Shown: positions 1 to 64,000, counted from the first letter of the stretch. The stretch is 64,000 nt of DNA from an uncultured archaeon (GCA_964558645.1 CAZLEV010000007.1:32001-96000), one strand, 5' to 3'. Program-made: numbers and translations. The notes: generated by a model from the letters alone, not told the origin.

Positions 1-2
1 TT

Positions 3-194
3 CGGGAACTGAATGGAAACCAGGTGCCAGTATATCATGCGGCGATTAAGAAATGGGCTGATGTTGACCTGCAGCTTGAGACTGATGGTTCCACAGACGT
101 CTTCTCTCTCCTCGACAATGAAAGCGATAGATGCTGGAGATTCAGAATTGCGAACAACAGGGTGAGTTTTGAGGAGGAGGGCGTAGTTCTGTGA
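3..194 (+). CDS. 3' end of a probable RecA/RadB-like ATPase (truncated by window edge)
   Basis: Not in the ORF track. Open frame 3..194 reads RELNGNQVPVYHAAIKKWADVDLQLETDG...RCWRFRIANNRVSFEEEGVVL*, resembling the C-terminal part of RadB/Rad51 paralogues. Its TGA overlaps the next GTG (GTGA). Confidence 0.45.
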   Translation, partial: RELNGNQVPVYHAAIKKWADVDLQLETDGSTDVFSLLDNESDRCWRFRIANNRVSFEEEGVVL

Positions 195-1066
195 TCGGCA
201 TACTTCGCATTGCCAAGCACGTTGTTGCAGCAGCTGTAGTCTTGGCACTGGGCGCTGAATTGCTGGCCTTGACAACTTCTATTGTCGTTCTGGTTAGACT
301 CGGAAACATAACCCCACTAATCGTGTTGGCTGTCCTAACGTTTGGGATAATCTACCAGTCCGGACGGATGAAGACAGAGGAGGGTAAGAAGTTGAACCTC
401 GCAAAGACGGTACTTGATGCGATGTCTCTTGTTCTCGGAGGAATGCTCTGTCTAACAATTTTCTTTATTGCACTGCCCTCCGGGATAGTTATGCTGCTCG
501 GCTCGATAGGAGGCACCTGTGTCCTGATGGCTCTAGTCCGGAATCCCGGGAAGATCTCCATGGTCGTGTCAATGCCCTATGCCTCAGTACTTCGACATGA
601 TATCTCTTCTCTGAACCTTCGGGTTTTCGAGCTTGAGAAGGGTCAGCGTGAGGGCGTCCTTCGAATGCTGGATGAGAGAAGTCTTCTTCGAGTCAGTATC
701 TGGATACTTCAAGACCTTGACACCATAATATTCCCAACGCGTCACTCAGAGAGTGTTCGTGGGGTGCTAGATGAGTATGGTCTCCAATATAGTCGAATGG
801 ATATGCTGCTCGAATCTGCTGTGTTAGCCCTTCCACTCAGCGATAGCGTTCGGCCTGAAGAATATGTGAGTCTTGTTCCGTCATTGAGAGAGAGAGTTAT
901 CGAGAGATGGCCTGTGCGTATGATGCTTTTCCCCTCTCCAGAAGGAGTTTCAGTTCTTGTTCCTCGCAGTATTGTTCGAGGGATGCCTACTGAACCACTC
1001 TCGTCTGGTCAGGCATACCGTGCAGTGGTCTGCCATGAGCTGGTAACAGGTGATAACCTTGCCTAG
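191..1066 (+). CDS. Hypothetical membrane protein (about 4 N-terminal TM helices, soluble C-terminal domain)
   Basis: 291-aa ORF with hydrophobic segments in the first ~120 aa; overlaps both neighbours. Confidence 0.7.
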   Translation: MIGILRIAKHVVAAAVVLALGAELLALTTSIVVLVRLGNITPLIVLAVLTFGIIYQSGRMKTEEGKKLNLAKTVLDAMSLVLGGMLCLTIFFIALPSGIVMLLGSIGGTCVLMALVRNPGKISMVVSMPYASVLRHDISSLNLRVFELEKGQREGVLRMLDERSLLRVSIWILQDLDTIIFPTRHSESVRGVLDEYGLQYSRMDMLLESAVLALPLSDSVRPEEYVSLVPSLRERVIERWPVRMMLFPSPEGVSVLVPRSIVRGMPTEPLSSGQAYRAVVCHELVTGDNLA

Positions 1067-1778
1067 AGAAGTTCCATTAGACGACGGCTATTCAAGTGCA
1101 GAGATACAGGTACGGCCTGACGTACTGCATACAGTGCTAGGGTCCTCGCTTCAGCCTCGCCTCATGTCAGTGGTATACAGCGAAGAGCGAGCCCCCCTGA
1201 CATGGTTTGCCCATCTTCTGGCAGTTTCAGCCGCCCACTCTGATACAGAAGTCGCCTTTATCGACTCCGGGACCAACTACTCCTCTGCTTCAGTTCGTGC
1301 ACTCTGCGCGGGGTCGGAGCTGGAAGTACTGAGGAGAATCCATGTTGGAAAGATTCTCGGGCTGGAAGCATTAGTAGACCTCATCGACGAGATGGCTGTT
1401 CTAGGACCGAGGCTTGTGATAATTGACAGTCTCACCGGCGCCCTGAATCTTAGTGGTGGCCCTTATAGCAAGGAATCAAACCGAAGATTCTTCTCAGCGC
1501 TTGATGCGCTGCGTCGCTTTGTAAACGAAAACCATTCGACCGTAGTCTTCACTGACCGTTCGACTAGACGTTGGAGTGATGGGACTCGTCGACCTGCAGG
1601 CGGGAATATCTTGGCCCATGCAGTGGATAGCGTGATCTACATTGCCAGTCTTGAGGGTGAGAAGAGGAACGAATATGTTAAGGTGAATATCGAACGGGCA
1701 CCATCCGGGGTCGAATATGATGCAGTAATCATACGACTAGGTTCGGGGGGCGTGAGATCGATAAGGAGCGATACGTGA
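1050..1778 (+). CDS. RadA/Rad51 paralogue with degenerate Walker A (probably ATPase-inactive)
   Basis: VAFIDSG, Walker B LVIIDS and PAGGNILAHAVD match the RadA core. The Walker A position reads YSEERAPLT rather than GxxGxGKT. Confidence 0.8.
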   Translation: MITLPREVPLDDGYSSAEIQVRPDVLHTVLGSSLQPRLMSVVYSEERAPLTWFAHLLAVSAAHSDTEVAFIDSGTNYSSASVRALCAGSELEVLRRIHVGKILGLEALVDLIDEMAVLGPRLVIIDSLTGALNLSGGPYSKESNRRFFSALDALRRFVNENHSTVVFTDRSTRRWSDGTRRPAGGNILAHAVDSVIYIASLEGEKRNEYVKVNIERAPSGVEYDAVIIRLGSGGVRSIRSDT

Positions 1779-2771
1779 ATGGGCGTTCGTAACTGGAAGG
1801 GTCTGTTGCACTGGAGCTGGCAGTCCTTGGAGGAGATTAGCGTCCCGATACTAGCTATCGACTTTCCCAACTACATGTCAAGGAGGCTCAGTGTGTATTC
1901 GAACCGGAGGAATCCCGAGCGGATTCCCACAGAGCATGTGTCTATCCTTGTTGGCATCGTACGTGCCTCACTTCGAGCCAATGTTCTTCCAATGTTCGTA
2001 TTTGACGGGCCACCTGAGGCCTTGAAGCGCCGTTCTAACCCTGAGCTTGTCTTGAATGCACATCGTTTGTATCGCCGATTCTGTGGCAATGGGAATGCGT
2101 ACGACGAAGATATTGCCTATGAACTACGGACCAGCCCTGCCCTTCGACTATACTTTGCTGCTGAACATGTCAAGGAGTTATCTAGTCTTTGTGGCATTCC
2201 TGGGGTCACTGCGCCATCAGAGGCAGAGCTCTTTGCTGCGGTGTTATGTCGTGAGAGAAAGGTGGGCACAGTGGTCAGCAACGATGCCGATACGATTCTC
2301 TTCGGCTCGCCCCACGCAAGCAGAGCTATGAAACTCACACAGGGCCGTATCGAGAGTACCACATTGGCGTCATTGATTAGTGAGACAACTCTGACCCTCT
2401 CACAGTTGCGTGATCTTGCAGTCCTATCCGGGTGTGATTTCCACTCCGGAGTGAAAGGTGTCGGCCCGAGAAAGGGTACTGTCTTGCTACGCAGGCATGG
2501 TGACCTACCATCGGTTCTAAGGCATCTTGGTGTTTCTTTTGAAGAGAGGGATGGGTTGATGCGCGCACGAGAGGTCTTTGATGAGGGAGAGATATCAATT
2601 CACGTCGGAAACACCAACTTCACGTTATCTCCACCTCTACCATCTCGCCTGATGAAGACGCTTAGTCTGACAATGAGTGAAGCTAGAGCCGAGAAGATAA
2701 CACGTGACATCGTTCGGTCTTGGAAGGACTTCGGAAACACACAATCTACGCTTGAGAGCTTTGTTCGATGA
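1779..2771 (+). CDS. FEN1/XPG-family flap endonuclease (divergent) with C-terminal PIP box
   Basis: MGV start, LAID, FVFDG, APSEAE, SNDAD and GCDF-GVKGVGPRKG (H3TH) motifs; terminal QSTLESF PCNA-interaction motif. Confidence 0.9.
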   Translation: MGVRNWKGLLHWSWQSLEEISVPILAIDFPNYMSRRLSVYSNRRNPERIPTEHVSILVGIVRASLRANVLPMFVFDGPPEALKRRSNPELVLNAHRLYRRFCGNGNAYDEDIAYELRTSPALRLYFAAEHVKELSSLCGIPGVTAPSEAELFAAVLCRERKVGTVVSNDADTILFGSPHASRAMKLTQGRIESTTLASLISETTLTLSQLRDLAVLSGCDFHSGVKGVGPRKGTVLLRRHGDLPSVLRHLGVSFEERDGLMRAREVFDEGEISIHVGNTNFTLSPPLPSRLMKTLSLTMSEARAEKITRDIVRSWKDFGNTQSTLESFVR

Positions 2772-2856
2772 GAGACATACCGTGACGAACCCTCCTCAAG
2801 GTCCTTGACCTAGCAACCACTTCGCTTAGATTGCTGAAAATGAGAATGATGAATAG

Positions 2857-4593
2857 TCACTTCCACGGACTAGAGGGTGTTCTGTCACCACCATAGAGCG
2901 ACTTAAGGACACTGAACCAGTACGATTTTTCGGACCTCACAGTTCCTATCGCGAAGTCGTCCCGATGAAATTCATCACTCAAGCGTTCCGATATAAAAGC
3001 GGCAGATAAAGGACCACGATAGAGCGGCACATTCAGTCGTGCAAAGAGGCACGAATTGGTATTATCCCGCGCTATTCGGGCAAAGGGCACGACGTTGAGG
3101 AGCCACGAGTTCAAGTCTTCAAGATTGCCTGCTGAATTGCAGCGAACTGCAAGCATGACTCGATCTCCAAGATAGCAGTATTCAGGGGCAGGATGCAGAA
3201 ACTGGGTTACATACTGATATTCTTCTATGTTCCTCAGTGACTGGTAAATACTGCTATTGGGCATTCCTGAACGATTCATGAGTTCGTATCTACTCCGTGA
3301 ACAGCCATTGTGCCCGACAAGGAGTCCGAGAAGGGTCAGGTCAGTCTGAGACGGCATGCGACCCGCAGGCTTCTTTGGAGTTTTCTTACGGATCCAGAGT
3401 GGGCTTGAGATTGCACCTTCAGATTCCCATGGGCTGAAGTCCCAGACGCCGCCTTCGTTTCCCTCTGAGGCTTGGGGCTTGAACATATCCATATGTATAG
3501 AACCTACTTCTTCTTGACCAGTAACAGTGAAGGTACTGTCTGGCAGGTCAGGAGGGTGACAGTCCATAGTTTCCAGATAGAGCTGTGCGATGAGGTAGTC
3601 ACTGTCAGCAAGCTCGATGATCTCAGCAAGGCCTGTGTTCCATATGATTGGCCGTGCTGCCTCCGAGAACACGATGCGATATCTGAGTCCGAGCGTTTGC
3701 AGGTTCAGCATAAAGGTCTCAGAGATGAAGGTCTCCATTTCTCGCAAGTTTCGATGTGCCATAGAGCGGCTCTTGTTTAGGGCTTCTTCTACCAAACCAG
3801 TGGTCAGGTTGACAACCCCTTTGATTCTATTGACATATGCGCAGAGCTTGACAAGTTCCTGGTTCAGAAGTCCCTTCAACGAGCGAGAGGCAATGCCCAC
3901 CGCAAAGTCATTCTCCCAGTCCATTAATCCTGACAAAGGATAGAAGGCTACAGGCTCTCTTACAGCCCAGCTATTGGCATTTCTCGCGGACGTTAACAGC
4001 GAAGTCCAGCTAATGCGCCTACCAGTCGCACGGGCCATGAGAGCAACATTGATCAACGAGCGGGTCAGAGGATCAAGGCCATGGGCATCGATTATCTTCT
4101 GAACGTAGTAGGGAAGTCCCATGACAGTTCTTGCCATTGTGTAGCAGAGAGACCTTCTGAGTCTAGTCTCATCCAAGACGAGTGAGTCCTCGTCATCTGG
4201 GATTGACGCGGCTGAATCAATGGACTGGAGGTACATATGTACTGTCGGCAGCAAGCTCTCCTTTGCCTCTCTCAGGGTCCTATCCACATAGAGTATCCGC
4301 GATTCTACGAGGCGTGGATCCAAGACGAAACGGTCCAAAGGAAGAATGCCACACATCTGAAGCCATAGATTCGGCGCTGTAAGGACTCTCTCATACTCCT
4401 CGGTCTGTCCAAGATGTCGCACTATAGTATCCCATTCTACAGGTTCATCTGGGAGGGTTTCCAATCCTGCTGAGGCTTCAAACCTCTCGTAGGTGAATGA
4501 TGGGTCGGTACGCTCGGCAAGCTGAGCAACCACTCTGTAGTCGGGAATCTCTCTCCGCATATTCTCGGTCCATCGCACGCTTGTAAGGTCCAT
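2857..4593 (-). CDS. Hypothetical protein with two putative Lrp/AsnC-like wHTH modules
   Basis: 578 aa. Segments VEEALNKSRSMAHRNLREME...LNLQTLGL and TDLTLLGLL...ELMNRSGMPNSSIYQSLRNIEE resemble Lrp-type HTH plus linker. Confidence 0.5.
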   Translation of the reverse strand: MDLTSVRWTENMRREIPDYRVVAQLAERTDPSFTYERFEASAGLETLPDEPVEWDTIVRHLGQTEEYERVLTAPNLWLQMCGILPLDRFVLDPRLVESRILYVDRTLREAKESLLPTVHMYLQSIDSAASIPDDEDSLVLDETRLRRSLCYTMARTVMGLPYYVQKIIDAHGLDPLTRSLINVALMARATGRRISWTSLLTSARNANSWAVREPVAFYPLSGLMDWENDFAVGIASRSLKGLLNQELVKLCAYVNRIKGVVNLTTGLVEEALNKSRSMAHRNLREMETFISETFMLNLQTLGLRYRIVFSEAARPIIWNTGLAEIIELADSDYLIAQLYLETMDCHPPDLPDSTFTVTGQEEVGSIHMDMFKPQASEGNEGGVWDFSPWESEGAISSPLWIRKKTPKKPAGRMPSQTDLTLLGLLVGHNGCSRSRYELMNRSGMPNSSIYQSLRNIEEYQYVTQFLHPAPEYCYLGDRVMLAVRCNSAGNLEDLNSWLLNVVPFARIARDNTNSCLFARLNVPLYRGPLSAAFISERLSDEFHRDDFAIGTVRSEKSYWFSVLKSLYGGDRTPSSPWK

Positions 4594-4826
4594 TCTCTCA
4601 CACCCGTCTTAATCGCTCCCTCTTGTATATACATTTGTCCAATCCGTGATCATAGGGGGTGCTGATAATAGTTATTGTGCATTGTAGGAATGTGTCATGG
4701 CTTAACAGTTACCATAACGTTTTCTACATTCCCATAATAACCAGAGAAGCCGTCAGATGCTCGCTTTACATCTGACCGATATCTTATCTATTTTGCAGCT
4801 CTATTCATACCGTACACTGACATAGG

Positions 4827-5438
4827 ATGGCGAACAAAGAAATGGATGACCTAACATCGCTCATCGTTGGTAATCTCCTATTCTCGGTGATGATTACTCC
4901 CACCGTAGTATTGATAGTTGGCATCTTGCGAGGTCTGGTGCTTCTGACGGGACAGAAACGGGAATTCGAGGATTGGACCCGAAATCCTCTGCTCACAATC
5001 TTGAGCATAGTATTTCTGCCAGGCAGTGTCGTGTTTGTGACCCTCAGATACATCATTGCCAAGATCGGAGGAATCGATGTGGAGGATGTGAGCGGATCCG
5101 CCACGTATGGGGAACTGGATCTTTTTCTTCGGATTGAAAAACCACCACGAGTGGGTGTTGTATTAACCGCCTTGTATGTGACAATCGTTGCCAGTGTCTT
5201 CACAGCCATGGCACTCATCACCATCCCGGTCTTGTATCTACTCTCAGAACCCCCGCTTGTCATCATCTGTTGGTATGTGGCCGTCAGCATCTTGTTCAAT
5301 ACGAGTGTTCGAAGTGGGGATATATCCATAGTAGTAGCATCACTCAAGCGCCATCCCCGTTCAGGTACGGTGGAACTCATTGTTGTTCTGAGTGTGCTCG
5401 TCATACTATACACACAGGTATTTGGGGTGATTGTGTGA
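4827..5438 (+). CDS. Hypothetical polytopic membrane protein
   Basis: 203 aa, about 5 hydrophobic helices; its stop overlaps the start of the giant gene (GTGA at 5435-5438). Confidence 0.75.
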   Translation: MANKEMDDLTSLIVGNLLFSVMITPTVVLIVGILRGLVLLTGQKREFEDWTRNPLLTILSIVFLPGSVVFVTLRYIIAKIGGIDVEDVSGSATYGELDLFLRIEKPPRVGVVLTALYVTIVASVFTAMALITIPVLYLLSEPPLVIICWYVAVSILFNTSVRSGDISIVVASLKRHPRSGTVELIVVLSVLVILYTQVFGVIV

Positions 5439-8400
5439 AACGCATAGTACTCTGCCTGGTTCTTCTGCTGTTCTTGGTTCCGATTTCCAACCCAGATGAA
5501 GGAGTGAGTCGAGAGGGCTTCTCTCCTCGGTTGAGGGAGACCTCCTTATCGGAGAGCAGTGGGAGTCTGGGAATCATCCTTGTGATATCTCTTGACGGGG
5601 GTGCAATACCGAATTATGGTAATGAGGTTGCGCAGTTACTTAGAGAACGTGGCATTATGGCGGCTGAGTCCACTGTCTCTGACGTCATCACCGACCCGAC
5701 CCTTCTTAGCGGATCCCTTGTCATTCTTGATGGTTCTCTTGGATCAGAGAACGGAACACTGGTTACGGACACATTCGTCACCCTCCTCCGTAGGCTCCAC
5801 GTCCCCTGTGTCACCCTCGGAAGAGCTGCATGGCTTCATTCTCGTATCAGAGAGTCCGAAAGCGCGTCTGTGACAGCACTACTCCATACGACTCTTGAGG
5901 CATCTTCCGATCATAGCAGCGCGGTCTTCCTATCAAGCCCTGACTCGCTCTCTCTTGGAGCGACCTTGACTTGGGAGAGCGTGACTCTTCCGGTTCTTGA
6001 CGTGCAAGCAGCACAAGGACGTGTGGTCAACCTGACTGCAGGGACTAGCTCCGGCATCGCCCCCCTTCGATACGAGTCATATCCCTTAGACCTGTTTCTG
6101 TTCGGACCTGAGAACCCCGACCACTGGACAGAGGACGGTATTGGTCTACTCGTTAACACTGTTGCCTATGCGCTCTCCTTAGGAGAGTCTGAAGTAGCCT
6201 TGGCTTTGGCGTCCATGCAGGTGCTGGATGAACCTGTCACTGGAGGTTTTTGGTATCCCCACGAGCCCACCGTTTCTGGTGTCTACTATGCTGTGAGATC
6301 TGCATCTAGACTAAACACCACTTTTGGGGATTGGGCCTCAGAGAGAGCAGCCAAGGTGACATCTATTCTGGAACGCTTCAGAGAGAACTATGACCTCGAG
6401 ACAGGGTTCCGCGACTCGTACGACAAGACGGTATCGCTCAGTGCAACTAGCATGGCATTGTGGGTCATCTCAATCATGGGTATCGAGTCACAGTTCGACC
6501 TGCCTGAGATTGTGACATATATCACTAGTAGACAGGATGTTGGTGGCGGATTCCAAGACAGTGTGCTCAAAACGCATCTTGCAGTTGAAGCATTGAACTG
6601 GTCTGGCCACCTATCCAGCATCAATACTGTAGCACTTGGGACCTGGCTCCGCGCCTGTGTGGTATCAGGCTCTGACACATCTAATCCTGACTATTGGGGC
6701 GGGGTGGCCCTGAACCCCGATAGCGCTGTACCTAAGACTGAATATGCAAGAGCATACCTGCTCTCATTGGCATGTTTGGGTGGGGTTCATGATGATCCGG
6801 TGAAACTCACTTACTGGATTCAGACACGGGTGAGTCGAGGTGATGGGTCGTACAGCAACGTCGTTGGGGGCGATGTCGAGATACTAAAGGGAACAACATC
6901 TGCCCTGACAACAATGGCAATCCTGGACACACTGGACACTGAGAACAAGACCGAAGGGCTTGGTTGGTTAGCCGCCAATCAGCTGGATTGTGGCGGTTTT
7001 GGAATATCTGATGCCGCCTCCGACATCATCGGAAAGTCCGCAGAAACCGCTATGGTAGCTAGCTGTCTGTACCAGCTTGAAGAAGAGACTTCCGGCACAG
7101 CATCAAGAATCCCTGGCTACCTAAAGACCATTGAAACTGAGAACGGTTTCGAACTTCTCGATCGCGTTCCCAGCGGCATGTGGTCTTATTGGACGAGCCG
7201 TGGTCTTATGCACATTGACTCAGGGATATCAAGCATCTCAGCACTATATGACTACGCATCGTTGCTCTCAGGGCAAATATATCCTGGTTGGAACAACATC
7301 ACAGCCATCTCATCGCCGGAGTATGACTTCTATCAATATCGCCAACAGAGCGTCTGGACCCACTACTTCAAGGCCGGAACGGCACAAGCCATCGGCTATC
7401 CGCTTTTGGGTTCCGAGAAGTCGGAGATTGCCAACTACATTGTGAACTGCCAGCACTTCTCAGGTCACTTTCGGCCAACAAGCTTCTCGGGAACGGCACA
7501 CATGGAACACTCTGTTGCCGCAGTTGAAACTTTGGATATCATCGGCGCTCTCGATTCTGTCACATATCTTACGGCCCTTGAAAATGCCATCATGGATGAG
7601 TACGAATCCGGCTCATGGGCAACAACAGGATGGAGTCTTCGCCCCTTCGCGATGCAACAGGAGGCTATCGATTATCTCTCAACTCGAGCCGCACTGCGAC
7701 TGCAGCTTGTTGATGAGGCCATGGCCTCCGAGATTCATTCTACCATTAGCGCTCGAGTACAGTACGAAGACCTTTGGGCTCTCAGTAGAGATGTCGCAAG
7801 TGTTTCTCTCCTAGTCGCATCTGGACTCCTCTCTTTCTCCGACTTCAGTGTTTTTGACACTGATCTGGTGCTGGGAGCCCTCTCGTCGAACTTCGAAAGC
7901 GGATGGTTGAATGCCACAACTGAATGGCAACCGGCATTTACTGCAGACGTTCTGGAGATGGTCAGTATACTCGGTCTTGAGAGCCGCTGGCTGCAACCCG
8001 CTGGGGGGTCCTTTAGTGTTTCTTGTCCTTCAACAGTCGAGTTGGGGGAGCATCTGGAGATTACGCTGTCCATCTCGCCAACGGCCTCTGAGCACACAGT
8101 CATTGTCGATGCCTTCGGTAGCATGAATCAGTATCTTGTGGAAAGCGTCGATACCCTTTCTATCAATGTGCCATCTGACGCTGGTTCTCTCGGCATCTGG
8201 AACATCTCATTGGCTCTGTGGGATCAATTTGTTACACGCGATTTTGCTCGGCTGGCGGTGAATGTCACGAGTTCTCTATCGGGGCAGTTGACCTTACCGG
8301 AAACAAACTACTTAGTCGGCGACTCAATCAATGGAACAGTTTCGTGGACATTGGTTACCGGTGCTGATGCTGGCCAGTGTGATGTAATAATCAGACTTGG

Positions 8401-11400
8401 AGATCCACCTGTTTACGAGCAGTGGACTCACACGCGCGAGAGTCCCATGGATTTCTCGATTCCCACCACAGGTATCGGGGCTGGCGATCACAACCTTACA
8501 GTGACCGTGAGAAGAGAGTTCTGTACTGACCTTGTATTTCAGAGGGTCGTTTCAGTTGCAGAGGGTATTGAGACTTATATCGACCATTTGGACCATAAGA
8601 CCGGCGAGGTTGGCACACAGCTCTCCATTTCATTCGACCTCCGTTTCTCTTCTAATGACACCGAGATTGTAGGCCAGCTGGTTACGATCGAAATTACCGA
8701 CTCAGAGGACGGAGTTGTCCACACAGACGGTCTTACCACTGCTGCTGGTACAGAGCAGTTCTTGTGGACACCTGATGAAAGGGGCAATTATTCCTATGTG
8801 CTAAGCTTCGAAAGAAACGGCACTCTGATGTCCTCTTCATCACAAGGTGAGATTCGTGTCGAACAGGCCACAGAGCTCTACTGGATTGGTTCTGACACCC
8901 AGACTCAATACGAAACTGCTACTTTCATTCTTCTTCTCACCACTGACAACGGAGAACCTCTCACAGGAATGGATCTGGACATCACAATCGATGACCCCCT
9001 TGGAAGTCGAGTCATGGACATCATGCTGACCACAAACGCCACTGGGCATGCAGAGGTTCAACTGAGCCTCGATCTAAATGGGAATTACACGCTCTGTGCG
9101 TTATTCTCAGGTTCATCCCTTCTGCAGCCCACCTCTGCCCTGACAGAGGTCATCTCCTTCAGCCTCACACGCCTCTCTCTGGATGGTATACCCTCAGCGA
9201 GTCTTGTGGAGGAACCCATGCAGATCGACCTGCTTCTGTGCGACTCCAATGGGACTCCAATACAGGGAGAAAACGTCGTCCTGCGAATCGTCTTGTTACC
9301 GTCGACTACACTGCTGGAGGAGATTCTGGTGACTGATACCAGTGGTCAGGTATCGTGGTATTGGTCACCACCTTCACCAGGAACCTACGAGGTATCGGCT
9401 GAGTATGCTGGAACGCAGAGCCTTGCTCCCTCTTACAACGTGACCTCGACAGATGCTTACATCTCTGTGAGCTTGGCGGTTGATGTGCCGTATGCGGAAG
9501 TTGGAGAGTCAAGCACTGTGACCGTGACTGCGGTAGACCATCAGGGCCAACCCATATCGGGACTCGCAATTCGTATCGCCCTCTATGATCCCCTAGGGTC
9601 ACCAGAACTAGTGGTCGAAGACGTCACAGAGGACGGCGCCTTCGCAGTAGTCTGGACTCCTCTGTCGCGAGGCCAATATCAGATTCATGTCAATAGCTCT
9701 CGACAGGATGTATACGAAGCTGCAACGGTCTCAGAACCAATCAGCGTGTTCGAACAGACGACCCTGACGCTGAGTTGGGCATCTGACTTGCTTGCGATAG
9801 CCCCCAACATCCTCACTGTGACTATATCTGACACCCGCAACATTGGAGTATCTGGAGTCCAGTTCCAGGTTCTTGTCAGTATTGCATCGAATACCCTCCT
9901 TGACAGCACAAACACCACGGACATCAATGGACAGGTAATCTTTGACATTGTTCTTGATAATGTCGGTGATATCTCCATAGTTGTTATTGTCGATGACCAA
10001 GGCTTTGTGCTTGGTCTGAATTATGAAAACCACAGCACTGTTCTGGGACTGACAGACCTGACCCTAGCCACAAGTCCGACACCGATAACGCAGTGTTCGA
10101 GTCTTGGCATTCAGGCAACACTGCTTGACTGGAATGGTCAGCCAATCCTAGGTGCAGCAGTCCGTTTCACTGTTACCCACCCCAACGGCACAATCGTTAG
10201 GAACACCACACGAACCACAGGTACCGGTGGTGCTTGCAGCATTGCCCACACCTTCGAATCGGTGGGCGACTATCTTGTCGGCGCCTCCTATGCCGGAGAG
10301 GGACTAAATGCAGGGGACGCAGTAACCAACGTTCAGCGTGTGCGCGTAACTCCAGACCTTCTACTGCTCCATGACACAACAGCCCATCTCGGAGAAGCCT
10401 TTGCCATCCATGTCGGTCTTCTGGATGCCTCTGGGGCTTATATCGCCGGGAGGGACCTAGCAATCAGTATCTCATTGGCCGGAGAGGTTGTCTTTGAGGC
10501 CGGTCGAGTTTCGAGCGATGGGCTGTTGACCTTATCTTGGACTCCTGATTTCAGAGGCAGTGCAATCGTCGCACTCACTCATGCAGGTGATGTCTACTAC
10601 CTCTACAACTCCACCAGCTCTACTACATCTGTGATGGAGACCGTGTCAGGTTCCCTTGGTACATCAAGATCGACGATGAACCTCTTCGACACCATCACAC
10701 TGCATTACTTCCTTTCTGCTCAGGCCCCGGAGGGTATCACTATCACTTTCGAAGTCCTTGGTACAGACCTTGTGCCCGTCTGGTCGGAAACTGCAACAAC
10801 AAATGCCACGGGCTATACTGAAGTGTCGTATACAGCGCAAGAGAATCATGGATTCTTCACAGTTCGCGCTACCCCCTCTGACGATTTCATGCTCGGCGGA
10901 GCAAGCCAATCTTCCATCGCTGTGATGACAGAGGGTGTTCTATCCGTTGATACCGTGAGCCCACCTCCGGTTGTGACGAGCGAAGTCAACATGACCATAT
11001 CTATTGAGAACAAACTTGGTTTGCCAGTTTCGGATATCAGTGTAAGAGTCACAGTTACAGATCCCTATGGTGTATTGTTGAAGTTGGGGTCCTATTACAA
11101 CTGGATTTCAGTACCAATAGGTGAGGGAGGCGGCACTTTTGTGTTCAGTCCCCAGCACGCTGGTCTCCACGAGATAGGGATTTCTTATGAAGGCTCGAAT
11201 ACTGTCTATGAGTTCGACGAGAGCAGGGACCTGATAGTCTATGCTGCAACGCAACTCACTGTTGTTGAACACTCGGCAGAACTTGAGGTAGGCGAGGTCT
11301 TTGACACAATTCTCCAGCTTGTTGACTATGCTGGACATCCACTTGTGGGCAAGGAGGTGGCAGCCGAACTACACGGATTAGAAAGGAGCTACTTCGTGGT

Positions 11401-13174
11401 TCTCACGACAAACGAGACTGGCCATGTTACGTGGAGCAAGCAATTGACCAGCCAGGGGGTCTGGACCCTCGATGCCACCTTTGCGGGACTCGGTGTGTAT
11501 CTTTCTTCAGATGTCGAGGCCGATGTGAATGTCCGTTACGGTACTGAGATAACCGTAACCTGGGACGGGGCAGAGGTTGTCGCGGGTCTCGTTCCACTCA
11601 ACGTATCCGTCCTTCTTTCCGATTCTGGCGGCAATCCACTTGAGGGACGCACTATTCGATACGAAGTATATCATGTGACCGGCGGCCTTGTGGACTCGGG
11701 ATCTGTGATCCAGCATTCAGTTGAAGCCGAAACCATAATCATCTTAATTGAGAGGATTGGCCTCTACACGGTCATTTTTCACTTCGCAGGAACAGAGCAC
11801 TATCATCCGAGTAGCACCGGAATAGATGACCTGTTTGTGCTAGGTCAGGCCAATCCCCATTGCGAAGCACCGCAGACGATTGACCGTGCTGAGAATGAGA
11901 ACATCTCCATTACGATCATGGACGAGGTAGGCGAGGAGCTCAATGCCTCACTCCTCGATTCCAGCATAGAACTGATTGGACCAGATGGCGAATTGAGCCT
12001 GCAGGAGCGTTTATCCTGTAATGGCTCATTCCTTATCACCCTCCAAGGGCTTCCTGTTGGCAACTACACATTGAGTGTGATTGTCCATAACTCCTTGACT
12101 CGAGTTGGTAACAGCGCTTCACTGACTCTTGCAATCACTTCGGAATCGCTCTTGCAACTTATTGATACGGATGCGAATGGAATAGTGAACAACCAGCAGA
12201 TGCTTAGGATCCTCCTGGAAGATTCCATGCATGAGGCAATCAATGGACCTGTCTGGATCAGCGTGTACGACCCAGATGGTGATGAGGTCTATGGTGGGTT
12301 CATGCGCACAAGGACACGGATTGAGCTGAACGATGGTCAGGCCACCCTATCATTCACACCTCGCTCAGTCGGAAACTACTCCATTTTGTTGGAGTACGAA
12401 GGTGAGTTGTTTGTCAGCGGAGCATTGCTCTCTTTTGACTTGCTCATACGCCATGAAAGCTCCCTTGATGTTGTTTTGCCGCAGCGTGTAACGTACATAC
12501 AGGGCGGGACTATTTCTGTGCACGTCCGAGCAGGATTGAAGGATGTTGCCAACGAACTGGTGACAGTCAGGTTCCTGTGTGATAGTTCGCTAGTGAGGAG
12601 CAATTCGTTCGAGACGAACAGGAGGGGGCAGATACAGGTTCCCATTGAACTCCTTCCTGCAGCAGCATACTCCGTAGAGATTCTGTACGGCGGTTCCGAC
12701 CGCAACGCTCCTGTCCAGTTCAACGGAAGCGTTGTGATAGAACCCGTTGTCACCATGGCTCTGCAAAACACCAATCCTCCTGATGTTGGATACAATTGGA
12801 GTGGAGAAGTGGTTACTCTCGTCGAAGGAACAACACCTGACTGGAAGGGAACCCTCAGAGTGACCCTCTATGGCCCAGATGGGGGATGCCTGAAAGACTG
12901 GACTGCCTTAGTGAGCTCATCATCAACACTCGACCTATGGTTTCAGTTTGAGTCGGAGGGTCCGCACATCTTGAATATCACATTGCAGGGGGTGCCGGTT
13001 CTTTTCAATATCAGCAGGGCTTTCGTTGTTGCTGTGAGCTCTCCTTCCTTCAAAATTCCAATGGATGCCTCTACAATGCCTGTCATAGGTGGTGGAGCAA
13101 TAATGGGTCTTGTAGCCCTTATAGTCAAGAAACGGCTTGCGTCTCTATCTCTGCCTGGAGAATGGGATGGGTAG
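5435..13174 (+). CDS. Giant cell-surface protein: signal peptide, prenyltransferase/squalene-cyclase-type alpha/alpha barrel repeats, many Ig-like repeats, C-terminal TM anchor
   Basis: The ORF track starts at 5270, but GTG 5435 gives signal-peptide-like MKRIVLCLVLLLFLVP. Barrel repeats: YITSRQDVGGGF, WLAANQLDCGGFG, YIVNCQHFSGHF. Ig repeats: LxDxxGxPLxG...TxxxGxA...GxYxxxAxYxG. C-terminal TM followed by KKR. Confidence 0.8.
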   Translation: MKRIVLCLVLLLFLVPISNPDEGVSREGFSPRLRETSLSESSGSLGIILVISLDGGAIPNYGNEVAQLLRERGIMAAESTVSDVITDPTLLSGSLVILDGSLGSENGTLVTDTFVTLLRRLHVPCVTLGRAAWLHSRIRESESASVTALLHTTLEASSDHSSAVFLSSPDSLSLGATLTWESVTLPVLDVQAAQGRVVNLTAGTSSGIAPLRYESYPLDLFLFGPENPDHWTEDGIGLLVNTVAYALSLGESEVALALASMQVLDEPVTGGFWYPHEPTVSGVYYAVRSASRLNTTFGDWASERAAKVTSILERFRENYDLETGFRDSYDKTVSLSATSMALWVISIMGIESQFDLPEIVTYITSRQDVGGGFQDSVLKTHLAVEALNWSGHLSSINTVALGTWLRACVVSGSDTSNPDYWGGVALNPDSAVPKTEYARAYLLSLACLGGVHDDPVKLTYWIQTRVSRGDGSYSNVVGGDVEILKGTTSALTTMAILDTLDTENKTEGLGWLAANQLDCGGFGISDAASDIIGKSAETAMVASCLYQLEEETSGTASRIPGYLKTIETENGFELLDRVPSGMWSYWTSRGLMHIDSGISSISALYDYASLLSGQIYPGWNNITAISSPEYDFYQYRQQSVWTHYFKAGTAQAIGYPLLGSEKSEIANYIVNCQHFSGHFRPTSFSGTAHMEHSVAAVETLDIIGALDSVTYLTALENAIMDEYESGSWATTGWSLRPFAMQQEAIDYLSTRAALRLQLVDEAMASEIHSTISARVQYEDLWALSRDVASVSLLVASGLLSFSDFSVFDTDLVLGALSSNFESGWLNATTEWQPAFTADVLEMVSILGLESRWLQPAGGSFSVSCPSTVELGEHLEITLSISPTASEHTVIVDAFGSMNQYLVESVDTLSINVPSDAGSLGIWNISLALWDQFVTRDFARLAVNVTSSLSGQLTLPETNYLVGDSINGTVSWTLVTGADAGQCDVIIRLGDPPVYEQWTHTRESPMDFSIPTTGIGAGDHNLTVTVRREFCTDLVFQRVVSVAEGIETYIDHLDHKTGEVGTQLSISFDLRFSSNDTEIVGQLVTIEITDSEDGVVHTDGLTTAAGTEQFLWTPDERGNYSYVLSFERNGTLMSSSSQGEIRVEQATELYWIGSDTQTQYETATFILLLTTDNGEPLTGMDLDITIDDPLGSRVMDIMLTTNATGHAEVQLSLDLNGNYTLCALFSGSSLLQPTSALTEVISFSLTRLSLDGIPSASLVEEPMQIDLLLCDSNGTPIQGENVVLRIVLLPSTTLLEEILVTDTSGQVSWYWSPPSPGTYEVSAEYAGTQSLAPSYNVTSTDAYISVSLAVDVPYAEVGESSTVTVTAVDHQGQPISGLAIRIALYDPLGSPELVVEDVTEDGAFAVVWTPLSRGQYQIHVNSSRQDVYEAATVSEPISVFEQTTLTLSWASDLLAIAPNILTVTISDTRNIGVSGVQFQVLVSIASNTLLDSTNTTDINGQVIFDIVLDNVGDISIVVIVDDQGFVLGLNYENHSTVLGLTDLTLATSPTPITQCSSLGIQATLLDWNGQPILGAAVRFTVTHPNGTIVRNTTRTTGTGGACSIAHTFESVGDYLVGASYAGEGLNAGDAVTNVQRVRVTPDLLLLHDTTAHLGEAFAIHVGLLDASGAYIAGRDLAISISLAGEVVFEAGRVSSDGLLTLSWTPDFRGSAIVALTHAGDVYYLYNSTSSTTSVMETVSGSLGTSRSTMNLFDTITLHYFLSAQAPEGITITFEVLGTDLVPVWSETATTNATGYTEVSYTAQENHGFFTVRATPSDDFMLGGASQSSIAVMTEGVLSVDTVSPPPVVTSEVNMTISIENKLGLPVSDISVRVTVTDPYGVLLKLGSYYNWISVPIGEGGGTFVFSPQHAGLHEIGISYEGSNTVYEFDESRDLIVYAATQLTVVEHSAELEVGEVFDTILQLVDYAGHPLVGKEVAAELHGLERSYFVVLTTNETGHVTWSKQLTSQGVWTLDATFAGLGVYLSSDVEADVNVRYGTEITVTWDGAEVVAGLVPLNVSVLLSDSGGNPLEGRTIRYEVYHVTGGLVDSGSVIQHSVEAETIIILIERIGLYTVIFHFAGTEHYHPSSTGIDDLFVLGQANPHCEAPQTIDRAENENISITIMDEVGEELNASLLDSSIELIGPDGELSLQERLSCNGSFLITLQGLPVGNYTLSVIVHNSLTRVGNSASLTLAITSESLLQLIDTDANGIVNNQQMLRILLEDSMHEAINGPVWISVYDPDGDEVYGGFMRTRTRIELNDGQATLSFTPRSVGNYSILLEYEGELFVSGALLSFDLLIRHESSLDVVLPQRVTYIQGGTISVHVRAGLKDVANELVTVRFLCDSSLVRSNSFETNRRGQIQVPIELLPAAAYSVEILYGGSDRNAPVQFNGSVVIEPVVTMALQNTNPPDVGYNWSGEVVTLVEGTTPDWKGTLRVTLYGPDGGCLKDWTALVSSSSTLDLWFQFESEGPHILNITLQGVPVLFNISRAFVVAVSSPSFKIPMDASTMPVIGGGAIMGLVALIVKKRLASLSLPGEWDG

Positions 13175-13244
13175 CATAGAAAACTCTGCATGACTTGGAT
13201 GTGAGCATTTGTCTGCTGCAGCGTAGTCGTGGAGATGAACGCCC

Positions 13245-13293
13245 AAGAAAAGAAAATGGGATGGGCACCTCTCTCTGACGGAGGATACCCATC
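13245..13293 (-). terminator. Hairpin plus U-tract downstream of the acyl-CoA ligase gene
   Basis: GATGGG-CA-CCTC...GAGG-ATA-CCCATC imperfect stem, followed on the minus strand by TTTTCTTTTCTT. Confidence 0.5.
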
Positions 13294-13343
13294 TTTGACC
13301 CTGTGAAACGATTTTGTGATTCACTGGTCATTCCTATAGTGGA

Positions 13344-15020
13344 TTAGTCCTCTTGTTCTCTGAGTTCTCTTCTGAGCACCTTGCCCACAGAAGTCTTCGG
13401 TAGGGTATCAACTATCTCGAGATCCGTGGGAACCTTGTAAACCGCCATCTTCTCCTTGCAGAAAGATCTGAGATCTTCAAGGGTCAGGTCTTGTCCCTCA
13501 TCGAGAACCACAAACGCCTTGACAGTTTCTCCTCTCACTTCGTCTGGAACCCCAACAACAGCAGCCTCTCTGATCTTCGGATGTTCGAAGAGCACTTCTT
13601 CGACATCTCTTGGCCAAACCTTGTAACCGCTCGCATTGATTAGATCCTTCTTCCGATCGACTATGTACGTCCATCCGTCCTCATCCATTTTTGCGATGTC
13701 ACCGGTGAACAGCCAGCCATCCTTGGTCAGAACATCGGCAGTCTCATCGGGACGGTTGTGATATCCTTGCATGACCTGTGGACCCTTAACCGAAAGCTCG
13801 CCTACTTCACCGGGGGGGAGCACCTTGCTTCGGTCGTCAAGGTCAACAATCCTACTGTCTGTGCTCGGAAAAGGTAGCCCGATTGAACCTATCTTTCTCA
13901 ATTCCTTGTCAAGCGGATTGGCGTGTGTTACTGGTGAAGCTTCGGACAGTCCATATCCTTCAACAATCATTGAATTCGTCGCCGCTTCGAACTTTCGTGT
14001 TACCTCTGCAGGTAGGGCCATCGCCCCGGCAATTGACAGCTTCAACGATGTGATATCATACTTCTCCACATGTTCGCTAGAGTAGATTGCGATAGCAAGT
14101 GTGGCAACGATGGGGAAGAAGGTCGGCTTGAGCTTGTCAATAAGCTCCAGCAGATGCTTGATATTACGAGGGTCGGGAACAAGAATCATCCCGCAACCCC
14201 AGGACATGGCCAGATTCATGGAAACGGTCTGTCCGAAGATGTGCTGAAGCGGCAGAGCCGCAACAAACAGCTCCTTTCCTCGCTCCGCCATCCAATCCAT
14301 CCACGCACCGCACTGCGCGCAGTTCGCTTTCAAGTTATCATGCGTCAGCATTGCAGCCTTTGGAATTCCTGTTGTACCTCCCGTGAACTGATAGACTGCA
14401 ATATGCTTGGACGGGTCAATCTCCACTTTTGGCGGGATGGGCTCTGTGTTCTCAAGGAAGTCAAGCCATTCAATATCTCCCTCAACAAGGGGTGGCACGT
14501 CCTTCATTTGCTTTCGGTATACTAGCTTTGCTGCTAGGAATCTCTTGATAGCGCTCATGTGATCCCATGCAGCAGTGACTATGACGTTGTCCAGATTGCT
14601 CTCTTCTCTTACCGCATTAACAACCTTGTAGAAGTAGTTGAGCGTGACAATCGTCTTTGCGGCCGTGTCCTGGAGGTATATCCTAAGCTCCTTGGGCATA
14701 CTCAAAGGGTTCACCGGTGTCACCGTTGCCCCCGTTTTCAGGGCACCGAAGTACGCAATGACGAACTGGGGGCAGTTAGGAAGCATGATCGCGACGACAT
14801 CTCCTTTCTTGACCCCAAGTTTGGTGAAGCCATTTGCGGCTCGATCAACGAGTTCACCTACTTCGCGGTAGGTTATCTCCAGTCCTTCATAATAAAGCGC
14901 CACATTCTCCGGAAAGTCGCGTATTGCGTCATCAAGCTGACTCCAGAGTGGTCTTTCATCAATTTCAATCTCCGCTGGAGTTCCTCCAACGTAGTGTTTG
15001 TGCCATGGTCTTTCTTCCAT
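13344..15020 (-). CDS. fadD: Long-chain fatty acid-CoA ligase
   Basis: AMP-binding motif FTGGTTGIPKAA; EGYGLSE, TGDIA, DRKKDLI and LPKTSVGK motifs. Confidence 0.93.
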   Translation of the reverse strand: MEERPWHKHYVGGTPAEIEIDERPLWSQLDDAIRDFPENVALYYEGLEITYREVGELVDRAANGFTKLGVKKGDVVAIMLPNCPQFVIAYFGALKTGATVTPVNPLSMPKELRIYLQDTAAKTIVTLNYFYKVVNAVREESNLDNVIVTAAWDHMSAIKRFLAAKLVYRKQMKDVPPLVEGDIEWLDFLENTEPIPPKVEIDPSKHIAVYQFTGGTTGIPKAAMLTHDNLKANCAQCGAWMDWMAERGKELFVAALPLQHIFGQTVSMNLAMSWGCGMILVPDPRNIKHLLELIDKLKPTFFPIVATLAIAIYSSEHVEKYDITSLKLSIAGAMALPAEVTRKFEAATNSMIVEGYGLSEASPVTHANPLDKELRKIGSIGLPFPSTDSRIVDLDDRSKVLPPGEVGELSVKGPQVMQGYHNRPDETADVLTKDGWLFTGDIAKMDEDGWTYIVDRKKDLINASGYKVWPRDVEEVLFEHPKIREAAVVGVPDEVRGETVKAFVVLDEGQDLTLEDLRSFCKEKMAVYKVPTDLEIVDTLPKTSVGKVLRRELREQED

Positions 15021-15193
15021 TGTATGTCTCTCCTCATCCTAGAGGTTGTGAACCTTAATAGCCGACCATTGGTTGCAGCTTGTTTTATTCCTTTTGGATG
15101 AGAGTGATGGGAGAATCGGGTAGGATTTGAGGGTCACTTACTGGACCCAAAAACCCCCTTCTATGTGACCCCGTCAGTTAGATTTGACAGACA

Positions 15194-16393
15194 CTAGCAC
15201 GTTAGTGCTTCTCGTAGACAGACCCAGAGGATCCGTGCAACAAGGCGTTTCGCGTCAGGTGCTGAATCTTTGGATTCAGCCATGGATAGTGCCACAATCT
15301 CTTGGATCTTCTCGTCGCGCTTACCTATCTCAAAGAGAAGGTCTGTATACGGGCTCGTTAGAATCTTTTGGATTTTGACCATTTGATTCATCGATCTACC
15401 GAAGTCCTTCCACCACAGGTCCTGATATTCTGATAACATGTCAGCTGACAGATCATTTGACTCGAGAGCATTGCAAATAACCTGGGCACCATATCTTGCT
15501 GCATGCATCGCATAGGAGATTCCTCCGCCGGTGATGGGGTTGACAAAACCTGCGGAGTCCCCTATGAGGATGCATCTATCTGTATATGTCCTCTCAAGAG
15601 TACCGCCAGTTGGCACAAGTGCCCCTTTGGCACCAGACAGATTGGGGGCGCTTCCCACCATGCCTTGACTCACTAGATATCTAACAAAACGATTGAATTG
15701 CGAACGAAGGCCTGAAGCATGCGTAGCGACAACACCCAGTCCAATATTCACTGTGCTTCTCTTTGGAAATACCCACGCATATCCTGGCCGCCCTTCTAGG
15801 TTCGCGTAGAAATGGTATTCTCTTTCGCTTCCATAGATGCTGTCGATTTGATTTGCTGCCATGGGTATCTCTGCTACGCGACATGGTGTGACCGCATTAT
15901 GTGCCCATTTCCTATGTAATCCCGTGGTTCTTGCAGTTACGCTGTTAATTCCGTCTGCACCAACCACCACTCTGGATTTGACTGTATTTCCTGGCGATAA
16001 CTTGATTGTTGCACCATCGTGATTAATGTCCACAGCTTTGGCCCGCGTTCTGAATGTTAGTTCCGTCCCAGCAGCTATTGCTTCCTCTACCAGAGCATTG
16101 TCGAAGACAGTACGGCGCGTAACAGCCATCTCGACGTTGCCACGGAGCATGACTCTCCGATTTGGTGAGTGGATCACACCAACCTTGCAGATCTCCTCAA
16201 TGATATCTTGTTCGTGCTTCTTCAAGTACGGGAACTCATCCAGGAGATTGTACGAGAACCCGCCCCCACAAGGCTTGTCTCGGGGAAATTCGTGACGATC
16301 TAAGAGTAGGACTGAGCAACCTTTCTCAGCCAAGTAGCGAGCACAGGTTGAGCCTGCGGGTCCAGCTCCGATAATAGCACAATCATAGATCAT
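15194..16393 (-). CDS. Geranylgeranyl reductase family FAD-dependent oxidoreductase
   Basis: GAGPAG, RDKPCGGG, GADG, GYAWVFPK and GDSAGFVNPITGGGI motifs; ATG 16393 chosen as start. Confidence 0.9.
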   Translation of the reverse strand: MIYDCAIIGAGPAGSTCARYLAEKGCSVLLLDRHEFPRDKPCGGGFSYNLLDEFPYLKKHEQDIIEEICKVGVIHSPNRRVMLRGNVEMAVTRRTVFDNALVEEAIAAGTELTFRTRAKAVDINHDGATIKLSPGNTVKSRVVVGADGINSVTARTTGLHRKWAHNAVTPCRVAEIPMAANQIDSIYGSEREYHFYANLEGRPGYAWVFPKRSTVNIGLGVVATHASGLRSQFNRFVRYLVSQGMVGSAPNLSGAKGALVPTGGTLERTYTDRCILIGDSAGFVNPITGGGISYAMHAARYGAQVICNALESNDLSADMLSEYQDLWWKDFGRSMNQMVKIQKILTSPYTDLLFEIGKRDEKIQEIVALSMAESKDSAPDAKRLVARILWVCLREALTC

Positions 16394-16495
16394 TGTACTC
16401 CTCAGGGTCGATAGTCCTACCAACTTGTTCTTATCGGTTCAAGCGAAGAACCGACAAGCAAAAGCCATTAAGCAGGCAATAGGGGCTGAGAGAAC

Positions 16496-18148
16496 ATGAA
16501 AGAGGATTCACAAGAGGGCGATGAGCCAGGTGGCATTGTAGCAAGCCTTCGGACATCGATAGCCCGCTGTAGTAGAAAACATGTGAGTCTACAGAAGTTC
16601 ATAAGGAGTGAGCCCAACCTCTCTGCTATCCTCAAGATTCTTGTCTGCTCGGTCATGTTCGCTGATATAGTTCTCATGACCTATGCTCTTCTAGCTGTTA
16701 CGTATAGAGCCACCAGCCTTGGCTTGTCACTTATAGACTCACTCCCCTTGGCATTCTATGCTTTGCCGTTACTCGTGTTTCTCCCTTCGATGCTGAAGGC
16801 ATACTATAATTCCCGTAGCGGCATCGTACCTCTTGTTATCTTCACGATCGCAGGAGTCATATTCATTCTGATTGCGCCTATCCAGTCTGTGTTCTATTTG
16901 ATGTCAGCACTGAATATGATTGCCATTGTAGTCGTCTTTATGGATGGACGCCTTCGACCCCAGGGAAGCGTCCGTTCACTGGGAAAGAGAACAGTGGGTT
17001 ATATCGTATTGCTCAATCTTATCGGATTGGTCTTTCCCGCTTCAGTGTATATTATGGGTCAGACACCGATTGCCACCGGATCGTTGGATCAGATGCCTGA
17101 AGTATACATGACCGTGCCAACGGCCTCTATAGAGTACACATCCGAATCCATTCTCCCGAGCGGTGACTTGCTCCAAGCTTTGCAGGATACGGGGTTTGGA
17201 GTCGATATTCAATACCTTATTGGTAACAACGATTCGCTTCAACAAGCAACAGCATGGCTGGTCGAGGTTAGCAACGCCACCATACCTCTAAGGGTGTCCC
17301 TACACAGCAACAGAACATCGTATCTCGTCGATAGCAGCAGTCTTGGCGATCAAAATATACACTCTCAGGTATATTCCAATTTGAGACAGGGTGCACAGAC
17401 AGTTCTAGAACTTATCTCGACTCTTGGAATAGAGAATTCATCGATTCAACTTCTGGCGGATCTGCGGATGTCAGAGTCAGAGTGGGCTACTTTCTTTGAT
17501 CCGATACGCTCGCTGAATCTCGGAGAATTCAGTCACCTGGTAGAACATGCAATAAGTGGTATCAACCAGAGTGCTCTTGAAGTCTACTTCTTAGGTCTCA
17601 AGGAGGTTGTTTCTGGCGCTGGATTGTCATTTGGGCTTCTTGTGGATTCATTTGTGATTGATGACTTCTCGGACAACGATGCAACCTTGATGCTGACTGA
17701 TGGAGTGACTCCCTCCATCCTCAGAGATGTAGACTTTCTTGAGATCGACATCATGAGAAGCAAGTTCTCACTGGAGATGGACGGAGATGTTGGTGAGTAT
17801 CTGGTACACTCATACTCAAGGTCTGCAAGAGCTCTCACAGAATCCGGAATAGAATGTGGCTGCAGGCTGGGTCTTGTCGGGGCAGTTCTAGACATCCAAG
17901 AACGTGCTAATCCTGTCTATCAGACAGTTGAGGCTATCGCCCGCGACGTGGTGATATGTTCCGGCAACGTAGCTACCAGTGTAGCCATCGCTTCCCTTGA
18001 GTCACTTATGAGAAACGAGGGTGTTGATTCAGTGGCGAATCTCAGAGATGCAATTCTTGACGTAGGCGAGCAATCGGTGACATACACATTCAGGATATAT
18101 GCCTTCCGCGCAGTAGTCTTTGCAATCGATTCATTTCGGATTACTTAG
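16496..18148 (+). CDS. Hypothetical membrane protein (about 5 TM) with large soluble domain
   Basis: 550-aa ORF with hydrophobic N-terminal third; no recognisable motif. Confidence 0.7.
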   Translation: MKEDSQEGDEPGGIVASLRTSIARCSRKHVSLQKFIRSEPNLSAILKILVCSVMFADIVLMTYALLAVTYRATSLGLSLIDSLPLAFYALPLLVFLPSMLKAYYNSRSGIVPLVIFTIAGVIFILIAPIQSVFYLMSALNMIAIVVVFMDGRLRPQGSVRSLGKRTVGYIVLLNLIGLVFPASVYIMGQTPIATGSLDQMPEVYMTVPTASIEYTSESILPSGDLLQALQDTGFGVDIQYLIGNNDSLQQATAWLVEVSNATIPLRVSLHSNRTSYLVDSSSLGDQNIHSQVYSNLRQGAQTVLELISTLGIENSSIQLLADLRMSESEWATFFDPIRSLNLGEFSHLVEHAISGINQSALEVYFLGLKEVVSGAGLSFGLLVDSFVIDDFSDNDATLMLTDGVTPSILRDVDFLEIDIMRSKFSLEMDGDVGEYLVHSYSRSARALTESGIECGCRLGLVGAVLDIQERANPVYQTVEAIARDVVICSGNVATSVAIASLESLMRNEGVDSVANLRDAILDVGEQSVTYTFRIYAFRAVVFAIDSFRIT

Positions 18149-19055
18149 GCGGTCTTACGTAGACCTCAAACACTCCGGACCAAATCTCGCTGCCAGGCGC
18201 AATCTTGATCAGAAGGTCGTTTCCCACATTGATGCCAAGCGGCTTTGCGTCACTGCGTTTCCAGATGTCTGAGAAGATGACCGAGTGTATCCTATTCTGG
18301 AAGTCTTCACCTATACGCGACATCATTTCATCCATGAATGCCTCATCGATTCCGAGGCTCTCCATGTTGATACCTACCTTGAACAGCCTCTCTTCGCTTA
18401 CAGCTCCGATCTTCTTGTCAAACGTGTAACCGATACCACCAGTGAGATGAAACACGCCGTGTTGAACTCGCGGTTCTTCATCTACAATCAGGAGGTCTCC
18501 GCCAGTGAGGATAACATATTCAGGTTCTGCCATAAGGAAAGGTATCGATGCGGCTTCAATTGAAACTTCGTCCATTCTTAGAGTCTTGGTAAGAAAGTCG
18601 TTCAGTGTGGTCATCTTCCTGTCAAATCTGAAGGCGGAGAAGTCTCCGAAATGAACGACATTTCGTGCTTTCCTGATGAAAACATCGAGGATTCTCTGGG
18701 CTTTCCTCATGAATCTCCTTCGCTCCTCAACTGTTTCACAAAGTTCGCCTGCAGAGATGACAACTCTAAGGTACTGCAGACCCTTGACGTTCGAGATGAT
18801 TGTACGGCTGAGATAGGTCTTCTGCTGTGCCTCAAGTAGACCCTCATGCTTCGATATCTCAGGATTAATAGGGTCACTGATATGCACTTGCTTTGGATTT
18901 TTCTCCCTGCGAGACTTGAAGAATACTCCGATGTCTAGACCCAAGTCTGGAATATCGGTGAATTGACGGACAAATGACCCCTCTGGTACGATCTCCTTTG
19001 CTTGGGCCTTTCGATAAATCTCCGTATACTTTGAGAACAAGTCGGACCTTGACAT
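18141..19055 (-). CDS. Hypothetical protein
   Basis: 304-aa ORF, ATG start preceded by an SD-like AGGTAGG; no family recognised. Confidence 0.7.
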   Translation of the reverse strand: MSRSDLFSKYTEIYRKAQAKEIVPEGSFVRQFTDIPDLGLDIGVFFKSRREKNPKQVHISDPINPEISKHEGLLEAQQKTYLSRTIISNVKGLQYLRVVISAGELCETVEERRRFMRKAQRILDVFIRKARNVVHFGDFSAFRFDRKMTTLNDFLTKTLRMDEVSIEAASIPFLMAEPEYVILTGGDLLIVDEEPRVQHGVFHLTGGIGYTFDKKIGAVSEERLFKVGINMESLGIDEAFMDEMMSRIGEDFQNRIHSVIFSDIWKRSDAKPLGINVGNDLLIKIAPGSEIWSGVFEVYVRPPK

Positions 19056-19221
19056 GGAATTCGCCTACCTTGCTCTGATGTATTCTGTTTCTATTATCTC
19101 TTAGGGTGCTAGGCTTGAAGGATTGATTTGATCCTGTACCTTGTCATAGATGAGCACAGTCCACAATTTATAAAGGACACAGAGGTGTCAAAAGTATCTG
19201 CTACCAAGGGAGTGCATAGGA

Positions 19222-19518
19222 TTGGAACGTAGAAGCAAAGGTTCGGTACTGCTAATAGCAGGTGTGGTCGTCTTCATATTGTCAGTCTTCTTTCTTCTCC
19301 CATTACCTGGACTATACCTTCCCGCTCTGACTACAATGTTTCTCGGCGTTGTCTTGATTGGAATCGGCAGCGCGATGGTCAAGGAATTTGACAGTACTCT
19401 TGATCAACCGGAAGAGGATTGCTATTACTGTGGAGGTCTGGGTAAGATTGAAGGTCCTGATGGATATCAGACCTGTCCAAGATGTGGTGGCACCGGTTTG
19501 GCTCGACCGGATGACTGA
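19222..19518 (+). CDS. Small 2-TM protein with DnaJ-type zinc finger
   Basis: Two TM segments, then CYYCGGLG and CPRCGGTG (two CxxCxGxG). Confidence 0.75.
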   Translation: MERRSKGSVLLIAGVVVFILSVFFLLPLPGLYLPALTTMFLGVVLIGIGSAMVKEFDSTLDQPEEDCYYCGGLGKIEGPDGYQTCPRCGGTGLARPDD

Positions 19519-19548
19519 CCATAAGAGCAAGCAGATCAGGCATGTCTA

Positions 19549-20274
19549 GTGGATGAGGGTATGATGTGGGAAAAGAAACTAGTCATTGGACATCGAGGAG
19601 CGGCAGCATACGCCCCGGAGAACACGCTTCTCTCCTTTCAAACTGCGGTAGACATGGGTGCTGACATGGTCGAACTTGATGTTCAAAGAACCGCTGACGG
19701 GCAGTTAGTATGCGTCCACGATTACGATTTGACTCGACTCTGCAAGTGTGAGGACCTCATTTCGGAGATGGACTACGACGATCTTGTTTCCTGTGACCTT
19801 GGAGATGGGCAGCACATACCTCTGCTGAGAAATGTACTGGAAACCATGAGAGGCAGGGCCGGAGTGAACATTGAGATCAAGGTCCCCGAGATAGAATCGG
19901 AGGTTGCTATTCTTCTAGATGATTCTGACATGTCTTCGCACGTTGTCGTTTCTTCGTTTCTTCATGAGGTCTTGGCAACATTTCGAGAGATCGATGATAT
20001 AACACGAACTGGGGTGCTGTTCAAAGAACCTATGAATGACGCAGCATCTTATGCCAAAGAGCTCGGAGCTAATTGTCTTCACCCTTTGTTCTTCACAATC
20101 GAGCAGGATCTTGTCCACGAGGCGCACGAGGAGGGTCTCTTGGTTTTCCCCTGGACAGTGAATGATGCTGACATGATGCTCGGATTGTGGGAAATGGGCG
20201 TTGATGGGCTGATTACTGACTACCCCGACCTAGGGGTTGAATCTCGGAAGCAGTTTCTGGCTAAGAGGGGCTAG
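19549..20274 (+). CDS. Glycerophosphodiester phosphodiesterase (GDPD/UgpQ family)
   Basis: IGHRGA, PENTL, VELDV, HD, NIEIK, WTVND and GLITDYP motifs. Confidence 0.93.
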   Translation: MDEGMMWEKKLVIGHRGAAAYAPENTLLSFQTAVDMGADMVELDVQRTADGQLVCVHDYDLTRLCKCEDLISEMDYDDLVSCDLGDGQHIPLLRNVLETMRGRAGVNIEIKVPEIESEVAILLDDSDMSSHVVVSSFLHEVLATFREIDDITRTGVLFKEPMNDAASYAKELGANCLHPLFFTIEQDLVHEAHEEGLLVFPWTVNDADMMLGLWEMGVDGLITDYPDLGVESRKQFLAKRG

Positions 20275-21019
20275 TTGTTCCAACAACCTCTCTCACAAAA
20301 TCGAGAATCATTGGGTATGCCTGATGTCGAGTTCGATGGCATGTAAGCACATGCTCAGCCCCAGCAACAAGCCTGAGTTTCTTGTAGTCTGATGATATTC
20401 CATTGAATACGAGTTCAGCTCCACGTGGGTCTACTGTCTTATCTTCTCCTGACTGCAGAATCAGAGCCGGACAGTCAACTTCACTCAGTTCTTCTCTCAC
20501 TTCCTTGGCAAGGACAAGAAGCTCTTCGATTGAAACCAACGGGTCTCGATCATACTTGAACCTCATAACAGCATACATCTCGGGCATCTTTGTGAGATCC
20601 ACTTTGCGATACGGTATGAAGTGTTTCAGAACCGGTATTAGTCTTGCCAAGAAACCTCCAAATTTGATTGCAGGCGAGATAGGAATGATACCATCGATTC
20701 CTTCTTCTCTTGCCGCTAATGCAAGTGTCAGAAGTCCTCCCATAGAGAGTCCTGAAACAAAGGTGGCTTCATTCTTCCAGCTTAGAACATATTCAAGTCC
20801 TTCTCTTGCCGAATCATACCAGTTATGCCGATTTGTCTCGGCCAGATCCTCAGGGCTGGTGCCATGTCCTGCAATACCCACAGAGAAAGAAGCAAGGTTG
20901 TTTTCCTCTAGGTATTCTCCCAGTGTTTCAAGCTCGTCGACGTGTGCAGCAAAGCCATGAATGAGAAGGAAGGCAATGCGGGCTCCGTTCGGTCTTCTTT
21001 CGAAGCCCGAGGGAACCAC
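20261..21019 (-). CDS. Alpha/beta-hydrolase carboxylesterase / monoacylglycerol lipase-like
   Basis: LIHGF, GHGT, nucleophile GLSMGG, EDKTVD and AEH triad motifs. Confidence 0.9.
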   Translation of the reverse strand: MVPSGFERRPNGARIAFLLIHGFAAHVDELETLGEYLEENNLASFSVGIAGHGTSPEDLAETNRHNWYDSAREGLEYVLSWKNEATFVSGLSMGGLLTLALAAREEGIDGIIPISPAIKFGGFLARLIPVLKHFIPYRKVDLTKMPEMYAVMRFKYDRDPLVSIEELLVLAKEVREELSEVDCPALILQSGEDKTVDPRGAELVFNGISSDYKKLRLVAGAEHVLTCHRTRHQAYPMILDFVREVVGTTSPS

Positions 21020-21048
21020 GCTTTTTCCGCCGCCTCTTTGTAAGGATG

Positions 21049-23037
21049 CTACTCCACCATTTCAGTTGGTTTCGTGTACTTGAAACCACCCTTTATCATG
21101 CCTAATCTTATACCTGCAGAGAACCAGGCCAACGTAAGGCATATCTCAAGGCCAACAATCAATGTGACCAGTATGGTGATGACATTGGCCACAACAGTCG
21201 CGGGTGGAAATCCTGAGAATACGATGAACGATACAAGGGCAACAGCCGCGCCAAATACCAGTCCGGCACTAGCAGATACCCTGATGAAGTTGCCTTCCAG
21301 CTCGTGGCCTTCCTGCAAAATCCGATTGCCCAGGTTCAGGTTAAGCGATATGACCAGTACGAAGCTAATCGTATAGAGCGCGAAAGTGATTGCTGCAGCC
21401 GTCAGTGCTTGATGGGTCACATCAAAGTTCCCTGCGATGATTACCAACAGAAGCGCAAAGAGGGTGGTGATTCCTCTGATTACTCCCGCGCTTGAGGATT
21501 TCTCCCCGTAGCTATAACCGACAACCGCGAAGTTCCTCACTAGGAGTGTGAGGACGACTATCGCCATGATGCTAGGTGCTTGAGCTGTAATCGATATGCC
21601 TTGGAACAGTGTTACATTGAACCAGCGATTCGCAGGCCAAATGGCTGCGGGTCCACTGCCGAACCCTCCCAGCATGAACAGGACGAAAGCTAGTGATGAT
21701 CCTATCGTGACCAAAACAGTGAGAAGTGTTTGCGAGAAGGCAGTCTGTCCCCGAACCTTGGTTTCAATCGTAAGGGCTGTCTGCGTGATAATTACAAGAA
21801 TCCACGGTATCGTCACCATGAATGCCAAGGAGTGTGGCGTAAGAACCATAAAGACACCAGCGATGACCATCGGCAGACCGGTAATAATATCGTTAGCGCC
21901 CATATAGACAGCTCCCATGAGAATTACAACTGCAGCCGGGCAGATAGTGAGGAAGATAGTATATCCTGCAGCACCACTCGTGAGGGTGCTAGCCTGCGAG
22001 GCCGCCCAGACGCCGAAGATGGCAAGAAACAGCATAAAGTATTTCTCACCACCAGCGACGATGTCCTCTCGTACCACTGCTTCCTTGAGTTCTTTGGAGC
22101 CGAGTCTCGGACCGAGCATCACCCAAATGATCATCATGGATAGTAAAGCCTGTACAGCCCAAGGTGGAGTATCCAGAACCATCGTATTACGGAGTGTATT
22201 GACCACGGAAGTATTCCATGGGTACCAGACTGCTGTTCCTTCAATCGTCCCGATGGGACCGAAGAAGACTGCAACGGTCCCAATGAGAAATGTGAGCAGC
22301 CCTGTGAGGCCGAAGGCAAACTTGCCGGCATCACTGCTTCTAGCGAACTCTCTGACATGGCCAACGGGTGCTCTCCAGAACAGTATCACCCCTATCTGTC
22401 CAAGTAGTAGAAGAACAAATGCCAGGACGATACCTATACCGTAGAAACCCGGAAGAGCGAAAGATATCGCCATAATTGGAAGAAAGAGTCCATTGCCAAG
22501 GCCGGCCAGTACGCCTAGGTATGACTTGGTTGAATCCATGTAGACCGAGCTAGCCAATTGCCACGTAATCACAAAAATCGGTCCGGCAACAGCAAAGCCA
22601 GCAGCGTAGATTCTGACTTGAGATGCAGATTCAGGATTGACGGTGAATCCTGCGCCGTACGTATACGCGGCAAACGCAGCGCCAAAAATGGCAAGATACA
22701 TCAGATTAGGAAGGGCAGACTCAAGTCTGGTCCCGAGTTCTCTTATGCCTCGTGTCTGGATAAGTACACTGACTGCGAGGAGAGCGACGAAGAGCGTCGA
22801 AAGCACATAAGACGGCGGATTGTTCATGATCTGTACTCCTTGGAATGGCAGCTGCAAAGCAGAACCGAGAGGAAGCAAATCGGTAGCCAAGAATGCCCCA
22901 AGACCCAAGAGAGCAGCTATTACTCCTAAGAACCCACCCAGAGATGCCTTAGTGCTCAAGGGCTGAAAGCTTTGCCCCTCAGCTGTTTCTTGGGTGAGTG
23001 CAGACTTCATAGTTGACATTGTTTCTGCCATAAGCAA
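21049..23037 (-). CDS. Large polytopic membrane protein of unknown function
   Basis: 662 aa, almost entirely hydrophobic helices (roughly 17-20); possible ATG start at 23031. Confidence 0.75.
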   Translation of the reverse strand: MLMAETMSTMKSALTQETAEGQSFQPLSTKASLGGFLGVIAALLGLGAFLATDLLPLGSALQLPFQGVQIMNNPPSYVLSTLFVALLAVSVLIQTRGIRELGTRLESALPNLMYLAIFGAAFAAYTYGAGFTVNPESASQVRIYAAGFAVAGPIFVITWQLASSVYMDSTKSYLGVLAGLGNGLFLPIMAISFALPGFYGIGIVLAFVLLLLGQIGVILFWRAPVGHVREFARSSDAGKFAFGLTGLLTFLIGTVAVFFGPIGTIEGTAVWYPWNTSVVNTLRNTMVLDTPPWAVQALLSMMIIWVMLGPRLGSKELKEAVVREDIVAGGEKYFMLFLAIFGVWAASQASTLTSGAAGYTIFLTICPAAVVILMGAVYMGANDIITGLPMVIAGVFMVLTPHSLAFMVTIPWILVIITQTALTIETKVRGQTAFSQTLLTVLVTIGSSLAFVLFMLGGFGSGPAAIWPANRWFNVTLFQGISITAQAPSIMAIVVLTLLVRNFAVVGYSYGEKSSSAGVIRGITTLFALLLVIIAGNFDVTHQALTAAAITFALYTISFVLVISLNLNLGNRILQEGHELEGNFIRVSASAGLVFGAAVALVSFIVFSGFPPATVVANVITILVTLIVGLEICLTLAWFSAGIRLGMIKGGFKYTKPTEMVE

Positions 23038-23180
23038 ATCCTCACTAGAATGGTCTCACAACGAGTTCGCATGAAATCAGGCACTATAAAACCGTATCGG
23101 AGTACGCGGGACCTGTTGTGTCCTCAAGTGTACTTCTGACTCTTTGAAGTCACCAAAGCGTTCAATTCGCTGAATGAGAT

Positions 23181-24011
23181 CTATAGCTGCTCACGATTCA
23201 GAAGTGGTGTATCGATGCGTAATCCTGGTCGAGGAAGCGAACAGGTATAGACTTGGTCCACAACAATGCACGCTGTGCTGTTGTCTATTGGCTTGAATTC
23301 TCCCTTGACTTGGAAAGCGGCAGGTTCTTGCGTCACTAAAGAAACGGCGACTCTTTGACCGTCAGGTAGGTTGATTCTTCGATTCCTCTCTTCACTCCTA
23401 TCTACGACGAGGAGGTTCTCAGAAACTGGGAGCATGCCAAAGGCAGGAATTGCCCTAGGAAATCCAGATTCATCGACATATGCAAGAGTCTTCACAGAGG
23501 TCATCGTATCAAAACGGTTTAAGACAGGCGGTGGCATCTTCGCTTTGCCTGTGGAGAAGTCATCCACCTTCCTCCTTGCAAGCCGAGCCTTAAGGTACGT
23601 CTTCAAGACAGACAACTTAGAGATGTGCCTCTTCTCACTTGCCCAGACAGCCTCAGCAAGCCCTGCTCCACGAACGTTCGTATACTGGTTGTATCGAAAT
23701 AAAGGGGTCATTGCCATGAACTCATAGATCTCGTCACCAACATGGTACGAATCAAACTTGGCATCAATGTTCCAGTAATCAAGGTTCATCTTGAGAACTA
23801 ACAGCCCAATCTGCCCATGGCCTGCCTCCAAGTTCCTTCTTGTCTTGTGACCCATGAAATCACCGTAGACCAGCTGATTCCCTTCGTATGCAGTCCATGT
23901 CATAACTAAGGCAGAGTTTGGTTCTTCCTCTTTGTTCTTTGTTATCATGAATTTCGGAGTTTCAAACACGCAAAGTGCTTCTTCGAGTTCAGTGCTGAGT
24001 GTCTTATCCAC
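23181..24011 (-). CDS. Tandem pyridoxamine 5'-phosphate oxidase-like (split-barrel) protein
   Basis: Two related halves (KFMITKNKEEEPNSA...KTRRNL and KTLAYVDESGFPRA...FQVKG); overlaps the activase gene. Confidence 0.65.
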   Translation of the reverse strand: MDKTLSTELEEALCVFETPKFMITKNKEEEPNSALVMTWTAYEGNQLVYGDFMGHKTRRNLEAGHGQIGLLVLKMNLDYWNIDAKFDSYHVGDEIYEFMAMTPLFRYNQYTNVRGAGLAEAVWASEKRHISKLSVLKTYLKARLARRKVDDFSTGKAKMPPPVLNRFDTMTSVKTLAYVDESGFPRAIPAFGMLPVSENLLVVDRSEERNRRINLPDGQRVAVSLVTQEPAAFQVKGEFKPIDNSTACIVVDQVYTCSLPRPGLRIDTPLLNREQL

Positions 24012-24984
24012 AGTGGGCGGTTCTCCTTTCCATTTTCACTTCTTGAAGCTCAGCTGATTCACGAGCCGTCATGCCTGACCAAGTTACCTGCTTAAGTCCC
24101 TCTCTCCTCGCTGTCTGCACGAGTCTAAGCATTGCTTCTTTCTTCATCAACGGAGAATCCTTGAGAGGATACTCAAGTCCGTATAGCTTGTATTTGTCTT
24201 GACACATCTTGTTGAAAGCCAACAAGTCGTATCTAAGAACATTGGGCATGTATTCCGCAACAAAGGCGGCAATTGCTTGAATGTTCTCTACACTGTCAGT
24301 ATGACCCGGAATCACCGGGGTACGAATCCATGTCGGTATGTCCAAATCTGCGAGAGTCTTTGCATTTCGCAGTATCTTTTCCAGCCCGATACCTGTGTAC
24401 TGTCGGTGTCTAGCATCATCCATTAGCTTGATGTCTAGGAGAACCAGATCTGTCATACTGACAGTTTCCTTCCATACAGCTTCGCTGGCATAGCCTGTCG
24501 TGTCAAGAGCCACATGTATCCCGCGTTGCCTCAATCCACTTGCGATGGCCACAGTGAAATCGTGCTGCAGGAGTGGTTCTCCTCCAGATATTGTAACTCC
24601 TCCCTCAGAGGTTTCAAAGAATGGGGCGTCTCGGGCGAGCTCATCGACAAGGTCTTCGACACTGCGAAGCTTGCCTATGATTTCCATTGCACCTGTGGGG
24701 CAGACATCTTCGCAGCTCCCACAGAGGTTGCAGGCCTTGCAATCTATGAGCATTCCTTCGTCTGCAAACTTTAATGCCTCCTGTGAGCATGCTCGGATGC
24801 AGGCACGATCTCCAATACACCTGGTTGCATTCCATACCACTCGAGGGGTGCTGTCAATCGTTTCTATGTTGTGGCACCAGATGCAGTGAAGTGGACATCC
24901 CTTGAGAAACAGTGTAGTTCTAATGCCTGGCCCGTCCTCTGTAGAGCATCTCTGAATATTGGTGATATAACCTGTTGGCGTCAT
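24004..24984 (-). CDS. Glycyl-radical enzyme activating enzyme (radical SAM with ferredoxin insert)
   Basis: DGPGIRT, CPLHCIWC, ferredoxin-type Cys motifs and GGVTISGGEP. Confidence 0.95.
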   Translation of the reverse strand: MTPTGYITNIQRCSTEDGPGIRTTLFLKGCPLHCIWCHNIETIDSTPRVVWNATRCIGDRACIRACSQEALKFADEGMLIDCKACNLCGSCEDVCPTGAMEIIGKLRSVEDLVDELARDAPFFETSEGGVTISGGEPLLQHDFTVAIASGLRQRGIHVALDTTGYASEAVWKETVSMTDLVLLDIKLMDDARHRQYTGIGLEKILRNAKTLADLDIPTWIRTPVIPGHTDSVENIQAIAAFVAEYMPNVLRYDLLAFNKMCQDKYKLYGLEYPLKDSPLMKKEAMLRLVQTARREGLKQVTWSGMTARESAELQEVKMERRTAHCG

Positions 24985-27383
24985 CAGATGCTATGCTCCG
25001 TTCTTGCTATGATTTCTTCTTGCAATTCTCTGCCAATCTGTGTGAAGTATGCATTATACCCTGTCACTCGGACAAGCAAGTTGGAGTACTTCTCTGGATT
25101 CTTCTGTGCATCTCGCAATGTCTGTGAGTCAACGATGTTCACCTGCAAGGCGGTTCCGCCCACTTCATTGTATGCCCTTAAGAGGGCGGCCAGTTTCTCT
25201 ATGTGTTCCGGTGACCGTACCATAGATGGACTCAGAGTTATCGTGTGCGATGCACCGTTTGGAACGGTTTCCAGGTTCAGTTTCCCTACCGAACGAATTG
25301 AGGCTGTTGGCCCCTCGGAATCCATCCCTTGGACAGCTCCCACTCCTCCTGAGAGGAACTCACCCCTCCGTCTACCGTCAGGAGTAGCTGCTGTCAACGG
25401 TGCAAGAGGGATGTAGTAGTTCCAACTCAGATAGCCTGCCCTGTACCGCCGCCCGGTGAATGGGTTTTGACGCTTGAACGCCTCGTTGGCCCAGAAGACT
25501 GACAAATCTCGAGCGATGTCATCAACATAGTCATCATCGTTCCCGAATTTGGGTGCTTTTGAACGCAGAAGCTGGCGAATGTCCTCATACCCTTCGAAGT
25601 TTGTCTTTATGGCTTCGACCAGCTCATTCATCGTTAGTCTTTGCCTCTCAAAGACCATCTTCCTCACCGCGGCTACAGAATCCGCAAGTGTAGCAATTCC
25701 CATCCCCTCTAGGGTATTGAAGTTCCAGTCTGTACCACCTTGATTTACATCCTTCCCTCGTTCTGCGCAGCCGTCCAGGAGAGCACTGAGATATGGAGTT
25801 GGTTGATACTTGGACCGTATCGTGTCTGCCATATTTCCACACTCTGTGAGGAGTTCGATGAGTCTGACTAGCTGCACCTTGACCGCCTCCAAGAACTCTT
25901 CATAGTCTGTAAAGGTGGCTGGATTCGCTGTCTTCTGCCCTATTCTCTTGCCTGTTCTCATATCTCTCCCTTGATTCAGGGCTAACTCAACAGCTTTTGC
26001 TAGGTTGATATTGACGTCTACGGTATCAGATCGGTCATTTCCCTGCATAGTGTTTTCAAGGCATCCCACAATACCGTAGTTCCAAGCCTCTTCTCTCGGC
26101 ACGCCTTGCCATACCATTCCCTCAATACTGTGCTCATCAAAATTCATGAGGAATGGAGAGCCTTGTGCCTGAGAGAGAATCTCTGCTATTCTGTACATGA
26201 AGTCATCAGGTGTGTTCCTGTGAATCCTCACATTTGGCTTGGGCTCAAGAAGGTTGATTTCTTCGATTACCTCCAGTGCTAACCAAGTCAAGTCATTGGT
26301 AAGATCTTCACCTCTAGGGCCGCACCCACTCAGAGTCATTAGCTGACCGAAACTTGAGTTGATTCCTTGATTGATACCCAGCCTACCTTGATAGTCATAT
26401 ACGTAGTTGTGCTTTATCCAATAGCAGTGTAGCAGTTCCTTGGCCCAATCTCGAGTAATGCTGCCGGATTCTATATCCCTCTTGTAGAAGGGGTACATGT
26501 ATTGATCCCACCGACCGAAAGAAAGCCCTGCTCCAGGATAGGATTCTGCAGCCATCACCAGCATGTGTGTGAACCAGAGTGATTGCAGCGCCTCCCAGAA
26601 CGTTTCAGGAGGTTCCCATGGCACCTTTCTGCATATCTGTGCAATCTCTTCCAACTCCCTTCTTCTTTGAGGATTCTGTTCATCATCTGCTAAATCAGAA
26701 GCCTTCTGTGAATAACGCTGAGCGAGGTTTCTTGCCGTCTTGCAGTTCAGAATGAGAGCATCTATGAACTCCCTGTGCTCGTCGGAGAGAATCGTGTCTT
26801 TGAGACCCTCATACTCCTGAACTAATCCCTTGAATCCTTTCACAAGGACCTTTTCATAGTTGGGAATCACATGCCCTGGTACTGAGGCTGCGGTGCCAGC
26901 TCCTACATTGTTTAGCCTGCTGGCCTCTTCGAACCACCTTGCCATCTCTTTGTTCCTTTGCTTGGTTTCAGTCTTATTGAGGCAGCGGGAAAGGGCAGTA
27001 TTGAAATTGAATCCGACAATGAGCTCCCCGTCAATAATGCTCACCGGCATGTATCTCGTCATGACCTCGTCGAAGAAAACCGCTCTGCGCATCTGAAGGG
27101 TCTGTTCCCAGAATTCGCTGGGGAGTTCAACCTCCACTGCCATTGCCTTGAGTGTTGCATCAATCGATGGGAAGAAGGGGTAGATGGCAGGTTCATTTGC
27201 CCAGTCATGATACGAGTAGACTTCATCCCACTCAGAACCAGTAGTGAAAGAGTATGGTTCATTGGTGAGGTCTCTTTCATGGAAAGAGTAGAAATGGTCT
27301 CTGAGTTTTGTGACACGGTCTGAGAGACTCGGCGAGGGCGACCAGATTTCAACTCGTTCTTCAGGGCCTTCTTCCACTGTCAT
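24984..27383 (-). CDS. Glycyl radical enzyme (PFL2/eliminase-like, substrate unknown)
   Basis: 799 aa; single-Cys loop GCLE; glycyl motif LLVRVTGY; SFGRWDQY and PKFGNDDDYVD. Confidence 0.93.
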   Translation of the reverse strand: MTVEEGPEERVEIWSPSPSLSDRVTKLRDHFYSFHERDLTNEPYSFTTGSEWDEVYSYHDWANEPAIYPFFPSIDATLKAMAVEVELPSEFWEQTLQMRRAVFFDEVMTRYMPVSIIDGELIVGFNFNTALSRCLNKTETKQRNKEMARWFEEASRLNNVGAGTAASVPGHVIPNYEKVLVKGFKGLVQEYEGLKDTILSDEHREFIDALILNCKTARNLAQRYSQKASDLADDEQNPQRRRELEEIAQICRKVPWEPPETFWEALQSLWFTHMLVMAAESYPGAGLSFGRWDQYMYPFYKRDIESGSITRDWAKELLHCYWIKHNYVYDYQGRLGINQGINSSFGQLMTLSGCGPRGEDLTNDLTWLALEVIEEINLLEPKPNVRIHRNTPDDFMYRIAEILSQAQGSPFLMNFDEHSIEGMVWQGVPREEAWNYGIVGCLENTMQGNDRSDTVDVNINLAKAVELALNQGRDMRTGKRIGQKTANPATFTDYEEFLEAVKVQLVRLIELLTECGNMADTIRSKYQPTPYLSALLDGCAERGKDVNQGGTDWNFNTLEGMGIATLADSVAAVRKMVFERQRLTMNELVEAIKTNFEGYEDIRQLLRSKAPKFGNDDDYVDDIARDLSVFWANEAFKRQNPFTGRRYRAGYLSWNYYIPLAPLTAATPDGRRRGEFLSGGVGAVQGMDSEGPTASIRSVGKLNLETVPNGASHTITLSPSMVRSPEHIEKLAALLRAYNEVGGTALQVNIVDSQTLRDAQKNPEKYSNLLVRVTGYNAYFTQIGRELQEEIIARTEHSI

Positions 27384-27555
27384 CGTTCTAACACCGACTG
27401 AACGTAGGCCTTCATGTCAAAGAGAGTAATAAGGATGGCTCCACGACACTTGCTGTGAAGACATTGACGACTAGGTTGGCCGATTTCTGGATATTGATGG
27501 GCGGAGCGTCATTCTGATAAGCGCCTTTGTCTTTGCTTTTCTTGTGTGAACACCA

Positions 27556-27702
27556 ATGGCTGATTTGAAACTAATTGTGAAAGGCGAGAACATTCCGATG
27601 AACGAGTTCGTGAGTAACATACTCAATGACTTGATGATGTCTTTTCTTACCAATCTCAGGAACGTAGACATGGACAAGATAGACACGATTGAAGTGTCCT
27701 GA
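27556..27702 (+). CDS. 48-aa microprotein resembling the C-terminal extension of MobB
   Basis: Below the ORF-track cutoff: MADLKLIVKGENIPMNEFVSNILNDLMMSFLTNLRNVDMDKIDTIEVS*; ends 26 nt before the AOR gene. Confidence 0.6.
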   Translation: MADLKLIVKGENIPMNEFVSNILNDLMMSFLTNLRNVDMDKIDTIEVS

Positions 27703-27728
27703 GCTGGTCATTACGGAGCTGTAGGATA

Positions 27729-29561
27729 GTGATTCATCATTGTTGGAACGGTAGAGTACTCCAGATAGACCTCACTGACGAAAAGATATCCGAGAAGAAG
27801 ATACAGCCAGATGTGTACGAACGCTTTATCGGCGGGAAAGGTCTGGGAACGTATCTGCTCTATACCCTTGTCGGCGAGGGCATCGACCCTCTCGGTCCCG
27901 AGAACTCTCTGTTCTTCATGACTGGGCCGTTACAGGGTCTGAGAGCTCCGAACGTTGGGCGATGGAGTCTTCTTACCAAGTCGCCCCTTACCGGACTGTA
28001 TCTTGACAGTCACTGTGGAGGAGCTCTTGGTCGTGAGATTAAGAACGCAGGATACGACGCTGTGCAAATCACCGGCAAAGCGCAGAAACCTGTTGTTCTC
28101 AAGATCAAGGATGACCAAGTGGACTTTCGGAATGCTGGGGACCTGTGGGGCAAGGGCACGGTAAAGACCACCCGCATACTTGCTGACGAATCTGATGCTC
28201 GCGGCTCGGTATATGCTATCGGTCCAGCCGGAGAGAAGCTGGTGAAGTTTGCAACAGGATGCTGTGAACTGGCTCATCAGACAGGCAGAGGGGGTGCAGG
28301 TGCTGTGATGGGTTCCAAGAACCTGAAGGGCGTAGTCGCAAGAGGAACAGGAGAGGTTGATGCAGCAGATCCAGATGCTCTAAGAGATGTAAACCGAGAA
28401 GTAGCAAAGACATGGTCCGACAAAGAGAATTACGGTTTCAAGGATTTGGGTACAGGTTTCTTACCTGAAGTGGCTAATGGCTTGGGCCAGTTTCCTTCTC
28501 GAAATTGGCGGAGTGGATACTTCGAGCATGTAGAGGGTCTTGACATGTACGATGCTGAGAAGAAGTATGGGACGGGTGCACATCATTCTTGCCCGCACTG
28601 CATTATGCGTTGCACAAATGCATACAATACCGAGGACCCCTTTGGTTCTGGTGACCAAGTGGAATCAATGGTTGAGTATGAAACCCTTGGACTAATGGGA
28701 GGAAACTTGGGAATTGATGACATCCAGGCTGTCTTAAAGCTGAACTACATCTCAGACGACTACGGTGTTGACACAATCAGTGCCGGCGGTGTCATAGGGT
28801 TTGCAATGGAGGCCTACGAACGGGGTCTTATAACGGAAGAAGAGCTGGGATTTGAACTGACATTCGGTGATGGAAACGCTGCAATGGAGGCCCTCCGTCT
28901 TATTGTTTCAAGAGAAGGGTTCGGAGATGTTCTTGCCGAAGGTGTCAAGGCTGCAGCAGAGAGTATAGGGGATCCTGCTCAGGACCTGGCTGTTCATGTC
29001 AAGGGATTGGACTGCGCTGCATGGGATCCGAGGGGTCGAAGAGGCATGGGTCTATCATATGCAACTGCTGATGTTGGTGCAAGCCACCTAAGAGGCTGGC
29101 CAGCCACAACAGAACCCCCTAATGCTTCAGCTGTGGATCTTGTCGAGTCAATGGTGAGGGCTCGCAACGAAAAAGTCTTCACTGATTCTCTTGTGGTCTG
29201 CCACTTCACATATCATCTGCCTATGTCCTTTGAGCAGAAAATCCGTCTCCTGAATGGCGCAAGTGGTTTGAGCTATGATGAACATAGCATCATGGAGTTT
29301 GCAGAACGCGTTGCTACTCTTAGTCGCCTCTTCAACTACCGTGAAGGAATCACGCGACAAGATGATAGACTGCCTAAAAAATTCTGGACTCCGCAAGACC
29401 AAGGCCCACGAGAGGGTCTCAAGTCCTTTGTCGACAAAGAAGACTTCGAGAAAAGCCTTGACCGATTCTACGAGCTCCGCGGATGGAACGAGAATGGGGT
29501 GCCTGAGCATGACAGGATTCGCCAACTCGGACTATCCGATATCGTTGAAAAACGGGAATAG
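27729..29561 (+). CDS. aor: Tungsten-dependent aldehyde:ferredoxin oxidoreductase family
   Basis: KSPLTG, GRGGAGAVMGSKNLK, CPHCIMRC, EYET, DDYGVDTIS, HVKG and DSLVVC motifs. Confidence 0.93.
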   Translation: MIHHCWNGRVLQIDLTDEKISEKKIQPDVYERFIGGKGLGTYLLYTLVGEGIDPLGPENSLFFMTGPLQGLRAPNVGRWSLLTKSPLTGLYLDSHCGGALGREIKNAGYDAVQITGKAQKPVVLKIKDDQVDFRNAGDLWGKGTVKTTRILADESDARGSVYAIGPAGEKLVKFATGCCELAHQTGRGGAGAVMGSKNLKGVVARGTGEVDAADPDALRDVNREVAKTWSDKENYGFKDLGTGFLPEVANGLGQFPSRNWRSGYFEHVEGLDMYDAEKKYGTGAHHSCPHCIMRCTNAYNTEDPFGSGDQVESMVEYETLGLMGGNLGIDDIQAVLKLNYISDDYGVDTISAGGVIGFAMEAYERGLITEEELGFELTFGDGNAAMEALRLIVSREGFGDVLAEGVKAAAESIGDPAQDLAVHVKGLDCAAWDPRGRRGMGLSYATADVGASHLRGWPATTEPPNASAVDLVESMVRARNEKVFTDSLVVCHFTYHLPMSFEQKIRLLNGASGLSYDEHSIMEFAERVATLSRLFNYREGITRQDDRLPKKFWTPQDQGPREGLKSFVDKEDFEKSLDRFYELRGWNENGVPEHDRIRQLGLSDIVEKRE

Positions 29562-29569
29562 TGGCCGTG

Positions 29570-30007
29570 TTAGCCGAAGAGACGTGCTTTGAAGTCTTTT
29601 CGCAGTAACACCTCATGTCCTTCCTCAGTAAACCCTGCGTCTGTGTAGAGCTGGACCACATCAGCTCGCTCTGTATTAACGGCAGTTTGGAGGGCTCGTA
29701 GTCCCCTCTCTTCTGCAAGGGAAACGGCCTTCTGAAGAAGTGCGGGACCAACAGTCGAAGATTCAAGGGGGTCATCTATCTCGAAGTTACGGATGACTCC
29801 AACCTTCCCTAATCTGGAATCACTCTGAATGTCCAACTTCAGAGCAGCTACCACAACGTTATCAGCTGCAGCGATGATGAACATGGTTTCGCTAACTGAG
29901 CCGGTCCTTGCAAGCGAGAGTCCCTGAAAGTCAAGTCCCTCTCGATTGTAGAACTGCTCCAGTGCAGACCTGTCTCTTGCGGTTGCGAGTCGAATGTCGA
30001 ACTTCAT
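29570..30007 (-). CDS. GNAT-family N-acetyltransferase-like protein
   Basis: IRLATARD start, VGPALLQKAVSLAEERG and QLYTDAGF; ATG 30007 chosen. The acetyl-CoA motif A looks degenerate. Confidence 0.75.
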   Translation of the reverse strand: MKFDIRLATARDRSALEQFYNREGLDFQGLSLARTGSVSETMFIIAAADNVVVAALKLDIQSDSRLGKVGVIRNFEIDDPLESSTVGPALLQKAVSLAEERGLRALQTAVNTERADVVQLYTDAGFTEEGHEVLLRKDFKARLFG

Positions 30008-30091
30008 AGCAATGAAACCCCAAAGGATTGAAACCTTTAGTCCGCTCACTCATCGATAAAGCTTCTGAATTAGGTTAGAATGGGCAGAGCA

Positions 30092-30850
30092 CTATCGGAT
30101 TACATCGTATATCTTGTCCATGCATTGGGCGAACTCGCTGTCTGGGTGTCTTAGGATAACAACGTATCTGCTGCCTGCCTCGATGAGAATGGGAAGCAGG
30201 GGTATTATCGTTGCGACTTTAGTTTTGAATTTCTGTTGGACCTCTTTGATGATGGCTTCATCCTCGTAGATTTTTGGCTTCTTGTTGACTATGATCTTGA
30301 TATCGGGGACCTGCAGCTTTCTGGCAACGCTCAGTGTTGCTGCTGTGCCTAGAAGGTCCTGTTCATCGATTCGTGCGACCACAAATAGGAAGTCAGCTGT
30401 TGCCATTGAAAGGAGAGTTTCTCTATCAAGCCCAGGATGAGTATCAATGATCAGGTAGTCGAGATCCTTCTTCTCTATTACCTCATTGAAACCGTTTCTC
30501 AAATCACTGACTTCGTAGCCTTCGCGAAGGATTCGAGTTATATCTGAGGCGGTCATCGAACTCGGAATGAGGAAGAGCTTGCCGTTCTTGATGCGCTGTT
30601 GTTTTGTGATATCCAGACATGCATCGGTAATGTCACACTCGCCCCGTAGGTAGTCATTCAGAGTGTACTTCTGTTTCTGTCTGCCTAGACCAAAAATGAC
30701 GTGGATCCCTGGAGATGCCATGTCCGTATCCATTACTGCGACCCGCTTTCCATCAAGGGCTGCGGCTGCGGCAAGATTTGCGGCAATGTTACTCTTGCCC
30801 GTACCTCCTCTAAAGGAATGGATGCTGACTATCTGTCCAACCATCTTCAT
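30092..30850 (-). CDS. MinD/ParA-family ATPase
   Basis: Deviant Walker A SFRGGTGKS, VMDTD and YLIIDTHPGL. Confidence 0.92.
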   Translation of the reverse strand: MKMVGQIVSIHSFRGGTGKSNIAANLAAAAALDGKRVAVMDTDMASPGIHVIFGLGRQKQKYTLNDYLRGECDITDACLDITKQQRIKNGKLFLIPSSMTASDITRILREGYEVSDLRNGFNEVIEKKDLDYLIIDTHPGLDRETLLSMATADFLFVVARIDEQDLLGTAATLSVARKLQVPDIKIIVNKKPKIYEDEAIIKEVQQKFKTKVATIIPLLPILIEAGSRYVVILRHPDSEFAQCMDKIYDVIR

Positions 30851-30853
30851 TCA

Positions 30854-32140
30854 TCACCTTATGTATCGAAGTGCCCTGGTTGTTTCCCAAGTCACGTGTT
30901 TCCCGAGCTTGCGAAGAACCTCAATGATTCTGTTGACCGGGATAGAAGTCCGTGATGATATTTCGCTGAGCGACAGGCTACCATCACAGTACTTCCATAT
31001 CGAATCAATGATGTCGTAGTCTCTCTTAGGGATTCCTATGACCTCTAGGTATGCAGCAAATCTGTCGTCTCGTTCGTCCATAACAGGAAAGAGCTTGGCT
31101 ATATGAGCCACACCTCTGGAGATGAGAGTTGCCAAAGCCTCAGTGAGGTTGCCTTTTGGAATTGAGTTTTCTTCGGCTATCTCACCTACCGTCTTCTTAC
31201 CATCTGCAGTCTTTAGAATCTTGATAGCTGCAGATTGTGAAGCTTCAGACATATTATCAAACAAGGCTCTTGAACGCGAAAGTGCTTCATCAGTCGGGAC
31301 AAGAAGCTCAATGGTATCGTGAGGATAGAATGAGCCGGGCTCGTCTATCTGTTCCTTGTGAATCAGACGCATCTTGCAGAAATCGACTCTGGAGATCAGT
31401 TTCATGAAGGGTTCAGTAAGCTTCCGGTAGACCTCAATTTCTTGACCTGCCCTGACAACAAATGTGCAGACTCCGACATCACACTTAGCGATGAAGAAAG
31501 AAGAAACTGGATCTAGGCTGGTGTGGACTACCATCAGGTTCTTCTCAACCCCTTTCTCATTCAGGCTGTGAAGCAAATCAAGAATCGCCTCCAGTTCATA
31601 TGCTCGGAGATTGGATACAACGATATGCCCATCCCATGTCAAGAGTCCGCCTCGTAAGATGCTGTCATGGGCTTCAATTTCAGATAAGACAACTTTCATC
31701 TGTCGAAGCTCTTCAGGAGGAAGCAGAGCTGTGTCATATCTCCGTGCTAGACTTGGGATTCCATCGAACTTCTGCAGTGTCATCTCGACAGAATCAGTGA
31801 ACATTCTGAAGTTCTTGAAGAAGACATCTTCGTTCTTGAGTTGAGCATAGAACTTACTCACAAACTGCTCTGCCAACTCTTCAAGAATAACACGATAAAT
31901 CTCTGCACTGTCGTCCTGAGAAACGAGCGCAATGAAGAACAAGTCTCCTTTCTTGACCCACACAAACTTGCTCTCTGCAAATGACATCATAGTCAGTTGC
32001 TCTTCGCCTGTCTGCTCTACCAGCAGACCAATAGCTGACAGGAACGCGCTAACGATTTCATCGAGTTTCTTTGTTCCATAGACGCTGTAGTGGAAAAGTG
32101 GAATTCCCGAATCACGCAAAATCACGATCTCTTTGACCAC
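30854..32140 (-). CDS. Longin + roadblock/LC7 + tandem winged-helix protein
   Basis: N-terminal ILRDSGIPLFHY...IVSAFLSAI (longin); middle VLSEIEAHDSILRGGLLTWDGHIVVSNL (roadblock); two wHTH (ADGKKTVGEIAE, YCDGSLSLSEISS). Confidence 0.75.
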   Translation of the reverse strand: MVKEIVILRDSGIPLFHYSVYGTKKLDEIVSAFLSAIGLLVEQTGEEQLTMMSFAESKFVWVKKGDLFFIALVSQDDSAEIYRVILEELAEQFVSKFYAQLKNEDVFFKNFRMFTDSVEMTLQKFDGIPSLARRYDTALLPPEELRQMKVVLSEIEAHDSILRGGLLTWDGHIVVSNLRAYELEAILDLLHSLNEKGVEKNLMVVHTSLDPVSSFFIAKCDVGVCTFVVRAGQEIEVYRKLTEPFMKLISRVDFCKMRLIHKEQIDEPGSFYPHDTIELLVPTDEALSRSRALFDNMSEASQSAAIKILKTADGKKTVGEIAEENSIPKGNLTEALATLISRGVAHIAKLFPVMDERDDRFAAYLEVIGIPKRDYDIIDSIWKYCDGSLSLSEISSRTSIPVNRIIEVLRKLGKHVTWETTRALRYIR

Positions 32141-32218
32141 TTTGCCACGACCTTAAGCGCTATTGTGTCCCTTGAGCTTTGCCTGCATATAACTGCTATC
32201 AGTGGATGAGAGCCGATT

Positions 32219-33133
32219 CTACTCGATTCCCCAATCATAATCAAGAGTGTTCTGGACTCCCATCAGTTTCCAGTCAACTTCGTCCCCCAGTTTTTCAAGC
32301 ACTTCATGCATGCGTTCTGATGTTACTCCAAGTCTTTCCGATATTTCTTCGATTGTTCTCTGCCCATTGCAGAGAGGCTTAGCCCGTTTCAAGAGCTGGT
32401 AGTCCTTTCTTGGTAGACCTACCAGGTCGAGATAAGCATCGAAGCGAGAATCATTCTCTTTGAGAAGCGGGCACAGTCTCATTACCTCCAAGACGCCCCA
32501 AATCGCCAAGTACTCGATGATTTCCGTTACCTCTTCCTCTTCTATACCAATGCGCACACTGATGGCATTGATCGTTGAACGCCCGTCGATTGCATCAAGA
32601 ACACTACTGCCTGTTCCAGCAAAATCCCTATGAAACTCGTCCAAGAGGCCTTCTGAATCGATTGCTGCTTGCAGCACATCTCTCCTGATAATAGGTACCA
32701 CAAAAGAGGTAAGACTTGATGTTGTTTTTAGGACTCCTTGATAGAATGTCATGGCACGTCTGACTTCGTACTCAAAGTCTCCGAACTTCTGCGCTATGCA
32801 GTTATCGCCATTGAGTTCTGCTCTGTATCTCGTTATGAACTTCCGGCTCAGGTCCTTGAGAACTGCTCTTAGCAGCCTCATCGGAGCTCCCGTGTCTACC
32901 AGAAACAGGAATATTTCTTCCTGTTCAGGTTGTTCATAGAGAACTTCGGAACCTTGGAAAGAGAGACTCTGAACAGATTTTTCGCCAAACTCGGCGGCGA
33001 AGCTCGATATGGCGGACAGAAACCCAGACAGCAGTTCATCAAGGCGTCGGATACTCGTGGGGGAGTAGTGGAAGATTGGTACACCGCCTGCGGTAATGAC
33101 CATGAACTCTTGAATCTTCAGTCTGTTTGCCAA
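32219..33133 (-). CDS. Longin + tandem winged-helix protein (NPRL2-like architecture), paralogue of the adjacent gene
   Basis: VITAGGVPIFHY...LLSGFLSAISSF (longin); IDGRSTINAIS and CNGQRTIEEIS wHTH. Shares DxRFxAYLxxxGxPxxDY with 30854..32140. Confidence 0.75.
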   Translation of the reverse strand: MANRLKIQEFMVITAGGVPIFHYSPTSIRRLDELLSGFLSAISSFAAEFGEKSVQSLSFQGSEVLYEQPEQEEIFLFLVDTGAPMRLLRAVLKDLSRKFITRYRAELNGDNCIAQKFGDFEYEVRRAMTFYQGVLKTTSSLTSFVVPIIRRDVLQAAIDSEGLLDEFHRDFAGTGSSVLDAIDGRSTINAISVRIGIEEEEVTEIIEYLAIWGVLEVMRLCPLLKENDSRFDAYLDLVGLPRKDYQLLKRAKPLCNGQRTIEEISERLGVTSERMHEVLEKLGDEVDWKLMGVQNTLDYDWGIE

Positions 33134-33277
33134 TAGCAGGGCACCACTGAGAGGGTTCCAACATATGTGATTTTAAGCTATGGTATTCGTCCCTTCTTGG
33201 ATGTATTGCCGAGAATCGGTAGGAATCGGCTTATTAGACGGGACGCTTGCAAGATATCTCGTTGTTCGGTGAGGAAG

Positions 33278-34882
33278 ATGCTTGAATATCGCCGCTTTCC
33301 GTGGAGGACTACATTCTACTACTTGCTCTATGCACCGGTTCTGTCCTACTTCTTATCGGTCATTGGTCGTCTTATGGATGCAACTCTGTTTTATTTCGAT
33401 TCTGGCCAACACTTGTATCTTCTAGGAATATCTTCAGCATGTGGGGCTCTTGGACTGCTCGCCAGTGCAATGGTAGTTGACAGAACTCGAAAGACCGACT
33501 TACTCATGATAGTAGCATCCCTCTTTCCCTTGGGACTTGGAATGGCGATTTCGATTCTGGGTTCACCAAGTACTCACAGCCCTTCGATTGAATATGCTTT
33601 GGCCGGATCCGTCTTCTTCGGTCTGTGCCTGCTGCTTGTAAGCTGGACCAATCAGCTTAATGAGACCGTGGTTGTTCGATTCAGGGGGCGTATTGCTGCT
33701 TTTTTCCTGTTCCTCTCATTGCTGATTCTGTTTATTTACAATCTTCTCGGCCTAACGGAAGTCATAATCGAGGTCTTTGGAACTCCGTTGATAGAAACCG
33801 TGGCCACAGTATCTGTGTTTATTGCAGCAGCCTTCAGACCGTGGACGTGGGCGCATCATCCGCTCGCCGTGAGGGGTAAGACATCTGGGTACTTCTTCCC
33901 GATGGTTCTAATTCTAGGTGCACACATTCTATGGTACTTCTCGACGAAGAGTAACGTGGCAGCCCTGTTTGAATTCACAGGGGAATCCTGGTCGGGATCT
34001 ATTGCCATCGATTCAGACTGGAGTCTCTACCAACCACTGATGCTCGGTGTGGGTATCATTGTGGCAGGTTTACTTGCAGATACAAAGGGCCGCAAGTCCG
34101 CCTTCAGTTTCGCCGTTCTCTTGATGGGAATGCTTGCCATCTTCGGGTCTGCAACTTATGGCCTGGTTTCTGTTGGCGGGACCACAGAAGTGCTTCTGCG
34201 CTCAGGGACACTCCTCGTTGGAGAGCGATTCGTCGAAGGATATTTTCTGGGGCTTTGTTCTCTCTTGATCTGGGGCGAGATTGGTATGCCCAAGAATCGC
34301 GCTCTGAGACTTTCACTTGTTTGGCTCTTCTTCATTGGCTATATGGCTCTATTCTGGGCTGTTGACCTGCAGGCATTTGGATGGGGAATCCCTGCATGGG
34401 TTACGGAGCTGGGGCGTGAATTTGCAATAGTTCTATCGCTTCTTGGTCTGTACTGGACTGCGAATCTTCCTGAAATCTTGGGACGCGAAATCGAGATGGA
34501 GAAACTCGAACTGGACTTTGATGAAGATCTAGTTGAAGAAACAGTTGAGGCCTTTGTTGAAGCAGATGATTTCGAATCGATAAGAAGCCAACTGGAGATT
34601 ATCGACACTACACCGGACATCAGTGATACTGAGATGTCTGAGATTCTTGGTGAAGATTTCAACGACATTCTTCCCATGCGGAGAATTCCTGGAATCGGGC
34701 CTGCATTAGAAGAGAAGCTCCGAAAGGCAGGTTATGTCTCCGCAGCTCAAATCGCAGGAGAAATCCCATCACGTCTGGCGTCCAAAGTGCAAGGGATGAG
34801 TGAGAAGGGAGCCGACAAAATAATACGGGCTGCAAGAAGCCGTGTCAAGGAAACACTGGACTCTGAGAATCTTACCAAGTGA
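33278..34882 (+). CDS. MFS-like ~12-TM membrane protein with acidic linker and C-terminal helix-hairpin-helix domain
   Basis: LLADTKGRK MFS motif-A-like loop; C-terminal IPGIGPALEEKLRKAGY...VQGMSEKGADKII. ATG 33278 follows GGTGAGG. Confidence 0.75.
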   Translation: MLEYRRFPWRTTFYYLLYAPVLSYFLSVIGRLMDATLFYFDSGQHLYLLGISSACGALGLLASAMVVDRTRKTDLLMIVASLFPLGLGMAISILGSPSTHSPSIEYALAGSVFFGLCLLLVSWTNQLNETVVVRFRGRIAAFFLFLSLLILFIYNLLGLTEVIIEVFGTPLIETVATVSVFIAAAFRPWTWAHHPLAVRGKTSGYFFPMVLILGAHILWYFSTKSNVAALFEFTGESWSGSIAIDSDWSLYQPLMLGVGIIVAGLLADTKGRKSAFSFAVLLMGMLAIFGSATYGLVSVGGTTEVLLRSGTLLVGERFVEGYFLGLCSLLIWGEIGMPKNRALRLSLVWLFFIGYMALFWAVDLQAFGWGIPAWVTELGREFAIVLSLLGLYWTANLPEILGREIEMEKLELDFDEDLVEETVEAFVEADDFESIRSQLEIIDTTPDISDTEMSEILGEDFNDILPMRRIPGIGPALEEKLRKAGYVSAAQIAGEIPSRLASKVQGMSEKGADKIIRAARSRVKETLDSENLTK

Positions 34883-34897
34883 TAACACCAGGACAGT

Positions 34898-35752
34898 TCA
34901 TTCAGACTTCGCTAAGAGGTTCTTCTTTGTCCTGACTCCATTCTCCTTTCGATGCGGGGTTCTCAATACGCTGTCATTCCCCTTCTCGATCTCTCGAGCT
35001 TCGTCAATGAGATGCGAGGCTGCACGCACCATCTCATGGGCTGCTGCAACCATCATTAGGTACTTGTTGCGTTCTCTTTCCCGGAAACAGGCATAGGTTG
35101 TTATTGGTGCGACAGCTTCTAAGATGTGAAGGGCTGCGTGTGCTTTGGCTGCGGCGTACGGGTTAGCGAAGCTCGCATGCTCTACCGCATATCCTTTTTT
35201 GAGGATCATACGAGGAAGCTCTACTTCTCCCTTTCTTATTGATTCTAGTGCGCCATCAATCAAATGGTGTGTGGCTCTTATGACGCCTGCTGAGGCCAGC
35301 ACATTGACAATGTGTCCGTTGAAGATCACCATTTCGGTTGCATCGAGAAAGTCTCTGCGCGCACCAATCATCGGGTCCATCGGAATCATGATGAATCCTT
35401 CGTCATCAGGAAGGTCGGCTAGAATCTCTCCGTCTTTTCGGAGGAACGCTCTCTTGCCCGGGGCATCTGTAACCGTAATGCTCGGATAACCTGCCTCTGT
35501 CAGTATCGAGCGGACGGCAGCAGGGCCCGGCAGTGAGGCATTAGGAGTTGCGATCAAGAAGAGGTCTGCCTTTGTCTTCTTTGCCTGCTCTGCGGCATCC
35601 TGACATAGATTCGGTGTCAATTTGGAACCCGTTCCGAAGCTGACCACCTCAATGTCTTCTCTTTCAGCTCTCTCATCCAGAATCAAATCAATGAATGGTA
35701 GGCTCCCAATGCAGCCCAGTTTCACCACTGCTAGTTTCATCTTCTTCACCAT
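34898..35752 (-). CDS. mtd: F420-dependent methylene-H4MPT dehydrogenase
   Basis: KLGCIG, DLILDERAEREDI, PNASLPGP, DPMIGARRDFLDATEM, AAAHE and VLRTPH motifs. Confidence 0.92.
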   Translation of the reverse strand: MVKKMKLAVVKLGCIGSLPFIDLILDERAEREDIEVVSFGTGSKLTPNLCQDAAEQAKKTKADLFLIATPNASLPGPAAVRSILTEAGYPSITVTDAPGKRAFLRKDGEILADLPDDEGFIMIPMDPMIGARRDFLDATEMVIFNGHIVNVLASAGVIRATHHLIDGALESIRKGEVELPRMILKKGYAVEHASFANPYAAAKAHAALHILEAVAPITTYACFRERERNKYLMMVAAAHEMVRAASHLIDEAREIEKGNDSVLRTPHRKENGVRTKKNLLAKSE

Positions 35753-35802
35753 AAGCAATCCCGTCGTGCGAACACTGGAATAGCAAGCAAAAACGCTTTT
35801 GG

Positions 35803-36738
35803 TCATTCATCTTTGTTGAGTTGGACCTTCGGATAGTATGCTAGACCTGTCCCTCCAAGGATGTCTACCTTGTCCAGTCGTGCACCACACGCAGCACAAT
35901 CAAGTACAATTCTAGAGTCCGCCGAAGCCGTACTACAGCTGTTGCAGAGTAGTTCCACATCTAAGACATTCAAGTTGGCAACATCGATAGACTTCCTGCA
36001 GTGTTGGCATGCTACCTCAAGTAGATCGTCCACTATCACGGTTTGAGTCCTCTTGCCGCAGTGGGGACAGAAGATTTGGTAAACTTTGTAGAGGTCTACA
36101 CTTCCGCAACTGGGGCACGACAGAAGAACATGGATTTCACTCGAGCCGCATTTTCTACACTGAATCTTTCTGCCATACGTCTTGGCCACAATCACGCCAG
36201 CATTCTCAAGATCACTGAGGGTTCGTGACACTTCTTCATCAGAGCCAGAGAGGCGGTGAGAAGCCTCTGGATATACCTCAACTCCCTTCATGACGCTACG
36301 CGGACGCAAGACCTCAATGTGTCCTTCAATCATGTCCTGCAAGAGCGCCCTGACTTCCTTCTGTTGAAGCAAATCATCTCCAGTTGACCGCTCTAGTAGC
36401 TGGTTAAGTCTCGTGAATGCTCTACTTATCTCGGTGTCCCAATCGGTGCTGTTGAAGTCAATCTCTTCAGAGAGTCTCTGCAGGTTTCTCTCAACGAGCT
36501 GTGGTTTATCGTCCCTGTCTAACAGAACTGCTATGCAGTTGGGAGACTGTAACAAGGATATCACAAGTCCCCTATTCAAGTTGCAGTAGCCGATTCTGGC
36601 CTCTTGGTTGACTCCGTGTCCCATGAAGATCGCAACGGCATCCTCACTACTGAGTTCCTGTTCATCAGGGGGATATGCTCGGCCGACCATGGGTCCCAGA
36701 CGGTCGTCCCACCAGATAGAAAACATTGCCTTTGGCAT
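35803..36738 (-). CDS. uDENN/longin-like N-terminus fused to wHTH and multi-Zn-ribbon (TackOD1-like) domain
   Basis: FSIWWDDRLGPMVGRAYP start; EEVSRTLSDLENAGVI; six CxxC pairs. Confidence 0.6.
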   Translation of the reverse strand: MPKAMFSIWWDDRLGPMVGRAYPPDEQELSSEDAVAIFMGHGVNQEARIGYCNLNRGLVISLLQSPNCIAVLLDRDDKPQLVERNLQRLSEEIDFNSTDWDTEISRAFTRLNQLLERSTGDDLLQQKEVRALLQDMIEGHIEVLRPRSVMKGVEVYPEASHRLSGSDEEVSRTLSDLENAGVIVAKTYGRKIQCRKCGSSEIHVLLSCPSCGSVDLYKVYQIFCPHCGKRTQTVIVDDLLEVACQHCRKSIDVANLNVLDVELLCNSCSTASADSRIVLDCAACGARLDKVDILGGTGLAYYPKVQLNKDE

Positions 36739-36892
36739 GGTCTGCAGACGGTCTCCACATGTTTTGGTGTTTGTTCCCTTATCGGCTTAATAGCGTTGGG
36801 TGCATGAACTCGATGGACGGTAAAGTATAAAACCACGCCTCTGGGTTCGACCGTTACAGAACGAGACTTGGTTATACAAGGGTGTCAGATAG

Positions 36893-38632
36893 ATGTTCTC
36901 CAGACAGATAACGAAATCAATTGTACTAATGATGTGCATATGGTTGGCTCTGAGCCCGACGTTTTCCAGAGTACACAATATGAGCAACTCCTTCACTGAG
37001 GCAAACACTGTTCATGAGCTTGCAGAAATCTCGATCGAGGATGTAAAGGACATTGAAATGGAGAATGGTACTCGTGGTGAGAGAATAGTCTGGAATGCAA
37101 CTGCCGAAGAACCGAAGAATTTCACCATTACCAGAGATGGAGATGACTACGATTCGGGGGACTGGGACGGTGGGCTTCTCACGGTGGACTTGGACCATCT
37201 CTATGAACAGAATCTCACTTACTCGTTGAATGTGACATTTACCTTTGTCTGTACGGTATTCAATCAGGCGAATGAATCTGCATCCGATGCCGTTGATGTC
37301 ACTGTTTATCCTGATGAGAGACCACCAATCATAGAGGCGCCTGACGATTTCGAGTACGAAGAGGGGAGTTTTGGTCACGAGATTCGATGGAACATAACTG
37401 AATCAAACCCCGATTTCTACAACATCACGAGGCAATCAAATCAAGATACAGACAATTTCACAATAATCGAGAGTGGTGCCTGGGATGGAAGCAATATCAC
37501 TCTCAATGTTGATGGATTGAATGCATCTTATTGGTATGCCTTCACTCTGTTTGTGAATGATACTCTGGGATTCAACGCCACCAGTACAGTCAACGTCACT
37601 GTGTACCCTGACCTCAGCGATCCCGAGCTGTCCTCGGCTGAGGATGTTACATATGAGTTCGGTGCCAAGGGTAATAGCATATCTTGGTTCGCCTACGATA
37701 GCAACCCTAGCAATCTTTCGCTGACAGTGTATATCCACTACATCAATGAAACATATGGCAATACAACAAATCTGCATACCCCCCAGAACTTCACGGCTGA
37801 TTGGAGCTTCGATAAGCCCAAGGGGGATAACATCACATTCACACTTGACTATCTATACCTAGGCAACTATACATTTGAGTTGACGGTCTTTGACGCTTAT
37901 GGTCGCAACGCCTCTGATTCTGCGAATGTGACTGTCTTTAGGGACTTGCGTGCTCCTATTGTATCTACTAATGACAGCTTTTCCTATGAGGAAGGATTCA
38001 CTGGATATTCTATAGTCTGGTCCGCAGAGGAAAACAACCCAAGACTCTTCAACTTAACTCTAAACGGTTCGGTTCTTCAAGCTGGTGCCTGGGATGGGAA
38101 GAACATAACCACCAGCGCTGACGGATTGTCAGTAGGTTCTCATACATTCAATCTGACACTGGTAGACTATTTCAATCAGACTACGATATCACTTGTTGGT
38201 GTTACAGTCACCCCTGATTCCATTCTTCCTATGGTGAGTCAGCTACAGGTCCTGCAAGCATATGCCTCCCCCGGGATGACCAACATGTCAGTCCAAGCTT
38301 ATGTGTGGGACCTCAATGATGTCAGGAATGTGACTCTTGAATGGGGCACCGACCCCTCAAATCCTGCGAACAAGAGCATGGATCGAATGTCGAATGATTT
38401 CTACTATGCATCAGTGGGCGCTTATCCTGTTGGAACAAAGGTCTGGTATCGTGTGGTAGCCGTGGACAACTCCTCACAGAACAACGCATTCACTACAGAA
38501 TGGACAGTGATCGAGATTCGCGACATACAGAGTCCAAAGACACCTGCGATATTATGGGGAACCATTCTCGCCCTGGGTGTAGTATCAAGCCTGGTCCTGC
38601 TCTCCATCTACTTCAGAACCAAGACTAGATAG
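36893..38632 (+). CDS. Surface glycoprotein with tandem Ig-like repeats and C-terminal TM
   Basis: Signal peptide; repeats YEEGxxGxxIxW...GxWDG; many NxS/T sequons; TM followed by RTKTR. Confidence 0.85.
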   Translation: MFSRQITKSIVLMMCIWLALSPTFSRVHNMSNSFTEANTVHELAEISIEDVKDIEMENGTRGERIVWNATAEEPKNFTITRDGDDYDSGDWDGGLLTVDLDHLYEQNLTYSLNVTFTFVCTVFNQANESASDAVDVTVYPDERPPIIEAPDDFEYEEGSFGHEIRWNITESNPDFYNITRQSNQDTDNFTIIESGAWDGSNITLNVDGLNASYWYAFTLFVNDTLGFNATSTVNVTVYPDLSDPELSSAEDVTYEFGAKGNSISWFAYDSNPSNLSLTVYIHYINETYGNTTNLHTPQNFTADWSFDKPKGDNITFTLDYLYLGNYTFELTVFDAYGRNASDSANVTVFRDLRAPIVSTNDSFSYEEGFTGYSIVWSAEENNPRLFNLTLNGSVLQAGAWDGKNITTSADGLSVGSHTFNLTLVDYFNQTTISLVGVTVTPDSILPMVSQLQVLQAYASPGMTNMSVQAYVWDLNDVRNVTLEWGTDPSNPANKSMDRMSNDFYYASVGAYPVGTKVWYRVVAVDNSSQNNAFTTEWTVIEIRDIQSPKTPAILWGTILALGVVSSLVLLSIYFRTKTR

Positions 38633-39140
38633 AGCCCTTGAGAAGTGATACAACGCGGTTGGGAATCTCGTCCCGGTCTTGATGTGTTATTTCCATTAAG
38701 GTGACATCATCCCTAGAACGAATCTCATCCAAGAACTCTGTGGACTTGTTCTGTATTGTACCTATCATCTTACCTGCATCCAGACAGTTCAGAACTTCAG
38801 TCTTGAACTGCGGGGAGAAGAGCTCCATTTTCGCTATCTCATCGACTATGACAATCTTCTCCTCATTTCGTGCCTGTCTCATTGCAGGTACAGCAATCTC
38901 ACGAACAGCAGTCACGTTAACGGTGTACTTGCTGACTCTTGGTCCGGCTGAGAGCTGGACATGGGCCAGAATGCCTTCGAGTCCATCTATTGTCCGAATC
39001 TTAAATCCGACTCTGTGTCTCCCCTCGCGTATCTCTTCAGACCAGAATCCTCCTGTCCTACTTGGCCCTATCTTGGAAACTATTCGTCGTATGGCAGTTG
39101 TCTTTCCAACCCCTGGTGTTCCTGTGATCAGAATATTCAA
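38625..39140 (-). CDS. NTPase (THEP1/NTPase_1 family)
   Basis: ITGTPGVGKTT, RVGF, RVSKYTV and IVDEIAKMEL motifs. Confidence 0.92.
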   Translation of the reverse strand: MNILITGTPGVGKTTAIRRIVSKIGPSRTGGFWSEEIREGRHRVGFKIRTIDGLEGILAHVQLSAGPRVSKYTVNVTAVREIAVPAMRQARNEEKIVIVDEIAKMELFSPQFKTEVLNCLDAGKMIGTIQNKSTEFLDEIRSRDDVTLMEITHQDRDEIPNRVVSLLKGSI

Positions 39141-39184
39141 TCGTACGCCTCACTTTGGGTACTTGAAGCCCGTATCATTGTCTA

Positions 39185-40249
39185 CTAACGATTATAGCAA
39201 CGCATGGCCTTAAGCTTGGCTATTCTTTCGATAGTTAGGCGTTCTTTGTCACTCAGTGGTTCAGCTCGGATAACATTGCCTTGGACAGCTGCATCAAACA
39301 GGTTCTTGCCAGTAGGGGTTCGGACCAACACTGTCGTCAGCGAGTCGTCTGAGCCGATGTTGCCAAAGGAGATGTCGGCATTTACGCAAGTCAAGTCGCG
39401 GCAGAACTCGCAGGAACTCGCTGCTACGGAATCGAGTTTGCCAACAGGCCACTCCTTTTGTTCATCAGCAAGAAGAACTCTGAATTTGCCCTTAGATATC
39501 TCCATCTTCAGAACAGAGCTCATTTCGATCCCTTCGTTCTGTAGGAACCACTTCAAACCACTGTGACTGAATGATTCCATGCAGAAGAGCCCGAGTTTGA
39601 TGATATGAAACTCATCCTGCCTATCAAAGCCTGAAGATCCTCGCTCAAGGTTACATAGCGAATCGATGGCGCAAGAAGTGCCTGTAACCGCAATCTTTGA
39701 AACCCCACTTCGGAGCTCTCGAATCACGTGGCCGATAACAGGAGCATGTGAATACACTGTGCCTGTTGGTATATCTTTAGGATTGGCTATAGTAACTGCT
39801 TGCGGCTTCCAAGGAATATCGGTCATGGAAGACCCGCAGACCACTCTTTCAACCTCTCGTGTTGTAAGTGCATGTTCTAGGAGCGAACTCACAACCCCAC
39901 CGTTCTGACCCTCTTCATGAATGAGTGACTGCGCTTTCCAAGCTTCGATGTAGTTGCCCACCAATCTCTCAGGGAAGACGAAGGTTCGGGGACAGACGGC
40001 ATAGCACAGACCACAGGCGATGCATTTCCCTGTTAGCTTAGGAACGTATCTCTCATCGGTCCATGTTCCTGTGAGCGCATCAACTGGGCATATCGCCACA
40101 CATGCTCCACATTCGGTGCAAACCCCAGTAGATATGATCTCTCTCTCCAGTTTCTTGAAAGCATTCCTTCTATCTGTCGTCTCGAGCCAATTCTGAAGGT
40201 CGTTCCTTGCTTGTTCGAAAACCACTGGGTTGCCTCCTTGCCTGTCCAT
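39185..40249 (-). CDS. Coenzyme F420 hydrogenase/dehydrogenase beta subunit (FrhB/FdhB/FpoF family) with 2x[4Fe-4S]
   Basis: CTECGACVAICP, CIACGLCYAVCP, QNGGVVS, GLFCMESF, CEFCRD and ADISFGNIGS. Confidence 0.9.
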   Translation of the reverse strand: MDRQGGNPVVFEQARNDLQNWLETTDRRNAFKKLEREIISTGVCTECGACVAICPVDALTGTWTDERYVPKLTGKCIACGLCYAVCPRTFVFPERLVGNYIEAWKAQSLIHEEGQNGGVVSSLLEHALTTREVERVVCGSSMTDIPWKPQAVTIANPKDIPTGTVYSHAPVIGHVIRELRSGVSKIAVTGTSCAIDSLCNLERGSSGFDRQDEFHIIKLGLFCMESFSHSGLKWFLQNEGIEMSSVLKMEISKGKFRVLLADEQKEWPVGKLDSVAASSCEFCRDLTCVNADISFGNIGSDDSLTTVLVRTPTGKNLFDAAVQGNVIRAEPLSDKERLTIERIAKLKAMRCYNR

Positions 40250-40329
40250 CAGTCTTATACTGTCATATATTGCTGCTGGAAGCCAAAGATTATATCACGA
40301 ATCAGATGCCAAAGCGTCAGTTGGTTCGT

Positions 40330-41034
40330 ATGAGAATCAGTGATGAGAAGATCAACGAGCTCATTCTTGCGAGCGAAACGCACAGATGTGAACCCTACGA
40401 GTGCTGTGTGAGATTGGTGGCTGTGGCTGATCTTCCAAGCAAGTTCGGGGAGTTCCAAATATGTGGTTTTGTGAGTCCCTGTGATGGTAAGGAGCATACT
40501 GCCATTGTCAAGGGCAATATAGTGGGAAAAGAGGGTGTTATGACTCGGGTTCATTCAGAGTGTCTGACAGGCGACGTCATGGGTAGCAAGCGCTGTGACT
40601 GTAGAGATCAGCTCCTTGAAAGCCTGAAGCGCATTGAAGAAGAGGGAGAGGGCATCCTGCTGTATCTTCGGCAGGAAGGACGTAACATTGGTCTCACAGA
40701 GAAGATAAAGGCCTATGCTCTTCAAGATCAGGGCATTGATACGATTGATGCAAACTTACTCCTAGGTCACCAACCTGACGAGCGCGACTACGGTGTTGCA
40801 GCTCATATCCTTCAGACCCTTGATGTGAGATCAATCAGGCTGTTGACAAACAACCCCGAGAAGATTGAGCAGCTGCAAAAGCACGATGTCGAGATCATCG
40901 AGAGACTTCCACTCATCATCGAACCTTCTGAGTTCAACAAGTTCTATCTCAAAACGAAGAAGGAGAAGGCAGGTCACCTTCTCGGTGAGCTGGCCGAAGT
41001 GCATGATATCGCGAAGATTGACCGGCTTGCTTAG
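40330..41034 (+). CDS. ribA: GTP cyclohydrolase II
   Basis: RVHSECLTGD..GSKRCDC, YLRQEGRNIGL, AYALQD and LLTNNPEK; ATG 40330 chosen. Confidence 0.93.
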   Translation: MRISDEKINELILASETHRCEPYECCVRLVAVADLPSKFGEFQICGFVSPCDGKEHTAIVKGNIVGKEGVMTRVHSECLTGDVMGSKRCDCRDQLLESLKRIEEEGEGILLYLRQEGRNIGLTEKIKAYALQDQGIDTIDANLLLGHQPDERDYGVAAHILQTLDVRSIRLLTNNPEKIEQLQKHDVEIIERLPLIIEPSEFNKFYLKTKKEKAGHLLGELAEVHDIAKIDRLA

Positions 41035-41140
41035 CGGGAAGATGCTCATTCGGCAACAGAAACCAGATGCTACCTTCATCAGGAGACTCATGTACTTCTG
41101 TACCTAGTTCCCGCCTGTATGATCTGTTAACGCAGACGAA

Positions 41141-42118
41141 TCAGTCCGCTTGCGGACTCTTGACGATCTCATTGAATCGAGTTTCAGAAATGTTTCCACC
41201 GCTAATGACAATAACACTCTTCTTCTCATGGAACAACTCGGGCTCTTCGAGCACGAGTCCTACGCCTGTGGCTCCAGCGCCTTCCACAACCTCCCCCTTT
41301 TCGGACCAGAGGAGTCTCATTGCCTCCTTCACTGAGTGCTCACTTACTACTAGTATGTCATCAACACATTCTAGTATCACATCTAGGGTCTTGGAGTCCT
41401 TTTCTACGCCACCTAGAAATGCTTCTGCCATAGTCTCGAACTCCTCAACCTCGACAACTTCTCTGGCTCTGAACGAATGATACATCGTCGAAGCTCCCGG
41501 CGTTACAACTCCAAGAATCTCTGCTGAGGGGTTCAGATCCTTGATGCCTCTCGATATCCCTGCAATCAGCCCGCCGCCTCCGACCGGCACAATAACTAGG
41601 TCGTATTCTCTTACCCCCTCATTGATTTCAAGAGCAATAGTGCCCTGTCCAGCCATCACTTCATAGTCGTTGTATGGACTTACGTATACTCTGTCTTGCT
41701 TCTTAGAAAACTCCTGTGCCGCTGATTCGACCTCGTCATATCCACCACTCTGTATTATATTGACATCATACTCTCTCAGTCGTTGAAGCTTAGTGGCGGT
41801 GACATTGTCTGGCAGGAAGATCGTTGCGGGAATCTCGAGGACTCGTGACGCAAATGCTACTCCCAGACCGTGATTGCCCGATGAGGCTGTCACAACCCCT
41901 CTCTGTTTCTCTTCTGGCGTGAGCTGTGCCATCTTATTCAGTGCCCCCCGCACTTTGAACGAATTTGTGAACTGCCGGTTCTCTAGCTTGAGAAAGACTT
42001 CGCTCTGAAAGGTCTCGCTGAGTCTCTCCGAGTACTCTAAGGGCGTCTTCTTGATGTATCGACCGACTCTATGATGTGCCTCACGGATGTCTTGGAGTCC
42101 AAACATGTCATTCATCAC
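41141..42118 (-). CDS. ilvA: Threonine/serine dehydratase (PLP), no regulatory domain
   Basis: LKLEN...SFKVRGA, ASSGNHG, GQGT, VPVGGGGL and SGGN. Confidence 0.88.
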   Translation of the reverse strand: MMNDMFGLQDIREAHHRVGRYIKKTPLEYSERLSETFQSEVFLKLENRQFTNSFKVRGALNKMAQLTPEEKQRGVVTASSGNHGLGVAFASRVLEIPATIFLPDNVTATKLQRLREYDVNIIQSGGYDEVESAAQEFSKKQDRVYVSPYNDYEVMAGQGTIALEINEGVREYDLVIVPVGGGGLIAGISRGIKDLNPSAEILGVVTPGASTMYHSFRAREVVEVEEFETMAEAFLGGVEKDSKTLDVILECVDDILVVSEHSVKEAMRLLWSEKGEVVEGAGATGVGLVLEEPELFHEKKSVIVISGGNISETRFNEIVKSPQAD

Positions 42119-42157
42119 AAAGCCACCGACTCTCTTGGAGGATTAGATATTCTGCTG

Positions 42158-44023
42158 TCACAACGTTTCTAGGTGTTCCTTGATGCAGTCCTCGGAGTTG
42201 TCAGCCCTGACGAAGACCGGAACATTGTCAAGGCCTGTGGCTATATAGCTTGACAACAGCCACGAGCCGGGAGGAAACTCAAGGGTCTTGTCGAGAATGC
42301 TCAGATCGATTTGAAATGAACTGCTAACCACCGTTCTATCATATGGTCTCGGCAATGTTCCAACAAAGAAGGTGTGGAGTTGTTGCATGATGTTGGTGTT
42401 TAGGTAGGCTATCCGCTGTGTAGCAATAGCTCCCCCGAGACCGTATTTCCGTCCTTGTCGGAGTAATCTCTCGACGGATGATGAACATCGGTCGAGTAAC
42501 CCTGATGCCTTGGACGGGATGAACTCTTGGGCCTCGTCAAAGACAAAGAGAATTTGAGGTTTTATCTCAAAGCTCCGCTTGCGATATCTAAGGGCTGCTC
42601 CAGTGAGGTTGATGACGAGCTCTCGTAGGATGTCTGGGTCAGCAATCGAAATGCAGATGACGCGTTCTGGCCCACTGAACATGCGAAGTATGTCCTTTAC
42701 AGTTATTCCGGAGCTTGTGGCCTGCTCACCGCGTGCGATTGTTGCCTTCAGGCTATCTCTGGTCGTGGCCCAAGCATAGACTGTTGATCGGTCGCTGACT
42801 TTGAATCGCTCTACTGCGTTTTGTGCGCTTGCTGCAAAATCGTCGACAAACCCCTTATCAATAACCTCGTTCTGACTCTTGTCTGCCATTTCCATCCAGC
42901 CAACCACAAAATCTGTGACTTCGTCCAGTGCCTGGATATAGTTGGGGCGGCCGGTGCTGTCGGACCTTAGAGTCGAAATCTCGCCTAGTATCGATGAATA
43001 TGTTGGTATCTGGGTTTGAGGTCTGTTGAAAAACGTGACAATCCCTTTGTCATAGAGACCCTCCAAAGCCTTGTTCGCCCGTTTATCCTCCTCGAAGTCC
43101 CTCGGCTTGACAATCGCTCTTGAGAAGTGTTCTGCAGTCTTGGCTTCTTCTTCTAGGATGATCTTCGACTTGATAGAGTCGTCAGCGAATACATCTGCGA
43201 GAAGGAATGGGTATTCACAGCTGATGTCAAACAAGACAAGCTTGGTGTCGTCTGTGTGATAGAGTATACGCCTGAAGAGATTCGACAGAAGATTGCTCTT
43301 GCCCCCGCCGGTGAAGGAGAAGACACCGAAGTGGTAGCGGATGAGCTTGTAGAGGTCAACATAGACTGGCACTTCTGCATCTGACTCCATGAACATCCGC
43401 AAGATGCCAACTCGAGGATCCTTGGTAGGATCTGCAGTGGAGGTCTTTCTCTTAACGCCTAAAGCCTGCTTCACTTTCGAGTTGTATATCTCATCGACAG
43501 TCTCCATGTTGATGACATGAACTTTCGAACCAATCAGCGGATACGAGAATCCCTTTCTGAATTCAACTTCACCATCTTTATCGATAACCAGGTCGTAGTT
43601 GATAGGAATCGCGGTCATATGGACCATCATGGTTGATTGGTCGTCAGTGCTCCAGTCCGGAACAGCCTGTTCGATGATTTCCATCTGCAATGGAAAGTAA
43701 TGACTATCACTAACGCCACCAAGACCGTAGTGCAGCGGCCAGACCTTAGAGATGACCATGACTGTGTACCTGTCGATGTTCTCTCTCTCGGACTTCTTTG
43801 ACTGTCCCCTGAAGTTCTTCACTGCGAGCATCATTCCCTCTTCTAGCTGTGCCATCAGCTCCTTGTGATACCGTATCTTGATTCTGCAGTCGTACCTCGC
43901 AGCGGACCCCGCCCATTCTGAGGTGTAGTTTGCAGCCACAGGTATAACTCTGGCAAGAACGCCGTCGAATGTTCCATCAAAATCTGTGAATAGATGCTTA
44001 GGTATGTCTCCTTGTTTGCTCAA
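42158..44023 (-). CDS. herA: HerA-family ATPase/translocase (divergent)
   Basis: HFGVFSFTGGGKS Walker A, FVFDEAQEF Walker B and RQGRKYGLG...ATQR. Confidence 0.88.
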   Translation of the reverse strand: MSKQGDIPKHLFTDFDGTFDGVLARVIPVAANYTSEWAGSAARYDCRIKIRYHKELMAQLEEGMMLAVKNFRGQSKKSERENIDRYTVMVISKVWPLHYGLGGVSDSHYFPLQMEIIEQAVPDWSTDDQSTMMVHMTAIPINYDLVIDKDGEVEFRKGFSYPLIGSKVHVINMETVDEIYNSKVKQALGVKRKTSTADPTKDPRVGILRMFMESDAEVPVYVDLYKLIRYHFGVFSFTGGGKSNLLSNLFRRILYHTDDTKLVLFDISCEYPFLLADVFADDSIKSKIILEEEAKTAEHFSRAIVKPRDFEEDKRANKALEGLYDKGIVTFFNRPQTQIPTYSSILGEISTLRSDSTGRPNYIQALDEVTDFVVGWMEMADKSQNEVIDKGFVDDFAASAQNAVERFKVSDRSTVYAWATTRDSLKATIARGEQATSSGITVKDILRMFSGPERVICISIADPDILRELVINLTGAALRYRKRSFEIKPQILFVFDEAQEFIPSKASGLLDRCSSSVERLLRQGRKYGLGGAIATQRIAYLNTNIMQQLHTFFVGTLPRPYDRTVVSSSFQIDLSILDKTLEFPPGSWLLSSYIATGLDNVPVFVRADNSEDCIKEHLETL

Positions 44024-45917
44024 TATCTGACCTCCTCTCTCGAAATGTGCTTAAGTAGAATATGAATTCACGAAGCTCTGGTCGGTTGACAAGCCAGCTC
44101 CCTGCGCTTGTTACCATCGAGTTGAACTGATTGAAATAGAATTTGGCCACCTTGTCAGCAACGTATAATGGTCTAATATGGCCGAACAGCTCGGGGATGC
44201 TGGGGCTTGTCATCTTCGTGAACAACTGCATGATGAATCTCTGAATAGGGTTGTCTTTCCCGTTATAGAATATGGCGTCGACCAGCTCGGGTTCCTCTGG
44301 CCGCCCTCCGTAATCGTGCTTGAGGTTGACTATACACTCTTTTCGATCATCGAATCCTGGGTGTGCAAGACGGTCATAGAGTAGCACATTACTTCTCAGT
44401 TTTGGATCAGTCTTTGCTTCTGATAGTTGGAAATAGGATTTGAGAAACATCTTATTCAGGGATATCTGATTTCTCCTCGCTCCAGACACGAGCTTCTCGC
44501 GGCCCTCTAGGTGTGGAACTATGGTCTTGAACGCCGTATCGTATTCAGCAGTGGCCCATGGAACCTCTAGCCTATCTCGCTCCTTAAGCGAAACCCACTG
44601 CAGTATCATTCTGTCTGTATCTGGTACATCGACTCCGGTATCCTGGAAGCCTCCACTGAACTCCTTTGCATGATTCAGCACCGGAAGTAGCTGGCGTTTC
44701 AGGTCTCTGGCCGAGGTGTCCTTTGCCACTCCAATCAGTAGCTTGTGCTTCTGCCAGCACTTCATTGCCACCAAGTTCAAACATACAAGGCTTAGGAATG
44801 CCAGGTCGTTCGTCGTGAGCCAGCGAGAATCGATCTTGAACCTGTCTTCGAATGAAACATCAGGGTCCTCGGAGAAGATTCTCTCACAGATGTCAAAGAC
44901 AAGCCTTTCTAGTCTAGGTAGCAGGTCGTGCATCGAAGGGACCACCGTGAAGTGTTTCCCTTTTCGTCGTATGACAGCCTTCGCCTCGCGTTTCCCCTTC
45001 ATACCCGTTTCCAGTTCCTTGTCTAACCTCTCAAGCTGGTGATTGGTTGTGACTCCCAGTCTGGCTGCAATCTCTTCTCTGTCCAGACCTGTGGGGTACT
45101 CCTTGGTGAGCTCCACAACAATTCTTGGGAGAAGGTATTCTCCCCTTGCTGGGGGAATCTGCAGTTCTTGATTTCCAAAGAGCTTCCTGGCATAGACCCA
45201 ATCGGTCTTGGAGAATCTCTCTCCCTCTAGTTTGTATCCGATGAGACCACATTCTTTGTCGAGATTGACACGGAAGTCAGAGGTCTCAGCGTAGAAGGAG
45301 CTTAGCTCCGAAGAGAGCATACGGTCCATCAGCAGAATGTCAACATCACATGGCTCGCTGACAAGCTTGAGAGCAAGATAGAACTCCGCAAGCCCCATCA
45401 TATAGTCTGCAAAGGCTGAGTTGTCGATGATCCAGCTGTCCGTCTGACTGATCATCTCATCCACAGCGCCTTGCTCATCTCGTATGAGAACTGTCTGGTC
45501 GATGTATGGCACCTCGTTGATGTAGACCGGCAGAACGGAGGATATCCCGAGGCCACTGTCGGTGAACTTCTCCTCATAGACCAAATCAAACTCCCCGTTG
45601 TCTTGTATCACCATTTCGCCCCTGTGGGCATAGGCCCCTGCAAAGAATATCAGAAGATCGAAGACTGCGTGTTTGCAGACAGTTCCATCGATACCTGCAA
45701 ATGACGGCGTCCGTTTACCAAAAAAATCATCCACGAAAGACAGGTCCAACGTGTCCTCGTTGTATGAATGCATGAGTTGTGAGAGAAATGCATCGTAGCT
45801 TCCTTCCAGAGCCTCGAACCGAGTCTTGTATGATGACACCTGCTCTTTGGCTCCTCCGATGAGGAGATCTCCTGTCCTCTTCAGACGCCTACCGATTTTC
45901 GACCCATCTTCATTCAA
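43998..45917 (-). CDS. nurA: NurA-family nuclease (long, with probable wHTH insertion)
   Basis: FAGIDGT, ILLMDRML, LIGVAKDTS and GHIRPLYVADKVAK; overlaps herA by 26 nt. Confidence 0.75.
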   Translation of the reverse strand: MNEDGSKIGRRLKRTGDLLIGGAKEQVSSYKTRFEALEGSYDAFLSQLMHSYNEDTLDLSFVDDFFGKRTPSFAGIDGTVCKHAVFDLLIFFAGAYAHRGEMVIQDNGEFDLVYEEKFTDSGLGISSVLPVYINEVPYIDQTVLIRDEQGAVDEMISQTDSWIIDNSAFADYMMGLAEFYLALKLVSEPCDVDILLMDRMLSSELSSFYAETSDFRVNLDKECGLIGYKLEGERFSKTDWVYARKLFGNQELQIPPARGEYLLPRIVVELTKEYPTGLDREEIAARLGVTTNHQLERLDKELETGMKGKREAKAVIRRKGKHFTVVPSMHDLLPRLERLVFDICERIFSEDPDVSFEDRFKIDSRWLTTNDLAFLSLVCLNLVAMKCWQKHKLLIGVAKDTSARDLKRQLLPVLNHAKEFSGGFQDTGVDVPDTDRMILQWVSLKERDRLEVPWATAEYDTAFKTIVPHLEGREKLVSGARRNQISLNKMFLKSYFQLSEAKTDPKLRSNVLLYDRLAHPGFDDRKECIVNLKHDYGGRPEEPELVDAIFYNGKDNPIQRFIMQLFTKMTSPSIPELFGHIRPLYVADKVAKFYFNQFNSMVTSAGSWLVNRPELREFIFYLSTFRERRSDIEQTRRHT

Positions 45918-45989
45918 CTATGCTTAGCCACGCCCCGTAATGTGTAAGCAACATGGCATAATAAGAAGATATCTCGGAAGTGCCGAGTG

Positions 45990-47246
45990 TCATCTGTCTT
46001 CTCGTCTAGACATTCTCATCGTCTTCAGAGCTACTGCGAGTGGAATCAACGCGATTATACCAAGGGATCCTGCTATCATGAAGAGCATTCTCAGACTGCC
46101 TGTGACGGTCCATATCCACGCCCCTACATTCGCGGCAAAAAGGCCAGTAGAAGACATTATGATCTGGTAGGTGCTGAGAGCTCTCCCTTGATGCTCCTCT
46201 CTTACACCTTGGACTACAAGCGTACGTTCAGCTCCAATCCACAACATCACTGGAAAGGCCCATGCAGCATTGATGGCTATGAGGAGAGGAACACCATTTC
46301 CCAGAGCCAGCAGCCACATGATAGTGGCGTTTCCTGCAAGCCCGATGACAAGCGCACCACGCTTCTTTCTGTCGGCCAGCCCTGATATGTTGTACATGAC
46401 CAGTAGTGAAGTCAGAGCGAAAGCACTGTGGGTGAAGGCATAGATAGATGGTTCTATTCCCCATTCCCCAACGCAGAGGTTTCCTAGGTAGTAGAATGCC
46501 ATGTTCCAGGTGAATGCAAATACCAACATTCCACCAATCAGCTTCCAGAAATCGCCACCAAGTTCTCTTATGGGGACTTTTACACCTTCTCGGGCTCTCT
46601 GCTGTATTTCATTTGGAAGACTCTCTCTTAGTCCCAGAGCTGTGGTGATCAGTGCAGTAGCCGACCCAATAGCACCTATCAGGAGTAGCGTTCTAGCTTC
46701 TATCTGAAAATTGAGGAGTATACCTGCTAGCACAGGTGTTATCCCATCAACCAACAGAGCTGGTAGGAGAACCATTGTGAACCGTCGGGCGGAGTTTGCA
46801 CCTCCGTCAGCTGCAATCTCGTCGGCTGGGATGGCACGAGATATGATCAGAACAAAGCTCCACCCGAACTGAACGATTCCGTACGAGAGAGGGATGAGAG
46901 GCCAAACCGGAAAAGAATAGAGCATGAAGAGCCCAAGGGTGATTGGCAAGAATGACATGAGCATGGTACGACGTCTACCTATCATGTCCGAAACCATGCC
47001 CGAAACTGGATAGCCTAGTATTGCAACAAAGAGGCCTATCGTGATGTTTAGGCCTATCTGCCATGGCTGGAGAATCTCTTCCAGAAAAATCGTGAACTGC
47101 CAAGCCCATACACTGATGGAGAACTGCGCAACACCAGTCACAATTGCCAGTCTCCAGAGATTGGGACTCAGTCCCAGAAACGACTGGGCAGGTGACAATC
47201 CATCGAGTCCAGTTATTCCCGGTCGATGCATGGTTCTTACGGCCAA
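45990..47246 (-). CDS. MFS transporter
   Basis: GMVSDMIGRRR motif A; about 12 TM; EEHQGRA. Confidence 0.9.
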   Translation of the reverse strand: MAVRTMHRPGITGLDGLSPAQSFLGLSPNLWRLAIVTGVAQFSISVWAWQFTIFLEEILQPWQIGLNITIGLFVAILGYPVSGMVSDMIGRRRTMLMSFLPITLGLFMLYSFPVWPLIPLSYGIVQFGWSFVLIISRAIPADEIAADGGANSARRFTMVLLPALLVDGITPVLAGILLNFQIEARTLLLIGAIGSATALITTALGLRESLPNEIQQRAREGVKVPIRELGGDFWKLIGGMLVFAFTWNMAFYYLGNLCVGEWGIEPSIYAFTHSAFALTSLLVMYNISGLADRKKRGALVIGLAGNATIMWLLALGNGVPLLIAINAAWAFPVMLWIGAERTLVVQGVREEHQGRALSTYQIIMSSTGLFAANVGAWIWTVTGSLRMLFMIAGSLGIIALIPLAVALKTMRMSRREDR

Positions 47247-47356
47247 TTCCCTGCTTCATGTAAACCTCTTAAATCGGTATCCGTATACGCGACTCTCTCT
47301 GAACGAGCTTTGGAGTACCTCGAACCCCTCTTTGGAGGGCATTCCTCGCAATCACA

Positions 47357-50300
47357 TCACGATTTCCTTTTGAAGCGGAAAACGTACAGGAGCAAGACAA
47401 CAACTGCAGCTCCTGCACCTGCTATGAGTAAAACCAGTGATAGCAGAGGATCCATGACCGGTTCTGTTGCTGTCGTAGTCGTGGTGGTGGTTGTGGTAGA
47501 AGATGTGGTTGTGCTAGTAGTTGTGGTTATGGTAGATGAGAGCACAGTCACGAAGACGGTGTCACTATTGCTATTTCCTGAGGTGTCGTAGACCACGAGG
47601 GTGTAGTTGTAAATGCCCAGAGTCAATCCATCGACGCTAACTAGTATTTCAGAACCATTCCACTCATCGGAATAGCTCAATGAGCCATTCACATACAACT
47701 CATACCTGTCAGGGTACAAATCGGACCCACTCCAAGTAATATTGTGGCCTGAGGTGCCTTCTTCATACTGAATATCCTCAGGGCTATCTACAGTTGGCGG
47801 AGTGGTGTCTACCACTGAAACGAACACAGTGTCGCTGCTCCAGTTCTCAGAAGTGTCGTACACCATAATCGTGTAGTTGTAAGCGCCCAGAGTCAATCCA
47901 TCGACACTGACCGCTATTGCAGTTCCAGTCCAATCATCAGAACAAATCAGCGAACCATTTCTGTACAACTCGTACCTATCAGGATACAGGTCGGAGGGGC
48001 TCCAGGTGATGGTGTGTCCGGTGGTGCCCTCCTCGTACCCGATGTCCTCGGGATAGTCTATCGTAGGAGAAGCAGTATCCACTACGGTCACGAAGACAGT
48101 GTCACTGTTGCCGTTATCAGAGGTGTCATACACCACAAGGGTGTAGCTGTAAGCACCTAGATCCAGACCGTCAACATCAGCGAGTATTGGAGAGCCATCC
48201 CAGTCACCTTCGTCTATCAAAGACCCATTCCTGTGCAACTCATACCTGTCAGGATACAGGTCGGACGGGCTCCAAGTGATGATGTGACCTGTCGTTCCAG
48301 CTTCATACTCCATATCCTCAGGGTTGTCAATCATCGGCTCAGTGGTATCCACCACTGTCACGAACACGCTGTCACTAACCCAGTTATCAGAGGTGTCGTA
48401 CACCACAATCGTGTAGTTGTAGGAGCCGACGGACAGGTTATCCACATCGACTAGTATCTCCGAGCCAGACCAATCGTCAGAATCGATGAGAATACCGTTC
48501 CTGTAGACCTCGTAGCGATCCGGGTTTGTGTCATATGGGCTCCATGCAATACTATGACCAGTGGCGCCAGCCTCATAGTCGATGTCCTCCGGGCTGTCCA
48601 TGATTGGCGGAGTTCCAGCACATTTGACTGGATAGCGGTCAATGCTCCCGGCTACTCCTTCTATGATGTAAGTCCCCGTACCGACATAGTCCCCCCAGCA
48701 GTTGCCCGTAGACTCACCATCATCCCAGTTGTTGTCACTCCCATCATCTCTGGCATTAATCACACCATTGCCCCAAATCCGATTGTAGTTGACTGTGTTC
48801 TGAGAGCTCCCAGGGTCTATATAGATGCCATATTGCCAGTTGTTCATGGCAGTATTGTTCGTTAGAACACTGTTGGAGAACGAAGACAGCCAGAAACCTA
48901 CGTTTGAGTTGTTGCTTGCTGTGTTGTTGGTGAGGGTGCATGACCAAGAAGAAGACAGATAGAATCCGTAAGAGTTGCTACTTGCGTTGTTGTTCGTGAG
49001 GGTGCATGATTCCGAAAACCATAGGTAGAACCCAAACAAGCTGTTGGTAGCAGTGTTGTTCGTCAGATTGCAGTGAGGGGAGTATGCCAGCTGAATCCCA
49101 ATGGGCACGTTGGTAAAGACCCCATTTCTGACTGTAACGCCTGAGCAGTTGACAAGGATAATCTGTGCATACTGAAACCCGTCAATGTTTCCACTCGTGA
49201 GGTTTGCAGAGTACCCCAGTGGTCTTCCATCAATCATGTTTCCGATGATATCGTGGAACCAATGAAACATTGTTGATCCGCGGATGAATACACCATTGCC
49301 AACAAGTGTGCTATTCCTCAAGACACACGAGCTCGAATAATACAGACAGAAGCCATAATCCAAGTTGCTTGTTGCTGTGTTGTTCATCAATGTGCAAGAA
49401 TCTGAATGGTGCAGATAGAAGCCATGACGCGAGTTGCTTGTCGCTGTGTTGTTCATCAGAGCACTGTTGGATGAAGAAGATAGTATGAACCCGTCACCTG
49501 AGTTATCACTGGCGTTGTTATGCTTCAGAGTGCATGAGTTCGACTTTAATAGGTAAAACCCATATCCTGAGTTACCGTGAGCCGTGTTGTTCGTCAGGGT
49601 GCTTAACTCCGAGAGATAGACATAGAGCCCAATCCCTGAGTTCCCGTAAGCTGTGTTGTTCGTCAGAATACTTGACCCCGAGGAATACACAAGGAGCCCA
49701 ATCCCTAGGTTACCGTAGGCTGTGTTGTTCGTCAGAATACTTGACGCCGAGGAATACACAAGGAGCCCAATCCCTAGGTTACCGTAGGCTGTGTTGTCTG
49801 TAAGAGTGCTGTTGGCTGAAGAATTCAAGCAGAATCCATGCTCTGAATTGGTGGAGGCGATGTTGCCTGTCAGGGCGCAGTTGGCTGAAGAATTCAAGTA
49901 AAACCCAGACCCTGAGTTGTCCATGGCTGTATTGTTCATGAGTGTGCTTCCACCAGAATCACGCAGCCAGAATCCAGAGTATGAGCTGCTGCTTGCGGTA
50001 TTGCCAATCAAGGTGCCATAAGCAGAGCTTTCCAGACGGAAACCGTAGTCCAAGTTGCTCCTGGCATAGTTGTCGGTCAACGTGCATGACTCTGAATCAA
50101 ACAAGTAGAAACCGTCTCTTGAGTTCTTGCTGGCATTGTTATTCGTCAGCGTGCATGATGCTGAATTACTCAGATAGAACCCAATTTCTGAGTTGCTTTC
50201 GGCACTGTTGTTTGCGAGCGTGCATGATCCTGAAGAAACGAGGTATAAACCACACTCTGAGTTCGTTTTAGCGGTGTTGTTTATCAGCATGCATGAACCT

Positions 50301-52087
50301 GAAGAAACCAGATAGAACCCATCTCTTGAGTTTTCGCTAGCACTGTTGTTCGTTGACGTGCTTGACCCAGAATTCTGTAGATAAAACCCATAGGAATTCT
50401 TGGAGGCTGTGTTGTTCGCAAGGATCACTGAGGTCGATTGCCGGAGATAGAATGCAGGCTCTGAGTTACTACCTGCGATGTTATCTTTCAGCGTGCACGA
50501 ACCAGAAGACCATATGTAGAACCCATGTGAATTGCTGGTGGCGGTATTATTCGTCAAGATGCTCAAATGTGACTGGTACAGATAGAACCCATCCCCTGAG
50601 TTATTGGTGGCGGTGTTGTTCGTTAGAGTACATGATTCCATTTCGGCCATTAAGTAGAACCCGTGCATTGAGTTATTGGTCGCAGTGTTGTTTGTCAGGA
50701 TGGCTGACCCAGAGGAATAGAATAAGAACCCGTCTCTTGAGTTATTGAAAGCTGTATTGCTCGTTAGGTTGCATGATGCCGAGCGGAGTATACGGAACGC
50801 CTGTTCCGTATTACTTGTGGCAGTGTTGTTCGTCAGGCTGCATGAGTCTGAAGCCTCGAGATAGAATCCATAGTAATTGCTAGTAGCGGTATTGTCAATC
50901 AGGGTGCAATGAGATGAATACCCTAATTGGATGCCCACGGATACCTTGTTGAAGACCCCGTTTCTGACAGTGACCTCTGAGCAGTTAACAAGAATGACCT
51001 GACCGTACTCTGACCCGTCAATGTCGCCGCTGGTTAGGTTCGCAAAGTATCCAAGTGGTTTGTCATTGACCGTGTTGTCTGACACATTGTGGAGCCATCC
51101 CGTGATATCACCATATCCTGTCAGGACCAAACCATTGCCAAGAAGCGTGTTGCCTCTCAGAATGCCTGTCGTTGAGTGTATAGAGATTCCATGATCTGAG
51201 TTATTGGCGACTGTATTATCAGCAAGGATGAAAGATGATGACGATTCGAGGAATACCCCATGCCCTGAGTTGCTGGAGGCCGTGTTATTCACCAGGGTGC
51301 ATGAGTCTGAATACTCCAGATGGAACCCATGACCCGAGTTGCTAACGGCCGTGTTATTTGCTAAACTGCATGATTGTAAAAAGAACAGGTAGAAACCACT
51401 TTCTGAGCTGCTGGAAGCAGTGTTGTCAGTCAGGGTGCAGCTGGATGAAGAATCCAGACGGAACCCATACCCTGGATTATTCGAGGCATTGTTGTTCGTA
51501 AGGATACAGGATCCAGACGAGAAAACACCAAACCCTAGGTAATTGCTGGTGGCTGTGTTATTTGTAAGTCTGCACAAGTCGGACGCCGCCACACGGAAAC
51601 CAGTACTTGAGTTGTTGATTACCGTGTTATTTGTCAGGATTGTACCTGGAGAATTCTCCACAGAGATGCCGTTACGGTGGTTCTCAACAATAGTTCCACT
51701 GATGGTACCGTAGGTTGCATTGTTGAGTAAGATTCCATCTTTCGAGGATTGCCCGTCAGAGGAGATGAAGCAGTCTGTGATCTCAAAGTATACTCTCGTG
51801 TTTGAGATATTGATACAGACCTCTGTAGAGGTGATGTTCAGGCCCTCAATCAAGTACGGGTCTGCCTTGGTCCCATTCCCGGCCCATTCCTGACTCGAAA
51901 AGTTAGCATCGGAGGTTATCACGATAGGGTCATGTTCCTCGTACGCGATCGCTTGTGTCTTGGACAGCTTGGGTGTCGCATCCAGGTCTACATCGTTCTC
52001 TAATCCTTCCGATGTATGCACAGGTGCAGAGGCAAAAACGAGCAGTAACGTCAGGAACCCCAATATCAGATATGAACTATTACTCAC
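47357..52087 (-). CDS. Surface protein: NosD/PbH1 right-handed beta-helix, four Ig-like repeats, Thr-rich linker, TM anchor
   Basis: HDPIVI..GNGTKADPYLIEG cap; dozens of ~23-aa coils (GFYL.SS.SCTLTNNTA.NN); GNCWGDY; repeats YExGTTGHxIxW. Confidence 0.92.
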   Translation of the reverse strand: MSNSSYLILGFLTLLLVFASAPVHTSEGLENDVDLDATPKLSKTQAIAYEEHDPIVITSDANFSSQEWAGNGTKADPYLIEGLNITSTEVCINISNTRVYFEITDCFISSDGQSSKDGILLNNATYGTISGTIVENHRNGISVENSPGTILTNNTVINNSSTGFRVAASDLCRLTNNTATSNYLGFGVFSSGSCILTNNNASNNPGYGFRLDSSSSCTLTDNTASSSSESGFYLFFLQSCSLANNTAVSNSGHGFHLEYSDSCTLVNNTASSNSGHGVFLESSSSFILADNTVANNSDHGISIHSTTGILRGNTLLGNGLVLTGYGDITGWLHNVSDNTVNDKPLGYFANLTSGDIDGSEYGQVILVNCSEVTVRNGVFNKVSVGIQLGYSSHCTLIDNTATSNYYGFYLEASDSCSLTNNTATSNTEQAFRILRSASCNLTSNTAFNNSRDGFLFYSSGSAILTNNTATNNSMHGFYLMAEMESCTLTNNTATNNSGDGFYLYQSHLSILTNNTATSNSHGFYIWSSGSCTLKDNIAGSNSEPAFYLRQSTSVILANNTASKNSYGFYLQNSGSSTSTNNSASENSRDGFYLVSSGSCMLINNTAKTNSECGLYLVSSGSCTLANNSAESNSEIGFYLSNSASCTLTNNNASKNSRDGFYLFDSESCTLTDNYARSNLDYGFRLESSAYGTLIGNTASSSSYSGFWLRDSGGSTLMNNTAMDNSGSGFYLNSSANCALTGNIASTNSEHGFCLNSSANSTLTDNTAYGNLGIGLLVYSSASSILTNNTAYGNLGIGLLVYSSGSSILTNNTAYGNSGIGLYVYLSELSTLTNNTAHGNSGYGFYLLKSNSCTLKHNNASDNSGDGFILSSSSNSALMNNTATSNSRHGFYLHHSDSCTLMNNTATSNLDYGFCLYYSSSCVLRNSTLVGNGVFIRGSTMFHWFHDIIGNMIDGRPLGYSANLTSGNIDGFQYAQIILVNCSGVTVRNGVFTNVPIGIQLAYSPHCNLTNNTATNSLFGFYLWFSESCTLTNNNASSNSYGFYLSSSWSCTLTNNTASNNSNVGFWLSSFSNSVLTNNTAMNNWQYGIYIDPGSSQNTVNYNRIWGNGVINARDDGSDNNWDDGESTGNCWGDYVGTGTYIIEGVAGSIDRYPVKCAGTPPIMDSPEDIDYEAGATGHSIAWSPYDTNPDRYEVYRNGILIDSDDWSGSEILVDVDNLSVGSYNYTIVVYDTSDNWVSDSVFVTVVDTTEPMIDNPEDMEYEAGTTGHIITWSPSDLYPDRYELHRNGSLIDEGDWDGSPILADVDGLDLGAYSYTLVVYDTSDNGNSDTVFVTVVDTASPTIDYPEDIGYEEGTTGHTITWSPSDLYPDRYELYRNGSLICSDDWTGTAIAVSVDGLTLGAYNYTIMVYDTSENWSSDTVFVSVVDTTPPTVDSPEDIQYEEGTSGHNITWSGSDLYPDRYELYVNGSLSYSDEWNGSEILVSVDGLTLGIYNYTLVVYDTSGNSNSDTVFVTVLSSTITTTTSTTTSSTTTTTTTTTATEPVMDPLLSLVLLIAGAGAAVVVLLLYVFRFKRKS
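49650..49787. repeat. Near-perfect 69-bp tandem duplication (one beta-helix coil)
   Basis: Copies 49650-49718 and 49719-49787 differ at a single base. Confidence 0.9.
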
Positions 52088-52718
52088 GGCAAGAACTTCC
52101 CGAGCGCCTCAATCATCAGACTCGTAATAAGACTTGTCCGCCTCTGAGAACCCGGTGAGTGGAACAGATTGCTCTGATGCATGTCCAGTCCTGTGAAGGT
52201 CACCCCATGGATATGGCTCTTGCTTGGCTCAGGGTCGGCGTAGCAGTGCCTGCCTGTCGCCCGTGTCGTCGAAAGCCTATCAACCTCTGCCTTACTCCAT
52301 TTCAAAGAGTCTGCAGACACCATCACTATAAATCTTAGCACGGAATTCAGAATGCTCGAATGTGCGGCAACCAGTATTCATGACGAACAATTAGGCGGCC
52401 GAGACGAATTGCCCTCTCTCAAATGACGCAACAGTCATCAACGAACCACTTGAGTGAGATGGGATCAGAACATCGCAGAGGCCACTCTGATGAGCCGACG
52501 ATAGGTGGGTGATTGAAGATGGTAGTCTTCGAGTAGTTGCAGATTGCTTGAGGTAACTCAGCGGGACGCACGTTCGTGGGTCTTCACAGACTGGGCATTC
52601 TAGATTTCCTTGAATATGCGGATTGGTATTATTTGACAAGACGCCCGTGTATGCGAAACGGTTAAAGTTAGGCAGACTGTCGTCACACAACAGATACTTC
52701 CTGTTCGGAGAAAGAGGA

Positions 52719-54740
52719 ATGCCGATAATACTTGAGGACTCGGACCTTCGTCTCAATAGAGCCGTTACTTTCGAATGGTTATACACCAACGGCCTGGGAG
52801 GTTACGCGTCGTCAACCATTGTAGGTCTCAATACTAGAGGTTACCATGGCTTGCTGGTCTGTTCCTTGAATCCTCCGGTTGATAGATGGCTGACTCTATC
52901 ACGACTGGACGAAGTAGTGGTCACATCAGAAGGCGAATGCAATCTAAGCACTCAGCACACAGTTGATGGTGTGACACACAGGGGATACAGACAGCTGGCT
53001 GGATTCCAGCTCAATCCATTGCCCCAGATGAGCTACGCAACAGATTGTGTCAAGATGCAGAAGACTGTGTTCATGTCTTATCGCCGAAATGTCACCATCG
53101 TCAACTACGAGCTTGAAACAGGTGAGGAGACCGTCTTCACCGTCACCCCACTCCATACAGCACGCGATATCCACGCGAGGCCTCCTGTGATTGACTACTC
53201 ACCCGAGTATGAAGTGGTTGACAGGCATACCTACTACGCATTTGACGATAGATTCCATAGTCCCTGGGTGTTCGCATACTCTCCAGACGCCGAGTTCATG
53301 CCATCGACTCCTATCAGGATTACCGAGAACCAGGTATACAGGAAGGACAAGGCTCAGGGGATGCCGCATGAAGAACCCCTCTGGATTCCCGGTGTCTTCC
53401 ACAATGTCCTCGAACCCGGTTCGCATTTTCTGTCTTTCCTGTATGCTGCAGGCGGGTCGCGGGATGATTTGAACAGCCAGCTCGGGACACTCATGCAGGC
53501 GACAAGGAAGGACTTTGCGAAACTGAGGTTCGAAGAACTGAGACGTCGCAAGGTCTTGAATGATCGGGCATACTCGCTCTCCAAAAGGGAGAGAGATGAA
53601 GATGTGGAATGGCTTGTCTTCAATGCGGATTCATTCATTGTTGACCGTGTCACAACGAACTCGCGATCTGTTATTGCCGGCTACCACGAGTTGGCCGACA
53701 TCGGTCATGATGCGTTGCTCTCCTTGCCTGGACTGACCGTGGCTATTGGCAGGTTTCAGGATGCTCGAGAGATACTCCGAACCTACGCTCGGCATTCAAG
53801 ATATGGCCTAGTAGCCAATGACTTTCCAGACCATGGGATACAGCCCGAGTATGACAGTGTTGATGCGTCTCTGTGGTTCATCATGGCGGTCTGGCATTAT
53901 ATTCAGGCCACAAACGACCTTGAGTTCCTGCGCGGACTCATTTGGGACACAATGGAGAATATCATATCTTCTTTCAGAATAGGCACCAAGTACAATATTC
54001 ATGAAGACCATGACGGTCTGATCTGTTCAGGCATCGAGGGGGTTGAAGTCACTTGGATGAACGAGATGATAGAGGACTGGGTAGCAACTCCCAGGAACGG
54101 AAAGTGTGTCGAGGTGAACGCTCTCTGGTTCAATGCCCTCATGGCTCTGGGAGACATGGCTGAACTGAAAGGACGGGACCCCTATGAGTACCGTGCTGTT
54201 GCTTCATGGATAAAGGAGGCCTTCGTCCAGACCTTTTGGGATGAAGAACTCGGTTATCTGTATGATGTTGTGACTGATGAAGAGAAAGACGCATCGATAC
54301 GGCCCAATCAGATCTTTGCGTTGAGTCTGCCCTTTCCACTCCTAGAGGAAAAACAGGGTAAGGCGGTGTTCAGAACAGTCACCGAAGAGTTATTGACGCC
54401 TTATGGTCTCCGAACCCTATCTCCTAAGGACGCGAGGTTCGCTCGGGCTGTGACTGGTGGGCCTAGGAGCAGAGCAGGGGCAATCCATCAAGGAGCTGTA
54501 CATCCGTGGCTGATAGGTCCCTACATATCTGCATATCTTACACTCAACGGAAGAAGCGAGCTGAGCAGAAAGCACGCTGAAAGGAAGTTCTTCAGACCCG
54601 TTCTCAGCACCGTACGGAATGGCTGTCTGGGCACGATATCTGACGTCTATGATGGTTCGAAGCCACATAGAGACCGCGGTTGTGTATCCAGGGCTCGTAA
54701 TGTTGCAGAGCTGCTCCGTGTGTATTTTGAAGAGCTCTGA
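52719..54740 (+). CDS. Amylo-alpha-1,6-glucosidase / glycogen debranching enzyme family, catalytic motifs degenerate
   Basis: EWLYTNGLGGYASST, NTRGYHGLL, DASLWF, GKCVEVNALW, IRPNQ and TPYGLRTL. TWMD appears as TWMN and ISE as ISD. ATG 52719 follows AGAGGA. Confidence 0.85.
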   Translation: MPIILEDSDLRLNRAVTFEWLYTNGLGGYASSTIVGLNTRGYHGLLVCSLNPPVDRWLTLSRLDEVVVTSEGECNLSTQHTVDGVTHRGYRQLAGFQLNPLPQMSYATDCVKMQKTVFMSYRRNVTIVNYELETGEETVFTVTPLHTARDIHARPPVIDYSPEYEVVDRHTYYAFDDRFHSPWVFAYSPDAEFMPSTPIRITENQVYRKDKAQGMPHEEPLWIPGVFHNVLEPGSHFLSFLYAAGGSRDDLNSQLGTLMQATRKDFAKLRFEELRRRKVLNDRAYSLSKRERDEDVEWLVFNADSFIVDRVTTNSRSVIAGYHELADIGHDALLSLPGLTVAIGRFQDAREILRTYARHSRYGLVANDFPDHGIQPEYDSVDASLWFIMAVWHYIQATNDLEFLRGLIWDTMENIISSFRIGTKYNIHEDHDGLICSGIEGVEVTWMNEMIEDWVATPRNGKCVEVNALWFNALMALGDMAELKGRDPYEYRAVASWIKEAFVQTFWDEELGYLYDVVTDEEKDASIRPNQIFALSLPFPLLEEKQGKAVFRTVTEELLTPYGLRTLSPKDARFARAVTGGPRSRAGAIHQGAVHPWLIGPYISAYLTLNGRSELSRKHAERKFFRPVLSTVRNGCLGTISDVYDGSKPHRDRGCVSRARNVAELLRVYFEEL

Positions 54741-54820
54741 TAACCGTCCGCCATAGCCACATCTCTATAAGACCGAGTTACGGGTCTGAAGACTCAGCCA
54801 GAGAGGAGCTGTATCGTGAG

Positions 54821-55813
54821 ATGGAAGTTATCGATGGAGTCTTCAGGATTGCGGTGCCTACTCCCTTTCCAGTGGGTCGCGTGAACGCATACCTCATCGC
54901 TGGCGATTCTGTGACGCTGATCGACTGTGGTCCGAATTCTGACAAGTCGCTGGTCGAACTCCTCCACGGGTTCGAGTTGGCGGGCATTGATGTGGCCTCT
55001 CTAGAACAGATTCTTCTTACCCATGGTCACATAGATCACACAGGTCTCGTGTCTGCAGTCTGCGATGAAGTGGAGAAACGCGGCGGCACACGGCCCAACG
55101 TCTGGCTTCACAAGAACGACCACCATAGAGTGATTGATCACGAGAAGTACATCCGCAGCCGGGTTCGTTCATATATTGAGATTGTTGAGAGAGGTGGAGC
55201 CCCGCAGGAGATTCTTGATCACATGCCTTACGATTCACTTGTCAGGCGGTTCATGGGGTTTGGCCGATCTATCCCTCATGCTTTTGCCCTGGGAGACGGA
55301 CAGGTCTTCGATTCAGCAGTGGGTCCGCTTACGTGCATGTGGGTCCCTGGCCATACACTTGGTTCAGTGTGCTTCATTGCTGAAGAACAGCAAGTCCTCT
55401 TCAGTGGAGACCATTTGCTCAGTGACATTAGTTCCAATCCGAGCCTGGACTTCGACAGGTCAAGCGACATCATGATGCTAAGATACTTGGATTCTCTGTC
55501 CGCCTTGGAGAGGTACGGGGATTACCTGGCTCTTCCGGGTCATAGGGCTGCCATCAGCAACACAAAATCCCGAATCAGTGAACTCCGCGCTGACATCTTT
55601 CACAAACTTGAGAGGATGGAGGAACTGCTCTCAGACAGTCGCCAGACAATCTACCAGCTGTCAAGAGGTATCTATGGGCAATACGGAATTGACCAGATTG
55701 TGCTGGCTCTTGCTGAGACGATGGACTTGGTGAGAGTGCTGGAGGCGAATCAGAAGACGATAATATCCGACATGGATGGAGTCATCACCGTCAGCAAGAG
55801 GTCAGCGTACTAG
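54821..55813 (+). CDS. MBL-fold metallo-hydrolase with C-terminal wHTH-like tail
   Basis: LIDCG, THGHIDH, PGHT, FSGDH and LPGH. Confidence 0.9.
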   Translation: MEVIDGVFRIAVPTPFPVGRVNAYLIAGDSVTLIDCGPNSDKSLVELLHGFELAGIDVASLEQILLTHGHIDHTGLVSAVCDEVEKRGGTRPNVWLHKNDHHRVIDHEKYIRSRVRSYIEIVERGGAPQEILDHMPYDSLVRRFMGFGRSIPHAFALGDGQVFDSAVGPLTCMWVPGHTLGSVCFIAEEQQVLFSGDHLLSDISSNPSLDFDRSSDIMMLRYLDSLSALERYGDYLALPGHRAAISNTKSRISELRADIFHKLERMEELLSDSRQTIYQLSRGIYGQYGIDQIVLALAETMDLVRVLEANQKTIISDMDGVITVSKRSAY

Positions 55814-56013
55814 AAACACCATAGACTCTTAAGCAGTCATGTCTCTCTTTCAGGTGCAGTCACCCGTTTTCTTCCATCAGAGGGTACTAGGATGGTATCC
55901 ATGATGAATAAACCAAGTAATACAACTCCCATTGGCTACAGCACGCCGGCAGACGCACCTCCAGTACCGACCGGCTATTCTTATGGAGTTGTCCTTGGCT
56001 GGAGGAGCTAACA

Positions 56014-59000
56014 ATGAAACGAATGAATACAATTGCAATCATAACATTGCTCTTGTGCAGTATTGCCGCTTCTATGGCATTTGTTTCTGCACAAGATAGT
56101 GAAGCCCCTGAGCTGAATGTGTCATGGCAGGTCGTGAGTGAATCGTCCGATTTTGAACACACGTCGGAAAGGTCACAATGGATCTTTGGACCTCAACCAA
56201 CAGTTTGGCTCGGATACGCAGAAAACTTGACCAGCACAGAAGAGAATGCCTACAGGGTAGAAGTCGGGACACCTCTGCTCCTGAATATCACAATTCCGAA
56301 GACATTCTTGGGAGAAGGAGCTGAACTTGACGTAGTGCGGTTCTGGGGTGCGACTTACTTAGAAAGAAGCCCCGTCTTTGTTCTTGAGTACAACGCCACA
56401 GCTGATTCCTGGGCACTCCTCAGTCTGGACTATGAACCAGGTAGCGAAGAACCGTCTCATAGCGACTTCATCGCGCTTTATAGTGATGAGAGTGAATACT
56501 CAGAAACATCTGAGGACTATCAAGTAGTCTTCTCAATCGAGTTCTTGGAACTCGTTGTCGAAGCTATCTTCTGGACAGGCATGGAGACGTTAGATGACCA
56601 GGGCCGTGTTGTTTCGCCATCCTGGTTGGCACGACTCGAATCTGGCAGGTTTGAAACACCCCCTATCGGCTTGGGAGTTGAAGTCAATTTTGGTCGCTTT
56701 GCTCTACCCGAGTACTACTATGCCGACATCGTGGATGAAGCAGGTAATCTGCTCCATTATGTTGATTCACATGACAATTTCACTTTCCGTATGAGAGCCA
56801 ATGAGCCATTCGGCAGAATCGAGGTTCCATTTGCATTCTTGACTAACGACAGTGATTATGTGAGAAACTACACGTGGCGCATGCCTAAGGATATGTATGA
56901 CCGATTTGGTGGCTGGAGTGACTGGATCACCTACATGCCGCCTATGCTAGCTTATGTCTTCAATGGAACGCATGCTTATGGTGCTGTCTCGTATCTGGAT
57001 AACATCACTTGGACCTGGAGTTTCGCACTGAGCCAGTGGACAGTGGACTATGACTTGCTTATCAACGAGACCCTTGACCTCTCGGTCTTCTACTACCTGA
57101 AAAATACCAGCATAGAGCATGATGGCGCTTGGGTTTCATGGACAGGCTATTTCACTGAAGATGTAGACATGAATCCATGGGATCCAACCAAAAAGGGTGG
57201 TACTGTTACTCCTGACCCCTACTTCTGGACTGTCTTAGACACAGATGCCGAACCCATGCATGCCAGTGCAGAGATAGCTAACCACAACACGGTGCGTTTA
57301 GCTTACAAGGAGATGTTCATAGAGGCCTTCTTGCGGAAGGACGGCGAGATTGTTCGGAGGGCACAACAGGGTGAAACCCTGAATCTAACCATGCTGATTC
57401 ATTCCCCTGCGGCGTATATCAACGGCAGTTTCTATATCGAGGACAACAGTAATCCTGACATTGATGGATACCTTGTTCACATACATAGACACAATTTCTC
57501 AGTATGGATGACTGCCTCTGGGCGAGCTTCAAACTCAACACACTACTGGCGCCATCAGACAACGCATGCCCTGACCATGGACCTTGACCTCGATACCGCG
57601 TGGACTAATTCTACAACAACTAGATGGGTCTACACTAGTGACCACGTCTTCGTGGGTGAATTCTCAGATGAGAGCTCTACACTATTGACGGTCATAGACC
57701 ATCAGATCTCCATTGATGAAGGGCTTACTACGATCGAACTAGACTTCGTCTTCGAGGCAGAGGCACCATCGATGAAGATTGATGATGCAGGCATCGCCTC
57801 AGCCTACAGTTATGCGATTCAGGTCAACTATACAGACGACGGTGGTGCAACATGGAAGTTACATCCGCCCGAGGTAAACTGGACCCATCCGCATCTCTCT
57901 GGCGACACAATTCAGTTCCTGCACGATGAGATTCTATGGAGCCCAGCACATCTCCTACTCGGGGATGTCGAAGCGTGGGAACCCCAGAAGTGGACGATAA
58001 CAGAAGAAGGTGCCATAGACCTCGATGGGAACATCTTCACCACTGATGACCAGTATTTTGTCAAACGGACGGGGTACTGGCATGACCACGGAAATGTAAC
58101 CGTCGAAGGTATGCATGTCGGCATAAACCTGGACCCGTCTCCTGGCAACGATGGCGATGAGTTCATTTCCAATAGCTGGATGGGTGTGGCCTCAATGATT
58201 GTGGAGTTCGAGGCCAACGAAACGTTCTACTGGTATCGTGCATCGAACTTCACTTCAGTTGGGTCTGCCGAGATGCAGGACATCAAGGAGACCATGTATG
58301 CTGATATTGACCAAGAGATTGCTGTGCCAGGTTACGATTGGGTTGCGTGGCTCTCTAAGAATAGGACTGTCGATCTGACGGCAATCACGGGCTTAGATAG
58401 CAACTCATGGGAAACCACCTGGTTTGCTTGGGGCACTGAACAAGCATTCAGAGTAGCGACGAATGCAACCTCAACAACGTGGGCGGCTTTCAGAGCAGAA
58501 TACGCTGGACTGCTCGTATTCAATGATCTTGACCCCGACGGTGCAGGCCCTATGGAACCGAACGGTGCTCCTGATTTCTCGATTCAGGAAGGAAAAGTGG
58601 TCACGGATGAGGTGACCCATCTGGTCCTCATTGACAAGGTTGGCTCTGTAGAATTGCGTCGGCCCTTTGGAGCAACGAACGATACTGGAGATGTTAATGT
58701 TTCACCTGACGCCGAGGTCAACTTTGGAATCACAATAGCAGATGTTCAGGTCACACTCTATCCATTACAGGTGGAGAACTCGAATGGCCTGAGAGGACCT
58801 TGGGCCTTCCGAGAGTCCTTTGAGGGTGCAATGGGCCTAAACTCCACAGATTTCGACTACTGGATTACTCATGCTGACGTAGACGAAATGGCCTTCGATA
58901 TCACGTTCAGTGTAGAGATGGCCGAATACAATCCTGAGGATGAGAGCACCTGGAATCATGCCGCTGCATTCAAGGTTGACCAGAAGTTCGGGGACTGGGC

Positions 59001-59595
59001 TCTAGATGAATTCGGAAACGAAGTGCTAGAGGGCCGTTCTCTCGCAGTGAACTTCTTTGGTGTTCTTGCGACAGGTACACGCACCCGTTATCAAGCGGGC
59101 GGGAAGCCAGTGACTGACACCAACCAGGCTAGTGTAACCGCAGACTACTACCAGTACAACTCTGAGGACAGTCCCTTTGCTAATGTTTCGATGGGTGGCC
59201 TCCCCTATACTTGGGGTGGGGACAATCACGCCACAGTCTACACCTCCGGTTCATCGAGTGCTCCTATAGGTGCCTTCAGCTTGATGTACGAGTCAAGTTC
59301 TGGCACTAGTGTGACCAGGTGGCAGGTCGATGCCTCCATGCTGTTCATGACTGCAGGATACACCAATTGGGGTGGCCATGAGATCATATGCGATCCAGTG
59401 TTCGTTTCATACACGAGCGCTCATCAGACTCCTGCTGGCCCCACAACAACGCCCACTACGACAACCACCACCACAACCACTGCCACCACCACAACGACCG
59501 TCACTCCGACAGGAGTTCCGACGGACCTGTACATCATGATCGGTGGAATCGTCGTTGTGCTTGTCGTGATTGTGGTCTTGGTCAGGCGAAGATAG
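56014..59595 (+). CDS. Large secreted/surface glycoprotein with Thr-rich stalk and C-terminal TM
   Basis: GGAGGAG SD; signal peptide; acidic Trp/Tyr-rich body with many sequons; PTTTPTTTTTTTT linker; TM followed by RRR. Confidence 0.85.
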   Translation: MKRMNTIAIITLLLCSIAASMAFVSAQDSEAPELNVSWQVVSESSDFEHTSERSQWIFGPQPTVWLGYAENLTSTEENAYRVEVGTPLLLNITIPKTFLGEGAELDVVRFWGATYLERSPVFVLEYNATADSWALLSLDYEPGSEEPSHSDFIALYSDESEYSETSEDYQVVFSIEFLELVVEAIFWTGMETLDDQGRVVSPSWLARLESGRFETPPIGLGVEVNFGRFALPEYYYADIVDEAGNLLHYVDSHDNFTFRMRANEPFGRIEVPFAFLTNDSDYVRNYTWRMPKDMYDRFGGWSDWITYMPPMLAYVFNGTHAYGAVSYLDNITWTWSFALSQWTVDYDLLINETLDLSVFYYLKNTSIEHDGAWVSWTGYFTEDVDMNPWDPTKKGGTVTPDPYFWTVLDTDAEPMHASAEIANHNTVRLAYKEMFIEAFLRKDGEIVRRAQQGETLNLTMLIHSPAAYINGSFYIEDNSNPDIDGYLVHIHRHNFSVWMTASGRASNSTHYWRHQTTHALTMDLDLDTAWTNSTTTRWVYTSDHVFVGEFSDESSTLLTVIDHQISIDEGLTTIELDFVFEAEAPSMKIDDAGIASAYSYAIQVNYTDDGGATWKLHPPEVNWTHPHLSGDTIQFLHDEILWSPAHLLLGDVEAWEPQKWTITEEGAIDLDGNIFTTDDQYFVKRTGYWHDHGNVTVEGMHVGINLDPSPGNDGDEFISNSWMGVASMIVEFEANETFYWYRASNFTSVGSAEMQDIKETMYADIDQEIAVPGYDWVAWLSKNRTVDLTAITGLDSNSWETTWFAWGTEQAFRVATNATSTTWAAFRAEYAGLLVFNDLDPDGAGPMEPNGAPDFSIQEGKVVTDEVTHLVLIDKVGSVELRRPFGATNDTGDVNVSPDAEVNFGITIADVQVTLYPLQVENSNGLRGPWAFRESFEGAMGLNSTDFDYWITHADVDEMAFDITFSVEMAEYNPEDESTWNHAAAFKVDQKFGDWALDEFGNEVLEGRSLAVNFFGVLATGTRTRYQAGGKPVTDTNQASVTADYYQYNSEDSPFANVSMGGLPYTWGGDNHATVYTSGSSSAPIGAFSLMYESSSGTSVTRWQVDASMLFMTAGYTNWGGHEIICDPVFVSYTSAHQTPAGPTTTPTTTTTTTTTATTTTTVTPTGVPTDLYIMIGGIVVVLVVIVVLVRRR

Positions 59596-59602
59596 TACAC
59601 AC

Positions 59603-59635
59603 GGGATGCTTCGGCGTCCCTTCTCCCTTTTTCTT
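59603..59635 (+). terminator. C(UUCG)G hairpin plus pyrimidine tract
   Basis: GGGATGC-TTCG-GCGTCCC then TTCTCCCTTTTTCTT, 7 nt after the stop of 56014..59595. Confidence 0.7.
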
Positions 59636-59647
59636 GATTCCACTTGG

Positions 59648-60310
59648 CTATCCAAGGAGATCATCGATGAGCTCGTTGGAAAGATAGTCTCTTACACTGG
59701 ATGGTTCTCTCTGGAACGTATTGTCCGGGGGCATCACAAGTGACCAACCCTTCTTAGAAGAATACTCGTAGGTTCCGCAAGAGGCATAGCCTGAATCAAG
59801 CCAGTCCTCAATGAACTCCTCTCCTCCAACGACTAGCCAATAGAAGACTGCACTGACGATGCTATCTACAGCAAGTACAATACTGTCGTTTACATGACCT
59901 GATGCTATACCCTCTGCGCAAAGCGATATCCTATGCACCACGTCCTGCAAACTCTCTTCAAGCCCCTCGGTCTCTGTTTGGAGCCAGAAGGCTTTGAGCA
60001 CAGACTCGTAGTTTCTGAGTTTGCTTTCGGGTAGTTCTATAGATTTCAGGCAGTCCTTTACCTCCACTGCAACCTCGAAGTGCTTTCGCAGGAGCCCCGC
60101 GGTCTCTAGACTCGGTTCTTCAGGTCCGGAGTATATCCTACTTGTTGTGGAGATAATCCTTGAGTGTATCAGATCATCGACCTGCTCCCTCCCTGCTTCT
60201 GACAGAGATTGAGAGTCATCAGGTTCAGTCTCACCATGAACGACTACGTAGACAAGAGTCCTTGGTGCGAGAGAGGCCCCTGTTTCCTTTTCCTGAATCA
60301 AGTCGAACAT
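59648..60310 (-). CDS. Histidine phosphatase (PGM-like) family, degenerate active site
   Basis: VYVVVHGET (RHG appears as VHG), LSEAGREQ and IYSGP; no second His (LAVDS). Confidence 0.7.
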   Translation of the reverse strand: MFDLIQEKETGASLAPRTLVYVVVHGETEPDDSQSLSEAGREQVDDLIHSRIISTTSRIYSGPEEPSLETAGLLRKHFEVAVEVKDCLKSIELPESKLRNYESVLKAFWLQTETEGLEESLQDVVHRISLCAEGIASGHVNDSIVLAVDSIVSAVFYWLVVGGEEFIEDWLDSGYASCGTYEYSSKKGWSLVMPPDNTFQREPSSVRDYLSNELIDDLLG

Positions 60311-60457
60311 CTAACCACCGTTGGACTGAAGGCGACAGGAGTTCAATATAATCTCTGCGTTTCCCTCCCTCCATGCACTGTAACGCCTTTCATATATAGA
60401 GAGAGTTTCTGCTGCTGATGGCTACAGCATTACCACCGATACGGTATAATTGCCGAG

Positions 60458-60814
60458 TCAATCTATTAACTCGTCGATCTTTGCTGCCATGATGAAATCA
60501 TTATCATGTAAGCCGTCAATGGCATGTGTATAGAGAGTCAGTGTGACTTCGTTCCAGTGAATTTCAATGTCTGGATGGTGCCCTTGGTCCTCGGCTATCT
60601 CTGCCACCCTGTTGACAAAATCCATTGCCCCATTGAAGTCTTTGAACTTGAACTCTCTTCTGATTCTCTTCGGCTCCTCTTCTATGAGTCCCCAACCAGG
60701 AACATCGGATAGGTATGCTTCTATCTTGCGATTCTTGAGCGGCGGTATGCCGCCCTCACAGGGAACACACTTGAGCGACGCCAGTTCTTTGTGTGATTCA
60801 TTCAAAAACATCAT
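60458..60814 (-). CDS. phhB: Pterin-4-alpha-carbinolamine dehydratase
   Basis: CVPCEGG, FKFKDF, AEDQGHHPDI and THAIDGLHDNDFIMAAKID. Confidence 0.93.
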   Translation of the reverse strand: MMFLNESHKELASLKCVPCEGGIPPLKNRKIEAYLSDVPGWGLIEEEPKRIRREFKFKDFNGAMDFVNRVAEIAEDQGHHPDIEIHWNEVTLTLYTHAIDGLHDNDFIMAAKIDELID

Positions 60815-60966
60815 CTGACGCTGTTATCGTGCTCAAGGCGCTTAAGTGCTGAGATACCGCACAAAAGATGAAAGGAGCCGCCTCGGTACACTACTCCTTG
60901 GCTCCAGCCTTGGATACGTGAAAAAGCATTTAGGCACAACTAATAGGATGATGTTGAGGATAGACA

Positions 60967-61662
60967 ATGAGAATCACCCCGGATAAGATGCATAAGCTGG
61001 ACGGGAAGATCTGCTTCATCTGCGGTCATTACCTTCTGAACAACACAAATGGAGACCTAGCATATGTTCCTGTTCATACAGGCGAATCAATCCGTGCCAA
61101 ACCTGACAGGTATTACATCTTCGAATGCCCGAATTGCGGGATGATGGGTCACAAAAGGTGTTGGCACGATGTTGGTGAGACGAGGGTGCGGGGAGGATTC
61201 CTCAATCTCTTCACGAGAGGGTGGAAGCTTTCGTGTCCAAATTGCGGATATGTTCTTGCTCCGCTTAGAGAGGATAGAGTCGATTGGGAGAAGGGCTATC
61301 AGATTCCCGGTCATCCTGATGAAGAGCTGTACGAGCTCCGAACTAAGGATGTCTTGGCCTACAAGGCAGGTTCTCTGTTTGGAAAGGTTGGAGCAGCCAT
61401 TGATGGTTTCTTCAAGGCTGTGGGACTCAGCAGCCTGACAAGCTCGGAAACTAATGCGGTTGTGAGAGCGGCCAATCGGATAGGCAAGACTATCAAGGAC
61501 GTCGCTGAGAGGGTCTTCAGGCTTGAGATACCTGCTGAGCAACGTTCAGAAATTCAGGATCTCACATGTCAGAACTGCGGTGCACCACTGCCGATGCCTG
61601 GACGGTTCGAAGAAGCAGTTGTCTGCGAACACTGCGGTACTGCACATCTGCTTCCCACGTGA
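60967..61662 (+). CDS. Zinc-finger protein: RING/PHD-like N-terminus and C-terminal Zn ribbon
   Basis: CFIC...CPNCGMMGHKRCW...CPNC, then CQNCGAPL...CEHCG. Confidence 0.7.
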   Translation: MRITPDKMHKLDGKICFICGHYLLNNTNGDLAYVPVHTGESIRAKPDRYYIFECPNCGMMGHKRCWHDVGETRVRGGFLNLFTRGWKLSCPNCGYVLAPLREDRVDWEKGYQIPGHPDEELYELRTKDVLAYKAGSLFGKVGAAIDGFFKAVGLSSLTSSETNAVVRAANRIGKTIKDVAERVFRLEIPAEQRSEIQDLTCQNCGAPLPMPGRFEEAVVCEHCGTAHLLPT

Positions 61663-61735
61663 CCACCAAGACCACCCTAGAATCAATTATATACTAGCAG
61701 ACAAAGAACAAGCAGGAGCAGACTAACAGGAGGAT

Positions 61736-62047
61736 TTGTTTGCCTTGCCAGTATATCTTGAGTTCAACGAATCAGACTCCCAGTTCCACGAGAGTACCAG
61801 GGATGGAAGCCCTGACTCGATTGTTTTGGTGATTGATGATAGCCAGAAGAAACTGTTGATGACCGTGCCGTCGCGTGTGGGGATGATCACCCGACGTGCT
61901 GCTGAACGCCAGGCTAGAGGAATAACCAAGTCGGGATTCCTCTGTAATGATGGTGGTCGGTATGGAAGAAATCACGAGTTAGAAGTTCTTGGAGAGGGCG
62001 GAAGACTGCCTGAAAGGTTGCGTCAGAGTCCTCGAGAAGTCTACTGA
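61736..62047 (+). CDS. Small protein, possible divergent single gelsolin-like domain
   Basis: SIVLVIDDSQKKLLMTVPSRVGMITRRAAERQARGI...LEVLGEG follows the strand-strand-helix-EG pattern of gelsolin repeats. Confidence 0.45.
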   Translation: MFALPVYLEFNESDSQFHESTRDGSPDSIVLVIDDSQKKLLMTVPSRVGMITRRAAERQARGITKSGFLCNDGGRYGRNHELEVLGEGGRLPERLRQSPREVY

Positions 62048-62064
62048 GGCTAACAGACCATATG

Positions 62065-62095
62065 GAGCCCCTCGGGGCTCTCTTTACTCTCTTTG
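62065..62095 (+). terminator. GC hairpin plus pyrimidine tract
   Basis: GAGCCC-CTCG-GGGCTC then TCTTTACTCTCTTTG, 17 nt after the stop at 62047. Confidence 0.6.
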
Positions 62096-62256
62096 CTCCT
62101 GTAAATCTATACCGGGGCTGTTATTACGAAAGTATTTCTCAGTCCACAACCTTTTTGACTCAGTGAATAAATGGCATTATAGGGAATGCAGCCACACTAT
62201 TAACAATGGTTAATATTATAAGGCTTTGAGCCCCTGAAGGCCGAGGTGTTAAGGAT

Positions 62257-62937
62257 ATGTTTGAGTGTTGTGGGTTGAAGTTCAGCCAGATCAAAGGGAA
62301 AAGTGTGATAGACGCTGATGGAAAGAAGATTGGTCGCACCATTGATTTCATTGTGACCTTTACAGATGATAACTGGATTGACATGAAGTCGGTGATATTG
62401 GGTGGTAGTCGAGTTGAGGAGCTCCTCGAATCCTTGGGAGTTAAGCCAGACATCGACCCAGTGTTTCAACTCGACTGCATCAGCCAAATAGATGAGGATG
62501 CTGTTCGACTTGCGGTTCCTGGTGATTCCTTAGACGAGACTCTGGATGATGGCGTCATAGACGAGCGCGACATCAGGATGTCTGAGCTCTCCAAGATCAA
62601 GGTGACCGATGCCGACGGGTTCAAGATAGGTAATGTGATCGATATCTGGTTCGATGCTAGTGGTGAACTCTGGCTTTTGCTTGGTGGTGGATTCATAGAG
62701 GAGACCTTGGAGAAACTGAAAGTCCAACCTGACATTGACCTTCTTGTCCCAAGAGCTGCTGTCAAGAGTATATCGAGAGATGACATCTGCTTGAAATGGA
62801 CTCGATTCCAGCTCGAATCGAATGCCCAAGATGAGTATGAGAAATACAAGCGACAGATCGTTTCGCAGCACGAACCCGGAGATGCGAGATACACACAGCT
62901 GAGGCTGTTTCCCGGCCCATCTGGCGGCCCGATCTAA
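62257..62937 (+). CDS. Tandem double PRC-barrel protein
   Basis: Two repeats: FSQIKGKSVIDADGKKIGRTIDF and MSELSKIKVTDADGFKIGNVIDI, each followed by GG..EE.LE.L.V.PDID. Confidence 0.85.
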   Translation: MFECCGLKFSQIKGKSVIDADGKKIGRTIDFIVTFTDDNWIDMKSVILGGSRVEELLESLGVKPDIDPVFQLDCISQIDEDAVRLAVPGDSLDETLDDGVIDERDIRMSELSKIKVTDADGFKIGNVIDIWFDASGELWLLLGGGFIEETLEKLKVQPDIDLLVPRAAVKSISRDDICLKWTRFQLESNAQDEYEKYKRQIVSQHEPGDARYTQLRLFPGPSGGPI

Positions 62938-63100
62938 CTTCAGATTGTGACAACGGCCCCGTCTTGAAGCACCGCTCATTGCGTTATCGTGAGCGCAAGT
63001 ATATCTCAGGCTAGGAGAAGGTGCATCCAGAATATCCCTATATAGTATTGCCGTGATAATACATTGCCCCACCTTCGATGCTGCGAAGGAGCATGAGGAG

Positions 63101-63694
63101 ATGCATAGATCCGGCGGTAAGCAGTTCAAGATATCTCTCATAGGCGATCCTTATGTAGGAAAGACCAGCATTAGAAGGAGCTATCTCGATAAGGTCTTCA
63201 AGACATCGTATATCCCGACCATTGGTGTTGATTTTGCTCGGAAGTCGATTGTTGTTGATGGGACTCCCGTTCATCTTGTCATATGGGACATAGCAGGGCA
63301 GCCCCTATACGAGAGTCTCCGCAAGCGTTACTATGAAGGGTGCAGAGGTCTCATCATTGTGTACTCTGTGGTTAACCGAGAGTCTTTTGACCATGTAGAA
63401 GATTGGCTGGTTCAGGCACAAGGGTTCATGGGAAAGCTCCCACCCTTGCTTGTCATCGGCAACAAGACTGACCTGCGACTCGATCGCTCTCCCGGAGAGG
63501 TGGTTAGTACTGAAGAAGGGCGGGAATTCTCCAGGATTATCGGGCAACGACTGAGAAGCAAGGCTCTGTTCATCGAGACTTCTGCTCTCACAGGACATAA
63601 CATCGATGAGGCCTTCAACGCTCTCGTGAGAATGATGCTAGAGCAGGTCGGTCATGGGTCACAGGATGCCAAGAGGCCTAGCTTCGAGCTATAG
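63101..63694 (+). CDS. Rab-like small GTPase
   Basis: G1 GDPYVGKTS, G2/RabF1 PTIGVDF, G3 WDIAGQ, G4 GNKTD, G5 ETSAL; ATG 63101 follows GAGGAG. Confidence 0.93.
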   Translation: MHRSGGKQFKISLIGDPYVGKTSIRRSYLDKVFKTSYIPTIGVDFARKSIVVDGTPVHLVIWDIAGQPLYESLRKRYYEGCRGLIIVYSVVNRESFDHVEDWLVQAQGFMGKLPPLLVIGNKTDLRLDRSPGEVVSTEEGREFSRIIGQRLRSKALFIETSALTGHNIDEAFNALVRMMLEQVGHGSQDAKRPSFEL

Positions 63695-63752
63695 CGCATT
63701 ATCTCTGACTAGACGAAACACCAATAAGTCCGGCCTTGGTTTATCCATTCAC

Positions 63753-64000
63753 ATGACGCGCAAGGGAGTCCTCTTCGTGCTGTTTCTGTGTATCACGGCG
63801 AGTATTCCATTCCTGGCCCATCACCGCTCAAACGCCTTGGCGTATGTCCAAAGTCAGACATCAAATGGCCCAACGATCGAATGGTACGATGTTCCTGAGA
63901 ACGGTACGCTTGCATTCTCCTGGGATGGAGCCTACACTGGACAGACTGAAGAGGTCTGGACCCACAGACATTGGGTGAACGATTCGGATGGGGTCGATTG
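63753..64000 (+). CDS. Secreted protein, 5' part (runs off the window)
   Basis: MTRKGVLFVLFLCITASIPFLA signal-like start; the frame stays open to the window end. Confidence 0.6.
   Translation, partial: MTRKGVLFVLFLCITASIPFLAHHRSNALAYVQSQTSNGPTIEWYDVPENGTLAFSWDGAYTGQTEEVWTHRHWVNDSDGVD

Follow-up and report, generated by a model that had tools for sequence, protein, structure and literature searches.

A conserved gene link between NPRL2/NPRL3-like longin proteins and a variant ParA/MinD-family ATPase in Thorarchaeaceae and Hermodarchaeota

What are two proteins built like NPRL2 and NPRL3 doing directly upstream of a ParA/MinD-type ATPase in the genome of a thorarchaeon (Asgard archaea), and does the pair amount to a forerunner of GATOR1? 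The locus lies within a 64,000-nucleotide stretch of DNA, which was analysed as a whole and is called the window here. The initial annotation had described four co-oriented genes (A, B, an ATPase 3 nt downstream, and a GNAT acetyltransferase); an ORF check confirmed the coordinates, the minus strand for all four, and the 3 nt between the stop codon of B and the ATG of the ATPase. The features are listed in the order in which the operon is read, preceded by its divergent neighbour.

33167..34882, plus strand: MFS-like multi-pass membrane protein with a C-terminal helix-hairpin-helix (HhH) domain (Pfam HHH_5, E 6.4e-10)
32219..33133, minus strand: gene A, NPRL2-like protein, 304 aa (ORF)
32714-33133, minus strand: longin domain of A, residues 1-140
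between the longin domain and winged helix 1 of A, minus strand: helical linker with one strand
32459-32653, minus strand: winged helix 1 of A, residues 161-225
32252-32458, minus strand: winged helix 2 of A, residues 226-294
30854..32140, minus strand: gene B, paralogue of A, 428 aa (ORF; BLASTP against A)
31763-32140, minus strand: longin domain of B, residues 1-126
31373-31732, minus strand: roadblock/MglB-like insert of B, residues 137-256
31076-31294, minus strand: winged helix 1 of B, residues 283-355
30875-31075, minus strand: winged helix 2 of B, residues 356-422
30092..30850, minus strand: variant ParA/MinD-family ATPase, 252 aa (Pfam AAA_31/ParA/CbiA)
29570..30049, minus strand: GNAT acetyltransferase that closes the operon (Pfam Acetyltransf_1, E 5.5e-6, over the cut-off)

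The paralogy proposed for A and B was confirmed by BLASTP in both their N-terminal parts (A residues 7-134 against B 2-128: 27% identity, E 5e-18) and their C-terminal parts (A 160-289 against B 290-419: 32% identity, E 5e-23); about 160 additional residues are present in the middle of B. The motifs that had been named as common to the two, G-x-P-x-F-H-Y, LDE..S.FLSAI and D.RF.AYL...G.P..DY, occur in both translations and are invariant or nearly so across the families. Domain calls were checked on AlphaFold models (A, pLDDT 82.8, pTM 0.75; B, pLDDT 78.9) with VIA-align. Both proteins begin with a longin domain (A 2-134, Z 15.2, rmsd 2.4, 121 aligned; B ~1-126, Z 15.1, rmsd 2.2, 116 aligned; VAMP7 longin domain as reference), residues 138-256 of B form a roadblock domain (Z 12.0, rmsd 2.8, 115 aligned against Thermus MglB; Z 11.9 against Prometheoarchaeum Roadblock3), and each closes with a pair of winged helices (Pfam TrmB, HTH_47). 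The domain orders first read from the sequence, longin-wHTH-wHTH for A and longin-roadblock-wHTH-wHTH for B, are borne out on these models. Pfam Fuz_longin_1 is matched by most members of the A and B families.

At the level of fold and architecture, the likeness of A and B to NPRL2 is real. All 12 of the 12 best Foldseek matches of A in the PDB are NPRL2, NPRL3, Npr2 or Npr3 chains, aligned at full length over 340-465 columns (best match 9o5a_H, E 4.3e-8), and the ESM Atlas returns eukaryotic NPR2 clusters (TM 0.45-0.48; 212-228 residues aligned over A 1-273). B is matched by Fuzzy/Inturned and Mon1/Ccz1 (E 6e-9 to 1e-7) and by NPRL3/NPRL2 (E 8e-7 to 5e-6; about 500 aligned columns). Foldseek and the ESM Atlas hence support the suggested NPRL2/NPRL3-like build in fold and domain order. 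With a profile of the C-terminal halves only, NPRL2 is the top PDB match, a weak one (E 0.045), in which residues 178-238 of human NPRL2 (PDB sequence) align with the first winged helix. The first of two NPRL2 motifs that the initial annotation had given is accordingly real; for the second, terminal one, what was found is a sub-threshold match of HTH_NPRL3 to A 250-285 (E 0.0021), a model that is likewise sub-threshold in 4 of 59 and 7 of 61 family members. NPRL2-NPRL3 (yeast Npr2-Npr3; the GATOR1/SEACIT core) resemble A and B in having an N-terminal longin followed by helical and winged-helix domains, and A and B are also a paralogous pair encoded together; the roadblock insert of B has no equivalent in NPRL2/3. 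An NPRL2-like family of Thorarchaeota has already been published (Liu et al. 2020/21, bioRxiv 10.1101/2020.10.19.343400; Nature 2021); the ParA/MinD-type ATPase is absent from the main text of that work (10.1101/2020.10.19.343400).

The Walker A motif of the ATPase reads H-S-F-R-G-G-T-G-K-S, with Arg in place of the signature Lys of the deviant MinD form (K-G-G-x-G-K-[ST]), and is followed by D41-T-D43, then S-P-G, and by the Walker B motif I-I-D-T-H-P-G. These motifs are intact: R-G-G-T-G-K-S is found in the ATPase of the window and in 32 of 32 orthologues examined from three families, and the motifs are invariant across 20 orthologues. The name MinD, given at first, does not hold, since the protein falls below the NCBIfam cut-offs (TIGR01969 minD_arch, 93.8 bits against 201.75; TIGR01968, 65.2 bits against 212.9) and carries Arg for the signature Lys. 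Its closest solved relatives are archaeal MinD, bacterial MinD and FleN (best PDB relative, A. fulgidus MinD-1, E 1.4e-13). In the alignment its C-terminus falls at residue 228 of 263 of MinD-1, so that it has no C-terminal membrane-targeting extension of the kind that MinD carries as an amphipathic helix. The closest longer relatives are bacterial proteins (38-51% identity) with the same SFRGGTGKSN and DTDxxSPG motifs, in which the ATPase domain is fused to cNMP-binding, receiver plus HisKA, PAS, dCache, or kinase plus FHA domains.

The gene link A-B-ATPase is real and old, and the linkage claimed for the pair held up in the comparison of synteny across Asgard genomes that had been set beforehand as its check. 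Within Thorarchaeaceae the ATPase directly follows B in 27 of 31 loci, often with overlapping reading frames, and A-B-ATPase(-GNAT) keeps a single syntenic position in the core genome of at least 14 genera, although fixed synteny within one family may partly mirror low rearrangement rather than function. The order at this locus is surface protein, longin-TackOD1, Mtd, MFS-HhH, A, B, ATPase, GNAT, then convergent AOR. The MFS-HhH gene is transcribed divergently from A across a short intergenic region and adjoins A in 19 of 19 Thorarchaeaceae loci with enough flank; its counterpart in Hermodarchaeota (weak MFS_1 plus HHH_5) lies divergent from the B-type gene. In Hermodarchaeota (10 loci) and the sister family f2, one intact gene of B type precedes the ATPase, which is at 51-57% identity; in one Thor genus (four genomes) only A stands ahead of the ATPase. 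ATPase orthologues (E <= 1e-50) were found in 62 of 76 Thorarchaeaceae genomes (f1), 1 of 1 in f2, 17 of 19 in f12, and 1 of 205 further Asgard genomes; full-length B is found in the same families, a deep and near-exclusive co-inheritance. Nearly every reasonably complete genome in these families, which span two classes, has the module. The ATPase is the most conserved gene at the locus (77-84% identity in this comparison of genera, against AOR 53-63%, A 48-60%, B 43-55% and Mtd 44-49%; 77-97% over all comparisons of Thor genera): the rates of A and B do not exceed those of the adjacent metabolic genes, and that of the ATPase is lower. Two further ParA/MinD-like genes of the same genome each precede a longin-wHTH gene of 203 aa, with gaps of 3 and 25 nt, and in other genomes such an ATPase adjoins 13 of 13 loci of the best full-length homologues, in four Asgard families. 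An obligate A/B heterodimer is not supported, because one Thor genus has A and the ATPase only; lineages with only a B-type gene exist as well.

ParA, MinD, FlhG and Get3 alternate between an ATP-bound dimer and an ADP/apo monomer; MinE, ParB and McdB set or couple the cycle of their ATPases, and MglB, Ragulator and NPRL2-NPRL3 do such a job for small GTPases. The reading we favour, and to which we give about an even chance, is that of a cellular module passed on vertically in Thor- and Hermodarchaeota, in which a dimerising ParA/MinD-family ATPase with the Arg substitution would act with dedicated partners of NPRL2/NPRL3 build (longin, optional roadblock, two winged helices). The ATPase would alternate between the two nucleotide states, the longin/roadblock surface of B and/or A would bind one of them, and A/B would then either stimulate hydrolysis or couple the switch to a target. 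The winged helices, acidic in A (with a family mean of -4 for each) and close to neutral in B, net charge being a crude indicator of DNA binding, may serve as protein-protein modules, as in NPRL2/3, and the divergent MFS-like protein with its HhH tail would be the likeliest membrane anchor or target. A is probably a copy of a B-type gene without the roadblock domain; A and B may pair, either alone persisting with the ATPase in some lineages. MinD-MinE, ParA-ParB, McdA-McdB, SegA-SegB, and FlhG/FleN with FlhF/FleQ likewise place a dimerising Walker-type ATPase beside a dedicated partner gene, and those partners set the nucleotide cycle or link the ATPase to cargo; here, unlike in such two-gene modules, the putative partners have folds (longin, roadblock) that otherwise serve small GTPases.

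An ATPase switch with a longin-platform partner is favoured by the linkage, its depth, the phyletic match, its recurrence in the same and other genomes, the housekeeping behaviour of the locus (one syntenic position, slow evolution of the ATPase, negative PADLOC search), the signalling-type fusions of the ATPase relatives, the platform folds (longin Z 15, roadblock Z 12) and the charge of the winged helices. Counted against it are the ConB2 signature of the ATPase and the match of the gene content to a ParA-wHTH system predicted to be immune, both taken up below, the variable partner genes (B only, A only, both), and the at least 28 Ras-superfamily GTPase genes that A and B could serve in trans.

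The ParA-wHTH system of the ConB2 assemblage was described by Li, Burroughs and Aravind (bioRxiv 10.64898/2026.10.19.760177, October 2026). In the preprint this system is mainly archaeal, has a ParA gene beside at least one wHTH gene, some of them fused to a profilin/longin-superfamily domain, and is predicted to be immune, with a fast-evolving wHTH partner that carries a long N-terminal helix; the ConB2/PriB2 signatures given there are a Walker A that starts with Ser and has its lysine replaced by Arg, and a PG that follows the DxD sensor-1. The ATPase carries these signatures as worded there, where the wording may mean either of two Walker A lysines, and judged by its sequence it fits the ConB2 ParA branch. 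The paired operon with MinD had been put forward as not known to be described; its novelty is not supported, both halves having been described separately (Liu et al.; Li, Burroughs and Aravind).

Read as an anti-selfish-element system, the winged helices of A and B would recognise invader DNA, the ParA protein would coat or intercept it, and the longin-superfamily domain would multimerise the complex. The gene content resembles the described one, with A and B directly upstream of the ATPase and each composed of a longin and two winged helices, and an Asgard cluster with the V4R domain, which the preprint names as a second fusion partner, lies among the ESM Atlas neighbours of A. By the description in the preprint, the locus differs in its true longin (plus roadblock in B), in having two winged helices per protein, and in the slow evolution and fixed core-genome position of A and B; a fast-evolving partner was not found at the identities given above. 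We regard an immune role as unlikely: the single syntenic core position across genera and classes, the presence of the module in nearly all reasonably complete genomes of its families, the slow evolution and the non-basic winged helices all speak against it, no effector, nuclease or defence gene was seen near the locus, and PADLOC gave no family match there beyond a generic P-loop one.

FleN/FlhG is an anti-activator that controls FleQ. In the same manner, A and B might be DNA-binding regulators with longin/roadblock sensors and the ATPase their anti-activator, with targets that could include the divergent MFS-HhH gene. Two winged helices in each protein with matches to archaeal regulator families (TrmB in 52 of 59 and 59 of 61 family members; also HTH_47 and MarR_2), the place of FleN among the solved structures closest to the ATPase, and the short stretch between A and its divergent, conserved neighbour are consistent with such a transcriptional switch. 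It seems improbable to us nonetheless, given the acidic or neutral winged helices and the closest structural relatives, NPRL2/3, whose winged-helix domains bind protein.

Small GTPases, the usual clients of these folds, are encoded elsewhere: no GTPase gene was found in or adjoining the operon, the closest one in the window lies some 30 kb off, and all matches to Ras-superfamily and Gtr1/RagA models in the genome lie outside the operon. The middle domain of B resembles MglB, and its longin plus roadblock tandem superimposes on Fuzzy (Z 14.4, rmsd 7.4, 204 aligned), one of the tri-longin RabGEFs (Mon1-Ccz1, Fuzzy-Inturned, BLOC-3) that are the best Foldseek matches of B. Unlike those, B has two longin/roadblock-type domains with no third, then two winged helices, and A has one; unlike MglA-MglB and the RabGEFs, the A-B-ATPase operon has no Ras-like GTPase, the NTPase adjacent to the roadblock protein being of ParA/MinD type. 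In some bacteria, according to Li et al. (10.64898/2026.10.19.760177), ParA genes stand in place of MglA beside MglB.

These observations bear on the proposal of a proto-GATOR1, by which A and B, as a longin heterodimer, would be the GAP (or GEF) of one of the many Ras-superfamily GTPases with genes outside the locus, and the neighbouring ATPase would be accessory or unrelated to them. G17-V-P19 of A (G and P invariant) and G12-I-P14 of B lie in the loop preceding strand 2, where GAP longins carry GP (position described in PMC12290439), as G-x-P and not as adjacent GP. In the models and family alignments, neither longin showed a conserved Arg in its strand 4-5 hairpin, which reads QPEQEE in A and has a conserved Lys64 in B. 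The Pfam models NPR2 (PF06218) and NPR3 (PF03666) match neither A nor B up to an E of 1, and none of the 59 + 61 family members up to an E of 0.01. The full-length matches of A to NPRL2 and NPRL3, the NPR2 clusters of the ESM Atlas, the C-terminal profile match, the placement of G-x-P and the many GTPase genes of the genome notwithstanding, we judge this proposal very unlikely, as no GTPase gene is linked, the conserved and often overlapping neighbour is an ATPase with the phyletic pattern of B, no arginine finger and no NPR2/NPR3 model match were found, single-copy lineages exist, and B is no closer to NPRL3 than to Mon1/Ccz1 and Fuzzy/Inturned. The label of a proto-GATOR1 is not supported; nor was a DEPDC5-like or Rag gene seen among the genes linked to the locus.

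The GNAT gene behind the ATPase is conserved in Thorarchaeaceae only (most loci of that family); no counterpart was found at the loci examined in Hermodarchaeota and f2. As the longest ORF it spans 159 aa; alignments of its orthologues begin at about residue 12-15, and the true start is therefore probably an internal ATG.

The four co-oriented genes that the initial annotation took for an operon are confirmed as head-to-tail open reading frames on the minus strand of the window, whose source genome is a Thorarchaeota assembly of 3.63 Mb in 37 contigs:

32219-33133, minus strand, A, longin domain and two winged helices, 304 aa
30854-32140, minus strand, B, paralogue of A with a roadblock insert, 428 aa
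30092-30850, minus strand, ParA/MinD-family ATPase, 252 aa
29570-30049, minus strand, GNAT acetyltransferase

In this order, the genes are separated by 78, 3, and 42 nt. The paralogy proposed for A and B is borne out over their N-terminal parts (E 5e-18) and their C-terminal parts (E 5e-23), and the middle of B holds about 160 residues absent from A. AlphaFold models were built from family alignments (B, pLDDT 78.9; A, pLDDT 82.8, pTM 0.75). Each protein begins with a genuine longin domain (Z about 15 for VAMP7, Sec22b, and SRX), in B the insert is of the roadblock fold (Z 12.0, rmsd 2.8, 115 residues aligned with Thermus MglB; Z 11.9 with Prometheoarchaeum Roadblock3), and two winged helices form the C-terminal end of both, those of A being acidic and those of B neutral.

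A and B have the build of NPRL2/NPRL3, yet fail the sequence tests for that family and the tests for its catalytic motifs. For A, the 12 best solved structures in Foldseek were all NPRL2, NPRL3, Npr2, or Npr3 chains, aligned over the whole length (best E 4.3e-8), and in the ESM Atlas eukaryotic NPR2 clusters were the sole named non-archaeal neighbors (TM 0.45-0.48, 212-228 residues over positions 1-273 of A). For B, tri-longin RabGEF subunits ranked first in Foldseek (Fuzzy/Inturned, Mon1/Ccz1; E 6e-9 to 1e-7), followed by NPRL3 and NPRL2 (E 8e-7 to 5e-6). A profile of the C-terminal halves only, searched against 177,635 PDB sequences, ranked human NPRL2 residues 178-238 at the top, but with an E of 0.045; the first NPRL2 motif quoted in the initial annotation is present in the displayed NPRL2 sequence of this match. 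Full-length family profiles gave nothing significant against PDB sequences (MarR at E 0.07 for B, NPRL2 at just E 0.54 for A), the Pfam NPR2 and NPR3 models matched no member of the A or B families, and the winged helices of these families matched the generic archaeal models TrmB and HTH_47 far more often than HTH_NPRL3. The top 50 of the rigid-body VIA-align lists were filled by single longin domains, with NPRL2/3 absent; as such lists hardly probe the C-terminal halves, this absence does not count against the likeness. Longins of GAP type carry a GP motif (PMC12290439), whereas A and B have G-x-P only, and no conserved arginine was found in the strand 4-5 hairpin of their longin domains. The likeness to NPRL2 is not new, having been reported for this Thorarchaeal family by Liu et al. 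(bioRxiv 10.1101/2020.10.19.343400), whose main text mentions neither ParA nor MinD.

The ATPase had been called MinD-type; its place in the ParA/MinD family stands, but it is not itself a MinD, falling far under the curated MinD cut-offs. Among solved structures, archaeal MinD, bacterial MinD, and FleN come closest to it (E 1e-13 to 1e-9). The Walker A motif is deviant (S-F-R-G-G-T-G-K-S), and each of the 32 orthologues examined has arginine where the signature lysine would stand; the Mg/water-binding D-T-D, the Walker B motif (D-T-H-P-G), and the P-loop Lys-Ser are kept. Since these motifs are intact, the protein should hydrolyze ATP. Its nearest longer relatives come from Cyanobacteria and Chloroflexi, are 38-51% identical, and share its motifs. 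Among these (P0405-P0523), an ATPase with SFRGGTGKSN and DTDIQSPG is fused to cNMP-binding, receiver and HisKA, PAS, dCache/HAMP, or Ser/Thr kinase and FHA domains, a large and apparently unstudied class; such bacterial fusions to signaling domains point to a signaling-type switch as the nature of the ATPase subfamily. The best candidate for a Rosetta-stone fusion among the longer relatives, P0404 (fetched locus L104, 968-2446; Arg-type ATPase, long helix, and winged-helix-like tail), was rejected, as the open reading frame needs TGA read as Trp; it probably represents two neighboring genes on a short contig from a metagenome, and a profile comparison of its tail with A showed no similarity.

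Linkage to the ATPase is conserved and predates the A/B pair. The ATPase gene directly follows B in 27 of 31 Thorarchaeaceae loci, often overlapping it, and 14 or more genera share one gene order: surface protein, longin-TackOD1 protein, (Mtd), the MFS-like membrane protein with a helix-hairpin-helix tail (MFS-HhH), divergent A-B-ATPase-GNAT, and a convergent aldehyde:ferredoxin oxidoreductase (AOR). Across these genera, identity to the proteins of the window is 77-84% for the ATPase, 53-63% for AOR, 48-60% for A, 43-55% for B, 44-49% for Mtd, and 40-47% for MFS-HhH. This synteny was derived from genome searches; a related-locus search by B alone gave just two close relatives. In Hermodarchaeota and a sister family (f2), a single B-type gene, intact (421-430 aa, 28-34% identity), precedes the ATPase (51-57%), and A is missing; the same divergent gene for an MFS-like protein with HhH is present in the Hermodarchaeota loci. 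The reverse arrangement occurs in one Thorarchaeal genus (L105-L108; genomes G170, G152, G248, and G230), where B is lost and A directly precedes the ATPase at the same syntenic locus, a natural deletion which shows that the roadblock-bearing paralogue is dispensable there. Among 301 Asgard genomes, ATPase orthologues occur in 62 of 76 Thorarchaeaceae, the one genome of the sister family, and 17 of 19 Hermodarchaeota; full-length B has the same family distribution and makes up only about seven clusters at 50% identity in 1.84 billion representative proteins. Beyond these families the 301 genomes hold a single, more distant ATPase copy (G240, 48% identity), where a TPR protein is encoded upstream and nothing B-like is present. 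In L093, L091, L101, and L056 (genomes G055, G016, G075, and G236, respectively), the operon is interrupted by insertions of 1-4 kb, which separate A from B by 3.7 kb in G055 and 2 kb in G236, and B from the ATPase by 1.2 kb in G016 and 3.3 kb in G075.

The pairing recurs elsewhere in the source genome, which has two further ParA/MinD-like genes, on contigs C23 (L058, 1492-2909) and C12 (L059, 1459-2913). Behind each, at distances of 3 and 25 nt, lies a gene for a 203-aa protein with a longin domain and a single winged helix; the Walker A motif is K-G-G-T-G-K-T in one ATPase and K-G-G-T-G-R-T in the other, the latter with Arg in place of the P-loop Lys. The best full-length homologues of the 203-aa protein adjoin such an ATPase in 13 of 13 loci fetched from other genomes, in four Asgard families; loci sharing just the longin domain had no such ATPase alongside. 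A tree of A, B, and the single-copy proteins on longin and winged-helix columns, unrooted and with long branches, places the single-copy proteins closer to A than to B.

As a type, this pairing has already been predicted computationally in print. Li, Burroughs and Aravind (bioRxiv 10.64898/2026.10.19.760177, 22 October 2026) describe a mainly archaeal ParA-wHTH system that couples a ParA gene with one or several wHTH genes, where the wHTH is in some cases fused to V4R or to a domain they call "Profilin-like", from the profilin-longin superfamily, and they predict a role in coating invader DNA; they also note MglB-adjacent ParA genes in place of MglA. In the main text of Li et al. we found no statement that the partner seen here is the NPRL2-like Thorarchaeal family, or that such a locus has the character of a housekeeping gene set. 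The module is a variant of two known things, the NPRL2-like Asgard family and the ParA-wHTH or ParA-partner modules. An immune function would follow the ConB2 branch of that system, for which Li et al. name two signature features, an arginine in place of the Walker A lysine and PG following sensor-1 (bioRxiv 10.64898/2026.10.19.760177); the ATPase of the window has both. Against it, the module has a fixed core-genome position across genera and classes and is near-universal in its families, the ATPase is more conserved than its metabolic neighbors while its partners evolve at the normal pace of the neighborhood, no effector or defence genes lie nearby, PADLOC gave just a weak generic P-loop match (PDC-M28B), and the winged helices are acidic (A) or neutral (B). 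Because synteny, presence, conservation, PADLOC, and charge favor a cellular function, we regard the immune reading as unlikely; the module provides a test case for that reading of the ConB2 branch.

As the most likely mechanism of a cellular function, we propose that the ATPase acts as an ATP-dependent dimerization switch, one nucleotide state of which would be bound by the longin/roadblock platform of B and/or A; these would then set the hydrolysis rate or relay the state to a target. The winged helices would probably serve as protein-protein modules, and MFS-HhH as the membrane site. The initial annotation had read the locus as a longin heterodimer that regulates, or is positioned by, a MinD ATPase instead of a Ras-like GTPase, and overall this is partly supported: an A/B heterodimer may form but is not required, because single-partner lineages exist. 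That A/B instead act in trans as a GAP for a small GTPase is improbable; the source genome has at least 28 small GTPase genes, none linked to the module locus, and the nearest, a Ras-family gene, lies about 30 kb off.

Small GTPases are the textbook partners of longin and roadblock platforms, whose Asgard copies are cited for early eukaryote-like trafficking and nutrient signaling. The Asgard proteins most like NPRL2/NPRL3 of GATOR1, those of the NPRL2-like Thorarchaeal family, share both gene order and inheritance with a ParA/MinD-type ATPase, which is a caution against taking them as evidence for a Rag/TOR-like or proto-GATOR pathway. It is conceivable, though we think it distinctly unlikely, that the NPRL2/NPRL3-type scaffold first served a dimerizing SIMIBI ATPase as regulator or effector platform, anchored at a transporter-like membrane protein, that Thor- and Hermodarchaeota retain this ancestral, ATPase-based form of a GATOR-like sensing module in a housekeeping role, and that Rag GTPases became linked to the scaffold later, through rewiring along the stem of the eukaryotes. 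The importance of the module is moderate and lies mainly in the above caution and in its being a concrete, expressible system of two or three proteins for testing the regulation of SIMIBI ATPases by longin platforms.

Further genes of the window referred to here are as follows:

24984-29561, glycyl-radical enzyme (799 aa, PFL-like) and tungsten-type AOR, flanking the module
33167-34882, plus strand, MFS-like multi-pass membrane protein with C-terminal HHH_5 (also 2326-3930, minus strand, in fetched locus L046)
35803-36738, minus strand, longin-like and TackOD1 protein, 311 aa (Pfam TackOD1 E 1.8e-16)
63128-63640, plus strand, Ras-family small GTPase (contig C7 of the source genome, 95128-95640; Pfam Ras E 3.5e-43)

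The AOR gene is convergent with GNAT and syntenic across genera. MFS-HhH has an acidic linker before its HHH_5 domain and is divergent from the module in Thor- and Hermodarchaeota alike; transporter-like proteins carrying a nucleic-acid-type HhH tail are unusual. The longin-TackOD1 protein has an adjacent G-P ahead of the second strand of its longin-like N-terminus and a TackOD1 output domain with several zinc ribbons. In most Thorarchaeaceae genera (47-57% identity) its gene keeps a position two to three genes away from A, and the protein agrees with the remark of Liu et al. that NPRL2-like longins are fused to two-component-type domains (bioRxiv 10.1101/2020.10.19.343400).
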